A DNA stretch of 64,000 bases, taken from Methanomassiliicoccales archaeon (GTDB taxonomy: Archaea; Thermoplasmatota; Thermoplasmata; Methanomassiliicoccales; JAAEEP01). Positions 1-64,000 of the stretch are shown piece after piece; the first letter of the stretch is position 1; each line of letters opens with the position of its first letter. The stretch lies in contig JAAEEP010000003.1 of assembly GCA_013415695.1 (NCBI GenBank), positions 10,882 through 74,881 of the forward strand, in the 5' to 3' direction. The notes beneath the pieces are model-generated. The model did no database searches and had not been told where the DNA came from. It saw only the letters and a list, made by a program, of their open reading frames with translations. The position numbers and the translations under genes are program-made.

Positions 1-159
1 GTTTCTCATCAGCGCAACACTTGAACGATTCTCACAGGCGAGCAGGTATTTTCAGAGCGCCCCAATGGGCTTCTTCAAAAGTTTTAATAGGATGGCCACG
101 ATAAGCAACTGAACAGGGGTTAACCTCTATCTATACTTATTCCGAATTGGGGTAATCAG

Positions 160-723
160 ATGTCCATGACCGGAGGGAAAGTTGGATCACAGGCGACCGG
201 GATGAGTGCTTCGAAACAGGGCGGTAGCATTCTCGAAGCCTATGAGGATTTTAGGAACTTCGTGCGAAAAGTTGCACAGGAACCTGGACCTGTGATGTCA
301 GAAACGGACCCCGAGGTTTCCAAGAAAGCCTCAGAGATCAAGATCTATACAGAGGATTATATCGACGCCTTCATTGCCTGCACCAAGGTGAAGACCATCC
401 TTGCCCACAAGTTCATTGCTAAGCTTATAGATGCTGGCAAGACTTGGCAGGCAGAGTTCGGCTCCGATGAGCAGAAGATAACAGGGAACGACGTCGAAAT
501 CGGTCTTGAGGCCTTCTTCCTGTCAACGGGGGAGAAGCTACTCGTGAGGAAGAGGGGAAACTTCGGCATCGTTTACTATTTTGGCTGGTACGAGACCAAA
601 CCGCTCATAATGAGGACAATCAATCTTCTGGAATTCGGCAAGACTTCTGAAGGTTATCAGATTGTGAACACGGATTTCAATCAGACCAAGGAAGCAATCC
701 TGGAATACCTAGAAATCCAGTAA
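160..723 (+). CDS. Hypothetical protein (187 aa)
   Basis: Long ORF with normal composition; no recognisable motif. Confidence 0.6.
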   Translation: MSMTGGKVGSQATGMSASKQGGSILEAYEDFRNFVRKVAQEPGPVMSETDPEVSKKASEIKIYTEDYIDAFIACTKVKTILAHKFIAKLIDAGKTWQAEFGSDEQKITGNDVEIGLEAFFLSTGEKLLVRKRGNFGIVYYFGWYETKPLIMRTINLLEFGKTSEGYQIVNTDFNQTKEAILEYLEIQ

Positions 724-781
724 TCATACTCGTCTATTGGGCAACTTCAATACAACACTTTCTTCTATTTGCAGTTAGAAT

Positions 782-1597
782 ATGAATATCGTGAAAGACG
801 GTGAGACGCGTTGGTCTTTTCCAGACCTCACATCGGCACTTGAGTGGACGAGGGAGAGGAACGACCAGGGGATCAGGTGCATTCTTTCACCACATGGTGA
901 GTGCAGCACCACCATAGGAGCTTCTCAAAACGCTCTCGACGATCTCGTTTCATGCGCCAAGAGAATCTATGAGGAGAAAGTCAATGCCTCTCTTGCGGTG
1001 AAGCTAACAACTATCGGAGCCATGTTCGATAAACAGCTCTGCCGAGATTATCTCGTTGTACTCTTCGAAGATGCAACCGAGAACTATGTCGATCTTGAGA
1101 TCGACATGGAATCAATGGCGTTCGTGGAATTCACGATAGATGTTGTGAACTCCTGCCTTGCAGATTACCCCTTGACATTGAGTCTGCAGGCTTACCTGGA
1201 CCGCACTCGGGACGATATTTATAACGCGGTGCGAAGAGGGGGCTTGGTCAGGCTGGTGAAGGGTGCATATTCGGGCGATATTTCTGATTCTAACGACATC
1301 CAGGAGCGCTTTAGAGAATTGGCGGAAATTCTTCTTATAAGGCGAGAAGAATTCAAGATCGCTACGCATGATCCAGATATCATAGAATGGATGAAAAAGA
1401 CCACTTCGAACCAGAAGGAGAAAGTGGAATTCTCGTTCTTGAAGGGTCTTGCCGATGCAACCAAACTCGATTTGGTGCAGAAAGGTTGGAAAGTATCCGA
1501 GTACATACCGTTTGGTCCTGGTGGAGAATCGTATGAGGAACGAAGGAAGTCCTATCTTAAAACTCTCAATGGGATGGGCAGGTCTCCAGCACCCTAG
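782..1597 (+). CDS. Proline dehydrogenase family flavoprotein (monofunctional, divergent)
   Basis: Motifs IDME, LQAYLDRT, RLVKGAY, IATHD, YIPFG. Confidence 0.8.
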   Translation: MNIVKDGETRWSFPDLTSALEWTRERNDQGIRCILSPHGECSTTIGASQNALDDLVSCAKRIYEEKVNASLAVKLTTIGAMFDKQLCRDYLVVLFEDATENYVDLEIDMESMAFVEFTIDVVNSCLADYPLTLSLQAYLDRTRDDIYNAVRRGGLVRLVKGAYSGDISDSNDIQERFRELAEILLIRREEFKIATHDPDIIEWMKKTTSNQKEKVEFSFLKGLADATKLDLVQKGWKVSEYIPFGPGGESYEERRKSYLKTLNGMGRSPAP

Positions 1598-1638
1598 CCA
1601 GCGAAAGAATAATCAATTGTCCAACTGCATTAGCAATC

Positions 1639-2637
1639 ATGGCCATCAAGCCCAGTCGCCTCAAGAAAGGTGACACCATCGGTGTCGTTGCACCTTCCAA
1701 TTCAGCGTCACTTATCAATCCAGAAATTATCGACATTGGCATAAAGAAACTGGAGTCTAAAGGGTTCACACTCCGTTTTGGCAACAATATTCAAGAGAAG
1801 CGGGGACACACTGCCGGAACCGTCCAGCAACGCCTCGAGGATCTCATGAACATGTTCGAGGACCCTGAGGTTGACGCAATCATGTCTGTTATGGGCGGGT
1901 TCAACTCTCATCAGCTCCTTCATTACATCGATTATGAGGTGATCAGGGAGAACCCCAAGGTCTTCATTGGGTTCTCTGATATCACCGCCCTGAGCAACGC
2001 TTTCCTATCAAGATCGGGACTAATCAATTTCTCTGGTCCAGCATTCGTTACTTTCTGCCAGCCCGATCTTCCTGAATATACCGAGAAATATTTTGACGAG
2101 ATTCTGATCGAGGGCAAGAGGTCTACTATCCGCGCATCAGAGGAATGGGCAGAGGACGCTTGGTGGAGAGAACCAATCAACTATGGAAAGAGGGAGTGGA
2201 AGGCAAATCCGGGCTGGGACGTTTTCCGATCGGGAATTGCTGAGGGTTCCTGCGTGGGAGGCAATATCAGCACACTCATGCTCCTTGCGGGAACGGATTA
2301 TTGGCCCGATATGGAGGGGAGCATACTGTTCCTTGATGAGGATGATGGAGAGACGCCTCAAACAATCGATAGATACCTGACCCAGTTGAGGCACATAGGA
2401 GTCTACGATGAGATATCCGGAATGGTCCTCGGCCGCCTTCCCACCAAGGTGGGTTTCAGCAAAGAGGACACCTTGTCCATGATATTGGAGGAAGCCACTA
2501 GGGGCTATGATTTCCCCATTGTCAGTGGTGTAGATTTCGCCCATACCGACCCCATTATCACTATTCCCCTGGGCGTTAGATGCATGGTCGATGCCTACAA
2601 TCAGAGGATCGAGCTAATGGAAAGTGCTGTAAGGTGA
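1639..2637 (+). CDS. S66 family peptidase (LD-carboxypeptidase/MccF-like)
   Basis: KPSRLKKGDTIGVVAPS, nucleophile motif GFSDIT, GGNISTL, DFAHTDP. Confidence 0.9.
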   Translation: MAIKPSRLKKGDTIGVVAPSNSASLINPEIIDIGIKKLESKGFTLRFGNNIQEKRGHTAGTVQQRLEDLMNMFEDPEVDAIMSVMGGFNSHQLLHYIDYEVIRENPKVFIGFSDITALSNAFLSRSGLINFSGPAFVTFCQPDLPEYTEKYFDEILIEGKRSTIRASEEWAEDAWWREPINYGKREWKANPGWDVFRSGIAEGSCVGGNISTLMLLAGTDYWPDMEGSILFLDEDDGETPQTIDRYLTQLRHIGVYDEISGMVLGRLPTKVGFSKEDTLSMILEEATRGYDFPIVSGVDFAHTDPIITIPLGVRCMVDAYNQRIELMESAVR

Positions 2638-2641
2638 TCAG

Positions 2642-3433
2642 ATGAGCGAGTTAATCGTAAAGACAAGAGGGCTGTGCAAATACTATGGGAAGCAGAATAT
2701 GATCAAAGCGGTAGATTCCCTTGATCTTGAAGTATACGAGGGAGAGACCTTCGGACTGCTTGGCCCGAACGGTGCTGGTAAGACCACCACTATCAGGATG
2801 CTCAACTGTATAATATCTCCCACAAGTGGGACCGCGACGGTGGTCGGTCATGATATTATAAACGAAAAGAACGAGGTCAAGCGGGAGACAGGCCTTCTCG
2901 CCGAGACCCCTGGCCTCTACGAGAAGTTAAGTGCTCATGAATTCCTCGAATTCATGGGAGCCCTTTACGATGTTCCCAAGAATGTTCTTTCCAACCGCAT
3001 AGAGGAGCTGCTCAAGCTCTTCGGGCTCACTCAGAGATCAAACCAACTTCTGGAGGGATACAGCAGGGGAATGAAGCAGAAAGTGCTGATCGCCGCCTCA
3101 CTCATACACGATCCAAAGCTTATCTTTCTCGATGAGCCAACATCATCCCTTGACCCACGGGTGGCTCACATGGTCAAGGATCTCATCAAGGACCTTGCAG
3201 GAGAAGCTGGTAAAACGGTTTTCATAAGCAGCCATGTCCTGCCTGTTATGGAGGAGTTATGCGACCGCATCGGTATAATCAATCAAGGGAAACTGATTGC
3301 TATTGGCAGTATCGATGATATTCTGACCAGCACGGGTACCAGCAGACTCGAGGATGCTTTTATCGAGATCACGGGCGGAGTTGAGGAAAAAGAACTGTTG
3401 GCCTGGAGGGAGTTTAGGGGTGAATCTGCCTAA
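2642..3433 (+). CDS. ABC transporter ATP-binding protein
   Basis: Walker A GPNGAGKT, signature YSRGMKQK, Walker B IFLDEP, H-loop SSH. Confidence 0.95.
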   Translation: MSELIVKTRGLCKYYGKQNMIKAVDSLDLEVYEGETFGLLGPNGAGKTTTIRMLNCIISPTSGTATVVGHDIINEKNEVKRETGLLAETPGLYEKLSAHEFLEFMGALYDVPKNVLSNRIEELLKLFGLTQRSNQLLEGYSRGMKQKVLIAASLIHDPKLIFLDEPTSSLDPRVAHMVKDLIKDLAGEAGKTVFISSHVLPVMEELCDRIGIINQGKLIAIGSIDDILTSTGTSRLEDAFIEITGGVEEKELLAWREFRGESA

Positions 3434-4979
3434 GTGGTTCGTAATAGCAAAGAACGAGTACCGGTTGATGACCAGTGGTTCTCTCCTGCTAAGGCGAACC
3501 CTTCCTTACCTGCTCGTGGCATTATTCCTGATTTTCGTGTTCATCCTGGGGCCGGCTCTCTTCAACCTGATCAAGAGCGACTGGTTAGTACTGGTTCTTT
3601 CCCAGGCGGCTTTGGCCACGATAGCCATAATCCTCCTCACACTGTTCTTCTACTTCCTGGTAATACCCATAACCAACACCTTGAAGGAAGAACAGGCATC
3701 GGAGTTGGAGATATTCCTAGCCGCCCCTGTGAAACCAGAGGAGGTACTGCTCGGCAAGTTCATGGGCAAGCTTATATTGTTTGGAACGCTGGCCGCCATC
3801 ATTGCGGGGTTATTCGCCGCCGCTTTCACCTTGGTGGGGATAAACACCGTGCAGATGCTGGTCATAGTCCTTACAATATTCCTCCTTCTATTATCTGGGC
3901 TGTGGATAGGGACGGTCATTGCTGCCGTACTAAGGACGAAGTTGAGCAGGACGGCCAAAGGAAAGGACATCGGTAAAGGACTCTCTATCATCATAGCCCT
4001 TCCTTTACTAGGACTCATGTATGCCTTATTTAGCGGGATGATGTTCTCCGCACTCGATGACCCTGGCACGGCAGATCTGGTAGAGATGATCCTTGCATTC
4101 TTCCCGACAACATGGGGGGCGGATATCCTCGTAAGTTATGCCAATTTCCCAGGGTTGTTGTTCCCTCCTGAAACCCTGGTGGTAGTAGCTATTCCCGGAG
4201 TTATCCTTTTCACCGTCGCATCATTCTTCTTTGGCAACAGGGTTATTGCCAGAGCTTACACTCTCGAGCCTACTTCGTTCACCTCTTCCATCGTGAAAAA
4301 GGATGGATTTCTTCTGAAATTCATCGGGTGGGCAACCGGCTCTGGGCAATTCTCCGTCATGGTAATCACCATATTCAAGGACTGGGGAAGAAGACTGGAA
4401 AATCTGTCAAAGGTTGGCTATGTCGTTGGTCTAGTTTTCCTCTTGGCCATATTCTTCACCAGGCCTGAAGAACCAACTGCTGTAATCATACTCCTTACTT
4501 TCATGATAGGGTTGCTCGCCGCCTTCGTTGTAGGGGAGGTGACTATACGTGGTAAAGAGATGCTTTTCATCTACAGAAAAGCTCCTCGGGGCGAGAATCG
4601 GCTTGTCTGGGCAAGATTGATCCAAGGCTGGTTCATCGTTGTTCCTGTGACAACCATTATCGTTCTGATCATGCTGGCCTTCATTCCTGGACTTCCGCTC
4701 ATTGACCTTTTCGCCTATCTCCTATTCATGGACCAGATGGCTATGGCGATTACGGTTTTCTCACTGGGGTTGTTCCTAGTAATGCCAGCTTTCTCTGAGA
4801 AAACAGGAGAGATGATCGTCAACATGATGGGGACAATGTTCCTCTTCTTCATCCTCTTCGTCATTGGAGAGGTATTCTTTGGTTCAATTGGATTCGTCCT
4901 GTTCTACATACCCGTTTCATGGGCGATTTCACTCTCTGTACTATACCTGGGCCTGAGAAACCTGAGCCGAATTGAATGA
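3420..4979 (+). CDS. ABC exporter permease (about 12 TM helices)
   Basis: Highly hydrophobic; overlaps the ATPase stop; GTG start at 3420 preferred over 3354. Confidence 0.8.
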   Translation: MNLPKWFVIAKNEYRLMTSGSLLLRRTLPYLLVALFLIFVFILGPALFNLIKSDWLVLVLSQAALATIAIILLTLFFYFLVIPITNTLKEEQASELEIFLAAPVKPEEVLLGKFMGKLILFGTLAAIIAGLFAAAFTLVGINTVQMLVIVLTIFLLLLSGLWIGTVIAAVLRTKLSRTAKGKDIGKGLSIIIALPLLGLMYALFSGMMFSALDDPGTADLVEMILAFFPTTWGADILVSYANFPGLLFPPETLVVVAIPGVILFTVASFFFGNRVIARAYTLEPTSFTSSIVKKDGFLLKFIGWATGSGQFSVMVITIFKDWGRRLENLSKVGYVVGLVFLLAIFFTRPEEPTAVIILLTFMIGLLAAFVVGEVTIRGKEMLFIYRKAPRGENRLVWARLIQGWFIVVPVTTIIVLIMLAFIPGLPLIDLFAYLLFMDQMAMAITVFSLGLFLVMPAFSEKTGEMIVNMMGTMFLFFILFVIGEVFFGSIGFVLFYIPVSWAISLSVLYLGLRNLSRIE

Positions 4980-5807
4980 TCATTCATCAATAACTGCGTC
5001 ACCGCTCATCTGAAGCGCGGATTTCATGAGTCGAGCATGATCTTCAACATCATTAAGTGCCGATCTTCTGTTCTGGAGATTGCTACCGTATATCCTGATC
5101 AGGTTGGACCCCTCTACGACACCTTTTGCACCGTGGTCTCTGGCCTTCCTTGCCTGCTGTGGTTTGGATATACCGAATCCCAATGCTATCGGAAGCTCAC
5201 TCTCCGTTGAGACCGTCCTGATCATCTCAAGGGTCTTTCCTGTTAGCGAGTCCCTGAGGCCCGTTGTGCCGGCTACAGATACCAGATAGGCATATCCCCT
5301 TGCTTCATCCAAGATTCGGCGCCTCCTCTCGAATGGTGTGTTCGGGCTGATGAGGTTGATAAGATCCAAGTTCCTTTCCATCATGAATCCATTCAGTTCT
5401 TTGCACTCTTCCATGGGAAGGTCCACAGCAATAATTCCATCACCTTGGACGTCGGCGAGATCGTTGCAGAATTTGCCCAATCCTCGTTGAAGCATTGTAT
5501 TGTAGTAGCCCATGACGACCACGGGCTGCTCAAGTCCGATCTCCCGAATGGAACGGATCATCTCAAATAAATGACCACAACGGAATCCTCCTACCAATGA
5601 ACGGTTCATTGCCTCTTGGATAAGACGACCGTCTGCAACGGGGTCAGAGAAGGGGATTCCAAGTTCCAGAATGTCTGCACCAGAGTCGCATAGAACCTCA
5701 ACCAGCTTGATAGAGAATTCCATATCAGGATCTCCAGTGCACACGTATGGTATGTAGGCTCCCTCTTCGTCTCCGAGGGAATCGAATACTTTTCCTATCC
5801 TGCTCAC
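4980..5807 (-). CDS. trpA: Tryptophan synthase alpha subunit
   Basis: [25 protein letters not shown]. Confidence 0.97.
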
Positions 5808-6979
5808 AGCCTTCCCTCCATTCTCGCTATCTGCTCGACATCCTTGTCACCCCTTCCCGACAGGTTCACCACTATGATCTGATCCCTGTCCATTTCCGTT
5901 GCGAGTTTGGCTACGAAGGCAATAGCGTGGGCGCTCTCCAGTGCAGGCACTATTCCCTCTGTTTCAGACAAAAGATGGAATCCTTGAACGGCCTCCTGGT
6001 CGTTGATAGATTGGTAAAGCGCTCGACCCATCACAGCGAGATATGAGTGCTCGGGACCGACACCGGGATAATCAAGACCCGCCGCGATGGAATGGGTCTC
6101 TCGGATCTGACCCTCTTCATCCTGTATGAGCAGAATGCGAGAGCCATGAAGGACACCAGGAGTTCCGACTGAGGCACTTGCCGAATGCAATCCCGTATCA
6201 ATTCCGCAACCTCCCGCCTCCACTCCATACATCTTGACCGGATCGTCAAGGAAGGGGTGGAAGAGGCCCATGGCATTGCTACCCCCACCAACGCATGCGA
6301 CAAGAGCATCGGGCAATCTGCCCTCTTCCTTGATAATCTGCTCCCTGGCCTCTTTTCCGATCACGGATTGAAAATCCCTCACGATTGTCGGGTAGGGATG
6401 CGGGCCTATCACGCTCCCGATGAGGTAATGGGTATGGTCGCTGGTGGAGGCGAAGTCCCTCATTGCTTCATTGATCGCATCCTTGAGCGTTTTTGACCCG
6501 TTCTCAACGACATTTACCTTCGCTCCAAGCAGGTTCATGCGGAAGCAGTTAAGCCTCTGTCTCTCCACATCCACCGCTCCCATGAACACCTCGCAGTCGA
6601 GACCAAGCAGGGCACATGCGGTCGCGGTCGCCACACCATGCTGTCCGGCTCCCGTTTCTGCCGTGACCCTGGTCTTTCCCATAGCCTCAGCCAGAAGCCC
6701 TTGTCCCAATGCGTTGTTGATCTTATGGGAGCCTGTGTGAGCAAGATCTTCCCTCTTGAGGTATATCCTGGCTCCACCTAGCTCCTCGGAGAGCCTCTCG
6801 GCGAAATACAAAGGTGTCGGTCTTCCGATGTACTGCGCTCGAAGTTTATCCAGTCTAGCGTTGAACTCATCATCGTTTCTCAGCCGGATGTATTCTCTCT
6901 CCACCTGCTTGAAAGCGGCGACTAGAACCTCAGGAATGTAGAATCCTCCAAAATTCCCAAAGTAAGATGATAATGTCAA
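5804..6979 (-). CDS. trpB: Tryptophan synthase beta subunit (TrpB1)
   Basis: PLP lysine motif [37 protein letters not shown]. Confidence 0.98.
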
Positions 6980-7563
6980 CTATGGCACCTCCTTATGAAC
7001 AAATCGACCAACGTCAGGTCCTTCTTTCCGGGGATGGTTTCGACACCGGAAGAGACATCCACGCCATATGGTCTGAGTTCCTTCACCTCGTTTAGGTTGT
7101 GAGGGCTCAGTCCGCCTGCCACAATGGCTCTGCTGCATGAATCTATCGGGATCTTTGAGTAATCATAGCTAGTTCCAGTCCCTGGGATCCCGGCTTCAAA
7201 TACAAGGGCGTCGGCCACACCTTCGAATTTCTCGACCTGTTTTATCTCAGGTGTTACTGCTCTTATGACCCTGATGCCGCTCTCCTTCACCCTAGAAATG
7301 AACACCGGGGAGAGCGAGTATGTCTGAAGGACATCAGCACCACTTTTCTCGAGAATATGAATGGCCTCATTAGGCCCCATTGGATTGCATATCAGCACTC
7401 TCGTGGTCAAGGGTCCAAGTGTGGAGCATATCTGACAGATTCTCTCAAGGGAAAGACTTCGATTCCGACCAAGGAAGTGAACGAAACCCAACGCATCCGC
7501 ACCCAGATCTTCGCACATATGGGCGTCTTCTTCTGAAGTGATACCGCAGATCTTAACCTTCAT
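6976..7563 (-). CDS. trpF: Phosphoribosylanthranilate isomerase
   Basis: [21 protein letters not shown]; ATG at 7563 overlaps the upstream stop. Confidence 0.95.
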
Positions 7564-9515
7564 GCGTAAACCTCCCTGCAACGGTCGATCACCATACCCA
7601 CCGCTCTTGCAATATCAGGACTTCCCATGAACATTGAACCGATCAGGACGCCATCGTAACCCTTGACCATATCGAGCTCCTGTATCGATCTGATCCCGCT
7701 CTCTGCGATCGTCAACCTGTTGCCGTCGAGCAGAGGGCCGATTCTGCTCAGGTTCTCCATGTCCACATCCAAGGTCTTGAGGTTCCGAGTATTCACACCA
7801 ACAAGATCGACCTTATCAAGATTGGAGAGTGAATTCAACTTTGCCACATCGTCTTTCGAATGAAGTTCAATCAAGGGCTCCATGCCCTTCAGCAGGCAAT
7901 TATGGATCATCTCGTCCAGGAACTCGATCTCTAGGGCCGAGGCGATCAGAAGGACCGAGTCTGCTCCCAGGTTATCCGCGACATCGATCTGTTTTGGAGA
8001 GATCACGAAATCCTTGAAAAGCATGGGCAGATTGACGGTCGACCTGATCGAAGCAAAGAGTTCAGTACCTCCCCCGAACATACTTGACTCGACCAATACC
8101 GATACTCCAGCCATTCCGGCCAACTCATAAGCTTCAATCACTGATTCGGGATCCGGTGGAATTGATAAGGCAGCAGCGGTTGGTGATGTCGGCTTGTACT
8201 CCCCTATGACGGATACCCCCGAATCATTTGAAACGGCCTGGGCAAGTGCAGTCTTCGATCGATTCAGTTTGAATTCAGGTACGGTGATTCGTGGAAGATC
8301 GAGTATCCTTCTCAGCATTATGTAGGTGAGGACATTGGGATCATCGATCAAATCCTTCTCGAGATTCTCCAAATGGTGTTCAACCTCGCTTCCAAGGATC
8401 TGGTCGAGCAAATGCTCACTCAATTCTCGGCTTTTTTGTGATAGAATGTGAGACAAGATCCGTCTTTCTGAAAGCTCGCTTGCTTGCATTGAGATCTGTC
8501 TCTTCTCCTCTAATTCCAGACACTTGAATGTGAATTGCTCCAGTTTCGCAAATGCGCTGCCGTTCCTCAAAATCTCTCTGGCAATCTCGAATCCATCATG
8601 GATGGAAACGGCCCTTCCACCGATGTATAGTCCGGCTCCAGCATTCAAGGCAACGATATCGGCTCTAGGTGAATTCTCACCCTTCAGGATGGAGAGCAAG
8701 ATACGGGCGTTTTCTGTAGGATTCCCCCCCTTTAACCGATCCAGGGGTGCGACGTCGATGCCAAAATCCTTCGGTTCGATCGTGTAATCTCGCATTTCTC
8801 CTTCAATAATCTCTACTATTCTGGTCCTTCCAAGAGTGGTGATTTCGTCCATCCCAGATCCGTGGACCACCATGACCCGGTCTGAACCGAGCCTCTGCAT
8901 GACCTTGCACACCATAGGGGCAATGTCCGGATCGTAGACGCCAATGAGCTGCCTTTTCACTCCCGCTGGGTTAGCCAATGGCCCAAGTAGATTGAAGAAG
9001 GTTCTGATGCCTATTTCCTTCCGAGGAGCGAGGACATTCCTCATGGAATCATGAAAAATTGGAGCGAACATGAAGCCGATGCCAGTGCTCTCCAGACACT
9101 TCTCCACCGAGAGCGGATCTAGATCGTTTGGTATCCCCAATACATGGAGGACGTCCGCGGAACCAGACATGCTTGAGATTGAGCGGTTACCATGTTTTGC
9201 GACCGGTAAACCGGAAGCGCATATCACGAATGAAGCTGTGGTGCTTATATTGAAGGTTCCTGTGGCGTCACCTCCAGTACCACATACATCGATGGCGCTG
9301 AGAGGTGAGCGGATCTTCTGACCCATTTCCCTCATGACCTTGACGAAACCCAATAGCTCCTCCACAGTCTCGCCCTTCATCCTCATCGCGGTGATGAAAG
9401 ACCCTATCTGGCTAGGCGTTGCTTGCCCCGTTATTATCTCCCTCATGACCTCGGAGGACTCATCCGTGGAGAGATCGGTTCCCTCAACCACTCGGGAGAT
9501 CGAATCCCTTATCAT
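7560..9515 (-). CDS. trpD: Fused anthranilate phosphoribosyltransferase / indole-3-glycerol phosphate synthase
   Basis: N-terminal DVCGTGGD, KHGNRS, FNLLGPLANP (TrpD); C-terminal EYKPTSP, KDF, GVNTRNL, AESGI, GVLIG (TrpC). Confidence 0.93.
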   Translation of the reverse strand: MIRDSISRVVEGTDLSTDESSEVMREIITGQATPSQIGSFITAMRMKGETVEELLGFVKVMREMGQKIRSPLSAIDVCGTGGDATGTFNISTTASFVICASGLPVAKHGNRSISSMSGSADVLHVLGIPNDLDPLSVEKCLESTGIGFMFAPIFHDSMRNVLAPRKEIGIRTFFNLLGPLANPAGVKRQLIGVYDPDIAPMVCKVMQRLGSDRVMVVHGSGMDEITTLGRTRIVEIIEGEMRDYTIEPKDFGIDVAPLDRLKGGNPTENARILLSILKGENSPRADIVALNAGAGLYIGGRAVSIHDGFEIAREILRNGSAFAKLEQFTFKCLELEEKRQISMQASELSERRILSHILSQKSRELSEHLLDQILGSEVEHHLENLEKDLIDDPNVLTYIMLRRILDLPRITVPEFKLNRSKTALAQAVSNDSGVSVIGEYKPTSPTAAALSIPPDPESVIEAYELAGMAGVSVLVESSMFGGGTELFASIRSTVNLPMLFKDFVISPKQIDVADNLGADSVLLIASALEIEFLDEMIHNCLLKGMEPLIELHSKDDVAKLNSLSNLDKVDLVGVNTRNLKTLDVDMENLSRIGPLLDGNRLTIAESGIRSIQELDMVKGYDGVLIGSMFMGSPDIARAVGMVIDRCREVYA

Positions 9516-10093
9516 CTACCGCACCTCCCAATGAAGTTCGAGAGGATCTTTCTACCCTGGGAAGTCATCACGGATTCTGGATGGAACTGGAGTCCAAAGA
9601 TCTCCTCGTTCTTGACCCGTAAGGCCATGATCTCCCCCCCATCGTTCTTTCCGAGTACTTCTATGCAATCGGGAAGGTCCTCAGCGCTTACGATCAACGA
9701 ATGGTACCTGGTCGCCTCCAGTGGAGAAGGTATTCCCTCCAGCACCCCTTCCCCATTGTGTGTGATCGCACTGACCTTGCCGTGTACGACCTCATTTGCC
9801 CTGACCACTGAACCCCCGTGAACATGGGCGATTGCCTGGTGTCCCAGGCATATTCCAAGCACCGGTGAACCATATCCCCCATTTCTTATGACATCCAGAG
9901 ACATGTTCGTGGTCCTTGGGTGCCCAGGTCCAGGAGATATAACATAACCGTCCATTTCTCCTAGATGTTCTTTCAGGCTGGGAGAGTCGTTTCTCTCAAC
10001 GAATACTGAAGCACCAAGCTCACCAAGGTACTGTGCGATGTTGTAGACGAAGGAATCGTAATTATCAACTATCAATATCCGGGTCATTGTCAA
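9512..10093 (-). CDS. trpG: Anthranilate synthase component II (glutamine amidotransferase)
   Basis: DNYDSF, SPGPG, GICLGHQ, RYHSL, QFHPES. Confidence 0.96.
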   Translation of the reverse strand: MTMTRILIVDNYDSFVYNIAQYLGELGASVFVERNDSPSLKEHLGEMDGYVISPGPGHPRTTNMSLDVIRNGGYGSPVLGICLGHQAIAHVHGGSVVRANEVVHGKVSAITHNGEGVLEGIPSPLEATRYHSLIVSAEDLPDCIEVLGKNDGGEIMALRVKNEEIFGLQFHPESVMTSQGRKILSNFIGRCGR

Positions 10094-11475
10094 TCCTCCA
10101 TATCCTTGGTCATCAAGGCAAGTAGCAGAGCCCCCATCTTGTGCTGAGTCTCCATGTATTCCTTCTCGGGTATCGAGTCGTGGACGATTCCAGCGCCAGC
10201 CTGCAATCTAGCTCTCTTGCCGTGGAGAACAATGGAACGGATCACGATGCCGAAATCCATGTTGCCGTTGAAGTCAAAATAACCGGCAGCTCCTGCATAA
10301 GGCCCTCTTCGTTCATCTTCCAGATCTGAGATGATCTCCATTGCCCGAATCTTAGGTGCTCCGGTGACTGTTCCTGCGGGGAAGCATGCCTTCAAGGCAT
10401 CGAAAGCATCGAAAGAATCGTCAAGCTCGCTTTCAATATTGCTGACAATATGCTGGACATGGGAGAACTTCTCCACATTCATTAGCTCTGTCACTTTCAC
10501 AGTGCCCGTTCTGGATACTCTCCCCATATCATTTCTATGAAGATCCACCAGCATCAGGTGTTCAGCTCTTTCCTTGACGTCTAGAAGCATATCGAGCTTG
10601 AGCTTCTCGTCCTCCTCTGGATCTGGATCTCGTGGTCTAGTTCCCGCAAGAGGTCTGGTCGTGAGTTTAGTCCCCTTTAGCCTTACCAACATCTCAGGGG
10701 ATGAACCGATAAGCTTGGTCTCCCCGAAGTCCAGATAGAAGAGGTATGGCGAGGGATTCAAAGATCTGAGAACCCGATACATTTCCAATGGGTCCCCGTG
10801 AATCTCAAAATCAATGCTTCTGGATGGGACAACCTGAAAGATCTCACCCTCCATTATCATCTCCTTTGCCTCAACGACCTTGGATTCGAATTCCTCCTGG
10901 CTTGTGTTTGGGGTACCTCCTCGAATGACAATTCCAGTTTCTTCTTTCTCCCTTACCGTATTGAAAGCCTCTTTCAGTTCCCTCAGATCTCCATGGGAGA
11001 TCAGATAGGTCTTTTCATCCAGATGATCAATGCAGACCAAGTGTCGAGGTAGAACGAAGTACATGTCCGGTATCTCATCTTCTCCATCTGGAAGCTGAAT
11101 ACCTTCGAATTCACTCACCATCCCGTATCCGATGAAGCCGACCATTCCTCCCGAGAATGGTGCAAGGTCGGAAGCCCCGCAGTCAAATGACTTGAAGTGC
11201 CCTCTCAATGAGTCGTATGCCGAGGGAACGCGGTATGCGTTTTCATCAATCACAATCATGGTCCCTTTTGACCTGAAGGTAGAGATGGGATCGACGCCAA
11301 TGAATGAGTATCTAGCCGTCTTCTCCGGCCCCTCGACCGACTCAAGGAGGAAGCATTCCCCGGGGAACTTTTCCCTCAAGGAGGCAAATACAGACAGGGG
11401 ATCCTGCCTATGTTCATCTCTAACAGAAACGCTAGTGGGAAGGGCCAGGGTGTTTGAGAGCTTGTTTCCGCTCAC
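10090..11475 (-). CDS. trpE: Anthranilate synthase component I
   Basis: LLES, NPSPY, KERAEHLMLVDL, GAPKIRAM, QAGAGIV. Confidence 0.96.
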   Translation of the reverse strand: MSGNKLSNTLALPTSVSVRDEHRQDPLSVFASLREKFPGECFLLESVEGPEKTARYSFIGVDPISTFRSKGTMIVIDENAYRVPSAYDSLRGHFKSFDCGASDLAPFSGGMVGFIGYGMVSEFEGIQLPDGEDEIPDMYFVLPRHLVCIDHLDEKTYLISHGDLRELKEAFNTVREKEETGIVIRGGTPNTSQEEFESKVVEAKEMIMEGEIFQVVPSRSIDFEIHGDPLEMYRVLRSLNPSPYLFYLDFGETKLIGSSPEMLVRLKGTKLTTRPLAGTRPRDPDPEEDEKLKLDMLLDVKERAEHLMLVDLHRNDMGRVSRTGTVKVTELMNVEKFSHVQHIVSNIESELDDSFDAFDALKACFPAGTVTGAPKIRAMEIISDLEDERRGPYAGAAGYFDFNGNMDFGIVIRSIVLHGKRARLQAGAGIVHDSIPEKEYMETQHKMGALLLALMTKDMED

Positions 11476-11708
11476 TTCTCCCTGGTAGCCAAAGTAAATC
11501 CCTCATTTGAGTCATGTTGCGTCATATAGTAACTGTATTATAAATTACTTTGTAGTATAAATATATACATTTATGGATAAGTTACTACATTGGAAAAGAT
11601 AATGAAATATAACTATTTTAAAAGTAACTATTAATTTTATATGCTTAATTTAATAATTCAATGTATTGACTAATGTAAGATTCTAATCATAGCTCATTAG
11701 TTGAAATA

Positions 11709-12098
11709 TCATCCTTCAATATTCTCCCAAAGCCCCAAAACGTTGCCTTCGCTGTCCCTGACAACTGAAAAGAAGGCTATGTCCAGTATTGGGTTTTTGG
11801 GTCTGATGATCTCTCCCCCTTCGGAAACGACTCTCTTCAAGCATTCATCAACAGATTCCACTTCAATCTCTAGAAAAGTACCTTCAAGGCCATGAGTCCC
11901 CCTCTTGTAGAACCCACCATTTATCGCACCCGGAATCATCACTTCTCCATTTTCGTCAACTGGAGCCGTATTGGCTGCGTGGAAATCTCCCCCACTACCT
12001 GGAACTGGAATGATTTTCCAGCCAAAAACACTTCGATAGAAGTTCTTGGCCCTTTCCATATCATCGACAGGTATGTCAAATGCCCTAACCTTATCCAT
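11709..12098 (-). CDS. VOC/glyoxalase family protein
   Basis: DIPVDDMERAKNFYRSVFGW...DSEGNVLGLWE. Confidence 0.9.
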   Translation of the reverse strand: MDKVRAFDIPVDDMERAKNFYRSVFGWKIIPVPGSGGDFHAANTAPVDENGEVMIPGAINGGFYKRGTHGLEGTFLEIEVESVDECLKRVVSEGGEIIRPKNPILDIAFFSVVRDSEGNVLGLWENIEG

Positions 12099-12249
12099 CT
12101 TGAATCCTCAGTGCATAATTGCTTAATCTAACCATTATTTTTTTCATGTAATATAACTGGAAATCCAACCCAGTTCCTTCAATCAGTATGAAAGCCTTTT
12201 CAGAATGAATTAATACCCAGAGCTATTACACTGTTAATAGGTGCATTGA

Positions 12250-13443
12250 TTGGCAAATGAAAGCAGACTCACCGATGTTCTGGAATATCTTGAAGGAGTC
12301 CTGGAGGATGACCCTCAAAACGACAGGGCGCTCATATTGAAAACAGAAGCTCTCATGTTTCTTAAGCGGTACGAGGAAGCCTTGGATTCAATCGAGATCG
12401 CCGTATCAACAGGTCCCTTCAATATGAAAGCCATTCTCAAGAAGGTCGATGTTCTGACCTTTATGAGGGACTATGAAAAGGCACTCGATGTGGTGAGCCA
12501 GGCTGTTGAGATAATCGACACGGATGAAGCTGCTCTCTTGAAGAAAGCACTTCTTCTGTGGATACTCGATAAGAATAAACAATCTTCTGATACGTTTGAC
12601 AGGCTGATTAAAGTAAATCCAGAAGGAAGAATGGCTAGAAAGATAAATGGCACACTTTTTGGATATCTGGCCAATTCAAGAGAAGGCTTGCCCGCTGTGA
12701 ACAAGATACTCGAGTTCGCCCCTTTCAGTGAAAAGGCACTTCTAATGAAAGCAACCATCCTCCGAACCCTTAACAAGGATGAAGAGGCCATTCAGCCTTT
12801 GGACGTTATCCTCGAATTCAACCCAAAGAATGAGGATGCCCTGCACTTGAAGGCATCGACTCTGAATTACCTCGATAGGTATCAGGAGGCATTGAGCATG
12901 CTTGACGACCTCATTGCCCTTGATCCGATGAATGAAGATTATCTGATTGAGAAAGGAAGAGCCCTCTGGTTACTTGATAAGAATTCTGAGGCGGAGAAGT
13001 TATTCGACCAAATATTGTCTATTTCACCCGACAACGAGGAAGCGCTGATGCTCAAAGGCTTCGTCATGAGGTGCAATGGGCAACACGAGGAAGCACTGAA
13101 GCTTCTCGATGAAGCTCTCCGACGAAATCCAGATGAGTCCAGCATACTCCTGACAAAAGCGGAGGATCTTAGAGCACTTGGCCGGAACGAGGAGGCATTA
13201 TCTATCGTTGACGAAGTCCTTGAAAAGGAACCAAATAATACCCGAGCTCTCCTCATAAAAGCCGATTCCCTTGTCCGTATTGGGCAAGGGAAGAAAGCCT
13301 TGAAGATAACCGAGAAGATATTGCTTAAGGACGAGGACAACGAACTTGCCCTGTTGATCAAAATAGAGGCCTTCAGGTCTTTGAAACTGATTGACGGTCT
13401 ACTCAATACAATTGAGAAGATTATCGAACTCAATAACGATTGA
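12250..13443 (+). CDS. Tetratricopeptide repeat protein
   Basis: About 34-aa periodicity of P-x-N..AL..K...L....EEAL repeats across the whole protein. Confidence 0.9.
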   Translation: MANESRLTDVLEYLEGVLEDDPQNDRALILKTEALMFLKRYEEALDSIEIAVSTGPFNMKAILKKVDVLTFMRDYEKALDVVSQAVEIIDTDEAALLKKALLLWILDKNKQSSDTFDRLIKVNPEGRMARKINGTLFGYLANSREGLPAVNKILEFAPFSEKALLMKATILRTLNKDEEAIQPLDVILEFNPKNEDALHLKASTLNYLDRYQEALSMLDDLIALDPMNEDYLIEKGRALWLLDKNSEAEKLFDQILSISPDNEEALMLKGFVMRCNGQHEEALKLLDEALRRNPDESSILLTKAEDLRALGRNEEALSIVDEVLEKEPNNTRALLIKADSLVRIGQGKKALKITEKILLKDEDNELALLIKIEAFRSLKLIDGLLNTIEKIIELNND

Positions 13444-13580
13444 GATGATTTCGAGTACTGACCCTCTCATTTTTCCCATTATTAAACAGCGATAATGAAA
13501 TATAATACGGAATGTGAAATCGTTTATGAACTTGTCATGATCGCGCCAATACGATCGATCATGTAGGGAGGGGGGGACAA

Positions 13581-14297
13581 ATGAAAGTAACAAACCTAGT
13601 GATTGGCGTTATCGTGATTCTCGCCGCTCTTATGATGTTTAGCGTCTCCATAGTCGCAGTATCTTCCGAGACAAAGGCCAAGGGCGATTGTGATATCAGC
13701 AAGATGGTAGAGAATGGTGACATCGACGAGACCATAATTGTACCATTCCCTAGCGGTGAAGATATTCAGGATATTCTTGAGTCTCTTGATCCAGAAGTCC
13801 AAGATACTATCATTGCATGGGCATTAGAGAATCCTGAAAAAGCCGATTTGATCCGGGCTCTGGTCGATTCCATCGACGAAGTCCAGATGGTCTTGGATGG
13901 TAAGTACCATATCAATGCCCATGTTTGGGAGAGAAATGGATGTGGCGATGCAAATGTACATTTCCACTGGAAGGGATCGATTTCTATATCTTTCCTTCAT
14001 TATGAGAATGGTGAGGTAGTCGATACACTGACAATCGATATGGATGTCAAGTGCTTCCAATTCATTCTCCATCTGAAGGACATATGCATTGAGAACAATC
14101 AGATCTGCATCGACAAGGTAATGGTCAACACCATTCTCAGGGGCGAGATGTCTATTACTTCTGACCTTCAAGTGGAGTACCTGCCTCTTGAGCTTGACCT
14201 CTGGTCCCATCTTATTCTTAAGATACAGGATGGAGAAGTCATCATGTTCAAAGTATGGCTGCCATCCTGGTTTGGAATGCTTGTAGCGACGATCTGA
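13581..14297 (+). CDS. Hypothetical exported/membrane-anchored protein
   Basis: Hydrophobic N-terminal segment; GGAGG SD upstream. Confidence 0.7.
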   Translation: MKVTNLVIGVIVILAALMMFSVSIVAVSSETKAKGDCDISKMVENGDIDETIIVPFPSGEDIQDILESLDPEVQDTIIAWALENPEKADLIRALVDSIDEVQMVLDGKYHINAHVWERNGCGDANVHFHWKGSISISFLHYENGEVVDTLTIDMDVKCFQFILHLKDICIENNQICIDKVMVNTILRGEMSITSDLQVEYLPLELDLWSHLILKIQDGEVIMFKVWLPSWFGMLVATI

Positions 14298-14428
14298 ACT
14301 CAAACTCTTACTTTTCTTGATTTTTTCTTAGAGATATCGTCAATTATACTCCAACAATTATAAGTACTAAATTAATTAAGGTAGTAATTTAACATATTAA
14401 ATTTAATAAGATGAATAAGAAAATGGAA

Positions 14429-14569
14429 TTAGGAATTGTCTTTTTGGGACTCTTCATAGAGATCACAGAGTTCATTGAGAAACTCTTCATAGGTCTTTCT
14501 GAATTTGAGTCTGTAAAGGCGGTCGCGAGTGTCGGTCGAGATTTGAATGCTTGTTTTCTTATCTTCCAT
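14429..14569 (-). CDS. Small ribbon-helix-helix-like DNA-binding protein (46 aa; absent from the ORF track)
   Basis: GGAGG SD then MEDKKTSIQISTDTRDRLYRLKFRKTYEEFLNELCDLYEESQKDNS*; GC-richer island within AT-rich DNA; T-rich tract downstream. Confidence 0.8.
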   Translation of the reverse strand: MEDKKTSIQISTDTRDRLYRLKFRKTYEEFLNELCDLYEESQKDNS

Positions 14570-15194
14570 TAGATTCCTCCTATTGATGCGTATAATATCA
14601 TAGTATCTATATTGATTATAGATATAATTGTGTATGTTAATATATATAATTGACTAATTACATATATAATAATACATATTGTAATTTATAATTCAAACAA
14701 TTATTCTTTCAGTATTTACAACATGCATATTATTATAGAAATTATAGAATTATAGTAATATTTTATATCTAAATTATGTTACTTCTATGTATATACATAA
14801 TAATATACAGCGTATCACGCAATTTAGTCAACGACGGTCTCCCGAATATCAACTTAAGTATCCTAAGAAATACGTTTTCTTCCCCCATTTCGACCCCAAT
14901 ATATGGTTTTTAATCTTGCTACATGTTATCACGTGTTCAAATTCAATTTGATATTAGATCTATCTCGGGAAAATCAGGATAGAAAATTCGAATCCTCGAT
15001 AGATCAAAGTAGAATCTCTTACCTAGAATCAAGGTCAAGAGATCTGAAAATCGTTCAATATAGCATAATACTAAAATAATATAGAAAATATTGATAATAA
15101 CTAATATTATAAATGTAATTACTAAATATGTCTAATTTTCATCATCAAGATAGAGATTCTAGATATTGACAATCTTGGGGGACTCATGATGAAG

Positions 15195-15911
15195 CTAATC
15201 ATTCTCTAGAACGAAGTACATCCGCCTGTTGTTCTTCCCTTTGTTCTTCATCTTTGTGAGTTTGATTCTGCCAATTTCAGAAGTGTGTAATACATGACAA
15301 CCACCATCCGGTTGTTTGTCGAACCCTTTGATATCTACGATTCTTACCCTTTCGATGTCTTCAGGTAGTCCCATCAACAATTTTGTTAGATTAGGATCAA
15401 CTTCAAGCTCTTCTCGTGTGATGTGATATGTCTCAACGGGAAGATCCTGAAATACGATCTCATTTGCTTTCTCTACGTAGCTTTCGATCTTTTCTCTATC
15501 AAAATCTTCAAGGGTGAAATCCATTCTGCCTCCGTCGATATCAATCTCATTACCACCGATTTTCACATTGCCCCTGACCCAGAACGCACCGCTTAGAATG
15601 TGGGCAGCGGTATGATGTCTCATGAGTCGATATCTCCTTTCCCATTCTATTCGACCGATTACCTCATCCCCTTTCTTAAGCCCCTCATGGTCTACCTCAT
15701 GGGAAATTTCTCCGTCGGACTTTCCTACGGAAATTACCTTGAACTCTAAACCATCAGATTTTCTAATTATTTCTCCAGTGTCGCAGGCAACTCCTCCTGA
15801 CCTGGGATAGAAAGCTGTTCGATCTAGAACAACATCTTTATCATTTACAAAGACCACCTTGGCATCGAATTCTTTCAAGAACATATCATCCAGGTACAAG
15901 AGCTCGGTCAT
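15195..15911 (-). CDS. alaX: Alanyl-tRNA editing protein AlaX (AlaX-M type)
   Basis: LDRTAFYPRSGG, MRHHTAAHIL, DGGCHV, KNKGKNNRR. Confidence 0.92.
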   Translation of the reverse strand: MTELLYLDDMFLKEFDAKVVFVNDKDVVLDRTAFYPRSGGVACDTGEIIRKSDGLEFKVISVGKSDGEISHEVDHEGLKKGDEVIGRIEWERRYRLMRHHTAAHILSGAFWVRGNVKIGGNEIDIDGGRMDFTLEDFDREKIESYVEKANEIVFQDLPVETYHITREELEVDPNLTKLLMGLPEDIERVRIVDIKGFDKQPDGGCHVLHTSEIGRIKLTKMKNKGKNNRRMYFVLEND

Positions 15912-16149
15912 GCAAACGCCTCTCATATTACTGAAGAAGATTTAGTTTGAAGAAACTATCGATTGAGCTAACAATAGCATCATTGTCTCGCTAGAAATTC
16001 GAGGTCCATTAATAGAGATGTTCTTCACGGGATAATGTCGCCACATGATTATATTTCCAGCATTATGTTAAATAAAGGAAATAAGGGAATTGGTTTGTAA
16101 GAGGTTTTCGTGGCCTAATGTCCTTCATTCAATCTCCTTAGGAAGGGTT

Positions 16150-16698
16150 TCATCCCTTCACAAGGAGAGGAAGGACCATGTCTCCCTTGACCGTGTTGGT
16201 CACAATCGCCAAGCCTAGATAGGAGGCGAAAATGCCCAGCAGCGCCAGGAAGACGCCTGACAGAGTCTTCAGTGTCTCTCCACCATCGATCCACCAGTAT
16301 CCAACAAGGATTAGGGCGATAGCAGCTACAAAGAGGACAATGGTCACCATCCTGACAGGTTGTGCCAAGGAAATGATGCCCATTACCAGCAGGTATACGC
16401 CCATGAAGAGAATCAACGTGGAGACCGCCTCAGGCGTGTCTGCTATTACGGTAGGAAACACGTAGAAGAATACTGCAAGGGGGCCGAACAGAGCGGTTCC
16501 AAACAGATTGTCGTTCAGGAAAGCCATAATGGTTACTGCGGCCAGGGCGATTCCCACAATACCGCTGAGTCCTCCGACCATGAAACTTAGTCCATACTGG
16601 TCGAAGAATACAAAAGCCATCATGAAGGCTATCCAGCCTATCAGTATGACCCCGAAGGCATCCGCCATCGCGACCTTAATTTTTGTCTCATCTGACAT
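16150..16698 (-). CDS. Six-TM transporter, probable GPR1/FUN34/YaaH (SatP acetate uptake) family
   Basis: Six hydrophobic segments; N-x-FG-x-A-x-F and Y-x-G-L-A...N...G...LP patterns. Confidence 0.65.
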   Translation of the reverse strand: MSDETKIKVAMADAFGVILIGWIAFMMAFVFFDQYGLSFMVGGLSGIVGIALAAVTIMAFLNDNLFGTALFGPLAVFFYVFPTVIADTPEAVSTLILFMGVYLLVMGIISLAQPVRMVTIVLFVAAIALILVGYWWIDGGETLKTLSGVFLALLGIFASYLGLAIVTNTVKGDMVLPLLVKG

Positions 16699-16740
16699 GT
16701 TGTACACTCCAGATGTTAGTTCCATTCAAAAGGAATCTTG

Positions 16741-16880
16741 ACTGAGGGTTCCTCAGTATCATAATAATGGCCCCCCCAAGCCATGTTCTGCAATCATTTC
16801 GAGTTGCATCCGATCCCTTCCTCACAGATCTAGGACCTTTATCAGGTCTAGACAGCGAATCCTCAGGCATCCATTATTAT
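16741..16880 (-). ncRNA. Candidate structured 5' leader RNA
   Basis: 10-bp closing stem plus four hairpins, starting about 25 nt downstream of a TATA-like element. Confidence 0.45.
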
Positions 16881-17168
16881 ACTTTATCTATTAAGAATGT
16901 TAAAATTATAATATTTTCTATAACGTCTGAATAAAGGCTAAAATTCATCATATTAACAAATAATAACCAATTTATTCATCAATATGATTAAATATTCAAA
17001 GCCAATGTGCCAGAATCTCTAATTTGTTATCAAACAGGAATTAACTCTTTTTGTTCGTCATTCGTCGTGATATTCTTCGTATCGTTCCGAACTATTTTTC
17101 AATTCTTAATTATTGGAATTTGAAAGCTCACATTATTGTGGAAACGCCCCAATCATGCGCGTGTTTCA

Positions 17169-18032
17169 TCATAACTGGATGGTCAGTTCACCTTCACTAG
17201 AAACTCCATCTTTCTTCATAGGAAGTTCAATGAATTTCTGATGTTTTGGATTTTTTATCCGGGAAGCAATAATCCTCTGAACTTCGTTGAAGTCCTCAAT
17301 GGAAACCAATGGTTTATGTTGCGAGGAAATGATCAAATTGTCCCATCTGAGAAAACCAGCATATACTGGGTTATGAAGGATGCGGCTTATTGACCACAGG
17401 GTCCAGAGATTATCTTTTTTGGTCGGTATGTCCTGTCTATTGAGATCCCAGGAAATCCAGTCCATTGTCTGCCCCGCTAGGTACGCTTTGAAAATATGTC
17501 TGACTTTTTCGGCCTCAAATTCTTCAGGAGCCAGTCCATCTTCTTTTAATTCATAACCGTAGGGTATCCTGAAACCGAGCAGACCATCACCTGATTCTGC
17601 TTTTTGCTTCATACCCATATATGTTCGCTCACCGATCTGCTCACTTTCAAGCTGAGCGATCCTTTGGATGATGTCCACAACAAATCTACCAACTGCATTG
17701 GAGGTATCGAGCGACTCCTGCATAGAGGCAAACTTCTTCCCCCAACTTTCGAGGTTCTCCATCATAATCATAAAGTTCTTGCTGTTCCTGTGAATGCGGT
17801 CCATCTTGAGTACCAGAATGGTATCCCACGAGTCGCGTTGTTCGATCATCCGTTGGTATTCCGGTCGTTGGGTATTCCTTCCGCTGTGTCCTTCATCTAC
17901 ATAGAAATCGGTGATTGTCCAGCCTTGAGCCTCACAATAGGCCTCGAGACGTTCCTTCTGGGCGTCCAGGGAGTATCCTTCCTTTGCCTGATCATCCGTC
18001 GATACCCTAGTGTAGATGGCAACCCTAGACAC
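17169..18032 (-). CDS. Serine recombinase (resolvase + recombinase domains), copy 2
   Basis: AIYTRVSTDDQ, DEGHSG, KMDRIHRN, PYGY, ILHNPVYAG, HKPLVS; GTG start at 18032. Confidence 0.92.
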   Translation of the reverse strand: MSRVAIYTRVSTDDQAKEGYSLDAQKERLEAYCEAQGWTITDFYVDEGHSGRNTQRPEYQRMIEQRDSWDTILVLKMDRIHRNSKNFMIMMENLESWGKKFASMQESLDTSNAVGRFVVDIIQRIAQLESEQIGERTYMGMKQKAESGDGLLGFRIPYGYELKEDGLAPEEFEAEKVRHIFKAYLAGQTMDWISWDLNRQDIPTKKDNLWTLWSISRILHNPVYAGFLRWDNLIISSQHKPLVSIEDFNEVQRIIASRIKNPKHQKFIELPMKKDGVSSEGELTIQL

Positions 18033-18885
18033 CGATCTCACCCATCTCCTGCTCAACAAGAGTGAGTTCACCGAGCCTCTCACGATTCCTTATTCCTCGC
18101 CTCATCCGGATCTGTACCCGGTTGAATACTTCTCTTGAGATTATTGGATCATGTTCCCTCTGACGAAGGATTCCGTCCCATCGAATGAAGCCGCAGTAAA
18201 GGGGATTCTTCAACATCTTGGATATCGCTTGCTTGCTCCACTCCTTCCCGGTCTTAGAGGGCACACCAAGATGATTTAGCGATTCGGCAATCTCCCGCAG
18301 ACTCATTCCATCTAAGTATCGTCGGAAGATATCCTTCGCGATATTCGCCTCTTCTTCAATGATGGTCAAACCCCCATCTTTATATGAATATCCATAGGGG
18401 TGTCCGGAGCCCAGATAGCCATTTCCCCTTCTTGCTTTTTGCGTCATCCCGAACTTTACTCTTTCACCTATCTGTTCACTCTCCAACTGGGCGATTCTTT
18501 GTATGATGTCCATTACAAATCGGCCCATTGCGGTGGTAGTGTCGAAACTTTCCTGCATGGAGTTGAATTCCTTTCCCCACTCCCGCAGGTCATCCATCAT
18601 GAGTGTGAAGTTCTTGCTGTTCCTGTGAATGCGGTCCATCTTCAGAACGACAAGAACGTCCCAGAGATCTCTTTCAACCATCATTCTTTGGTAAGCTGGG
18701 CGATTGACTTCTCTCCCACTATGGCCGTCATCAATGTAACGGTCAGTTGGTTCCCAACCTCTGGCCTTGCAATAGGATTCCAGGCGCTTCAGTTGGGCAG
18801 CTATGCTGAAACCTTCCTTGGCCTGATCTTCCGTCGATACTCTAGCATAAAGGGCCGCTCTCAGTTGGGAACCTCCTTCTGACAA
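18025..18885 (-). CDS. Serine recombinase (resolvase + recombinase domains), copy 1
   Basis: ALYARVSTEDQ, DDGHSG, KMDRIHRN, PYGY, LKNPLYCG, HDPIIS; true start may be CTG at 18864. Confidence 0.92.
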   Translation of the reverse strand: MSEGGSQLRAALYARVSTEDQAKEGFSIAAQLKRLESYCKARGWEPTDRYIDDGHSGREVNRPAYQRMMVERDLWDVLVVLKMDRIHRNSKNFTLMMDDLREWGKEFNSMQESFDTTTAMGRFVMDIIQRIAQLESEQIGERVKFGMTQKARRGNGYLGSGHPYGYSYKDGGLTIIEEEANIAKDIFRRYLDGMSLREIAESLNHLGVPSKTGKEWSKQAISKMLKNPLYCGFIRWDGILRQREHDPIISREVFNRVQIRMRRGIRNRERLGELTLVEQEMGEIGV

Positions 18886-18944
18886 ATGTATGACAATTAT
18901 TCGAATATTTAATTAATATGTCAGACATTTCAGCTACTGAAATG
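18884..18944. promoter_or_regulatory. Inverted-repeat cluster in the recombinase/OB-fold divergent promoter region
   Basis: AAATGTATGACA-N23-TGTCAGACATTT (11/12 match) and CATTTCAG-cta-CTGAAATG. Confidence 0.55.
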
Positions 18945-19066
18945 ATGTCCTGGAAGATCGCTATTCTTGAATTGGATGAGAATATGATGAGATTTTTTAG
19001 TAAGAGCGAAAAAGGTAGTAATGATAACTCTAATAGTAGAAACTCAAATTAAATAATGGATATGGG

Positions 19067-19507
19067 ATGGAACTGGCAATGGATGAAGACCGGGAGCTGG
19101 AAGAGAAGATTGCAGAGCTCAGGGAGGAATTCGGAGCACTCCTGAACGACGAGGCCATTAAGAAGCTAGCCCTAGAAGAGCTCGGGAAACTCGTATTGAA
19201 CCGAAAGCAAATCTCGGATCTCAGAGATCGAGAAGGAGCCTCACTTGAGGTAAGGGTGATAAAGATATACGAGACTCGTGAGTTCAATAGAAAGGATGGG
19301 ACAACCGGTTATCTCCGAAAGATCTTGATAGAGGATGATTCGGGAAGTTGCCAGCTTACGCTTTGGGATGACGACATCGAGATCCCAGAGACCTTAGGCA
19401 TCACTGAAGGTTCCAGGTTAGCCCTTATCAACTTCTATATCAAGATATCCGATTTCGGTGTAGATGCGAACAAAGGGAAGATAGGAAGGATTGAGGTATT
19501 GGCTTAA
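19067..19507 (+). CDS. Single OB-fold nucleic-acid-binding protein (RPA/SSB-like)
   Basis: REFNRKDGTTG...IEDDSGSCQLTLWDD; N-terminal helical region like archaeal RPA. Confidence 0.85.
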   Translation: MELAMDEDRELEEKIAELREEFGALLNDEAIKKLALEELGKLVLNRKQISDLRDREGASLEVRVIKIYETREFNRKDGTTGYLRKILIEDDSGSCQLTLWDDDIEIPETLGITEGSRLALINFYIKISDFGVDANKGKIGRIEVLA

Positions 19508-19557
19508 CATTAACTATATTAGTATATATCGAAAACACCTAAACTAATATATGTGAC

Positions 19558-20325
19558 TTAATAATCGCCTATTCTTTCTTTGAGCCTAGCAACCTCTTCC
19601 TCAAGGAGTTCAACCCTCTTTCTCAACAGGAAGCCATCTATTTCCTGGAAACATACGAGTTTAGGGCCGTGCTGCTTCTTGTAATCGTATTTCCCGAAAG
19701 AGTCGACATCAACGGTCCAGCCCTTCTCTTCGTCGAAGAACTCGATTAGTAAGGTGGGTTCGGCATACTCGTTAGCTATCTTCTCCCAATGGTAAACTGG
19801 GACTTTGAAATAGCGGCCGCCTCTGCGCATGATGTCCTCGTATCTCACACTTCCATCCCCGTATATATGGAATGTACCAGAACTGGTATTGATTCTCTCT
19901 TCGACGTTCTTGAGATCTAGGATATAGCTAGCGTAGAAATACTCATTCAAGAGATCCTCCAGTTCTTTCTTCTTAGTCAATAGAGTGGCTTGAGCTTCCT
20001 CATCGAATCCCTCATCCATCCGGTTGAGTATCATTCTAAGATCGGCGACACCTTTTCCTTCCCTTGTAGGAATCCCTTCTTCTGGTTTGATCTCTCCGCA
20101 GAATCTGCACACATGAACTATTTCTCCCTCTTTGAGGTTCAGGGGAGCTATTTTCTCATACCACCAGTCGGAATGATCCCCTATGGACGGGATCCAAGAG
20201 CGTTCGATCAATCTCTGATCATACTCGATATGGGTCAGCAATTCCTCCTGACGGAGGGTTCTACCACAGTCCCTGCATATGAAGTAAATCGTCTTGTCCT
20301 CAGCCATTTGTGGAACCCCATCCAT
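19558..20325 (-). CDS. Hypothetical protein with two CxxC motifs and a C-terminal coiled coil
   Basis: CRDC, CRFC; LRKRVELLEEEVARLKE. Confidence 0.7.
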   Translation of the reverse strand: MDGVPQMAEDKTIYFICRDCGRTLRQEELLTHIEYDQRLIERSWIPSIGDHSDWWYEKIAPLNLKEGEIVHVCRFCGEIKPEEGIPTREGKGVADLRMILNRMDEGFDEEAQATLLTKKKELEDLLNEYFYASYILDLKNVEERINTSSGTFHIYGDGSVRYEDIMRRGGRYFKVPVYHWEKIANEYAEPTLLIEFFDEEKGWTVDVDSFGKYDYKKQHGPKLVCFQEIDGFLLRKRVELLEEEVARLKERIGDY

Positions 20326-20421
20326 TTTAATAAATCAGGTATAAGTCCATCCATTAATACACCTTGCTAATATGCAGGCGGAGTTAGGAACTATACTCCC
20401 AATTTTCGGAATGTTTATCAT

Positions 20422-20907
20422 ATGAGTGGTACAAATGTAATGAATATGGTCTTGAAGATCGAGAGCCCAGCTTTCAGAGAGGGGGAGATGATTCCGAAGA
20501 GGTTCACCTGTGATGGTGAAGATATTTCCCCTCCGCTTTCATGGAAGGAGGTTCCTAATGGGACCAGATCTCTGGCCATCATCTGCGACGATCCAGATGC
20601 TTCAACAGGTACTTGGGATCACTGGATCTTGTTCAACATAGATCCGTCAAAAGGAGGACTACCCGAGGCCGTGTCCAAGGAAAGGCGATTGCCCGGAGGG
20701 GAAATCCATGGAAAGAACAGTTGGGGCAGATCCTATTATGGAGGTCCCTGTCCACCCCCTGGAAAGCCTCATCGCTATATCTTCAAACTTTTCGCATTAG
20801 ATACAAGACTATCAATATCTCCTGGATCTAATAAATCCGAGTTGTTGGAGTCGATGAAAAAGCATATTTTGGACAAGGCACGATTGGTGGGAATTTACGG
20901 CAGATGA
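20422..20907 (+). CDS. YbhB/YbcL (PEBP) family protein
   Basis: CDGEDISPPLSW, DDPDA, HWILFN, GPCPP, HRYIF. Confidence 0.95.
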   Translation: MSGTNVMNMVLKIESPAFREGEMIPKRFTCDGEDISPPLSWKEVPNGTRSLAIICDDPDASTGTWDHWILFNIDPSKGGLPEAVSKERRLPGGEIHGKNSWGRSYYGGPCPPPGKPHRYIFKLFALDTRLSISPGSNKSELLESMKKHILDKARLVGIYGR

Positions 20908-21022
20908 AGTAATGGTCCATACATCAATTCGTGTTCTAAGTATTCCTTTCTATATTATTTGCCAATGTCTTGAATGAGAGTAGAAGAATAAGGAAAAGAG
21001 ATTTAAGGGAAGGGGTTTGGGT

Positions 21023-22381
21023 CTACTTCCTTTTAACAGCAGCGAACACGACCGAGATGACTACCACGACGACCAAGACTACTATGATTATTCCAAAGTA
21101 TGGCTCCTTGAAGAAGAAGTCGTTGATGTCTCCGCCTGTCGCGGGACCATCCTCAGCATCTTCAGAGATGCTGCTCTGATAGTCCGCAATCTCCTGGATA
21201 CCGGTCTTGGCAGTAGAAGCATCCATGGATCCGAGGGTGGTATCGTCTTCGCTCATTTCGGGGAGTTCGAATGGCATTTCGATTCCAGACTCTCCGAACA
21301 ACTGTTCGAAGTCTATGTCCATTGAGGTCAGGAACTTGACGTCTGGGGAATAATAGAACCTTTGCTCACCGTTGATTTCAAGTATGTAAACGTTCACGGC
21401 ACCGTAATTCGGAAGTGTGACTAGGTTAGAACCCACACAGGCCATGTCGAACTCGATGTACTCTGTGGTGGCCTCCAGTACCCCGTTCGATATAGGTGGT
21501 GCGTCCTCTCCCTCGAATACGAGCTGGTCAAGCTCTATCGGGAATCCGTTCACCCCGTTGGCCACGAAGACCTCATCCGAGAATATCTCCTCTTCGAACT
21601 CAGCAGGCAGCCCGGTCGCATCTATGAAACCATCAGCTGAAGCGGAAATGGTTGCATTGGATCCAACCACCCACTCATCACCTACATCGAATGGGAACTG
21701 GAATATGTCAAGTGCTGGTTCGAAATCGATATTGATCTCGACATTAATGTCCGCACTCATCCACACGTCCATCGACTCGTAGGAAACGGTTTCCTCCTCA
21801 GGTCCGGTCTGGACATTGGGGAAGTTTTGTACAGATGCATCTATGATCAGGCTTCCATGGATCTCAATATCGATGCTCTGGATGGCCATGGTCGACTTGA
21901 CTACCTGGACATCAACGTGTGTCCACAATGCGTAATCAAGGGAAGCATCCACTGAAATGGTCTTCTCTTCCATTTCTGGCATGGTTTCACTATCATAGGT
22001 TCCCGCCTTGGGCAACTCACCTGTGACCTCTACGTCAAGGCCGAACTGAAGCTTCTGACCCATATCCGCTGTCAGCGTGTAGTATGTGCCATCATCATCG
22101 GTTACCTCGAAGACTAGGTAGAACTCGACATTTCCATCAGCGTCGAAATTATTGACCTCTAGGCCCATTGGTTCAGTGAGATTCTCCAATTCTCCCTCGA
22201 GACTCAGAATCTCGTCAGCATATTCCGCTCCAAGGTCTCTTGAAAAGCCCATTGCCCATGCGTCTCCCTCTTCCCAGCTAGGTGGGGTAGCCTCGGCTGA
22301 CGCAACGGAACAGCAGGCGAAGATTGAAAGGACCATGATTCCAGCGAGAACAGCTGTTGGAAAGGTTGCTTTCAGATTCAT
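21023..22381 (-). CDS. Acidic cell-surface protein with signal peptide and C-terminal TM anchor
   Basis: Signal peptide, PSWEEGDAW motif, D/E-rich body, C-terminal TM followed by KRK. Confidence 0.8.
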   Translation of the reverse strand: MNLKATFPTAVLAGIMVLSIFACCSVASAEATPPSWEEGDAWAMGFSRDLGAEYADEILSLEGELENLTEPMGLEVNNFDADGNVEFYLVFEVTDDDGTYYTLTADMGQKLQFGLDVEVTGELPKAGTYDSETMPEMEEKTISVDASLDYALWTHVDVQVVKSTMAIQSIDIEIHGSLIIDASVQNFPNVQTGPEEETVSYESMDVWMSADINVEINIDFEPALDIFQFPFDVGDEWVVGSNATISASADGFIDATGLPAEFEEEIFSDEVFVANGVNGFPIELDQLVFEGEDAPPISNGVLEATTEYIEFDMACVGSNLVTLPNYGAVNVYILEINGEQRFYYSPDVKFLTSMDIDFEQLFGESGIEMPFELPEMSEDDTTLGSMDASTAKTGIQEIADYQSSISEDAEDGPATGGDINDFFFKEPYFGIIIVVLVVVVVISVVFAAVKRK

Positions 22382-22541
22382 CTGAGATCACTCCAAGTTT
22401 ACTTTGGGTGCAATCCATTCCGTATTTCTCCTTTTATAACTTTCGTGAAGAATATCAAATGTGAATAGAGTAATCTGGCTCATTGCTAGAATGAAATAAA
22501 GAAGAAAGGGGGGTTTAAGGTGTTTCAAGCGTCATTTACGC

Positions 22542-24215
22542 TCACATCATGCCGGGCATTCCGCCCATTCCCATACCGGGCATTCCGCCCATTCCTCCGC
22601 CACCCGGAGGCATTGGGGGTGCCGACTTGGAAGCGATAACATCATCGATCCTAAGGATCATATTGGCGACCTCTGCGGCGGCTTTCACTGCCTGGGTCTT
22701 GCATCTTAGAGGCTCGATGACATTCTCATCCAGCATGTTGATGGGCTCCCCGTTGGCGAGGTTAACGCCCATGACTTTGGCCTTCTTGTTCTTCTGCTCG
22801 TGGGCGCTCTTGAGCTTTATGACAACGTCAATCGCGTCCAGACCAGCATTCTCGGCAAGTGCCCAGGGTATGGCTTCCATCGCCTCGGCGAAAGCCTCGA
22901 TAGCCAGCTGTTCCCTTCCACCGACACTGGCGGCATAGTTGGCCAATCTGAGTGAGAGCTCGATCTCGGATGAGCCTCCACCAGTAACGGCCTTTCCGTC
23001 TTCAAGGGTAACGCCAACTACCCTCAGGGCATCGTGCATTGCGCGGTCGACCTCGTCGATGACATGGTCGGTCCCACCTCTTATCAGAAGCGTGACGGCC
23101 TTGGGGTTCACACATCCGGTGATAAAGGTCATGCCTTCCTCACCGACCTTCTTCTGCTCTACAAGCTCAGAGTGACCAAGGTCATCCTCACTGATCTCAT
23201 CGATGCTACCCACAAGTTTGGCTCCAGTGGCCTTCGCCAGTTTCTCCATGTCCGAGGCCTTGATCCTGCGGATGGCATATATGCCCTCCTTGGCCAAGTA
23301 GTGCTGGACCAGGTCGTCGATACCCTTCTGGCAGAATACCACGTTCGCACCAACGGCCTTAACTGTCTCGACCATCTTCCTCAGGGTGGACTCCTCCTCC
23401 TCGAGGAAGCGCGCCATGGACTCAGGGTTCTTTATCGAAATCTTGGCATCGATCTCTGTCTTCTTGATCTCCATAGCGGGTTTCAGAAGAGCGATCTTTG
23501 CACCTTCGATCTTCTTGGGCATCCTGGGGTGAACACGCTCCTTGTCAATGACCAAGCCTTCGATGACCTCTGTTTCGGCTATGGAGGCGCCGATCTTCTT
23601 CTCGACCTTGATGTTGTCGACGTCCACTATGTACTTACCGTCTCTCTCCTCAGCTATGGAGATGACGGACTTGACAGCCATGTCAGCGAGGTATTCGCTA
23701 TGACCACCAACACTCTTACCGGTCATGGCAGTAATGGCGACCTTCTTGAGGATTTCGCTCTGCTTCTTAGTAGCATCGAACGCCATGTCCTCAAGGATCT
23801 TCACTGCCTCAGTGGCGGCCATCTTGTAACCATTTGCAATTATTGTGGGGTGCACATTCGACTCAATCAGGCTTTCTGCCTTCTTGAGCAACTCGCCGGC
23901 CAGAATTACTGCGGTTGTGGTTCCATCTCCGCATTCAGTATCCTGGGTCTTGGCGACCTCTACCACCATCTTGGCCGCTGGATGCTGCACGTCAATCTCC
24001 TTGAGAATCGTGACACCATCATTAGTGATGACTACGTCCCCTACAGAGTCCACGAGCATCTTGTCCATGCCCTTTGGACCCAGAGTGGATCGTACAGAAT
24101 CAGCAACGGCTTTCGCGGCGGCAATGTTGTTAGACTGTGCTTCCCTGTTCTTCGATCTCTCAGTTCCTTCCTTCAAGACTATGATAGGCTGAGAACCTCC
24201 CATTGCGTACGCCAT
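22542..24215 (-). CDS. Thermosome (group II chaperonin) subunit
   Basis: [34 protein letters not shown] tail; start MAYAMGG after a GGAGG SD. Confidence 0.98.
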
Positions 24216-24385
24216 TTGGAATAGCCTCCTTCCGTCCGGTATTTTAGTCCTTCTATATAAACATTGCCCAGAAAAAAGAGTCACCCATACATGGAAAGCA
24301 GCCTCATTGCCACCAGAGAGGGAATATATTAATTTGGATTCCTCGACATACATCTCATTACATTTATCCATTTGGCTGTGCAGAT

Positions 24386-25297
24386 ATGCGAAGCAGGTTC
24401 GTAGGATGCCTCTTAGGCTGTGCAATAGGAGATGCCCTTGGGATGCCAGTTGAAGGTATGTCGAGAGAAGAGATCCTGAGCACTTATGGTGAGATCAAGG
24501 AGTTCATTCCTGGAAGGGGGTTATCTGCTGGCAGTTATACAGACGACACCCAACTAACCATTGCCCTTGCCGAGAGCATCCTCCATTGTGGGGACTTCTA
24601 TCCGGGGGATTATGCTAAGAGGATCGCCGAGTGGAAGGACTACGCTGTCGGCGCAGGGTTCACATGTATGTACGCAGCAACACGTCTTTCTCAGGGAGTG
24701 GACTGGAGGGCAAGTGGGCTTGGATCGGCTGGGTGCGGGAGTGCCATGAGGGCCTATCCTATTGGTCTTCTCAATCTTTTTCAGCCGAAGAAGTTGAAAC
24801 GTGATGCTGAGGAATCATCTCTCATAACACACAATGATTCCAGGGCAATCGCTGGAACCATTGCAATTGCATATGCCACATCTCTCTCTGTCAGGGAATC
24901 AAGGATCAGGGGAAAGGAGATGTTACTTAGGATCAGGGATTTTGTGGGACATACGAGTGCCGAATTCTACGAAGCCATGTCAAACACGATAAAGTACGAC
25001 GGCATGAACATCCAGAAAGCTCTTTCCCGGATAGGGACGAGCGGTTACGTTGTGGAAACGGTGAACGCCTCTCTTTTCATAGCCTCCCAGGTTTCATCCT
25101 TTCAGGAGGGGATCATAGAGGCCGTGAATGCAGGTGGCGATACAGACTCGATTGGAGCAATGACCGGAGGGATACTTGGGGCAAAATACGGATACGAGGA
25201 CATACCTTCCAAATGGTCCGCCAAGGTACAGAATCGCAACCGAATCTCTAATCTAGCAGACCTGCTTTTCAAACTTGTCTCCCAGCGGAATTATTGA
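24386..25297 (+). CDS. ADP-ribosylglycohydrolase family protein
   Basis: [26 protein letters not shown]. Confidence 0.95.
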
Positions 25298-25303
25298 GCG
25301 CTA

Positions 25304-26197
25304 TCAGAATGCGCTTACACATTCAATTCCAAATTCCTGACAAATGTGGATGATCCTATCCTCAAGCTCGTGGAAGTACGACTTGGATGTGATCATCTCT
25401 TTGAAAAGTCCTGAATTGAAGTATTCTATGGGCTGCAGGATAGATATAAGATTGTCCAGCATTCCATCCCTCAACCTTAAGGGATCGATCATCACCTTTC
25501 CTACTCCGGCATGATCTATGGCCCCAACCAAGGCCTCGAGATCAATGTCAGTGACCAGGGGGATCATTGGGGCGATGAGGGCATATGTATCAACCTCCGA
25601 ATTGACCAGATCCCTCATTGCACCAAGTCGATTCTCTGGTGACGGTGCATTTGGCTCGAAATACTTTGCCATCCTCTGGTCGATGGTAGTTATGGTAACG
25701 CCGACCTCACTTCCAGGAATCGCACGAAGTATGTCCGCATCCCTCACAATAAGATCTGATTTCGTGTGAACACTGACAGTGCAGTGGGAATGCGAGATGA
25801 GATCAAGGCATTTTCTGGTGAGCTCCAATTTCTTTTCTATGGGTTGATAAGGATCTGTTACGGTGCCCACTCCTATGATCCCCTCTGTTCGTTTCAGCTC
25901 CTTCGCCAGTAGATTGGGCACTCTTCTCTTTATCTTCACCAATTGCCCCCATTCCCTCCTGTCCATGTTCATGATCGAGGGGACGTAGCAATAGGTGCAA
26001 CCATGTTCGCATCCAATATATGGATTCAGTGCCCAGTCTAATCCCGGAAGACGGGAGGGGGAAAGCGCCTTAGAGCAACCCGTCTCGAGATATCTGCAAA
26101 CGCCGTTGGATCGAAGAGGCTGGCTTTTGTTGAAGGAAGACAAATCAAAGGTAATCCTCAATCCTCCTCTGCTGCATGACATCCTTGAGGATGGCAC
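25304..26197 (-). CDS. Radical SAM protein (spore-photoproduct-lyase-like family); start uncertain
   Basis: NPYIGCEHGCTYCY, TDPYQP, HTKS, FEPNAPSP. Confidence 0.88.
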   Translation of the reverse strand: MPSSRMSCSRGGLRITFDLSSFNKSQPLRSNGVCRYLETGCSKALSPSRLPGLDWALNPYIGCEHGCTYCYVPSIMNMDRREWGQLVKIKRRVPNLLAKELKRTEGIIGVGTVTDPYQPIEKKLELTRKCLDLISHSHCTVSVHTKSDLIVRDADILRAIPGSEVGVTITTIDQRMAKYFEPNAPSPENRLGAMRDLVNSEVDTYALIAPMIPLVTDIDLEALVGAIDHAGVGKVMIDPLRLRDGMLDNLISILQPIEYFNSGLFKEMITSKSYFHELEDRIIHICQEFGIECVSAF

Positions 26198-27437
26198 TAT
26201 TCTTTATCCAGCGATTCATAGGGATATCCATCATCATCTGGACATGTGCCAGGGCTTTATCAAGTGTGTCAAATTTGGTGGGAACCTGTTCCAGTGTCCT
26301 CCTAACGTTCTCACGGACATTCCATACTCCAACAGGCATGATGTATCCAGGATGAGCCTCCCTGAAAATCACAGCTCCAGCTTGTCTTCTCTCCCGAGAT
26401 AGTAGCTCGTTGATGGCAAGCCTTGCCGCATAGTAGCATCCCCCAATCTCGGCATAGTCCTTTCGGCCGTTGAAGTGCTCATGGCTGCTGAAGATCTCGA
26501 TCTGTCTACCCGCCGGGTTCCAAGCAGTGTTTGGATACCAGGCCTCGATTAGCTCGTAACGCCATGAGGTGGGCATGAGTAAGATGGACCATCGATTATC
26601 AAGTTCAGTCCACTGATAGACCCTGAACTCATCTATTGTAGGGAAGGTCTTTGTATGGTGAAGTAGTGATTTTCCCAGGATGTCATCAACTGCTGTGATA
26701 CTCCATCTCGTAGGCACAAAACGTCTATTCTTCTCAACTCCGAAAGCTCCGACGCTAAATGCTTTCTGCAGCTTGGAGACTAATACACCATTTCGGTAGA
26801 GACCACCCACGGCTTCCGCAGCTCTCAGATCGGTGTCGTAGAACGCCCTTTCAATCTTGTGATCGTATTTTGGATTCCCTATATCCAGCTCTTTTAACCT
26901 GGCAGAAGGACCAAAGGGCTGAATCTCATCATCTAGCACTATCCTCCCTGAAGGACGTTTCTGGAAACTGGCTTCGACCTCCAATGGGTTTACTGCCAGT
27001 GCCAACTCCCTAGTGAAATCGACTATCTTTCCCCCTTTCTGGAATTCCTTGACATCGATCCTATGCTTACCTCTTACCAGTGAGAACCTGAAGTCAACTA
27101 TCTCATCAATAGACCTACCCGCCCACATCTCGGGAGTGTCCATTATTGAGGTATCTCCCAACTCTGGTGGAACAAGGGGCCCGATGTCCACATTGGGGTA
27201 CCCATATCTTCCAACGAAAACGCCAGGTGGGCTGCTTCCATAAAGGTCCATGGCATCGTAGATTCTCTTGGTCTTAGATATTGAGTAGAACTTGATCATT
27301 AGTGGACAGCGTTCCTTTCCACACAGCTTCTTAGATCCCTTACACAGAGCACACAGGCTACCTTTGGGTGTAGAGGTGCTCACCGTATCTGGTGCGCTGA
27401 AGAATTCTTTGGTAGCGGAGGTGCCTCCTGTAACCAT
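26145..27437 (-). CDS. nreA: Archaeal DNA repair protein Nre
   Basis: N-terminal CxxC-x5-C-x4-C, SPPGVFVGRYGYP, VPTRWSITAVD, PVGVWNVRE, C-terminal PIP-like QRRIEDYL. Confidence 0.92.
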   Translation of the reverse strand: MVTGGTSATKEFFSAPDTVSTSTPKGSLCALCKGSKKLCGKERCPLMIKFYSISKTKRIYDAMDLYGSSPPGVFVGRYGYPNVDIGPLVPPELGDTSIMDTPEMWAGRSIDEIVDFRFSLVRGKHRIDVKEFQKGGKIVDFTRELALAVNPLEVEASFQKRPSGRIVLDDEIQPFGPSARLKELDIGNPKYDHKIERAFYDTDLRAAEAVGGLYRNGVLVSKLQKAFSVGAFGVEKNRRFVPTRWSITAVDDILGKSLLHHTKTFPTIDEFRVYQWTELDNRWSILLMPTSWRYELIEAWYPNTAWNPAGRQIEIFSSHEHFNGRKDYAEIGGCYYAARLAINELLSRERRQAGAVIFREAHPGYIMPVGVWNVRENVRRTLEQVPTKFDTLDKALAHVQMMMDIPMNRWIKNSAILKDVMQQRRIEDYL

Positions 27438-27495
27438 CCAACACTTCAAACCGTGTATTGGGTATAATACTTTTATCGGACCCGCACTGAAAGTG

Positions 27496-28476
27496 TCATC
27501 CTGCCCAGGAGGATATATGAAAGTCAGTTTTCTCGATATAATCCCCGTCCTTAACCACTCGAATATTTGAGTTGGCCAAACGGAATCCACAATTGGTCAT
27601 GACAGAGTACATCTTGGGATTATCACCGGAGAAACGGGAGTAGATCCTCTTCCTCCCAAGCTCAAGAGCCTTATTCTCGCAGGCGAATATCAGATCGACA
27701 AATGCCTCCCATGGATTAGGAAGATTGCCGTCTACAAGCACTAGCTTGATCGAGCAGAAGTTCGTATCACCCGATCGATTGTAGGAGTGAAGAAGTGCCA
27801 CTCCTCCAACCTCCCCCTCGTGGTCAATGATCATGCATTGACCGAGTCGTTTCTTGAACAAAGCCCTGAATTCAATGGAGTAATCCAGAAGTGGGTTAAC
27901 CTGCTTTGAAAGATCAACGATTCTTGGCAAGAGAGTGTCAAGCTCTTTCTCTTCTAGCTCTCTAGTTGCTCGGGGGATCGGTCTTGACTCGGAGACCCTG
28001 ACAGGCTTCTCAGTGATGAGAGTCAACTGCCTTGGTACGTATCCTCCCATGATGTAGAAATGAAGATTCTTGGGTATGTTTGGCATGGTCTCGACACCGA
28101 TTACCTGACATTCTCTTCCTCTGAGGTATTCCTCACATGCATCAAGGAGCTTCCTACCGACGCCTCTGTTCTGACTTTCCGGAAGTATCTCGATCGGTCC
28201 TACCCAACCGACCTTTCCCCAGACATGGGAGAATGCGGAACCTACCAGATGATCATCCTCATATACGACCAGGCAACCTTTGGGTTCCTTCCACATATAT
28301 GTCTCCACTATCTTCCTAGGTCGGATTGGATAGCGGATCTTCCTGCCGATGTCCCTGGATACCAGATCTGACCACGCTTCCTGACCGACTCTTCGAGATT
28401 CTGGAATATCGGTCTCACGCATTGGTCTTATCTCTATGTTATTGCCCTTGAATCTGGAAAGCACCCTCACTTCCAC
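27496..28476 (-). CDS. GNAT family N-acetyltransferase (tandem GNAT)
   Basis: Acetyl-CoA motif QNRGVGRKLL. Confidence 0.8.
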   Translation of the reverse strand: MEVRVLSRFKGNNIEIRPMRETDIPESRRVGQEAWSDLVSRDIGRKIRYPIRPRKIVETYMWKEPKGCLVVYEDDHLVGSAFSHVWGKVGWVGPIEILPESQNRGVGRKLLDACEEYLRGRECQVIGVETMPNIPKNLHFYIMGGYVPRQLTLITEKPVRVSESRPIPRATRELEEKELDTLLPRIVDLSKQVNPLLDYSIEFRALFKKRLGQCMIIDHEGEVGGVALLHSYNRSGDTNFCSIKLVLVDGNLPNPWEAFVDLIFACENKALELGRKRIYSRFSGDNPKMYSVMTNCGFRLANSNIRVVKDGDYIEKTDFHISSWAG

Positions 28477-28580
28477 ACCTCGTAACCTGAAAGTCCAGCA
28501 TCTAAGGATAAGTCCACCATACTAGGAATAAGTTATCCCTTTAGAAAATGCAATTTTCGGGATTCAGAGTAAGTCAATCA

Positions 28581-29351
28581 TTAATCGTGCAGAGCTCGCC
28601 TCTTGCTGATCAATGCAGCAGTGGCCCCGGCGTTGACTCCATTATCTATGTTCACTACCACGAGTCCAGGGGAGCAAGACTGCAGCATTGAGAGTAGTGC
28701 TGCCTCCCCCCCACCTCCCCTGCCATACCCCACACTGCAAGGAACCCCTATTACGGGTATATCAACCAGGCTTGATACCACCGAGGCCAATGCCCCCTCC
28801 ATTCCAGCCACCACGACGAGCACCTCGCAACCCGATTCCATCATTTCCTTGAGCGGTGCAATTAATCTATGGAGGGCAGCTATGCCAACATCGTACGCTG
28901 CAATCACAGTGCACCCCATAGCTTCTGCTACCTCTCTCGCCTCTTCCGCCACAGTAATGTCGGAGGTTCCAGCAGCCATAATCCCTATCGTGCCTGACTT
29001 TGGTTTCTCCCGTCTCTGATCCACAATGATCATACGGGCTCTTTCAGCCCATTTTACTCCATCTCTCTTACCTATCTTCTCATTGATAGCCTTGTAATGC
29101 TCAGGGGTTGTTCGAGAGATAATTACCAGATCACGGCTCTCCATAAGCTTTCCAACTATCTCCGCCAGAACATTTGGGTCCTTGCTTTCTCCGAATATGA
29201 TCTCGGGTATGCCCCTTCGAGCACTTCTGGAGTGGTCAAACAGAGTATGATCGCCAATTCTCTCTAGGAAATCCAGCTTCAACAGCCTCTCGGCCTCCTT
29301 AGAGCTGATCTCGCCTTTCGAATATCGTTCCAGGATGTCCCGGACGTCCAT
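28581..29351 (-). CDS. larB: Nickel-pincer cofactor biosynthesis protein LarB
   Basis: RRGIPEIIFGESK, AGTSD, DVGIA, AGMEGAL, CSPGLVVVNIDNG. Confidence 0.93.
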   Translation of the reverse strand: MDVRDILERYSKGEISSKEAERLLKLDFLERIGDHTLFDHSRSARRGIPEIIFGESKDPNVLAEIVGKLMESRDLVIISRTTPEHYKAINEKIGKRDGVKWAERARMIIVDQRREKPKSGTIGIMAAGTSDITVAEEAREVAEAMGCTVIAAYDVGIAALHRLIAPLKEMMESGCEVLVVVAGMEGALASVVSSLVDIPVIGVPCSVGYGRGGGGEAALLSMLQSCSPGLVVVNIDNGVNAGATAALISKRRALHD

Positions 29352-29466
29352 AAAATGCCCAATGCTACTCAGGATATTTCCATTTATCTGAGGAGAAGCC
29401 TAATTCATCAAAGAAAAATTCATCAAAGAAATACTTTAATTTCCTAGGTCCTCGAATATTTCGTAT

Positions 29467-29844
29467 GTGGCTAAGACCGACATTAAGGACGCGGCACTCC
29501 TATTCGTTTACAACGGTAACCTCGGAGCCCTCAATGCGGTCAAGGATCATCTGCATAAGCTAACCATCACAGCTACCTACGAGTGCCGTGTATGCGGATT
29601 GACCTATGGAAACCTGGGCATGAAAAACGAATGGAAGGAAATATTAGATGGTCTTGAGATCAAAGTTGTATTCCTGCACCGAGATGAGTTCAAGGAGTCA
29701 TATACAAAGATCAATTTCGAATTACCGGCTGCCTTCATCAAGAGTGGAAAGCGATTAACACTCCTGATATCCGCCAATGAGATCAATGCCTCTCAGACAC
29801 TTCAAGATCCTATGGAGTTTGTACGAAGCAGGATGGAGGGCTAA
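29467..29844 (+). CDS. Conserved hypothetical protein with CxxC
   Basis: LLFVYN...YECRVCGLTYG...FLHRDEF. Confidence 0.65.
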   Translation: MAKTDIKDAALLFVYNGNLGALNAVKDHLHKLTITATYECRVCGLTYGNLGMKNEWKEILDGLEIKVVFLHRDEFKESYTKINFELPAAFIKSGKRLTLLISANEINASQTLQDPMEFVRSRMEG

Positions 29845-30221
29845 TGGAGGAAAGGAAGGTGCCTTGGAAGAAGCCAAACCCTGAGTTGGTTGACCTACTT
29901 TCAATGGAACTCCAAGATCTCGATTGTGAGCTCAGGAAGATGTTCGGGTCTCCAGCTTACTTCGTTAACGACAACATGTTCATGGGTGTGCATGGTGACC
30001 ATATATTCATGAGGCTGTCCCAGAATGATCGAGAAACCATTCTTGAGGAGCGGGATGATGTCCATCCTTTCATACCAAGGGAGGGAAGGACCATAAAGGA
30101 ATATGTAGCATTTGAAGAATCATTCCTTAGGGATGTCGAAATATTCAGAGAATGGAAGAACAAGTCCTTCGCATTCGTGTCATCCCTTCCAGAGAAGGAG
30201 AAGAAGAGCAAGAATCGATGA
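29844..30221 (+). CDS. TfoX N-terminal domain family protein
   Basis: RKMFGSPAYFVNDNMF; EYV. Confidence 0.8.
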   Translation: MEERKVPWKKPNPELVDLLSMELQDLDCELRKMFGSPAYFVNDNMFMGVHGDHIFMRLSQNDRETILEERDDVHPFIPREGRTIKEYVAFEESFLRDVEIFREWKNKSFAFVSSLPEKEKKSKNR

Positions 30222-30272
30222 CGATATAAAGGAAGCTTTTTCTTTGACCTACTCTGATTATTCAATGATCAA

Positions 30273-30389
30273 ATGGTCACCTTGAAATGCCCAATGTGTG
30301 GGTTGGAATTCACTGCCGACACCGAGGAAGAAGCCAAGAAGATGCTGATAGAACATCGTAAGGAGGAGCACGATAAAGAGGAAAAGTGA
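30273..30389 (+). CDS. Small C2H2 zinc-finger protein (38 aa, DUF1059-like; absent from the ORF track)
   Basis: MVTLKCPMCGLEFTADTEEEAKKMLIEHRKEEHDKEEK*. Confidence 0.75.
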   Translation: MVTLKCPMCGLEFTADTEEEAKKMLIEHRKEEHDKEEK

Positions 30390-30552
30390 GTTCCGATCGT
30401 TGTTGCTTCGCTTTGAAGACAGCGAAACCTCCAGTTATCTATAACTAGAGTGATTAATCTCTTAAAACAACTTCATTGGAAAGGGTTCTCAACTTCTCAA
30501 ATAATCGTTTTCCAATGAGGCCTTTATAAACAAATAAAATCGAACTGGGAGG

Positions 30553-30849
30553 GCGGACGCGGTTGAAATTGGGACCTCGGCTCTGATGGCATAAGCGTGT
30601 CAACAGTACAGGCCATGTAATACATGTAAGTGTCCTGTTGGGGTGACCGCTCACGACCCGGAGCTTAGGAAAAGGCTGAATGTGGAGTACTCCTCAAAGA
30701 AACTTGAAAACTTCTTAAGAGTAAGCAACGATGAACTCAAGGCTTTTACCAGATTGACCGGCAATAATGATGTTCACTCCCTCGATGTGAGGGATCTCTG
30801 CACCGTCAACTCAGAGATATCCGAATACACTAGGATCGGCCATGTATGA
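30553..30849 (+). pseudogene. C-terminal remnant of an FMN-binding glutamate synthase family gene
   Basis: In frame ADAVEIGTSALMA*ACQQYRPCNTCKCPVGVTAHDPELRKRL; internal TAA; N-terminal part missing. Confidence 0.8.
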
Positions 30850-30892
30850 TCTCAATCGCAACTGGTTTTTACCCCTTGGAGGATAAGGGGTC

Positions 30893-31684
30893 GTGGATAC
30901 AGTGGAGACCAAGCTCGGCCATCTGAGGAATACACTGTCTTCTATGGACAACCTGGCGGTTGCCTTCTCTGGGGGCATTGACAGTTCCCTGATTCTCAGA
31001 GTGGCGAGCGATTTGCCGGAAATCAGAGTGATGGCCTTAATGGCGGTTTCGGAATTGGTTTCCCAACATGAGAGTTCCGAAGCTGAGAGAATTGCAGAAT
31101 CACTGGAAGTTCCTTTTCGTAAAGTATCTGTCCAGGTCATGGAAAACGATGCCTTTGTTGAAAACAGCAAGGAAAGATGCTACCTCTGCAAGAGAATGAT
31201 TTTCGAAAGGCTTCTCGAGGCCGCGAGAAAAGAGAATTTGGACATTCTTGTAGACGGGACGAATCTCGATGACCTTGGAGAGGACAGGCCAGGCTTGAGA
31301 GCTCTCGAAGAACTGGGTGTCAGGAGCCCCTTGGCCGAAATTCGAATCTCCAAGACCGATGTAAGGGAGATGGCTCGCAGGCTGAACATGGAAAATGTTG
31401 AAAGACCAGAGAACACTTGCCTGGCCACCCGAATCCCAAGGGGACAGATGATCACCCTAGAAAAACTGCAGAGGATCGATGATGCTGAGTCATTCCTTCG
31501 CTCTCTGGGGGTCCAACAGCTCAGGGTGAGAGACCATGAGGACCTTGCCAGAATTGAAGTCCTTCCAGACCAATTTGAGATCATACTCAACAACGCCAAT
31601 GCGATAGCTATTCGATTTCGAGAGCTAGGATTTCGCTTCATCACCCTGGATTTAGAAGGATTTAGAAGCGGTAGCCTGGGTTGA
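30893..31684 (+). CDS. larE: Nickel-pincer cofactor sulfur transferase LarE
   Basis: PP-loop SGGIDSS, RCYLCK, DGTNLDD, CLATRIP, GFRSGS. Confidence 0.93.
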   Translation: MDTVETKLGHLRNTLSSMDNLAVAFSGGIDSSLILRVASDLPEIRVMALMAVSELVSQHESSEAERIAESLEVPFRKVSVQVMENDAFVENSKERCYLCKRMIFERLLEAARKENLDILVDGTNLDDLGEDRPGLRALEELGVRSPLAEIRISKTDVREMARRLNMENVERPENTCLATRIPRGQMITLEKLQRIDDAESFLRSLGVQQLRVRDHEDLARIEVLPDQFEIILNNANAIAIRFRELGFRFITLDLEGFRSGSLG

Positions 31685-31692
31685 TCGCCATA

Positions 31693-33024
31693 TCACATCG
31701 TCGACTTGGTGAACTTGGTATCTTTGATCAGAGCGGCCGGTGTTAGAGTTGGAGTATCTACCTCCCACCATTTGATCCACTTTCTGTCTCCGCTGAGTTC
31801 TTCCACGGATTGGAGCATTCTTGGTATGTTGTCGCTGATCCTCAATTCTTTTATGGGACCGCCTAGTTCTCCATCCTTGATGACGAACATCGCATCCCTG
31901 GGTATCATGGAGAAATCTCCATTTGTCCAGTTCTGGTACCTTAGATACCAATCGTTCGTGACATAGATACCGCTGTCTACTTTAGAGATAAGTTCTTCAG
32001 TAGTTCCTTTGCCGCTTTCCACAATCAGATTGAAGGGATGAGGATTGATCAGGCCAGCATTGGCTGTTGTCTCGGTTTCCATCTTCTTGGCCGTAGTGCT
32101 GTTGTGGAGATACCCCTTGAGTTCTCCTTTTTCGATTATGGGAGTCTTTCGGACGGGAAGCCCTTCTAGATCGAAGGGGAATGAACCATAGGTTCCTGCC
32201 TGGGTACCATCATCTTCCACCGACAGGTGTCTGGAAGACACCTTCTCTCCCACTTTGTTAGTTAAAAATGATAGTCCAGCGTCCACGAAGAAGGCAGATG
32301 AGGCTCTTCCGACCTGATTGATAAGATCAGCGAAGACCAGAGGTCCTAGGACGGCGTCGCATTCCCCCGGAACTCCGTCCTGAGGGGAGGCTGATGATCT
32401 CGAAAGCATGCCTGCCTCGCGTCCAGCAGCCTCGGCATTAAACTCCCTCTCGGTTCCAGAAACAGAGACGGCATGACCCGAAGATTGTCCCTCTCCAAAG
32501 GCCCTCAAAGAGAGTTCAATGCTTGATTTGAGGGCAACACCAAAGGCTTCACCGCTGGTCTGAAGTGTGATTCTGATGTTCCTAGCGATCAATGAACCAG
32601 CTATTCTCTTTGCCCCTTCTTTCAAACCTGCCTCTACAGCCGCTTCCACGTGACCAACAATCATGTTCGGATTAAGATCAATGCTTGGTTGATTGAGAAG
32701 AGCCCTAGAATAAGTGAATGGCCCTTGCGGTAGGGGAGCGTAGACATCGCCAGGTGGACTTGATTTTGCTTCAGCTACCAACCTTCTTGCGGTTGCTTTC
32801 AAAGACCTCTTTGAGAGGTCTGCGAGATCCGTGCCAGCCTTCCTTTCCTTCACGAAGGTGAAGATATCAGCAGTGGTCTCGTTCAAGTTCTTCGTGACCG
32901 TTATCTGGTTGTTGGAGAATCTTATCATTACTTCCTCAAGCTCCATGACGGTGACCACCGTATCGGTTGCGCCCTCTGCCTTGCACTCTTGGAGCACGAG
33001 GCTGCAAATCTCCTCGGACTTCAC
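31693..33024 (-). CDS. tldE: TldE/PmbA family protein
   Basis: FDLEG, TTANAG; lacks HExxxH; GTGA overlap with tldD. Confidence 0.88.
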   Translation of the reverse strand: MKSEEICSLVLQECKAEGATDTVVTVMELEEVMIRFSNNQITVTKNLNETTADIFTFVKERKAGTDLADLSKRSLKATARRLVAEAKSSPPGDVYAPLPQGPFTYSRALLNQPSIDLNPNMIVGHVEAAVEAGLKEGAKRIAGSLIARNIRITLQTSGEAFGVALKSSIELSLRAFGEGQSSGHAVSVSGTEREFNAEAAGREAGMLSRSSASPQDGVPGECDAVLGPLVFADLINQVGRASSAFFVDAGLSFLTNKVGEKVSSRHLSVEDDGTQAGTYGSFPFDLEGLPVRKTPIIEKGELKGYLHNSTTAKKMETETTANAGLINPHPFNLIVESGKGTTEELISKVDSGIYVTNDWYLRYQNWTNGDFSMIPRDAMFVIKDGELGGPIKELRISDNIPRMLQSVEELSGDRKWIKWWEVDTPTLTPAALIKDTKFTKSTM

Positions 33025-34457
33025 GAAGAACCCCCCAATCTGACATTTCGAAGCCTGACAGGTGGGCCGCCCATCCAGACCGGCATCGCCTGCATCGGAT
33101 CGCCCTTGCCGCAATCGCCGGAAAAGTATTCCACCTCTTTACCTACAGCATCAATGGAGGACCAGAGCCCCGTGGTGGTGATCTCTATGACAGGGTTCTT
33201 TACCAAGCCTTTGATCTCCCCTTTCTCGATGCGATAGCTCTCCAATCCAACGTAACGCTGATTGAATCTTCTATCGTCGATGTTCCATTCCATGAAGTTC
33301 TTGATGAACAAACCGTCCTTGACATCCTCTATCAATTCCTCAAGTTGGTGATCACCTTTCTCTACAAAGGTATTTGACATTCTGACGATAGGTTCCCTGT
33401 CGAATGAAACTGATCTTGAGGAGCCGTTGCTCTCGACTCCGAAGACCCTTGCGGTCTCCCGATTATGCAGAAACTCGTGGATTCTCCCCTCCTTTATGAG
33501 GTATCGTTTCCGGGCTTTGATACATTCATCATCGAATAGATAATAGCCAAAGGACTTTGGAATGGTGGGATCTTCTACCACATTAACCACTTCAGAACCC
33601 ACCTTCCTCCCTATCGAATCTTCATCGAGATATGTCTCCCCAGCTTGGGCGGCCTCCCTTCCCAGCACCCTATCCGCTTCTCCAGGATGTCCACTAGATT
33701 CATGGGACACGATACCGACCACCTCTGGCCCAAGTATCAGATCGTATTCTCCTGATCTGATTCCAGTTGCCTGGTTCAGTACCTTGCCAAGAGTTGTGAC
33801 CTCCTTTCTTGACACGCTTGGAAGGTCCCATCGCTCAACCCCTTCCCAGCCGGATGAGCTGCCCAGTGATAGAAATCTCTGGACAGATCCCTTTTCCGTT
33901 GAAAGAGCTGTGAGTAACATAAAGAGCTCAACCCTGGGTATCCTGCTATAGACCCTTCCCCCATCGGAGGTGATAACCAGTTTCTCTGTCATATGAGTGT
34001 CCAATGACAGGAATCTCCCTGGAAGCTTGACATTGGATTGATCGGCGGCATCGAGTGCTTCAGCATCCGTCTCCTTCAGCAGATCGATCCGACCCTCTAG
34101 AGATACGCTATCGAATGCAATTCTAGTCTTTACCTCTACCTTTCCCTGACTGGCCGGAGTCTCGGCCATTTCTATTGGGCCTCTTCTTAGCTTAGAGGCC
34201 CGCTTGGTCGAGGAAACGACTCTTTTAACCAAGGAGCGGATTTCCCGCTTGTTGAGCTGATTTGTCGCGGCGAAGCCCAGTCCTCCGTCTATCAGGACTC
34301 TCATCCCTATCCCCTTCTTAGTGCTGAATGATGAAACCTCTGGGATACCGTTCTTGAGAAGGTTTGTCTCGTAGTAATCGGTCTGGTATCTCGCCTCTGC
34401 ATATTTACAACCAGCATTCAGGGCAAGATCTAGAGCTAGTTCCAGATAATCTTCCAT
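33021..34457 (-). CDS. tldD: TldD family metalloprotease
   Basis: HESSGHPGEAD, PIVRMSNT, CGKG. Confidence 0.92.
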   Translation of the reverse strand: MEDYLELALDLALNAGCKYAEARYQTDYYETNLLKNGIPEVSSFSTKKGIGMRVLIDGGLGFAATNQLNKREIRSLVKRVVSSTKRASKLRRGPIEMAETPASQGKVEVKTRIAFDSVSLEGRIDLLKETDAEALDAADQSNVKLPGRFLSLDTHMTEKLVITSDGGRVYSRIPRVELFMLLTALSTEKGSVQRFLSLGSSSGWEGVERWDLPSVSRKEVTTLGKVLNQATGIRSGEYDLILGPEVVGIVSHESSGHPGEADRVLGREAAQAGETYLDEDSIGRKVGSEVVNVVEDPTIPKSFGYYLFDDECIKARKRYLIKEGRIHEFLHNRETARVFGVESNGSSRSVSFDREPIVRMSNTFVEKGDHQLEELIEDVKDGLFIKNFMEWNIDDRRFNQRYVGLESYRIEKGEIKGLVKNPVIEITTTGLWSSIDAVGKEVEYFSGDCGKGDPMQAMPVWMGGPPVRLRNVRLGGSS

Positions 34458-34583
34458 TCTCCTCCCTTCTTAATCCAATCACACATCTCCAACAATATAA
34501 AGAGGTTCGTTGTCACCCACGTCAAGGGAAAAAGTCTAGAATCTAGCATAAGGAATACATACCACAAATGCCTAAATTCAATA

Positions 34584-35150
34584 TTGATGCGGGTATCTAT
34601 TACTCTGCTTCAGTATGATCATGGGGTAATTCGCCAGGTCCTTGACTGTCTCAAAGAGATCTTAGAAAATGACTTTCTGGATGAGTATGAGAGGGTCGCC
34701 GTGGACATCCATGACTTCCTTTCGGAGTTCATGGATAGATTCCATCACAGAAAGGAAGAAAATTTCATCTTTCCATCAGTCTCCAATAAGTCTGATGAGA
34801 CGGCCAGGATATCAGATTCTCTTATCAGAGATCATGAAAAAGCCCGAGAATTTCTGGCCAGGATGAAAAAATCAATTAGTGAAGGGTCGATATCAGATAG
34901 ATCGAGCTTCATTGAGGCTGGAAAGAATTTAGTCAGACACGTTACGGATCACATCAAGGAAGAGGAGGAACGTGCATTTCCCATCTTCGAGGGGATCATC
35001 TCTGTTGAGGAAGACATCGACATCTATACTGAATGCGAGAGATTCGTGGTTGACGAGTTCGATGCGGATTTCATGCGTAGAAATGAAGACCGTGCCTTCG
35101 AAATAGAGAACAAGGTGTTGGGGCCAGGATACTACGAGGGTATTGCCTAG
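34584..35150 (+). CDS. Hemerythrin/HHE domain protein
   Basis: DH, HHRKEE, DH, HIKEEE. Confidence 0.88.
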   Translation: MMRVSITLLQYDHGVIRQVLDCLKEILENDFLDEYERVAVDIHDFLSEFMDRFHHRKEENFIFPSVSNKSDETARISDSLIRDHEKAREFLARMKKSISEGSISDRSSFIEAGKNLVRHVTDHIKEEEERAFPIFEGIISVEEDIDIYTECERFVVDEFDADFMRRNEDRAFEIENKVLGPGYYEGIA

Positions 35151-35276
35151 TCATTGAACTATAAAAAAGCCTGAGCTAAAGCGTCCCAAAGGAACATATT
35201 TCGCTATATGGAAAGGCATAGCCTATGCTGCCAACACGATCCTATCATTGGCGTCTTTGAAAGAGATCCAGGTCTT

Positions 35277-35660
35277 TCACCTAAGTACTATGGTATCGGC
35301 CTGACCATTCTTCCATGTGACATCCATCGCGACCTTACCGTTGCCTGCTTGGATGGAGACTGATTTTACGGTGGCGGTGTAGGTTGCCGCCCTGCCCCTA
35401 GCAGATGTCCTGACATATCCTGTCTCAGCGAGGATCCCAAGTTTTGTCATCCTCTCCACAAGCTTGTAGCATGTGGTGAGCGGTATCCCAAGGAACGATG
35501 CCAGATCATTAACTGTCATCTCCTTCCTGACGGTCAGAGCAAGGATCTCGAGAACTGCTGGATTGATCATGCTATCCGCAAGTTCATCCTTCTGATCGGT
35601 CGCTAGTTTGATCGCATCCCATATAGAGTATTCCCTACAACTATCCAGAGCTGTGAACAA
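35277..35660 (-). CDS. Winged-helix (ArsR-like) regulator
   Basis: MTVNDLASFLGIPLTTCYKLV...GR...Y. Confidence 0.75.
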   Translation of the reverse strand: MFTALDSCREYSIWDAIKLATDQKDELADSMINPAVLEILALTVRKEMTVNDLASFLGIPLTTCYKLVERMTKLGILAETGYVRTSARGRAATYTATVKSVSIQAGNGKVAMDVTWKNGQADTIVLR

Positions 35661-35795
35661 TACCCCATCCCTCCGATAGAACTTAAACGCATTCTTAATT
35701 AATAAAGTTTCTGGCCAGTTATCATTTAGAGGAAAGAATTTATCCCATTTTAGCGGTTGAATTCGACGTTACCGTACGAAAATGAGATTGCCGAG

Positions 35796-35901
35796 CGCCG
35801 AGGGGGAGATTCGAACTCCCGTGGCGCAGAGCGCCAGTGGCTCACTCGGGCATCCAATGCCACTCGAGGCCACCGCCTTGACCTGGCTAGGCTACCTCGG
35901 C
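35796..35901 (-). tRNA. tRNA-Ser(CGA) with a 20-nt intron (35843-35862) at position 37/38
   Basis: GCCGAGG/CCTCGGC acceptor stem, G discriminator, long variable arm, GTTCGAATC T-loop, bulge-helix-bulge motif. Confidence 0.95.
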
Positions 35902-36037
35902 AAACGGCAAGCCATTATTTTTCTGGTATTTCTATGTTTAGCCCCTTGTAATTTGAAGTTTGAGCTTAACTCTTCTCGGGAAGGGACTCTTGTGATAATC
36001 AAAATGAATTTATTGAGAAAGCTCTAATCGATAGATT

Positions 36038-36451
36038 ATGAGAGAGATCGAGGACATGAGGGCGGATGAAGTGATGGAGAAGGATGTCGTCTATGTATCC
36101 CCCATAACAACGGTGAAGGAGTTGAAAGATCTCTTCGAGAAGCATGACTATAATTCCTTCCCTGTAGTGGAGAAAGGGGAAATCGTGGGTATTGTGAGCA
36201 AGCTCGACTTTCTCAAGATATTCACGATGGGAACGCATTTCTCAAGGTCCGATTATTGGAAGTTGTTCGCTGAGAATGTTGGAGGGGTGATGAGGCGCGC
36301 CGTCATTTCCGTTGAGCCCGATGATAGTTTGAGGAAGGTTGTTGAATACATGGTTGAGTTCAATCTAAGGAGTCTTCCTGTGGTTGAAGGGAGCAAACTT
36401 GTCGGCATCATCTCAAGGAAAGACGTTATGTCCCACCTTCTCCTCGATTGA
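36038..36451 (+). CDS. CBS domain pair protein
   Basis: FPVVE..IVGIVS; LPVVE..LVGIIS. Confidence 0.93.
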   Translation: MREIEDMRADEVMEKDVVYVSPITTVKELKDLFEKHDYNSFPVVEKGEIVGIVSKLDFLKIFTMGTHFSRSDYWKLFAENVGGVMRRAVISVEPDDSLRKVVEYMVEFNLRSLPVVEGSKLVGIISRKDVMSHLLLD

Positions 36452-36511
36452 ATGAATCGAAGACTTTCGTAGGATGAGTAATTTCTTAAGGGATAATGCA
36501 ATCTTTAGAGC

Positions 36512-36718
36512 ATGCTCCTGAAGATCACGGTTGAAGAAAATGGAAATTCTACAGAAGTGAATTTCAAAGAGTCGATCGATGCGAGCGATCTTCTTGAATC
36601 ACTAGGGAGACATCCCGATGGACATATCGTTATTCGAGATGATCTTCCGATTCCCCTGACAGAAACACTTCTAGATGGAGATCGCATAAGAATCATTCGG
36701 GTCGCTTCCGGCGGATAA
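36512..36718 (+). CDS. MoaD/ThiS/SAMP ubiquitin-like protein
   Basis: 68 aa ending LDGDRIRIIRVASGG. Confidence 0.88.
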   Translation: MLLKITVEENGNSTEVNFKESIDASDLLESLGRHPDGHIVIRDDLPIPLTETLLDGDRIRIIRVASGG

Positions 36719-36839
36719 TTTCCCTTTTCGACAAAAATCCTCGATTACCGAAAGGCCCATGTTCGAAGCAATTGGATTAACACTTTGAAGAAACATCAGC
36801 ATCGAAAAATATTTAAATATTGATGCATGGTTAAAGGAG

Positions 36840-36995
36840 TGGAAAAGCAGATAAGTCTGCCTAATATCATCATCACTATCATCTAATCACATGACCCGTA
36901 TGGGATAACATTAGGATATGTTGATCCATGTGAAGAAAGGCATATGCCTACTGGCTTAAAGAGTCGGGATAAAGAGGCTGAAAGCTGTTTTTCCA
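36840..36995 (+). ncRNA. Candidate structured 5' leader of dnaG
   Basis: 11-bp closing stem with internal multibranch hairpins downstream of a TATA box. Confidence 0.45.
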
Positions 36996-37015
36996 ACACC
37001 ATTGAGGTGACCCCA

Positions 37016-38257
37016 ATGAACATCGATCCTAGCACCACCAAATACATGATCAAAGCAAGATTAGTTGCAGACGGCATAGTCGAAAAGCCGGACGTGGTGG
37101 GCGCTATTTTTGGTCAAACTGAAGGTTTACTCGGTGATGAGCTCGACCTTAGAGATCTTCAAAAAAGCGGTCGCATCGGCCGTATTGAGGTGGAGGTCGG
37201 TTCCAAGCAGGGGAAGTCAGAAGGGGAGATTCTCATACCTTCAAGCTTGGATCAGGTAGAGACCGTCATTCTAGCGGCTGCACTGGAAACCATCGATAGG
37301 GTGGGCCCGTGCAAGGCCAAAATCAACGTCGAGTCTATCGAGGATGTCCGCATATCAAAGAGGGCTCGAATAATTGATAGGGCCCGTTCGTTACTTGGCG
37401 ATCTCATCAAACAATCAAAATCGAGTGGAATAGACCTGACCGAAAGCGTCCGTCAATCCGTCCAAATGGAGGAAATAATTCACTTTGGCAGGGAGAGATT
37501 ACCTGCCGGTCCAAACGTTACAGAATCAGATGCTATTATCATAGTCGAAGGACGTTCGGATGTGCTCAACTTATTGCGTTCCGGCATCAAGAACGCAATT
37601 GCTGTTGAGGGTACTAATGTACCCCGAACCATCAGCGATCTTTCCAAGGAAAGGATAATCACTGCATTCGTCGACGGTGACCGCGGAGGAGAGTTGATCC
37701 TGAGGGAGCTCTTTCAAGTGGCTGAAGTGGACTTCGTGGCTCGCGCTCCAAAAGGCCAGGAGGTAGAAGAACTCACCCAGAAACAGATCATGAAGTGTCT
37801 CCGGAACAAGATTCCAGGGGAGCAATTCATTGAGATGTACGGTCTGGGAGGGGAGGTTGCGCACCATGAGGAGGTGCACAGACCTGTAGAGAGACATGAG
37901 CGTGTAGAGATACCAGCAAAGATCGAAGTAGTGGAGGAAAAGAAACCTTCAAAGAAGCTTTCCTCAACTCAAGAGAAATACAAGGAGATCATTAACGAGC
38001 TCTCCTCTACATCCAAGGCAAAGCTCCTTAATGGAAAGGGCACCGTAGTGAAAGAGGTTCCAGTTAGGGAACTTGTGAACTCGCTCAAGAATGATTCCAA
38101 AGGGATAGCTGCAATAGTATTCGACGGTATTGTCACCCAGAGGATACTTGACATCGCTGCAGAGCAGAAGATCTCCACCATTGTGGGAACGAAGATGGGT
38201 AACATCACCAAACAACCCACGTCCGTGGAGGTGTGGACAAAAAGCGATCTAAATTGA
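37016..38257 (+). CDS. dnaG: Archaeal DnaG (primase-like, exosome-associated)
   Basis: VEKPDVVGAIFGQTEGLLG, TOPRIM motifs VEGRSD and DGDRGG; GAGGTGA SD before ATG 37016. Confidence 0.96.
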   Translation: MNIDPSTTKYMIKARLVADGIVEKPDVVGAIFGQTEGLLGDELDLRDLQKSGRIGRIEVEVGSKQGKSEGEILIPSSLDQVETVILAAALETIDRVGPCKAKINVESIEDVRISKRARIIDRARSLLGDLIKQSKSSGIDLTESVRQSVQMEEIIHFGRERLPAGPNVTESDAIIIVEGRSDVLNLLRSGIKNAIAVEGTNVPRTISDLSKERIITAFVDGDRGGELILRELFQVAEVDFVARAPKGQEVEELTQKQIMKCLRNKIPGEQFIEMYGLGGEVAHHEEVHRPVERHERVEIPAKIEVVEEKKPSKKLSSTQEKYKEIINELSSTSKAKLLNGKGTVVKEVPVRELVNSLKNDSKGIAAIVFDGIVTQRILDIAAEQKISTIVGTKMGNITKQPTSVEVWTKSDLN

Positions 38258-38259
38258 AG

Positions 38260-39789
38260 ATGAGCAGCAAAATAGACATCGTCCGAGAGGGCGATATAAG
38301 GTCCATAGAAACCACAGCCGATGTGGAGATACCCATCGACCCCTTGAAAAGGGTTATCGGCCAGGACGAAGCCGTTTCCCTGGCTAGAGTGGCCGGGAAG
38401 CAACGTCGCCATCTGCTCTTGGTTGGTCCCCCCGGAACAGGTAAGTCGATGATAGCCCAAGCTTTGTCCCTGCATCTTCCTCGTCCGAGTGAGGAAATAA
38501 GAGTTGTTCACAACCCTGAAAATCCGGAGAGGCCCCTCATTGAATTGAAACAGGGAACCGAGGTCAAGAGGGAAATGGAGTCGAAAGAGTTCGCTGAAGG
38601 CGATCTCATCGATCCTAAGAAAGCGCCAATCAATGTGGCAGAAAGACTAGGTTATCGCTGCAAGAACTGTGGAGTATACTCCTCCACAAAGGAGAGATAC
38701 TGCCCTAAGTGTCAGAAGCCAAAAGTCACCATGGATAACACCGGTAATCCATTCGGTGATCTCCTTGGCGGGATGCTTGAAGCTAGTCTTGCAGGCGCTC
38801 AGGGGATACCTAGCGGCAGAGACAAGGTCACCACTACCAGGAAACGGTTCGGAAAGGAGGAGGTGGTGGTCTTCGAACGTTGTGGCGAGATGATAAGGGT
38901 CTTAGATCAAGATGCTCTCGAGAAGAGGCGGGAACTGGAGAAGATAAGCCCGCAGAAGAGCCTGGTCGGACTTGACAGAAACCCATTCGTCCTAGCAACT
39001 GGAGCCAGCGAGACTGAACTGTTGGGGGATGTAAGACATGACCCCTATGGGGGGCACCCTCAACTGGGTACCCCTCCCTATGAGAGGGTTGTTCCTGGGG
39101 CGATACACGAAGCGCACCAAGGAGTCCTGTTTCTCGACGAGCTGCCCCATCTCGGACACCTTCAACGCTACATTCTGACTGCTATGCAGGAGAAGATATT
39201 CCCAATCAGTGGAAGGAATCCACAGAGTGCGGGGGCAAGCGTCAGGGTGGATAGCGTTCCTTGCGACTTCATACTGGTAGGAGCCTGCAATATACAGGAT
39301 CTTGAGCACCTGCTTTCTCCCCTTCGATCGAGAGTCTCTGGTAGCGGCTACGAGGTGCTCATGGATACCACTTTCGAAGATACGGAGTTGAATCGAGCCC
39401 GATATTGCCAGTTCATCGCTCAAGAGGTCTCCGTTGACGGGAAGATACCGCATGTCTCGCTTGATGGCGTCCAGGCCATTATAAGGGAAGGTAGGAGAAG
39501 GGCAAGGATAATTGATGGGGAGAACAACTCGCTGACGCTCAGGTTGAGAGAACTCGGCGGCCTCATCAGATCAGCAGGAGATATCGCAATCATTAACGAA
39601 GATCAGCTAATTGATGAGAATCACATCAAGAAAGCATTGAAACGTTCACGAACTGTCGAGGAGCAGATAAAGGAAAGGTATGGATCCTACATGAAAGGAC
39701 TTTCCACCGACATCAGCTCGGCGCAGAAGGAGAAATCCTCATATTACTTTTGGAACGAACATCGCAGTGATGATTCGATGTTTCACTAG
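38260..39789 (+). CDS. LonB-type AAA+ ATPase lacking the protease domain
   Basis: VIGQDEA, GPPGTGKS, LLGDVRHDPYGG, VLFLDE, LRLRELGGL; CxxC...CxxC insert; ends with no protease domain. Confidence 0.88.
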   Translation: MSSKIDIVREGDIRSIETTADVEIPIDPLKRVIGQDEAVSLARVAGKQRRHLLLVGPPGTGKSMIAQALSLHLPRPSEEIRVVHNPENPERPLIELKQGTEVKREMESKEFAEGDLIDPKKAPINVAERLGYRCKNCGVYSSTKERYCPKCQKPKVTMDNTGNPFGDLLGGMLEASLAGAQGIPSGRDKVTTTRKRFGKEEVVVFERCGEMIRVLDQDALEKRRELEKISPQKSLVGLDRNPFVLATGASETELLGDVRHDPYGGHPQLGTPPYERVVPGAIHEAHQGVLFLDELPHLGHLQRYILTAMQEKIFPISGRNPQSAGASVRVDSVPCDFILVGACNIQDLEHLLSPLRSRVSGSGYEVLMDTTFEDTELNRARYCQFIAQEVSVDGKIPHVSLDGVQAIIREGRRRARIIDGENNSLTLRLRELGGLIRSAGDIAIINEDQLIDENHIKKALKRSRTVEEQIKERYGSYMKGLSTDISSAQKEKSSYYFWNEHRSDDSMFH

Positions 39790-40220
39790 AGTATCAGCTG
39801 CATTTTGTAAGCACTCTCTCCATCAGTATAGTATTTTTCCAACTTCATGATCTTGCTGAACCCTAGTTTCCGGTACAATGATATTGCCTCCTTGTTGGTG
39901 GTTCTGACCTCCAAGGTCACCATCTTCACGCCCCTCATAGCACACTTCCTGAGAAAATCCAGACAGAGCATTGTGGCCAAACCCTGCCTTCTTCGCTCCA
40001 TTTTGACTCCAAGCATTAATATCCTAGCATGTTGACGGGACATAAGCACGCCAGCCATGAACGCCTGTATCCCCATCAAATCCTCGACGATAAGAAAACC
40101 ATCAGGCCAATACGAATGGAGATCCAACAAGAATGATGGATCATATGACTCTTTCAATGTGTTTAGGGCTAGAGCGAAAACCTCTGAGATATCGTTAACT
40201 TCGAACTGTCTTACCCGCAC
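39786..40220 (-). CDS. RimI/Ard1-like N-acetyltransferase
   Basis: RRQGLA, LEVRTTN, YYTDGESA. Confidence 0.9.
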   Translation of the reverse strand: MRVRQFEVNDISEVFALALNTLKESYDPSFLLDLHSYWPDGFLIVEDLMGIQAFMAGVLMSRQHARILMLGVKMERRRQGLATMLCLDFLRKCAMRGVKMVTLEVRTTNKEAISLYRKLGFSKIMKLEKYYTDGESAYKMQLIL

Positions 40221-40236
40221 GTCTGGTCCAATATCA

Positions 40237-42294
40237 CTAGCGTCCCTTAATCTTTTTCAAGAGCCATATAAGAAGAGGAGGCACCATTATAATAGGCGAG
40301 AGTAGGATCAAGCCAATTCCGCTTTCAGATTTTGGAAGCACCTGGATGATTTTGGTAGCTTCAGCTGAATTGTTGTAAATATCAGTGACCCTTAGCAACA
40401 CCGTATACACCCCTTCGGGAAATGCCGCAAGAACCAGGGATCCTGTTTGGTCAAATACACCGTCACCATCTAGATCCCAGATGTATTCTGATATGCCAGC
40501 ATTATCACTTGAATTCCTTCCACTAAATAAAATCATTTCACCTTCGTGAACCTTTTCAGAAGCATCGATGTTTACGACAGGTGGGTAAGGATCTATGTTC
40601 CAATCATTCCAGTAAGATCTAGAGAAGAAATCAGCCAAACTTGCTGAACTCAAAATCAAGCCCGCTTCCCTATTCTCAAGAAAGGCAGCTTCACACCAGT
40701 TTATGCTTGAGACAATCACATGATCGTCTATGATGACTCCCTTGTTATGAAGTACAGAGAATTCGTGATAACTGGATACCATTCTAGCCTGCAGGTCTAT
40801 GTTCTCAGAAGCCCCGATTGTATTCAGTTTTTCAACCAGGTCTTGATTGCTAGATCCAGATTGGGCAAAGAAAGATGAATCGAGGAGAAACCTGACCTTG
40901 ATACCCCTCTTGGCAGCATCTAAGATCGCTCTTAGAAGTTCATTCTCTAGCGTAAGATCACAATAAAGCTGTTCAATCAGAATTACCTCCTGGGCATTAG
41001 AGATAATATCGTGAATCAGCTCAAAGGAGAAATCGGGGGATAATATTGGCCTCACCAGGCAACTGAATTTCTGATGTTCAATATTGCCGATCGGTGTACC
41101 TGTGCGATCCTGTATCACGTTTACTTTGAAATCCTCCTTCAATGCTCTTTTCACATCCATCCGAGAGAGATCCGAATCCTCGTTGAAGATTCTTGAGAAA
41201 TATCTCGCCAATTCATCGCTCTCCACCAGTACTCCCCAGCCCCTATTGGAATCCAGGGAAAAGGTGATAAGATTCTCAGACAAGACACAAGTCCGATGAC
41301 CGTCGAAAATGGCGTACTTGCAATGAATGTATTGATATCTCTTGTATCCATCGTGCGATTGCAGTAAACGGACGTCGATGCCAGAGGCTAAGAGCTTTCC
41401 TAACGAATCACGTTCGGCTTCATCTATTCCAGCAACAGGCTGACCTTCGACCAAGATCGTAACGTTCACACCTCTCAAAGAAGATTGACACAGCCTATCC
41501 ACGATGGCGGGATCGTTGATTTTGTAAAGAGCCATTAATATGGTCCTTGATGAGAAATCGATCTCCCTGATTAGTCTCTCCCGCCCTTCCACTGGAATAA
41601 TGAAAGGTTCAACACTGTACCAACCAGAAGAGCAGGAAAGGGATGATCGCCCTGGGACTGTTGCTTTCCAATCCTCAGCACAATCCGTATCGAAATCTCC
41701 ATTTCTCAGGGCGGAATGCCCCCGATCTAGCTTTGGAAAAGGAGATCCTTTCCAACCTTCATCTGAGAATTCAGATATTCCATAGACAAATGCGTCAAGG
41801 AGATTGTTCAAGGGAGAGAACATGAGCACTTCGTCCCCTTTGTCAGCTAGACGGAAGGTGCCCTTCGAAAGAAGATATCTGCTTTCCAATTCGACTGCTC
41901 GGTCAACTATACCCATTTGCCTGATAGTACTCATGTTTGAGCAGATTGTCAATATTTGTCCTTCATTAAGAATCACATTTTCGTTAAATGTGATAGTTCC
42001 CTCTCCATCTGTAAGATAAATGCCTTTCAGATCTATCTCGCATTCTCCATTGTTCATTAAAGTAACGAACTCTGCAGTGAAACTTGGACACACTTCCCGG
42101 ATCAGGAGGCCGGTCTGGTTTTCCTGATCATTAACTGAGACGGTTCCAACCAGATCCTGTTTCTGACTGTCCATTATAAATTCGCTGTTATCGAAAATTG
42201 GTGAATCGATCTGTTCGATTGGAGAAGATGGGAGGCCGAGCTGAACAGTCGGGAAGATGAGGATGACCGCCAGGAAACAGCATAGGCCTCTCAT
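40237..42294 (-). CDS. Exported phospholipase D superfamily protein with lamin-tail and PKD domains and a C-terminal anchor
   Basis: Two HKD motifs (HCKYAIFD, HNKGVIID); PKD pattern YIWDLDGDG...GVYTVLLRVTD. Confidence 0.88.
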   Translation of the reverse strand: MRGLCCFLAVILIFPTVQLGLPSSPIEQIDSPIFDNSEFIMDSQKQDLVGTVSVNDQENQTGLLIREVCPSFTAEFVTLMNNGECEIDLKGIYLTDGEGTITFNENVILNEGQILTICSNMSTIRQMGIVDRAVELESRYLLSKGTFRLADKGDEVLMFSPLNNLLDAFVYGISEFSDEGWKGSPFPKLDRGHSALRNGDFDTDCAEDWKATVPGRSSLSCSSGWYSVEPFIIPVEGRERLIREIDFSSRTILMALYKINDPAIVDRLCQSSLRGVNVTILVEGQPVAGIDEAERDSLGKLLASGIDVRLLQSHDGYKRYQYIHCKYAIFDGHRTCVLSENLITFSLDSNRGWGVLVESDELARYFSRIFNEDSDLSRMDVKRALKEDFKVNVIQDRTGTPIGNIEHQKFSCLVRPILSPDFSFELIHDIISNAQEVILIEQLYCDLTLENELLRAILDAAKRGIKVRFLLDSSFFAQSGSSNQDLVEKLNTIGASENIDLQARMVSSYHEFSVLHNKGVIIDDHVIVSSINWCEAAFLENREAGLILSSASLADFFSRSYWNDWNIDPYPPVVNIDASEKVHEGEMILFSGRNSSDNAGISEYIWDLDGDGVFDQTGSLVLAAFPEGVYTVLLRVTDIYNNSAEATKIIQVLPKSESGIGLILLSPIIMVPPLLIWLLKKIKGR

Positions 42295-42362
42295 CCTACC
42301 TAGCAGTCCATTACATAAGAAAAGGGCAGGGATTACTTCTAGTTTCCAATTGAAATGAAAAC

Positions 42363-43040
42363 CTAAATGTACTGGATTAATCCCCTCAGCGCACTCTTTA
42401 TCGAGGAAGCTTTGACAACGCCAGAGGCAAGGAGTACTCCTTCTGCCCCCAGCTCTAGTGCAATCTTCACGTCATTTCCGGTCTTCACTCCCGCCCCGCA
42501 GAGGACCTTGATGGATGGATTCATATCGTGAACTGCCTCCACGGCACTACTAACAACCTCCGGCTTCGCGGTGGTTACGGAAATATCCCCTCCGATGAGC
42601 TCAGGAGGTTCCACTGCAATGAAATCCGGTCCGAAAGGAGCTATGTCCCTTGCCTTATGAGCAGTATCAGCACAGACAACCGTCGCAAGTTCCAGTTCCC
42701 TGCAAAGTTCGATCGCTTTGGCAATTTGATCAAGTGAGACGGGATGTTCAGAGTGGTTTATCAGAGTGCCCTTGGCACCGGCCGACTTCACCATGCTGGG
42801 TGTTATCCAACCAGTTCGAGAACCTGGAATCATGGCGTCCACGTGCTGAGCCAAAACTGGAATGTCAACGAGAGAGGCAGTTGAGGAAAGCTGGACCTGA
42901 GGTGGAGAAACAGCTATGCTTACTCCTGAATCCTTGGCCACCTCTTCGCACAGACCGGAGATCATAGATCCTCTGGACCCCTCGACCTCCTCGTAGGCCT
43001 TGAAGTTGACGATTATTATGGGCGTTCTTAGTCTACTCAA
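42363..43040 (-). CDS. tpiA: Triosephosphate isomerase (archaeal type)
   Basis: NFKAY, NHSE, AVEPPELIG, CGAGV, LLASG. Confidence 0.97.
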   Translation of the reverse strand: MSRLRTPIIIVNFKAYEEVEGSRGSMISGLCEEVAKDSGVSIAVSPPQVQLSSTASLVDIPVLAQHVDAMIPGSRTGWITPSMVKSAGAKGTLINHSEHPVSLDQIAKAIELCRELELATVVCADTAHKARDIAPFGPDFIAVEPPELIGGDISVTTAKPEVVSSAVEAVHDMNPSIKVLCGAGVKTGNDVKIALELGAEGVLLASGVVKASSIKSALRGLIQYI

Positions 43041-44175
43041 TGTCCTCGAACCTCTTGGTCAATTTCTCTAGGACGGCCGGTCTGGTCGTGTACTCCATTT
43101 CTTCAGGAGCAAGTATGGCTGGCATGAATGGGCCATGTCCCCTCATGTAAATGCTCATCTCCACCGCCTTCTGCCTGACATGGTTCCAGACACTTCCTGC
43201 GAAGAAATCTACCGGTAGGTGTTCGCCTGGCGGGGAATCTGGATCCTCGAGTCCCTGGAATCTTCCATTAGATACCTGCATTCCCAACGAGACAATTCGA
43301 GGTGGACCATCAAAATAGGAGGGGTCAGAGTCTTCTACAGAGCACGGATACAAAGCTCCGTAATGGGATCCACGCATCCATCCTGGTACAAGCATCGGGA
43401 ACATAAAGGGCTGCAATACTTCTCCAACCGCGGGGAAGCCACTCTGTGCCCTGACGATCATGACAGGGTCATCCTTTCCTACATATTTTCCCGCGGTCAG
43501 ATTTAGTTTGTCCGTGCTTACCACGGCTCCAACACCGAGCTTCTCGTTCTTGCTCATCACCCTTTTGATCGCATATCTTGTGGTGTCCCCAAGAAGGCTG
43601 AGAATGTCATATCCTTCTTCTGGGGAGGCCATTATCACCTTCTTGGAATCCACGACATCATGAATCTCAAAGATGAACCCCTCATGAGCCCGGGGATCGA
43701 TGACAAGACCCGTGGTAGTGAATGGATCCATGAAAATCCTAGTAAGAGGCAGTGAATAAGCTGATGGCTCGGTCTTATCGGCCATGAAGAAAAGCAGGGG
43801 TTCTGCTCCCCTCTCCTCAAACTCCAATTCGGCAGTTCCAGGGCCAGCTCCTTTGATATTTCCGCTGAAGGCATCAGTCAAAATGTCCTGACCAGCCGCA
43901 TACAGCTTCATCTTCTTTGCGAGTGCAGTGGCATTCATGAAGGCATCCCAGGCTAACCCATGAACATCACTGTTATTCTCACCATTTTCGTGAATCATGA
44001 ACAGGTTGATATCGTCACCAACCCTGGTCACGTAGAAATCGTTAATCGTGCCATCAGCCACCCCATTCTTGAGAACCTCATGACAGGTTCTCATCATCTT
44101 GGGATGAGGACAGGCGTGTCCGGCAACAGAACCAACATCAGCTTTGATTACAGATACTGTGACTCGGTCAGACAT
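43033..44175 (-). CDS. fbp: Fructose-1,6-bisphosphate aldolase/phosphatase
   Basis: IKADVG, GDD, DKTEP, GKYVGKDDP, GWMRGSH, EMEYT. Confidence 0.95.
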   Translation of the reverse strand: MSDRVTVSVIKADVGSVAGHACPHPKMMRTCHEVLKNGVADGTINDFYVTRVGDDINLFMIHENGENNSDVHGLAWDAFMNATALAKKMKLYAAGQDILTDAFSGNIKGAGPGTAELEFEERGAEPLLFFMADKTEPSAYSLPLTRIFMDPFTTTGLVIDPRAHEGFIFEIHDVVDSKKVIMASPEEGYDILSLLGDTTRYAIKRVMSKNEKLGVGAVVSTDKLNLTAGKYVGKDDPVMIVRAQSGFPAVGEVLQPFMFPMLVPGWMRGSHYGALYPCSVEDSDPSYFDGPPRIVSLGMQVSNGRFQGLEDPDSPPGEHLPVDFFAGSVWNHVRQKAVEMSIYMRGHGPFMPAILAPEEMEYTTRPAVLEKLTKRFEDIE

Positions 44176-44350
44176 CGTCTTCCCCCTTTGTCGGGCCTGC
44201 TAATGCTCTCGACCATATAAAAGATTTGATGTAGAGATTCATCGGGCCAGTGAATCATTTCCCTGATAAACTGAAAAGCTATAAGCTGAGATGCCTAGAG
44301 ATGACAAACTCTTCATGATTAATCAATGAAATCGATCCTAATGAAGATGA

Positions 44351-44614
44351 TCAATATCCTACGGCCTTATCCTCTGGAAGTTCATCCATTTCAAGAATCG
44401 CAATAGCGTCTGTTGGGCACGCCTCCATTGCGTTCTGGACGCACTCTTTTAGCTCAGGAGGAACAACGCCTTCACCTCGCTCTCCGATCCGGTACTTCTC
44501 CTTGATCTGGGAGATCCCATCCTCATCCTCCTCGAAGACTTCGGGACATTCATCATTGTAGCACAGCCCGCACTCACTGCACTCTTCCTGATCAATTTCA
44601 ACCTTGATGATCAT
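44351..44614 (-). CDS. Ferredoxin (single cluster)
   Basis: CSECGLC...ACPTDAI. Confidence 0.9.
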   Translation of the reverse strand: MIIKVEIDQEECSECGLCYNDECPEVFEEDEDGISQIKEKYRIGERGEGVVPPELKECVQNAMEACPTDAIAILEMDELPEDKAVGY

Positions 44615-44854
44615 AGGTTATGATTGGGTGTATCAAATATTACTTAATTTCGTTTAAAAGACTTGTATGTCCAAGGGGTCAATCTAGAATTGACCTCCTG
44701 ATTTATGATCAAGCACGGTAATGAAAACGGTTCATCCATCTTTTCTCTCAAATCTCCCTCATGAAATTCCATCTGCTAATCTAAAAGCATCTGACTTCTC
44801 CTGGTTCCCCCAATATTATATACCTGGCCCGATTATCACACCAACGGTGTACAG

Positions 44855-46174
44855 ATGAGCGAGCAGCCTGCCCTCAGGAACTCAAGGAGCTTGACAGAGA
44901 AGGATTTCAACCAAGAAAGAGAATTCAATGGATGGGTCCAGGACGTTCGTGCACTTGGGGGTATATCTTTCCTGATCCTGAGGGATCGGTATGGTCTTAT
45001 TCAGGTTACTGCCCCGAAGAAGAAGGTTGATCCCCTGGTATTCGAGATCATAAACACCATTCCAAGGGAGTCGGTGGTAAGAATATTCGGAGAGGTCAAG
45101 GAGAGCAAACAGGCTAAGATGGGATGGGAGGTGATTCCATCGAGTATCGATGTCCTCAATAAGGCAGCTTCTCCTCTTCCCATGGGCGTGGTGGACAAGG
45201 TGAACGTCGAGGCCGATACGAGGTTCAACCACAGATATATCGATATTAGGAGACCTGAGATAAGGGCAGTCTTCGAGATCAAATCACTCGTTGTCGAAGC
45301 CATTGGGAATTACCTCAGGAAGCAGGATTTTGTTGAGGTTTTCACCCCCAAGATTGTCGCCTCAGGAGCCGAAGGGGGCGCCACGCTCTTTCCCATCCAG
45401 TACTTTGAGGGAAAGGCCTACCTTGCACAGAGCCCTCAGCTTTACAAGCAGATACTGATGGCAACAGGCCTCGACCGGGTGTTCGAGATATCTCCCGCAT
45501 TCAGGGCGGAACCATCCGATACAGTTAGGCACGTTTCCGAGTTCATCTCGTTCGATGGGGAAATGGCATACATCTCTTCTCAAGAGAACGTCCTAGCGAC
45601 CATAGAGGGTTGCATGCAACACATTATCAAGACCGTCAAGGAGAACGGGAAACCCCAGCTTGAGATGCTTGAGACCGAGATATCCATCCCAAGTGAACCA
45701 TATCCAGTCATTTGCTATGCAGAGGCAGTGGATATCCTTTCTTCCGAGGGAAAGGAGATCGAGGAGATGGGCGATATAGATACTGAAGGCGAGAAGCTAC
45801 TTGGGGACATCATGATAGAGAAGGGATATGAGATGTACTGGATCACAGAATATCCAGAGGAGTCGAAACCGTTCTACATCATGGAGAAGGACGATACACC
45901 ATATTCTCACAGTTTTGACCTGGACTACAGAGGTCAGGAGATCTCATCAGGAGGTCAGAGGGAGCACAGGTACGACAGGTTAGTCGAGAGGATGAAGAAG
46001 AAAGGGCTCAATCCGGATTCCTTCCAATTCTACTTGAACGCGTTCAATTATGGCATGCCACCTCACGGTGGTTGGGGTATAGGCCTGGAAAGGGTGGTAC
46101 AGAACATGCTTGGTCTGCCCAATATTAGGGAAGCCATATTGTTCCCTCGGGACAGAAATCGCCTGGAACCGTAG
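44855..46174 (+). CDS. aspS: Aspartyl-tRNA synthetase (archaeal type)
   Basis: YLAQSPQLYKQ, FRAE, GMPPHGGWGIGLER, FPRDRNRL. Confidence 0.97.
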   Translation: MSEQPALRNSRSLTEKDFNQEREFNGWVQDVRALGGISFLILRDRYGLIQVTAPKKKVDPLVFEIINTIPRESVVRIFGEVKESKQAKMGWEVIPSSIDVLNKAASPLPMGVVDKVNVEADTRFNHRYIDIRRPEIRAVFEIKSLVVEAIGNYLRKQDFVEVFTPKIVASGAEGGATLFPIQYFEGKAYLAQSPQLYKQILMATGLDRVFEISPAFRAEPSDTVRHVSEFISFDGEMAYISSQENVLATIEGCMQHIIKTVKENGKPQLEMLETEISIPSEPYPVICYAEAVDILSSEGKEIEEMGDIDTEGEKLLGDIMIEKGYEMYWITEYPEESKPFYIMEKDDTPYSHSFDLDYRGQEISSGGQREHRYDRLVERMKKKGLNPDSFQFYLNAFNYGMPPHGGWGIGLERVVQNMLGLPNIREAILFPRDRNRLEP

Positions 46175-46221
46175 TCCAGTTTAGAAAGATTAATCAATGA
46201 ATCAATTCCCTTCCCATTTGG

Positions 46222-46749
46222 ATGGGAGACACTTACGAAAGGGAGCTCAAGGCCATTCTCAGCGGGGATGAGAAGGCGCTGAAGAAGATGATCAAGACCT
46301 GTAGCGAAGAAGAGACCCACGGATACCTATCAATCAATAAGAGGCCATTCATGGTGGTGAGGGCAGCTGGCTCATTGGGCATAGACCTGGTAGCGATATG
46401 GGGAGATTTGGCCTTACCCATAGAAGTAAAGAGCTCAAAGAGCGGGGTTCTGTGGTTCAGCAATAGTCAGAGATTGATTGAGCAGGGCGAGATGTTCATA
46501 GAAGAGTGTTCAAGGGCGGGGTTGATACCGGTTTACGCATTCCGTCTGAAGGGGTATCGTGGGGATCCTTGGAGAGTATTTGCCCTACCTATCAATGAAG
46601 TGGACGGAAGGCTTGGTCTTGTTCAAAGTAAATTGCCCAAACCAGAAGAGAGCAACAAGGGCAATTTCATCATGAGGTGGGAGAATGGTATGAAGCTCAG
46701 TAAACTAATAGAATATCTAGTGGGATTGAGTTCACCCCTTGTGGAATAG
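46222..46749 (+). CDS. hjc: Holliday junction resolvase Hjc-like
   Basis: YEREL, VRAAGS, DLVA, IEVKS. Confidence 0.85.
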   Translation: MGDTYERELKAILSGDEKALKKMIKTCSEEETHGYLSINKRPFMVVRAAGSLGIDLVAIWGDLALPIEVKSSKSGVLWFSNSQRLIEQGEMFIEECSRAGLIPVYAFRLKGYRGDPWRVFALPINEVDGRLGLVQSKLPKPEESNKGNFIMRWENGMKLSKLIEYLVGLSSPLVE

Positions 46750-46766
46750 CAAAGGCGAGTGTTGCC

Positions 46767-47981
46767 ATGGATCTCGGCAGGATAAGGTTGAATTTAAGTG
46801 GTTGGATTCGAAGCCTTGAACCATGGCAGAAGGTCGCACTTTTACTCGTGATCGTGATCATTCTCTACGGAACCACGATCGCTGTTCACAACCTGTTTCT
46901 AATGGATTGGTTCACGGGATGGGCTGGCCCCTCTCCTGATCTTCCAGTCTATCAGAAGAGAGCTCAAAATATTATCGACGGAATGATACCTTACAGGGAT
47001 TTCTATGTCGAGAGCCCTCCTATCATCAATTATCTTCTCGTGCCGCCTCAACTATTGGGTGGTGAGGGGTGGATGTATGCGGCCTACTTCTCGTTCTTCA
47101 CCTTCTTGACAGGAGCAGTCATATATCTTGTGCTAAGGCGATTCGACGAGCATATTGCTTTTGTGTCAGGTGTGCTCTTCGTTCTCTCCCCATTCGCATA
47201 TTTCGAGTCAACGTGGGGCATACAGGACGAATCAATCGTTGTATTCTTCTTCATTCTTCCGCCATTACTGTTAGTGATCAAAAAGGTCCGGGAAGCGTCT
47301 GTTTCTCTTGGAGTAGGTATCATGACCAAGATGCTCTCCGGGATCCTGCTGCCGTTGATATTCCTTGAGAAACGACCGATAAAGAAGCATATCGAACATT
47401 TTTTTCTGATCGCACTAACGATATTCCTCATTTCATTGCCGTTCCTTATTATTTGTCCCCAAGAATTCCTAAGGTTCCCTCAATACTACTGCCTGGATGT
47501 GGATGGTGCAGTGATGGGTGGAATGTCGTTCTGGCACTTTCTTGAGGTCGGGGGGTTGAAGGTCCCCGGAGAGGTTAGTACGATAATCACGGCGGTGGCA
47601 TTCCTTATAGCGGTCTATTTTGTATACAACAAGCGTCTACCAATCTGGCAATCATCCCTGATACTCGTCTTGACCTTCTTCACCTTCTACCCCAAGATAC
47701 ACCTTGGTTACTTCCTGATCCCGATCGCGTTTCTAATTATCTGGTCAACTGAAGACTTCCGGATATTCCTTAGGTGCTGGGGGGTCTACATTCCTCTTGC
47801 CCTGGCAACTGCATTCAGCGATGGGGTTTTGGGAAAACCAGCAATAGACGTTCCATGGGCATGGGTTGCAGGCCTGATGCTATCATTGATCGGTTTTCTG
47901 ATCCTGTGGGACACTACCCGGATCGTCCTTCGAAAGGAGTGTTTCATCGATCGCGCGATCAAGCATGAAGACGATGTATGA
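46767..47981 (+). CDS. GT-C fold membrane glycosyltransferase (GT87-like)
   Basis: Multiple TM segments; PYRDFYVESPP loop. Confidence 0.75.
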   Translation: MDLGRIRLNLSGWIRSLEPWQKVALLLVIVIILYGTTIAVHNLFLMDWFTGWAGPSPDLPVYQKRAQNIIDGMIPYRDFYVESPPIINYLLVPPQLLGGEGWMYAAYFSFFTFLTGAVIYLVLRRFDEHIAFVSGVLFVLSPFAYFESTWGIQDESIVVFFFILPPLLLVIKKVREASVSLGVGIMTKMLSGILLPLIFLEKRPIKKHIEHFFLIALTIFLISLPFLIICPQEFLRFPQYYCLDVDGAVMGGMSFWHFLEVGGLKVPGEVSTIITAVAFLIAVYFVYNKRLPIWQSSLILVLTFFTFYPKIHLGYFLIPIAFLIIWSTEDFRIFLRCWGVYIPLALATAFSDGVLGKPAIDVPWAWVAGLMLSLIGFLILWDTTRIVLRKECFIDRAIKHEDDV

Positions 47982-48066
47982 CACGTCTTTCAAGATCAAG
48001 ATTCAATTCTGATTCAAGTACGAATATGAAGATTGAAGGATTCACTCCTGGACCAAATTAGGAGAA

Positions 48067-48324
48067 TCAAAGGTTCAGTTGGAACTTTGTGGTCTTAGCA
48101 ACGAGTAAGGGACAGAACGAACGATGCTCTTTCGCTTTCAAACAATGATTCATGTCCTCAGGGCATTCTTCACAGGTGGCGATGCCCCTCTCTATTGCGC
48201 AAACAATTACATCGCATTTCTGAGAAGGATGGATTTTCAACTCCTTCAGACAACCCATGCATTCCCTCTGGAATAATGAACACTCGGAGCAAAGAATCCC
48301 GCAAATCCCGATATCACGCATCAA
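48067..48324 (-). CDS. Cys-rich DUF3795-like protein
   Basis: CGxxCxxC...CxGC...CxxxxC...CxxC. Confidence 0.75.
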   Translation of the reverse strand: MMRDIGICGILCSECSLFQRECMGCLKELKIHPSQKCDVIVCAIERGIATCEECPEDMNHCLKAKEHRSFCPLLVAKTTKFQLNL

Positions 48325-48439
48325 TTGTTTCTAAGTGCCCAGGCTATAAATCAATTTTGTTACTAGTTAAGGTAAAACAAGATTAATTTTTATAGAAACA
48401 TAGAGAAAAAAATATTCTCTTTTCTTCAATTGCGTAAAA

Positions 48440-48480
48440 TTTAATAAGGGATGATTCATTGACCTCTCGACCGGCGGTCG
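48440..48480 (+). promoter_or_regulatory. TATA box plus palindromic operator upstream of the tetR-family gene
   Basis: TTTAATAA at 48440; CGACCG-G-CGGTCG at 48468-48480. Confidence 0.6.
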
Positions 48481-48515
48481 GTCATTAGCCAGCAATTGAA
48501 GGATGTGCCTGAAAA

Positions 48516-49136
48516 TTGAGAATATGTAAAGAATCAAAAGAACGCCGCTTGCAGATAATGGAAGTAGCGGAAGAACTGTTCTTCATCGAGAAGGACTATG
48601 AATCCACCTCAATTAATGAGATTATCGGCAGAGTGGGGCTGGCTAAAGGTACATTTTACCACTACTTCAGATCTAAGAGGGACCTTTTAAACGCCATTTT
48701 GGAAAGGCAATTGAATGAATTTGAGGAACGAGTTGACCGACTTGCAGCTGATTCCAATATGGGAACCATTGAAAAGCTGGATGCCCTGATCGGTTTGATT
48801 TTCGACCTCAGGAGCGGCAATATTCCCGAGTTGGATCGCATGGTTGCTTACAAGAACCAAGTCGTTCAAGAGAATTTCATAATGGTGGGGGTGAAGAGGG
48901 CGAGACCTCTTCTCTCGAGAATAATCCGAGAAGGTATTGAAGAAGGCCTCTTCGATACCAATCATCCAGAAGAAGCACTTAGCTTCATTATCTCTGGAAG
49001 CAGGATTATTACTGAATCTGAGCAAGACTGCACCGCCCCACAGAAGAAGCTTGAAGCCGTCGCGGATTTTGCCGAACGCATTCTTGGTATTGAACCAGGC
49101 ATCTTCAAAGAAATCCTCTTCAAGAGGATGAAGTGA
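48516..49136 (+). CDS. TetR/AcrR family regulator
   Basis: TSINEIIGRVGLAKGTFYHYFRSK. Confidence 0.93.
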   Translation: MRICKESKERRLQIMEVAEELFFIEKDYESTSINEIIGRVGLAKGTFYHYFRSKRDLLNAILERQLNEFEERVDRLAADSNMGTIEKLDALIGLIFDLRSGNIPELDRMVAYKNQVVQENFIMVGVKRARPLLSRIIREGIEEGLFDTNHPEEALSFIISGSRIITESEQDCTAPQKKLEAVADFAERILGIEPGIFKEILFKRMK

Positions 49137-49194
49137 TTAAACGATAGTTACATCTTGAAAGGAGAGTGATTCGATAGGCAGCATATTAGGAGAA

Positions 49195-51735
49195 TTGGGC
49201 GATAGAATATCCAAACGACCGAGAACGGCCATTTTAATAGTGGTGTTCATCACCCTCCTCTCGATTTTTTCAGTAGCCTACAATGGCCTCAATACTGATT
49301 TTGATTTCGAGAATTTCATGCCGGAGAACGAGGTATCAGATGCTACTACGGAGATCCAGCAGACCTTTGCCTCTGCATATAGTGTCGTCCTTCTGGTCAA
49401 GGACGACGGAGGAGACGTCATCACCCAGGATAACTTCATAAATATTCTGGAAACTGAAAAAGCCATCTATGAGGATCAGAACATATCCCAGCACTTGGTG
49501 GATCCAACCAATCCCGCAAACTCGGTGATCAGCCCTGTGGACATAATTGCCACCAGCATTCTGTACTCGATGGATCCAACAACGATGTCAATGCTGAATA
49601 TCACACCGATTCCCACATATGACAACCTGATCAAGGTTATGCAGGTCACATCCACAGAAAATCTCAAGATCGCAGTCTACGGGATACTCAACAATCCCTT
49701 GACCCCTGATCAGTTGAAGGCCGCTATCGAGAGATTCATGACCAGCGATTTCAACTCGACCAGCATGTCTCCATCGGCACAGGGCATGATGATCCTTTAC
49801 AACTTCAACAAGGAGGATATTGGAAAGGACAAGAACACCACTGCTCTACAACTCGAACTGGATATGCAGACGAAGATTGATAACACGGGTGAATTGGCGG
49901 GAATATTCGTCATCGGTACCGCTCTTATCAGTAACGATATCAATGACGCGGCCAACGAATCCATAATGATACTGTTTCCAATAGCCCTGGCAGCGATCGT
50001 GATCATCCTGATCCTTATCTACAGGGATATTGGTGACACGCTGGTCGGCCTTCTTGGATTGGTTATCGCAATAGTCTGGATGTACGGATTCGGAGCTCTT
50101 TTGGGTTATTCATTCAACCCCATGACTATGATCGTCCCCATTCTCATCTTGGGTCTTGGAATCGATTACAGCATTCATCTGATAATGCGATACCGTGAAG
50201 AGAGAATGGGAGGTAAAGGAATAGAGAAGGGGGTGAGCAATACCATCATCTTCGTAGGTGAGGCACTTCTTCTCGCCACGATCACTACCATGATAGCCTT
50301 CCTATCCAACCTCACTTCTCCCTTGCAGCCAATATCGGAATTCGGCGTGCTGGCAGCTGTCGGGATATTCAGCTCGTTCGTGGCAATGATTCTTCTTATC
50401 CCTGGCGTCAAAATATTGAGGGATCGTAGGAAAGAGGCCAAGGGCAAGATATCCGAACGATACATCAAGAAGAAGATGAACGGATACTCCATGGAGGGTA
50501 TCAACAGCCTTTCGGGCCAGGCGGCCAAGAGGCATCCGTGGGGCGTTGTCGCAGTTGCCCTAATCATCACAATAGGTCTTGGGATCGGAGCAACTCAAGT
50601 TGAGACGACCTTTGATATGAACGATTTTCTACCAGAGAACATGGAAACTTCGCAGAACATCAGGTTCTTTACCAACGAATTCAACAACACAGGCGAGGCG
50701 ACCGCAAATGTCCTGATCAAGGGAGGGGTAACTGACCCCGAAGCCGTCCGGAGCATGGAGATCGCGATCGAGAATATGGCTGATGACGAGAATGTGCTCA
50801 AGACTGGTGGTCAACCAGATGTCAATTCGTTCTTATCAGTGATGTACGACTGGGCGACCAATTCCTCTGGCGAAGGCTTCATTGATCAAAGGTACAACGA
50901 AACCTTCTCTCTGGTGTATCACCAGTACTTCACGGTAAGCAACAACACCGGTTTCATCAAGAACGATACCACGCAGGACGACGTTGAAATGTTGGTGGGA
51001 TGGCTGTTCTTCAACGCTCCCATGGACATGGTCCAGGTATTGATGCCCAATGATGATGGTTACTCTGCCCTGATGGACATCAGCATCACAAGCCAGATGT
51101 CTTCAGATGATACGATGGCTCTTTACAATAACCTCATGGATGACACCCAATCGATCAGGGACATGGGACTCTACGCCCAGGTCACAGGAGAGACCATCAT
51201 GACGGAGCTGATAATATCCGATATGGATAAGAGTCAGATGACCTCACTCATCACCACGCTGATCGCGTCTTTGATCATACTGACAATCGTGATGTACGCG
51301 TTCAGCAGGTCCTTCGTCCTGGGAGCGGTGTCCATCCTACCCGTTGTGTTATGCGTTGTCTGGATGTGGGGGATCATGTTCATCTTCGGCATTCCCCTGA
51401 ACGTCATGACGCTCACTATTGCGTCTCTCACGGTGGGAATGGGTGTGACATACGGCATACACATAACCCATAGATTCGTGGAGGAATTCAAGCGCAATGG
51501 AGATATCGATAATGCAGTGAACAAGGCGGTAGGAAAGACTGGCGTATCGCTTCTTGGAGCCGCCCTCACCACCATAGTAGGGTTCGGTATCATCGGTTTC
51601 TCCATCCTGCCTCCTCTGCAGCAATTCGGCGTGATCACCGCTTTGGCCATTGGTCTCAGCTTCATAGGAGCGGTGTTCGTGCTACCGGCGATACTGGTCA
51701 TTTGGGCAAGAACCAAGCAGAAGAACAGGGCTTAA
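49195..51735 (+). CDS. RND/MMPL family transporter
   Basis: Two repeats with LGLGIDYSIH and GMGVTYGIH. Confidence 0.93.
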   Translation: MGDRISKRPRTAILIVVFITLLSIFSVAYNGLNTDFDFENFMPENEVSDATTEIQQTFASAYSVVLLVKDDGGDVITQDNFINILETEKAIYEDQNISQHLVDPTNPANSVISPVDIIATSILYSMDPTTMSMLNITPIPTYDNLIKVMQVTSTENLKIAVYGILNNPLTPDQLKAAIERFMTSDFNSTSMSPSAQGMMILYNFNKEDIGKDKNTTALQLELDMQTKIDNTGELAGIFVIGTALISNDINDAANESIMILFPIALAAIVIILILIYRDIGDTLVGLLGLVIAIVWMYGFGALLGYSFNPMTMIVPILILGLGIDYSIHLIMRYREERMGGKGIEKGVSNTIIFVGEALLLATITTMIAFLSNLTSPLQPISEFGVLAAVGIFSSFVAMILLIPGVKILRDRRKEAKGKISERYIKKKMNGYSMEGINSLSGQAAKRHPWGVVAVALIITIGLGIGATQVETTFDMNDFLPENMETSQNIRFFTNEFNNTGEATANVLIKGGVTDPEAVRSMEIAIENMADDENVLKTGGQPDVNSFLSVMYDWATNSSGEGFIDQRYNETFSLVYHQYFTVSNNTGFIKNDTTQDDVEMLVGWLFFNAPMDMVQVLMPNDDGYSALMDISITSQMSSDDTMALYNNLMDDTQSIRDMGLYAQVTGETIMTELIISDMDKSQMTSLITTLIASLIILTIVMYAFSRSFVLGAVSILPVVLCVVWMWGIMFIFGIPLNVMTLTIASLTVGMGVTYGIHITHRFVEEFKRNGDIDNAVNKAVGKTGVSLLGAALTTIVGFGIIGFSILPPLQQFGVITALAIGLSFIGAVFVLPAILVIWARTKQKNRA

Positions 51736-51841
51736 AAAACCCTACTTTCCAATATTTTTCATTTTTCTTTGATTTACGAGCACGATCGATATTCAATCGA
51801 CAATTTCTCGCACTCAGATGAGATGATTGGATGAAGGGCGA

Positions 51842-51911
51842 CCCAATCTGCACTCATAGGGCTCATCACTTCCTTAGGGATCAGCTGACCCTCTTCTCTT
51901 CATCCTGATTG
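51842..51911 (-). ncRNA. Box C/D guide sRNA
   Basis: C AGGATGA, guide, D' CTGA, C' GTGATGA, 12-nt guide, D CAGA; D' guide complementary to TGACCCTCTT of 23S rRNA helix 69. Confidence 0.7.
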
Positions 51912-52018
51912 TTGAAAAGGAAGGGCCGCCCTCCTCTTATTGGAATTCTCACGGGATTATTTCATTGTGTCGATGGGTAAAATTGAAGTTACCTGGCAAC
52001 AATTGTATTCCGATTAGA

Positions 52019-52258
52019 ATGCCCAGTGCGGTTATCCTGCTGAACTCTGAGATCGGAAAAGAGGCTGAGATCCTGGAGGAGATGTGTACCTTCGATGAGG
52101 TGGAGAGGGGCTATCTGATATACGGCGTGTATGATATCTTGGCTGAAGTGAGCACTAATACGATGGATGAACTCGAGGAGATCATCCGAAGAAAGATAAG
52201 GCTGATTCCCGGTGTACGGTCGACACTCACCCTTATCGTAAGCAAGCGCTGCAAGTGA
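52019..52258 (+). CDS. Lrp/AsnC ligand-binding-domain-only protein
   Basis: YGVYDI...IRLIPGVRSTLTLI. Confidence 0.88.
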   Translation: MPSAVILLNSEIGKEAEILEEMCTFDEVERGYLIYGVYDILAEVSTNTMDELEEIIRRKIRLIPGVRSTLTLIVSKRCK

Positions 52259-52309
52259 GATTCAAACTTCGAGATGTTGTATTAACGGCCGCATCTTACA
52301 GGTGGTTCC

Positions 52310-52945
52310 GTGGACTACTTCAGGAGAGACCTTAGAACCCTGATGGATAAACTCCAGAAAGGGGCTAGCCCTCTGACAAAAGAGAAGCTGCTGGGTCTGA
52401 CCGATAGGCTTTTCGAGCTTCGCCAGAAGAACCTCTTGAAGATAAATCATTCAGTCCTTGAAATGATCGTGGCAAAACACCTGATGGAAGAGGGTTACGA
52501 TGTCGACCTGGAGTACAGGGTAGACGGGGAGCTTACCTGCGATGTCTTTGCCAGGAAGGGCATGGGAGTAATGATTGTTGAAGTGGAGACAGGTTACGTT
52601 CCTCCGGCCCACGCTCTTGACCCTGTCAGCTATATACGCGCCCGAATTTCAAGCAAGATATCCAGATATAGCAAGTTCTGTCATAAGTTTGCACTCGGAG
52701 CACCACCACACTACATAATGCCAATACCTGAGGTGCTCACACTCCCTCCAAGGTACAGGAAGAAGGATGATCTCGAGGTCATAAAGGGCTACTGTGACAT
52801 GTACTACTCTAAACCACCTGTCACTAGGGAGGAGATAGTGAATTCACATATACACAGCGTGTTCGTGATCGATGTTGAAAATGCCTGCATAAAAGAGAAC
52901 GATCCTGGAGGCTACTATGACAGATCCCAAGAATGGTACATCTAG
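52310..52945 (+). CDS. Conserved archaeal hypothetical protein (PD-(D/E)xK-like)
   Basis: GYDVDLE...CDVFA...IVEVETG. Confidence 0.7.
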   Translation: MDYFRRDLRTLMDKLQKGASPLTKEKLLGLTDRLFELRQKNLLKINHSVLEMIVAKHLMEEGYDVDLEYRVDGELTCDVFARKGMGVMIVEVETGYVPPAHALDPVSYIRARISSKISRYSKFCHKFALGAPPHYIMPIPEVLTLPPRYRKKDDLEVIKGYCDMYYSKPPVTREEIVNSHIHSVFVIDVENACIKENDPGGYYDRSQEWYI

Positions 52946-53008
52946 CACGATACTCTGCAAGACAGCTTCCATCAAAGTCTATATATATCATCGGTAATCC
53001 CTGAAACT

Positions 53009-53638
53009 ATGGCGGGACCAGAATCACCACTGGTATTCCTTGCGATGGTGGGCTTCATCTCCATCTCAGGAGTGGTGATGCCAGGTCCAGTATTCGCGGC
53101 TACTGTGGCAAAGGGATACAACGATGTTAAGGCCGGCCTGAAGATCGCGCTTGGTCACGCTGTTGTGGAGATACCACTGATTCTTGCCATATTCTTTGGA
53201 TTGGATTATCTCTTCCAGGACCAGGCGGTCTTTGCTGCTATCGGGATCATGGGTGGGTCCCTCCTTGTCTACATGGGATATTCAATGATCAAGTCTAGGA
53301 AGGAGATATTGATCGAGAAAGAGGATACTAGGTATGGAGCATTCACCGCAGGCGTACTTACCACGGCCAGCAATCCCTATTTCTTCCTTTGGTGGGCGAC
53401 GGTTGGCGCGGCACTTATAGCAGGTGCGGTCGAATTCGGCCTAATAATTCTTCCATTCTTCATTCTCGTCCATACCGCATGCGACTTCATCTGGGAACAT
53501 TTCATATCGTTCTCCATCTTCCGGACAAAGGGCATGTGGAGCAGCGAGAGACATCATTTTCTCTTCCTGGCCTCAGGAATCATCATGTTGATTTTCGGGA
53601 TCTATTTCCTTTCGAGCTCGGTTATCAACCTCGCTTGA
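53009..53638 (+). CDS. LysE family translocator
   Basis: PGP, GH, NPYFFLWW. Confidence 0.9.
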   Translation: MAGPESPLVFLAMVGFISISGVVMPGPVFAATVAKGYNDVKAGLKIALGHAVVEIPLILAIFFGLDYLFQDQAVFAAIGIMGGSLLVYMGYSMIKSRKEILIEKEDTRYGAFTAGVLTTASNPYFFLWWATVGAALIAGAVEFGLIILPFFILVHTACDFIWEHFISFSIFRTKGMWSSERHHFLFLASGIIMLIFGIYFLSSSVINLA

Positions 53639-53677
53639 CCTTTAAATAGGCAGGGTGATATATATCTCTGGACACCC

Positions 53678-54067
53678 ATGGCCAGGGTCTACAAGGATTA
53701 CAAGGTGTACTGCTGCTTCACCCTCAATCGCCTTGTATCAGAGCTGGGCATCGATCTCTATCAGCCTGGTCTTGAGGATAAGCTAGATGAGATTCTCAAG
53801 GGCCAACCAAGCATCTCCAAGGAGGAGATCAAGCATGAGATCCGCTCCAACCACTTCATGACCAGCAAGGTAATCGAGAAACTGGAAGAGGACGGACTGG
53901 TTAAGGTGGAGAAGGTTGAGGGGAAATACGGGATTAAGATCACCAAGGAGGGGGTGCTCTATGTCCGTAAATACAACCAATTCTTCATGAGTATATACAG
54001 GGAACAGATCAGGGATCACTACCGCTTTGGAGGTATGCCTCACTGGGCCCGAGAAGTTGAGAAGTAA
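53678..54067 (+). CDS. Winged-helix domain protein
   Basis: LEEDGLV...ITKEG. Confidence 0.7.
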   Translation: MARVYKDYKVYCCFTLNRLVSELGIDLYQPGLEDKLDEILKGQPSISKEEIKHEIRSNHFMTSKVIEKLEEDGLVKVEKVEGKYGIKITKEGVLYVRKYNQFFMSIYREQIRDHYRFGGMPHWAREVEK

Positions 54068-54930
54068 GAGTGATCCACTACATATGGAACGAATTCATAG
54101 GTCCCATCTTCATTCTCAACTATCAGCTCCAGGGAGCAGGCGTATGTTCTGGAGCCCCGCTGCAGAACTGCCACCTGTGTTATTAGGATCTCGTACACAT
54201 CCTCAGTTATCTCTTCATCGGGTTTTCTCTGCCAAAGAGCGATTACCCTTGAGGGAGGGACCAGATTTGCCAGGGAGATGTCCTCTACAGCTCGCTTGAG
54301 GGCCAGTAGATCCTCTGAGCTGGGCGGATGATCGAAATTCTTGATGAACATCTGGTATCCTGGGTAACCGATCCTCAGCATCCTCCATAGTGGACCCGGG
54401 CTCTTCGAGATCAAGCCGTCGAATTGATAGAATGTCCCAGACCTGCCCCTTTGAATCTGAGGGGTCGATGCGCTGCCTAGCATGTAGCTCTCCCGTAGCC
54501 CGGGATTCCTGGAGATAAGCAGATTGACCAAGCGATCTACTGAGTCCCTGCCTTCAGGTACAAGAACGACGGGATCGTCATCCCTGACACTCAAAATCAC
54601 TTTGTGCCTTTGGGCATAGTACCTGAAGAAATCATTGAACCTTCGAAGAAGTGAAAGGGTAAACAGACCCAATATGAACAAGATGATGAGAAACAGGCTT
54701 ATGAAAAGGTTGGTGACCAGGAATGCCAGTATCAATATGAAATCCACGATCAGCCAGAAGACTATGAAGACGGTGGCGTAAGTTACCAGTTTCCTGATCT
54801 TAGGTGCTTCTTTAGTGACATCATCGGCCAAATCGAATATGGCGGAGATTGGGTTCTCCACCGCCCTGACATCAGCTCGGCTCACCGTTGGATGACCGTG
54901 TATTATATTATTTAAATCCCTCAGAAACAA
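54040..54930 (-). CDS. Hypothetical membrane protein (2 TM + soluble domain)
   Basis: Hydrophobic hairpin at about residues 50-95. Confidence 0.7.
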   Translation of the reverse strand: MFLRDLNNIIHGHPTVSRADVRAVENPISAIFDLADDVTKEAPKIRKLVTYATVFIVFWLIVDFILILAFLVTNLFISLFLIILFILGLFTLSLLRRFNDFFRYYAQRHKVILSVRDDDPVVLVPEGRDSVDRLVNLLISRNPGLRESYMLGSASTPQIQRGRSGTFYQFDGLISKSPGPLWRMLRIGYPGYQMFIKNFDHPPSSEDLLALKRAVEDISLANLVPPSRVIALWQRKPDEEITEDVYEILITQVAVLQRGSRTYACSLELIVENEDGTYEFVPYVVDHSYFSTSRAQ

Positions 54931-54999
54931 TCTTACGGAAAACTCCTGCTGGCCTTTATAATGACACCTTCGTTGATTGAGTTGACGGAGGTATTCAAG

Positions 55000-56487
55000 A
55001 TGAAACCCCTAAGTGCAGCAATTCCCGCGGCCTTTGTAGCCGGCCTCCTCATGATCACTTGCATGGCTGGCATGGTCTCCGCGGACCCCGGAACGGATGC
55101 CTTGGAGGGCATCACCCTCGAACAAGGGGAAGCTGACGACTTTGATGGAGGCAACTTCGTCGCCATCAACCTCGGTGATGGGACAACACCGGCATGGTTT
55201 GGTGTCGTTTACGGGACAGAGGATTCGCCAGCACCCATAACCCTGGTTGGCATCTATGTCAGATATCTTGGCGGTGCGGAGATCAGGGATGAGAGCGGTG
55301 GAATGATGGTCCCCGCCGTTCCCATACCAGTAGTGACCGTTTTCGCGCAGAGCCTTTTCGCTCTGGTTGAGTTCAATGACACTGGTTACCCATTCCTTGG
55401 CGAGCGTGTTGGAGCTGATAACGGTGTGTTTGATTTCCTTGGACGTAGGAGCATCGGCAGTTTCAACCCTGTGAGTTTCGAACCCATCTATAAGATGGTT
55501 GACCTGCGAACAGCATGGAATCTCTCCGAGATCGAGGAGATTACCGACGAGGCGAACAACAGCAAGCGGTTCGATTTCTCACTCAGCGCCCAGAACCTGA
55601 CATACGACAAAATATGGGATGATCGGCCTGCGGAGAATCTGGATGGCAGTAGGACTGGCACCGTAGAGGACGGAGTTGTGGAAAACGTGGAATTCCGGTT
55701 CCATGTTGAAGCTCTTTCTGAAGACATAACCACCGATGTGCCCTGGTACAGAGTAACAATGGATGATGGCAACGACATCATCGCCTCTGAAGAAGTGGAG
55801 GCTAAGACATACACCGGTACCCATATCTCCGCATCGTTCAAATACGATCATATAATCGATGGATGGGATTACAACTCGCAATCCGACACCTCGAAACTGA
55901 TGCTCGAGAACTTCCTGTTCTTTGCAACATTCATCCCAGATATTGTCCAGGATTGGATCGATGCCCAATTCATCGATGAGGTCAACGAGGGGAGCGGCGT
56001 CGTCGAGTACGAGACCGAGGATGGGGGGATGTCAGCTGAAACGACTGAAGATCTTCCCGAAAGGTCTACAAGAATCACCGACAACAAGATCGTATTCAGG
56101 GACAACTGGGAGCGGTGCGGTCTTCTCAGTTGGGTCAGCAATGTTACGGTAGATGGTGATGAGAAGGATATGTACTACCAGATTCACGCTGGCTCTGCCG
56201 CTGAAATGCGGGGGGACAACAACGACGGCAATGTCAAGGCTATAGCCATACTGGGAGGTTATATCTATCCCGCTGGAGAGAACATATACCACGATCCAGT
56301 TTTTGAAGCCAACAGCATCATGCTCAATATCGGTTCTGACTTCCAACCCCTAATTCTCCTTCTGGTGATAAGCACAGTGATAGCATGTGTGGTGCCAATC
56401 GGAGCCGTCGTGGTGCTGAGAAGAAAGACAAAGCGAATGGATGAACGTTTTGCCTACCAGCTTCCGCCAGAGTATCGCAGAAGGTAA
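55000..56487 (+). CDS. Acidic cell-surface protein with signal peptide and C-terminal TM
   Basis: GGAGGT SD, signal peptide, YHDP before the TM, basic tail. Confidence 0.8.
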   Translation: MKPLSAAIPAAFVAGLLMITCMAGMVSADPGTDALEGITLEQGEADDFDGGNFVAINLGDGTTPAWFGVVYGTEDSPAPITLVGIYVRYLGGAEIRDESGGMMVPAVPIPVVTVFAQSLFALVEFNDTGYPFLGERVGADNGVFDFLGRRSIGSFNPVSFEPIYKMVDLRTAWNLSEIEEITDEANNSKRFDFSLSAQNLTYDKIWDDRPAENLDGSRTGTVEDGVVENVEFRFHVEALSEDITTDVPWYRVTMDDGNDIIASEEVEAKTYTGTHISASFKYDHIIDGWDYNSQSDTSKLMLENFLFFATFIPDIVQDWIDAQFIDEVNEGSGVVEYETEDGGMSAETTEDLPERSTRITDNKIVFRDNWERCGLLSWVSNVTVDGDEKDMYYQIHAGSAAEMRGDNNDGNVKAIAILGGYIYPAGENIYHDPVFEANSIMLNIGSDFQPLILLLVISTVIACVVPIGAVVVLRRKTKRMDERFAYQLPPEYRRR

Positions 56488-56507
56488 ACCCCTTTCCCCT
56501 TTCTTCT

Positions 56508-57410
56508 TTATCTACCGATCTGGGTCATTCTCTCAAGGGGGAGCTTCGCCCTTTCGATCGTTTCTTTTGGCAGCTCGACCTTGTATTCCATACGCTCAAG
56601 ACTCCTTATTATTGAATCCAGTGTGATCATTTTCATGGTAGGGCAAATAGCATTGGGCAACCAGTAGAACTTCTTGTTTGGAGCTTTCTTGCTGAGTGGA
56701 TACACCATATCGAGTTCAGTGCCGACTATGACCTCATCGGCATCCGTTTCAGACACGAAATTGATCATTCCATTTGTCGAGTCGACAAAATCTGCAATGT
56801 CTATGATCTCGGGTCTGCATTCAGGATGAGCCATGAATATTGCCGAGGGGTGTTCTGCCTTGAGCGATTTAACCTGCTCCGGAGTAATACCTTGATGGGT
56901 AGGGCAGAATCCTGGCCACAGGATTATCTCTTTGTCAGGGACGAACCTTTGGACATAATGACCGAGATTGCAGTCGGGAACGAAGATCACCTTCTCCACT
57001 TCCAGGGATTTGACGACCTTAACCGCATTGGCCGATGTACAGCAAAGGTCCATTTCGGCCTTGCACTCCGCCGAACTGTTCACGTACCCCACCACTTTTG
57101 CCTCTGGATACTTCTTCCTCATATCCAAGAGCGCATCTGGGGTACACATTGCTGCCATTGGACACTTTGCTCCTGATTCCGGATGAATAATCGTTTTATC
57201 TGGACTGAGGATCTTGGCGCTCTCGGCCATGAAGTCCACGCCGCAGAATACGATGACATCTGCGTCCACCTTGGAAGCAGTGATGGATAGTCCAAGTGAA
57301 TCTCCCACATAGTCTGCTGCTTCCTGGACCTCGGCGATCATGTAATTATGGGCAAGGATGACCGCGTTACGTTTGTTCTTGAGCTCATCGATCCTCTTCA
57401 GGATGTCCAT
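56508..57410 (-). CDS. nadA: Quinolinate synthase
   Basis: AHNY, GDSL, CGVDFMAE, CPMA, CPTH, HPEC, CPTM. Confidence 0.97.
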   Translation of the reverse strand: MDILKRIDELKNKRNAVILAHNYMIAEVQEAADYVGDSLGLSITASKVDADVIVFCGVDFMAESAKILSPDKTIIHPESGAKCPMAAMCTPDALLDMRKKYPEAKVVGYVNSSAECKAEMDLCCTSANAVKVVKSLEVEKVIFVPDCNLGHYVQRFVPDKEIILWPGFCPTHQGITPEQVKSLKAEHPSAIFMAHPECRPEIIDIADFVDSTNGMINFVSETDADEVIVGTELDMVYPLSKKAPNKKFYWLPNAICPTMKMITLDSIIRSLERMEYKVELPKETIERAKLPLERMTQIGR

Positions 57411-57591
57411 GTTCCTTAGATTCGGGGGGCCATATATAAATCTTGGGAGGCCCACCAATCCACTCGATTTCGACTCGTACCAAATACGAAGGCTACCGTA
57501 CAAACGCCTAAAACGCTTCAAAGGGCGGTACAATTCGTATCATGGGTATTTCCTAGATACAAAATCATGAAAAGCCCGGAAACTATATTTA

Positions 57592-57873
57592 GTGACATCA
57601 GACCCTATTCGAAAGAAGGATGGGAGAATGCAGATTCGAGTCAACTCAGAATACTGCAAAGGCTGCAACCTGTGCACAATTGTATGCCCAAGAAAGGTCT
57701 TCGAAAAGGGAGAGATGACCTCAGAAAGAGGGTACATACAGCCCACCATAGTCAATCCAGAACGATGCCCTAACTTCAGTCGCAAGAGCAAGGACAAGGC
57801 AGTGTGTGAGATCTGTCTGCTGACCTGCCCCGACCAAGCCATCACTCTGAGCGAAAAGGAGGTTGAAGCTTGA
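57592..57873 (+). CDS. 2-oxoacid:ferredoxin oxidoreductase delta subunit (4Fe-4S dicluster)
   Basis: CKGCNLC...CP; CEIC...CPDQAI. Confidence 0.88.
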   Translation: MTSDPIRKKDGRMQIRVNSEYCKGCNLCTIVCPRKVFEKGEMTSERGYIQPTIVNPERCPNFSRKSKDKAVCEICLLTCPDQAITLSEKEVEA

Positions 57874-58988
57874 AGCTCAAGGAAGGTAACTATTTTATCC
57901 ATGGGAACGAAGCCTGCGTGAGAGGAGCCCTTGCTGCGGGTCTCAAGTTCTTCGCCGGATATCCCATCACCCCATCCACAGAAATAGCTGAAGGTCTGGC
58001 AAAGACTCTGCATCGAAATGGTGGTACCTTCATTCAGATGGAAGACGAACTGGCCTCCATATCTGCCATTATTGGCTCATCATGGACCGGAGCGAAATCG
58101 ATGACTGCCACTTCCGGGCCTGGCTTCTCGTTGATGCAGGAGAACATCGGCTACGCGGCGATGACAGAGACGCCGATAGTGATTGTAAATGTCATGAGGG
58201 GAGGGCCGTCAACCGGATTGCCCACTATGCCCTCCCAGGGAGATGTGATGCAGGCACGTTACGGCTCTCATGGAGACTACCAGATCATAGCCCTTGCACC
58301 GGCCAGCATTCAGGAGATGTTCAATTTGACCGTTGAGGGGTTCAACTTCTCAGAGACATATAGGGTACCCACCATAATCTTGGCAGATGCTGAGGTCGGA
58401 CACATGCGTGGTAAACTCAAGATCCCCGGCAGTATAGATGTTGTGGAACGGAAGATCAGAAAGGATCCGGTGTGGCATGATGGATTCGCCTACGATGAGT
58501 CATTGGTTCCCGAGTTCCCGGTCTTCGGAAAAGGATTCAGAGTACATGTGACCGGATTGTCCCACGACATCTCTGGATACCCCCGTACAGACGTGGATGT
58601 CCATGAGGAGTTGGTCATCAGGTTGAGGGAGAAGATCATCAGGGCCAAGGACAAGATCTGCCTGAGTCGATTATTCAATCCTGACGCTGATAGATTCATT
58701 GTATGCTACGGGTCACCCACATTGGCCGCAAAGGAAGCGGTCAATCATACCAGCTCTATTGGCCTTCTACAGCTCCAGACGATTTGGCCTCTTCCAGAGA
58801 ATGCGATCAGCAAGATCGCCTCGCAGGCCAAGGAGATCGTGGTCCTGGAGATGAACCTTGGTCAGCTCTTCCCAGAGATCCAAAGGATCGCTTGTCAGGC
58901 TGGTTGCGAGAAGGTACGATTGTTTTCCAAGGTTGGCGGTGAGGTTCATAAGCCCCGGGAGATCCGTCACTTTCTAGAGGAGGCCTGA
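57870..58988 (+). CDS. 2-oxoacid:ferredoxin oxidoreductase alpha subunit (KorA-like)
   Basis: YPITP, MEDE, TSGPG, RGGPSTG. Confidence 0.95.
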   Translation: MKLKEGNYFIHGNEACVRGALAAGLKFFAGYPITPSTEIAEGLAKTLHRNGGTFIQMEDELASISAIIGSSWTGAKSMTATSGPGFSLMQENIGYAAMTETPIVIVNVMRGGPSTGLPTMPSQGDVMQARYGSHGDYQIIALAPASIQEMFNLTVEGFNFSETYRVPTIILADAEVGHMRGKLKIPGSIDVVERKIRKDPVWHDGFAYDESLVPEFPVFGKGFRVHVTGLSHDISGYPRTDVDVHEELVIRLREKIIRAKDKICLSRLFNPDADRFIVCYGSPTLAAKEAVNHTSSIGLLQLQTIWPLPENAISKIASQAKEIVVLEMNLGQLFPEIQRIACQAGCEKVRLFSKVGGEVHKPREIRHFLEEA

Positions 58989-58989
58989 T

Positions 58990-59805
58990 ATGGAGTTTTT
59001 CGATCTTTTCAGACAGGACCGCTGGCCCCACATGTTCTGTCCTGGATGCGGTATTGGTACCGTGATGAATGTTTTCTTCCGGGCCTTCTCACAGCTCGGA
59101 ATCAATGTGGATGATTGTGTCTTCGTCGGTGGCATAGGATGCTCCTCCAGGATTATCGGATACATCAGAGGCGACTCCATTCACACCACTCACGGCAGAC
59201 CGCTCCCAGTTGCCACCGGGATCGCACTCGCGAATCCCGATCTGAAGGTTATTGTCTTCACGGGAGATGGCGACCTGGGAGCAATCGGAGGCAATCACTT
59301 CATAAACGCATGTCGCAGAAATGCAGATTTCACTGTTTTCTGCATAAACAACAACATATATGGCATGACGGGAGGTCAGGCATCAACCTCGACCCCACAT
59401 GGAGCCATGAGCACCACCACTCCTATGGGGAACAAGGACTACCCCTTCGATCTCTCCGAACTCGCAGTCACCGCAGGAGCGAATTATGTGGCTAGATGGA
59501 CCACCAGGAACGTAAAAGAGATCGTGAAGTCCATGAAGAAAGCCATAACAAAGGAAGGCATGTCTTTCGTGGAGATCATGTCGCCCTGCCCCACTGGCTT
59601 CGGCAGGAGGAACAAGATGCCTCAAGCATGCCAGCTTCATGAGTATATGAAGATCAGAACCGTTAGAAGGGAGAGGACAAAATCCCTGGGATTGGATCCT
59701 GTTGACCTCAATATCTCGGGTAAGATCACCATAGGTGAGTTCATCGAGAGAGACCGAACTCCATTGAGGATGATATACTCACCTGAAGAGATCGCTGCAA
59801 AGTGA
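58990..59805 (+). CDS. 2-oxoacid:ferredoxin oxidoreductase beta subunit (KorB-like)
   Basis: CPGCG, GIGCS, TPP motif GDGD...NN, YGMTGGQ. Confidence 0.95.
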   Translation: MEFFDLFRQDRWPHMFCPGCGIGTVMNVFFRAFSQLGINVDDCVFVGGIGCSSRIIGYIRGDSIHTTHGRPLPVATGIALANPDLKVIVFTGDGDLGAIGGNHFINACRRNADFTVFCINNNIYGMTGGQASTSTPHGAMSTTTPMGNKDYPFDLSELAVTAGANYVARWTTRNVKEIVKSMKKAITKEGMSFVEIMSPCPTGFGRRNKMPQACQLHEYMKIRTVRRERTKSLGLDPVDLNISGKITIGEFIERDRTPLRMIYSPEEIAAK

Positions 59806-59907
59806 TCCAATTCAACCCAGTTTGATTATTGATGTCCCTAATAGAAACTCAAAACTGGATGTCACGAGGTCCACCTGCGCCTCGAAGTTATTCATTCTCA
59901 CCAGTAT

Positions 59908-60510
59908 TCATTTCTGTTTGGTCAATTCTTCCAGCAATTCACGGATCCTGGTTATCTCAAGGACGATCCTCTCACCATTCTGTTCTTCATCAAAGTGCGT
60001 TTCGGTTGCCTCAGGTCTCTTTCTCCTCACAAAATCCATGATCTGGTCTCTCAGGGATTCGTATGCCTCTATACCTTCCAATCTTATCTCAGGCCGTATC
60101 ATTCCGCTCTGTGATGATCCCGAGTAACCAGCCGTCTGAACTGACAAGTGGGCCAGCCTAAGTGATCTGGATATAGGACCTTGGCTGATATCCACGTTCG
60201 TGATTCTGTTGTAGGGCACAATCCCTGTTTTCCTGAACCATACGCCTCTATTCCAATTGATCTCCGTAGCGGACAGAGTATACACCATGCTCTGCCAGAA
60301 CTTCGGAATCCAGTAGGCTGTGAATAATGTGACTACCAGTACTGGCATGAAAAAAGCCAGCCAAATCCACCATGGAACGAAGAAAATCAGCAGTATCTGC
60401 CACCACAGAAAGAGTACTACAACTATGGTTGTCAGGTAAATGAAATATAGGCTCTTGAACCGGGGTGAGGGTTTGAATTCTGTATTGAGCTCAACCATCT
60501 CCATCTCCAA
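59908..60510 (-). CDS. Membrane protein with a bacterial PH domain
   Basis: 2 TM + RGVWFR..VPYNRITNVDISQGP...TAG. Confidence 0.85.
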   Translation of the reverse strand: MEMEMVELNTEFKPSPRFKSLYFIYLTTIVVVLFLWWQILLIFFVPWWIWLAFFMPVLVVTLFTAYWIPKFWQSMVYTLSATEINWNRGVWFRKTGIVPYNRITNVDISQGPISRSLRLAHLSVQTAGYSGSSQSGMIRPEIRLEGIEAYESLRDQIMDFVRRKRPEATETHFDEEQNGERIVLEITRIRELLEELTKQK

Positions 60511-60686
60511 TATGTCTTCGCCATCCGACCTTATTATTATTTCGAAATATTCTCATCTGATTCTCGAACATATGAGAAGGGTGAAGAAGATTCCCAATAT
60601 TACCTCGGAATGTGGAAAAGCGAAGGCTGCCCAGGTATGATGTGTTGATTCCTTCCTCCAAGCATGGGGATCCAGAGGACTCAGCG

Positions 60687-61277
60687 CTAATTGACCTCGC
60701 CTTCATTTTCACCAGGAAGGGGTGCTTGCTTTGGTTTCCTCATGGATCTAAGAATCCTACCAACAAGATACAGTCCTGCACCGCCCAATACGACCCCTCC
60801 TAAGATCAGAAGCGTGGACTCCATCGTGTTGTCTGTCGCTCCCCCATAGCCGTCCCCTGTTGCGGCTTCCATATCTCCATTTTGAGTGATGGAAACAAAA
60901 GCGAAGACGATGATGGCTCCAAGAAGTAGAGCCCATGCGCATGAGATCAGTATCACTATCTTGGTATTCTCCTTTGGGTCCAGAAGGTCCCTGGCCTTCC
61001 ATGTCAACCCGTAGTAGACGAAACCGTGATCCTCGTATCGCTTGACCAACTCACCCTCCTCGAGCTTCTTCAGGTGGCGGTATACCGCAGCCTTATCGAT
61101 ACCCAGTGATTGTGACAGCTGGGTCACCGTTCTTCTCATGGGATTCAGAGCCTTCAATATCTCGAGTCTGGTGTCGGATGCTAGGGCGAATAACGCCTTC
61201 TTGTCCAGCTCTACGCGCATTGGTGATCCCCTTGGAATGAGGGACCCCAAATTCGAGTTTAGATCTGCATCAGTCAA
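60687..61277 (-). CDS. Membrane-anchored ArsR-type wHTH regulator
   Basis: ALASDTRLEILKAL...VYRHLKKL followed by two TM helices. Confidence 0.85.
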   Translation of the reverse strand: MTDADLNSNLGSLIPRGSPMRVELDKKALFALASDTRLEILKALNPMRRTVTQLSQSLGIDKAAVYRHLKKLEEGELVKRYEDHGFVYYGLTWKARDLLDPKENTKIVILISCAWALLLGAIIVFAFVSITQNGDMEAATGDGYGGATDNTMESTLLILGGVVLGGAGLYLVGRILRSMRKPKQAPLPGENEGEVN

Positions 61278-61295
61278 GGTCGCTCCTCCTTCGAA

Positions 61296-63110
61296 TCACT
61301 CCAGCGATACAAAGATGCCGACCTCGGGGTCCGCTCTCCAGTAACCCGATTGCGCTTGGTACACTAAGAGATTTACCTCCGAAAGTTCCGAAATATCAAT
61401 AACCTTGATCATAGTGGTCGAAATGGAGTAAAGCATATCATCGATGTAAGCCGATCTCAAATTCCAGCTCCGATCTCCAACATCAATGATACCTCTCAAA
61501 GTCACCTCGCTATCGGAAATGTCAAAAACGGCGTTACCATGGATCCACATTTCGGACGAGGAATTCAAATATCCGAGAGAAATGACGAGAAGCCCCTTCT
61601 GGACATCGATGAGGACCGCGTGATGGTCCCACATCGCTTCGGTGTAGGAATATTCCCCTTCCACAAGGTACCTGCTCACCTCAATCGGTGAATAGGGATC
61701 CGATACGTCGTACATCGCGATCTTCACGCTTGAGTTCTCCATCCCTATGCCAATGACACGATCATCATTGATGCGATGAAGATAGGCAGAGAATCCTGGA
61801 ACCTCCAGCTCACCCAATGCGACTGGATTCGATGGGTCTCCCATATCAATGACGAAAAGAGGATCGACCCTCTCGAATGTTACCAGGTACAAGACATCCC
61901 CGTAGAAGCGGGCGGCCTGAACAGTCTCAGAAGGAGCAATACCGGCAAGAGAGCCAGTGACATTCAGGGAGTGATCGAGAACGTAGACACAGTTTTCCGG
62001 TGGCTCCCAGCTAGTGGTGGTTACCACCCTGAGATACCCTTCGTATTCGTCCATGGAAAACTGGTTCAGAAGCCAGCCTGGAACCACCCCCTTGGCCACC
62101 GGCTGCATAGAGGTTCCCGAAAACTCTATTGAGAAAATAGAGCTCAAAACATTAGAGGATACCTCATTTGCTTGAACTGCTGACACAAGAAATGGGATCG
62201 GCTCCCAGTTCCTCATCGAGAGATAGATCGATGTGTGGGACATGTAGATCGTCGAAGTCCAACCTGCCAGGATCGAGAGGGTTTCGAATTCGAATGAATT
62301 CATATCTATTGCCATCATATTGATGTAACCGTCTCTCTGGTCCCCCAGGGGGTCGTAGCGGATGCTGCTTCCATCTAATTCCAAAACAACGCTACCGTTC
62401 ATTACCCTTGGAAGCCGGACCTCGTCAGTAAACCATATCCAATCTTGACTTATCACATAAACGACGCTGCTTACCATTCTGGCTGCAACGGGATATCCAG
62501 AGATTCCCCAGCTTCGTTCGAGAACAGGGTTTGATGGATCAGAAACATCTAACAATGAGACCGCGGTCATTTCACCTATCGAAGTGAAGGCCCCTATTGC
62601 TTCTTCCAACTCGTTTATCGGCCTCCAGTCGTGTATCGCGGAGATTACCACAAGGTTGTCTCCATCAAGAAAAATTCCTTGAGGACTGACCATATATCTG
62701 TCTTGAGGCAATTCGATCAAGCTGGATGAGGGAATGAACGAGAGATTTGAGAGGTTCTCAACCGGGTAGGCCTTGATAATGTTGACTCCATTGTAATTGG
62801 CAATGAAAAGGAGAGACCCATCAGTCTTCACCAGGTCCATCTCGTCAACGCCTTCCACCTGAATATTTGTCTCCGAGTGACTGCTCTCTCCATCATCAAT
62901 CTCCAGGCCATTTCCCTCGCTATATACGAGCCCTGTGTGAGGACGAGAGGCTATGTGGTTGATAAGATCCTTTGTGGATTGGAAGGCGGGAAGAATGGAT
63001 TCCCCGGTGCTGGATCCTCCCTCGTCGCTCAAAGCCATTCCTGCGAAAAGGGCGAACAAAGATACCAGCACCAAGGAAAATGCTATGGCCTTGCGAACGA
63101 GGGGGCTCAC
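61296..63110 (-). CDS. Secreted beta-propeller domain protein
   Basis: Signal peptide, TNIQVEGVDEMDLVKTDG, NQFSMDEY, DPLFVID, PGFSAYLH. Confidence 0.9.
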   Translation of the reverse strand: MSPLVRKAIAFSLVLVSLFALFAGMALSDEGGSSTGESILPAFQSTKDLINHIASRPHTGLVYSEGNGLEIDDGESSHSETNIQVEGVDEMDLVKTDGSLLFIANYNGVNIIKAYPVENLSNLSFIPSSSLIELPQDRYMVSPQGIFLDGDNLVVISAIHDWRPINELEEAIGAFTSIGEMTAVSLLDVSDPSNPVLERSWGISGYPVAARMVSSVVYVISQDWIWFTDEVRLPRVMNGSVVLELDGSSIRYDPLGDQRDGYINMMAIDMNSFEFETLSILAGWTSTIYMSHTSIYLSMRNWEPIPFLVSAVQANEVSSNVLSSIFSIEFSGTSMQPVAKGVVPGWLLNQFSMDEYEGYLRVVTTTSWEPPENCVYVLDHSLNVTGSLAGIAPSETVQAARFYGDVLYLVTFERVDPLFVIDMGDPSNPVALGELEVPGFSAYLHRINDDRVIGIGMENSSVKIAMYDVSDPYSPIEVSRYLVEGEYSYTEAMWDHHAVLIDVQKGLLVISLGYLNSSSEMWIHGNAVFDISDSEVTLRGIIDVGDRSWNLRSAYIDDMLYSISTTMIKVIDISELSEVNLLVYQAQSGYWRADPEVGIFVSLE

Positions 63111-63216
63111 GTCCTATTATCCAATATTTCACTATAAGTAACCCTTCAGAGCGTTGACTTGAATGTCAATACCTCTCATTTAAAAATAGAGAAATAAAGG
63201 GTTTGGATGGTTGCCC

Positions 63217-63627
63217 TTAAATCATCCTCTTTCCAGCTTCATAGGTGGCACTCTGATTCCACACCTCTTCAGGCTCCAGTATCCAAACACCGCGCACCTG
63301 TAGACCCAGACTCTTGACTTTCTCATTCATTGCTTCGAAAACAGGTCCCTCGGTCTGATAAATTTGGATCTTGGCTTTGACCTGATACGACTCCGTCCCC
63401 TTAGCCATGATAATCGCAACGTTCTGACCCTTCTTCTGCATCTCCTCCATGTTCTTCGATGTGTGCTGCATCAGGATCGCTCCAATCGCTATGACTCCGG
63501 GTTGTGGAGCCACGATTGCACCAACTTGGATGGCGTGCAGAGCTCCCTCTGGCGATACGGTCGCAACTACCTTGACCGCGTTCGGATCGTTGATAGTCTT
63601 GGCTACAACTTCTGGCAAATCCACCAT
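63217..63627 (-). CDS. Pyridoxamine 5'-phosphate oxidase-like FMN-binding protein
   Basis: VATVSPEG, SYQVKA; start MVDLP after a GGAG SD. Confidence 0.75.
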   Translation of the reverse strand: MVDLPEVVAKTINDPNAVKVVATVSPEGALHAIQVGAIVAPQPGVIAIGAILMQHTSKNMEEMQKKGQNVAIIMAKGTESYQVKAKIQIYQTEGPVFEAMNEKVKSLGLQVRGVWILEPEEVWNQSATYEAGKRMI

Positions 63628-63746
63628 GTTCTCACTCCTTAGGCACAAATGATTGTTCACGGCACTTAAGAGTTTCCAAAAATGAATAGACTGAGTGATG
63701 GTGAATCGAACCTCCATCACCAATCTTCGAACGCTCGCGTGACAGT

Positions 63747-64000
63747 CTACTGCGTATCTATGACCTTAATGACATGCCAGCCAAACTGTGTTTTGACGGG
63801 GCCTATTAAGTCACCCTTCCGACCCCCAAACGCGGCCTTTTCGAACTCAGGGACCATCTGATTCCTACTGAACCAGCCAAGGTCTCCACCCTTTTTACCG
63901 GATGGACACGTTGAGAACTTCTTTGCCAGATTTTCAAAGTTGCCGCCAGACTTGAGTTCTGCCATCAGATTCTTGGCCTGGACTTCATCCTTGACGAGGA
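63747..64000 (-). CDS. Parvulin-type peptidyl-prolyl isomerase (5' end outside window)
   Basis: LVK...FENLAKKFSTCPSGKKGGDLGWF, MVPEFE, TQFGWHVI. Confidence 0.93.
   Translation of the reverse strand, partial: LVKDEVQAKNLMAELKSGGNFENLAKKFSTCPSGKKGGDLGWFSRNQMVPEFEKAAFGGRKGDLIGPVKTQFGWHVIKVIDTQ

Follow-up and report, generated by a model that had tools for sequence, protein, structure and literature searches.

Comparative analysis of the window (the whole 64,000-nucleotide stretch of Methanomassiliicoccales DNA analysed here) indicates that a heteromeric serine-recombinase/dif-like module, made up of two paralogous recombinases (A and B) and one 26-bp site, has probably replaced XerA/dif for chromosome dimer resolution. 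The first-pass annotation of this DNA had proposed either dimer resolution or inversion as the function of the pair. Since XerA is exclusive with the recombinase family, and since the site is single-copy and lies far from oriC, dimer resolution is strongly favoured over inversion, which is disfavoured. The system is real and conserved, and apparently undescribed in the literature that we searched.

Results

Two paralogous recombinases

The features of the locus are given in Table 1; the 26-bp site, the DUF7557 gene and the promoter boxes are additions to the first-pass annotation, and the site lies beyond the interval described there. Open reading frames, Pfam matches and alignment agree with the earlier description of two overlapping minus-strand paralogues that have intact catalytic motifs and a recombinase domain. 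Both proteins score above cut-off for the Pfam families PF00239 (Resolvase) and PF07508 (Recombinase), and they are the only products of this genome to carry PF07508. When A and B were searched against Pfam, no further family, zinc ribbon or coiled coil was found, nor was there a match to the tyrosine-recombinase domain, PF00589. With only PF00239 and PF07508 matched, the earlier statement that both proteins end before the zinc-ribbon/coiled-coil region of large serine integrases also holds. Most of the complete orthologues shown stop approximately 250-290 residues past the catalytic tyrosine motif.

Table 1. Features of the recombinase locus (positions are those of the window).
Feature	Position	Strand	Remarks
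DUF7557 gene	14429-14569	-	46 aa; PF24434 above cut-off; 283 bp past the site
Candidate dif-like site	14827-14852	-	26 bp; non-coding; AT-rich gap between genes, 2.3 kb downstream of B
Recombinase B	17169-18032	-	287 aa from likely GTG start; paralogue of A
35-nt identity	17773-17807 = 18608-18642	+	exact and maximal; encodes KMDRIHRNSKN
Recombinase A	18025-18885	-	286 aa; PF00239 and PF07508; catalytic Ser17
TGTCWGACA-type boxes	18878-18927	.	A promoter; behind TATA box
Single-OB RPA-like gene	19067-19507	+	RPA/SSB NCBIfam models, all below cut-off; divergent

A and B are 56% identical over 259 residues, and the YARVS/YTRVS and KMDRIHRNS motifs are intact in both and at least 90% conserved among orthologues (47 of A, 44 of B and 19 from single-gene lineages). 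Consensus comparison reveals a consistent A-versus-B difference in the helix region before NPxY in the recombinase domain. The AlphaFold2 model of recombinase A (from a 60-sequence alignment; mean pLDDT 78.5, with a low-confidence tail) comprises a catalytic domain, a long helix E (residues 119-153) and a recombinase domain. Foldseek ranks serine integrases first for this model, whose recombinase domain can be superposed on the A118/LI structure 4KIS at 2.7 A. The reading frame of B from its first GTG occupies 17169-18083 on the minus strand and encodes 304 aa, while the alternative GTG at 18032 yields 287 aa and places the start of B over the stop of A by 8 nt. The true start of A may be the CTG at 18864, the point at which orthologues begin in an upstream alignment. 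The genic GC of the locus equals the background; no tRNA genes are present in the window, and Rfam gives no match in 13500-21000.

A single 26-bp site near the recombinase genes

We traced a 26-bp motif from words common to the regions downstream of B. Its consensus is TTGATATTCGGG-AG-ACCGTCGTTGAC, and in the 1.99-Mb genome it occurs with 0 mismatches and is the sole match at ≤3 mismatches. At this same threshold, the site is found in 90 of the 151 genomes of the order (control, 1/151) and in none of the other 61. For 69 genomes the listed coordinates put genes and site on a single contig; the strand is shared in 67 of them, and the two are no more than 20 kb apart in 65, with a median distance of 3.9 kb. 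One of the matches is degenerate and lies in G127, a genome without the A/B pair. Genus g4 has the site in 0 of 17 genomes at ≤3 mismatches, with G008 carrying a 4-mismatch version, and a relaxed search of five initial misses recovered the site in G060, G057 and G008. The complete genomes G078 and G101 carry the pair and have no convincing site even by relaxed search.

The chance that A and B act as a host-encoded integrase or invertase, with the site serving as a landing pad for mobile elements or as one end of an invertible segment, appears minute. Their nearest relatives are full-length phage-type integrases, as this explanation would have it, and two site matches each occur in G001 and G086; against it, the site has one copy in 88 of the 90 genomes and so no second end, and the recombinases have neither zinc ribbon nor coiled coil with which to tell attP from attB. 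Locus comparison also identifies the neighbours of the recombinases as host genes. We take these neighbours to include thermosome, membrane protein, ribosomal protein and SRP genes. The best phage match has 40.9% identity and phage integrases reach 41-43%; among 80 viral-contig loci, a single one is above 43% identity and turns out to be the same host locus. Host-gene flanks and the phage and viral-contig comparisons thus agree with the earlier claim that the locus lies outside any mobile element. Sequencing reads, which had been named as a check for inversion or excision, give a partial answer: the fragmentary contigs from four DNA runs contain no recombined joints and three of the runs bridge the site unchanged, a result with which rare events are compatible.

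In other lineages, the frame GT-N5-WCGG-N4-CCGW-N5-AC is found beside the gene at 21 of 28 loci (control, 0/28), with no site nearby at the remaining 7. The site tracks the recombinase gene, upstream or downstream of it, in nine families. Five f13/f44 genomes have one site each with 0-1 mismatches, always beside the gene, and in these two families it overlaps the promoter or ribosome-binding region of the recombinase gene. A loose phylum-wide site pattern matched controls often, and site absence from XerA genomes is not demonstrable with it.

None of 49 sites varies at positions 10-12 or 16-19, and the variable positions are 13-15; the 49 were selected by pattern, which makes this variation a lower bound. 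A layout of 11-bp arms and a 6-bp spacer does not describe the site, in which positions 11, 12 and 16 of the would-be spacer are among the invariant ones. LI integrase contacts 13 bp of each half-site through its recombinase domain (PMC3783163), and we count the correspondence of 26 bp to two such 13-bp footprints as support for the site. Inspection of the flanks by eye detected no repeated accessory sub-sites.

The symmetry of the site differs between single genes and pairs. Of 7 outer-arm positions, two of which are built into the search pattern for the single-gene lineages, an average of 5.94 are symmetric beside single genes, versus 1.96 beside A/B (23 distinct sites of the order). The arm sequences differ between single-gene lineages with symmetry kept, and the central dinucleotide is non-palindromic in 36 of the 36 distinct symmetric sites found there. 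The asymmetric site suggests that A and B may act as a heteromer. Dimer resolution could instead be non-heteromeric, with one paralogue doing the chemistry alone and the other redundant, regulatory or acting elsewhere. Single genes do suffice in other lineages, and at 14 loci of those lineages the partner is a protein with Cys4 and a recombinase domain and no catalytic domain. We nevertheless regard such a division of labour as distinctly unlikely, for genomes with the A/B pair have an asymmetric site, the two proteins diverge in a consistent way around the DNA-recognition helix, and both paralogues keep the catalytic serine across the order.

Another possible owner of the site

Beside the site, 180-285 bp past it, a DUF7557 gene is found at 23 of 30 site loci. 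One could therefore assign the site to DUF7557, or else to a transcription factor or a tyrosine recombinase that has escaped recognition, and give the recombinase pair some other target. The overlap of the site with the recombinase promoter region in f13 and f44 would suit such an assignment, as would the PF00589 match of some kind that 95 of 101 genomes of the order possess (6 of 101 have none). We find it very improbable. DUF7557 was not found in the complete genomes G033, G093 and G006 nor in G151, and the site persists in the three complete ones; it is likewise retained in G033, G046, G066 and G057, all without a PF00589 match. In addition, the site tracks the recombinase gene across families, and the would-be 6-bp spacer has the invariant positions described above. 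DUF7557 is possibly an accessory DNA-binding protein, and a dispensable one.

The site lies far from oriC

oriC adjoins the ORB-flanked cdc6.1 (PMC4153887), and 14 of the 15 complete genomes that we used have ORB-like matches. Between the A/B genes and ORB-flanked cdc6.1 there are 0.30-0.50 genome lengths in each of the 15 complete genomes counted, a set made up without G111 (whose coordinate is absent from the listing) and with an assumed length for G106, for which the rounded size gives the same value of approximately 0.41. For the 26-bp site itself, the distance to oriC is 0.31-0.49 genome lengths (112-177 degrees) in 12 complete genomes, and G033 reaches only 0.30-0.31. Unlike the pair, cdc6.2 shifts between families, from 0.02-0.05 to 0.33-0.46. 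In G006, G037, G093 and G060, a gap of 47-168 kb separates site and genes, and the site is the nearer of the two to the antipode in all four. Coding-strand bias in G006 turns at 940-950 kb (site at 942, genes at 1067 kb), and in G037 it turns near 370 kb (site at 344, genes at 264 kb), 26 kb from the site. GC skew agrees in G037; in G006 it peaks near 1030 kb, between site and genes, and along the window's own contig it is uninformative.

Promoter boxes shared with smc

A pair of TGTCWGACA boxes is present upstream of A in f3 (13/13), f5 (8/8), f4 (1/1) and f1 (1/2), or 23 of 24 together, and is largely missing in f6 (0/9), f7 (1/13) and f2 (0/1), or 1 of 23. RHH-ftsZ and solo RHH genes have the same box just after their TATA box, and the same pair, with an 11-bp period, recurs in smc promoters (6/6). 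At ftsZ genes with their own promoters, a search that allowed one mismatch gave no box. Single boxes occur upstream of 14 of 1994 predicted genes, which is about chance, so that only conserved cases count. The boxes are likely the operator of a CdrS-like RHH regulator, distinct from the recombination site. We had considered the promoter palindrome as the recombination site, and rejected it on account of its recurrence at RHH, RHH-ftsZ and smc promoters and its loss in f6 and f7. The CdrS regulon of Haloferax similarly has an RHH gene before ftsZ and a symmetric operator, but its motif is mostly upstream of promoters, whereas the boxes described here are just behind the TATA box (PMC8406309). 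We read the box as a putative CdrS-type operator, with an RHH protein as its predicted binder.

Given the putative operator common to smc, the main job of A and B might lie elsewhere than in dimer resolution: they could bind the terminus site and unlink catenanes by subunit rotation, unload or block Smc, or anchor the terminus at division. All of the linkage and position evidence is compatible with a job of this kind, and euryarchaeal domain boundaries near dif and XerD as an Smc unloader (PMC11840125) lend it some support. It is in our judgement unlikely, because catalytic residues are kept in both paralogues, the non-palindromic central dinucleotide of every symmetric site points to polar strand exchange, and the family is mutually exclusive with XerA.

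The recombinase family and XerA exclude one another

We searched for XerA with a profile of 11 XerA-like proteins; the first of these is a full-length match to PDB 5HXY. Over 251 Thermoplasmatota genomes the profile scores are bimodal, with 40 genomes at 273 bits or more and the next at 208. At 1e-40 the recombinase family is present in 102 of these same 251 genomes, two of them at 36% identity only, and the overlap between these 102 and the 40 genomes with a XerA orthologue is zero. The count is one of related genomes, not of events on a species tree, and the exclusion may therefore rest on few independent events. Twelve of the 102 also have a weaker tyrosine recombinase match, and 47 of the 251 have neither system. 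In f33 (34/35) and f16 (16/18) there is another conserved tyrosine recombinase that scores 173-193 bits, and no family member.

Among the 151 Methanomassiliicoccales genomes, no XerA orthologue was detected; the best profile score is 201 bits, and 19 genomes reach 1e-35. Of the best 10 weak matches to the profile in the order, 5 adjoin tRNA-Leu, as integrases do. The genome's own tyrosine recombinases (177 aa on contig C35, and 303 aa beside radA on contig C4) were rejected as XerA, having no XerA-profile match at 1e-35.

Distribution and origin of the family

The family is present in 139 of 151 Methanomassiliicoccales genomes, with at least two matches each, and in 114 of the 119 high-quality ones; in G055 the best family match is weak. 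The congeners of the window's genome, G009 and G014 (110 and 170 contigs), are without the genes, the site and XerA. Other orders of the same class have the family in 0 of 24 genomes, and named relatives belong mostly to Methanomassiliicoccales and other Thermoplasmatota. Methanomassiliicoccales carry the A/B pair, and families such as f13, f23, f26, f37 and f44 mostly have one gene. In a FastTree phylogeny of 196 sequences, A forms one clade (62 sequences, support 0.86) and B another (56 sequences, support 0.96), with family sub-clades inside both. The pairs of f46 are partly placed as sisters in this tree, and therefore the duplication may predate Methanomassiliicoccales. Order-wide presence together with separate A and B clades containing family sub-clades is what a domesticated, vertically kept pair would leave, and this part of the first-pass annotation stands.

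In a profile search, full-length proteins of 460-490 aa rank only below approximately 50 short ones. This ranking is consistent with the short recombinases having arisen from an integrase ancestor by truncation. We are inclined, with some reserve, towards a fuller history, in which a phage-type integrase lost its directionality module, came to act on a dif-like site of 26 bp and took the place of XerA in much of the Thermoplasmatota. It would then have repeated Xer evolution, from one gene with a symmetric site to an obligate A/B heteromer with an asymmetric site, and been wired into the smc/ftsZ cell-cycle regulon, with Smc giving directionality.

Discussion

How dimer resolution might proceed

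DNA binding, catalysis and heteromer formation by A and B are predictions, and the biochemistry of serine recombinases in general is our guide to the steps of the mechanism. The two unlike 13-bp half-sites would be occupied by a subunit of A and a subunit of B, and two sister sites on a chromosome dimer would synapse as a 2A+2B tetramer. All four strands would be cut around the central 2 bp, in keeping with the 2-bp spacing of serine recombinase cuts (PMC5357621), after which the subunits would rotate by 180 degrees and religate to yield two monomers. Telling attP from attB is normally the task of the zinc ribbon and coiled coil (PMC3783163); the recombinases described here have neither and therefore no such discrimination, which suits recombination between identical sites.

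Directionality is the weak point of this mechanism, as A and B would need some external factor to favour resolution. The most plausible such factor would be loop extrusion by Smc, pairing sites within one molecule. Such extrusion has been proposed to pair dif copies within one molecule (PMC11840125), which would fit the co-regulation with smc. Cell-cycle-timed expression, through the putative operator common to smc and RHH-ftsZ, may provide a further bias, and in some families DUF7557 on adjacent AT-rich DNA may add to it. Deletions of xerA and dif are obtainable in Thermococcus (PMC11840125), so that the model can accommodate genomes in which both systems are missing.

Comparison with known systems

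The closest functional parallel is Xer/dif (XerC/XerD-dif, XerS/difSL, XerH/difH and archaeal XerA/dif; PMC5357621, PMC2958812; PDB 5HXY), which likewise consists of core chromosomal recombinases and one short dyad site far from oriC. In A/B genomes where the site is found, it is a conserved, non-coding dyad, nearly always in one copy and well away from oriC, and its range of 112-177 degrees compares with 122-144 degrees, and up to 180, for archaeal dif (PMC5357621, PMC2958812). Gene and site are linked as in XerS and XerH, and both systems exist in two-gene/asymmetric-site and one-gene/symmetric-site versions. Unlike Xer, A and B have a serine rather than a tyrosine recombinase fold, their 26-bp site has a variable centre of approximately 2 bp in place of the 11+6+11 layout, and their family is found where XerA orthologues are not.

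With the large serine integrases (A118/LI, TP901-1, Bxb1, phiC31 and SPbeta), A and B share the catalytic domain, helix E, the recombinase domain and up to 41-43% identity to phage members. They differ in being approximately 280 aa long rather than 460-490, in having no zinc ribbon or coiled coil, and in being core, vertically kept proteins with no attP/attB pair, element or cargo. CcrA and CcrB of SCCmec are also tandem paralogous recombinases of the large serine type and are the best NCBIfam matches of A and B, but the scores are 100-159 bits against cut-offs of 700-900 and cover the N-terminal half only, and there is no cassette context here. Ccr enzymes have the full length of large serine recombinases and serve to mobilise a cassette. 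Small serine resolvases (Tn3/gamma-delta, Sin and beta) use serine chemistry to resolve replicon multimers or cointegrates. Small resolvases and invertases are approximately 190 aa long with a C-terminal helix-turn-helix, where A and B have the recombinase domain and are chromosomal and paired; the small enzymes act at a multi-subsite res or two inverted sites, unlike the one copy of a 26-bp site seen here. The A/B module would work like Xer/dif, but would fall outside Xer, the serine integrases, Ccr and the small resolvases alike.

The dimer-resolution systems reviewed in PMC5357621 all use tyrosine recombinases, and archaea without xerA have been suggested to recruit another tyrosine recombinase (Cortez et al., PMC2958812). 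Archaeal serine recombinases have been seen in transposons and are described as never fully investigated (PMC8371274), and the main text of PMC4153887 contains no occurrence of Xer, resolvase or recombinase. Our literature search returned no report of this system; supplements and most subscription papers lay outside its scope, so that tables accompanying PMC4153887 and PMC8371274 could list the genes or the missing XerA. If the proposal is true, a housekeeping function has passed from one recombinase family to another throughout a methanogen order and in several other Thermoplasmatota lineages. It also opens tests, with defined proteins and a defined site, of archaeal directionality without FtsK and of a large-serine-type enzyme that lacks both zinc ribbon and coiled coil. 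Recombinases of approximately 280 aa with matched 26-bp sites form a natural series, including a two-subunit asymmetric version, and may serve as compact genome-engineering tools.

The adjacent OB-fold gene and the 35-nt repeat

A single-OB RPA-like gene does diverge from the pair, as had been noted, and has sub-threshold RPA/SSB matches. The further suggestion that its product is an accessory of the recombinases gained no support. The gene is present in 27 of the 30 best-scoring loci but in only 7 of 20 wider regions, in 0 of 12 16-kb regions of family f7, and in none of the single-gene lineages examined. We rejected the OB protein as a part of the system on this loss of linkage; its gene is a local neighbour only, conserved in part of the order, and not a required part.

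The 35-nt stretch shared by A and B is exact and maximal, as first observed. It was rejected as an att site, being coding, spanning the most conserved motif and bearing a conversion signal. Over 43 loci, the A-B identity of the KMDRIHRNSKN codons is 0.68 within genomes versus 0.48 between genomes, and the block is identical between A and B in 6 of the 43 loci versus 0.3% of cross-genome pairs. This higher identity within genomes suggests that the stretch is a gene-conversion tract left by occasional conversion between A and B, to which shared codon bias could contribute.

Neighborhood of the serine recombinase genes

Both members of the A-B pair of short serine recombinase genes are retained at three loci where 1.7-2.1 kb of inserted DNA splits them: L243 (genome G004), L242 (genome G099) and L056. 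On the 3' side of B, a 191-aa membrane protein is conserved in families f3, f6 and f7 of the Methanomassiliicoccales; a Pfam search with this protein returned no match, and we take its resemblance to be to the SatP/GPR1-FUN34-YaaH transporters, a putative assignment. A 4.9-kb IMG/VR contig labeled as viral (L357) carries OB, A, B, the membrane protein and the DUF7557 gene, and is simply the host A/B locus.

Some lineages with only one recombinase gene carry, downstream of it, a gene for a protein with a Cys4 motif and a recombinase domain and no catalytic domain (14 loci in the neighborhood comparison). A gene of approximately 55-60 aa lies immediately upstream of the recombinase in family f26, as found by neighbor clustering, and likewise, by eye, in f45 and f46 (loci for the three families: L213-L216 and L230-L232); its product presumably adopts an AbrB-like fold.

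Locations of features and loci (G000, the window's own genome; C, contig; L, locus)
Feature	Location	Strand	Loci	Remark
191-aa membrane protein	window 16150-16725	-		downstream of B
Cys4 + recombinase-domain partner			L043-L045, L061, L062, L065, L068, L080, L094, L105, L106, L208, L211
Divergent 303-aa tyrosine recombinase	G000:C4:1178-2089		L228	directly upstream of radA
177-aa tyrosine recombinase	G000:C35:3719-4252		L229	catalytic domain only
Box-bearing	G000:C17:6697		L276, L281-L285
Box-bearing	G000:C37:84158		L226, L249-L251, L257-L259
Box-bearing	G000:C38:10177		L225, L252-L255
Box-bearing			L270-L274

Tyrosine recombinases

Neither the 303-aa nor the 177-aa tyrosine recombinase of the window's genome scores as XerA against the XerA profile. 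Families f33 and f16 encode a conserved single-copy tyrosine recombinase (open frame of approximately 340-440 aa) that is distinct from the XerA orthologues and could possibly represent a third type of dimer resolution in the phylum. At the thresholds used, the serine recombinase family or XerA was found in none of the eight genomes of f17 and none of the eight of f30.

Promoter boxes and a putative cell-cycle regulon

Across Thermoplasmatota, smc, RHH-ftsZ and solo RHH genes have a (T/C)GTCNGAC(A/G) box immediately past their TATA box; these genes probably form a cell-cycle regulon with a readable operator. Three boxes with an 11-bp period (G000:C30:7573-7601, L111; also L112) precede a gene for a 227-aa membrane protein with a cysteine motif at its C-terminal end, a candidate regulon member. 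The window's genome has six ftsZ-like genes, and a second RHH-ftsZ operon carries separate repeated TATGAC(A/G) boxes of its own (G000:C40:13309, L224; L244-L248).

Many genes of the order, among them those at L002-L030 and L281-L285, carry a recurring GGGATG(G) word in their 5' leaders, often directly downstream of the promoter boxes.
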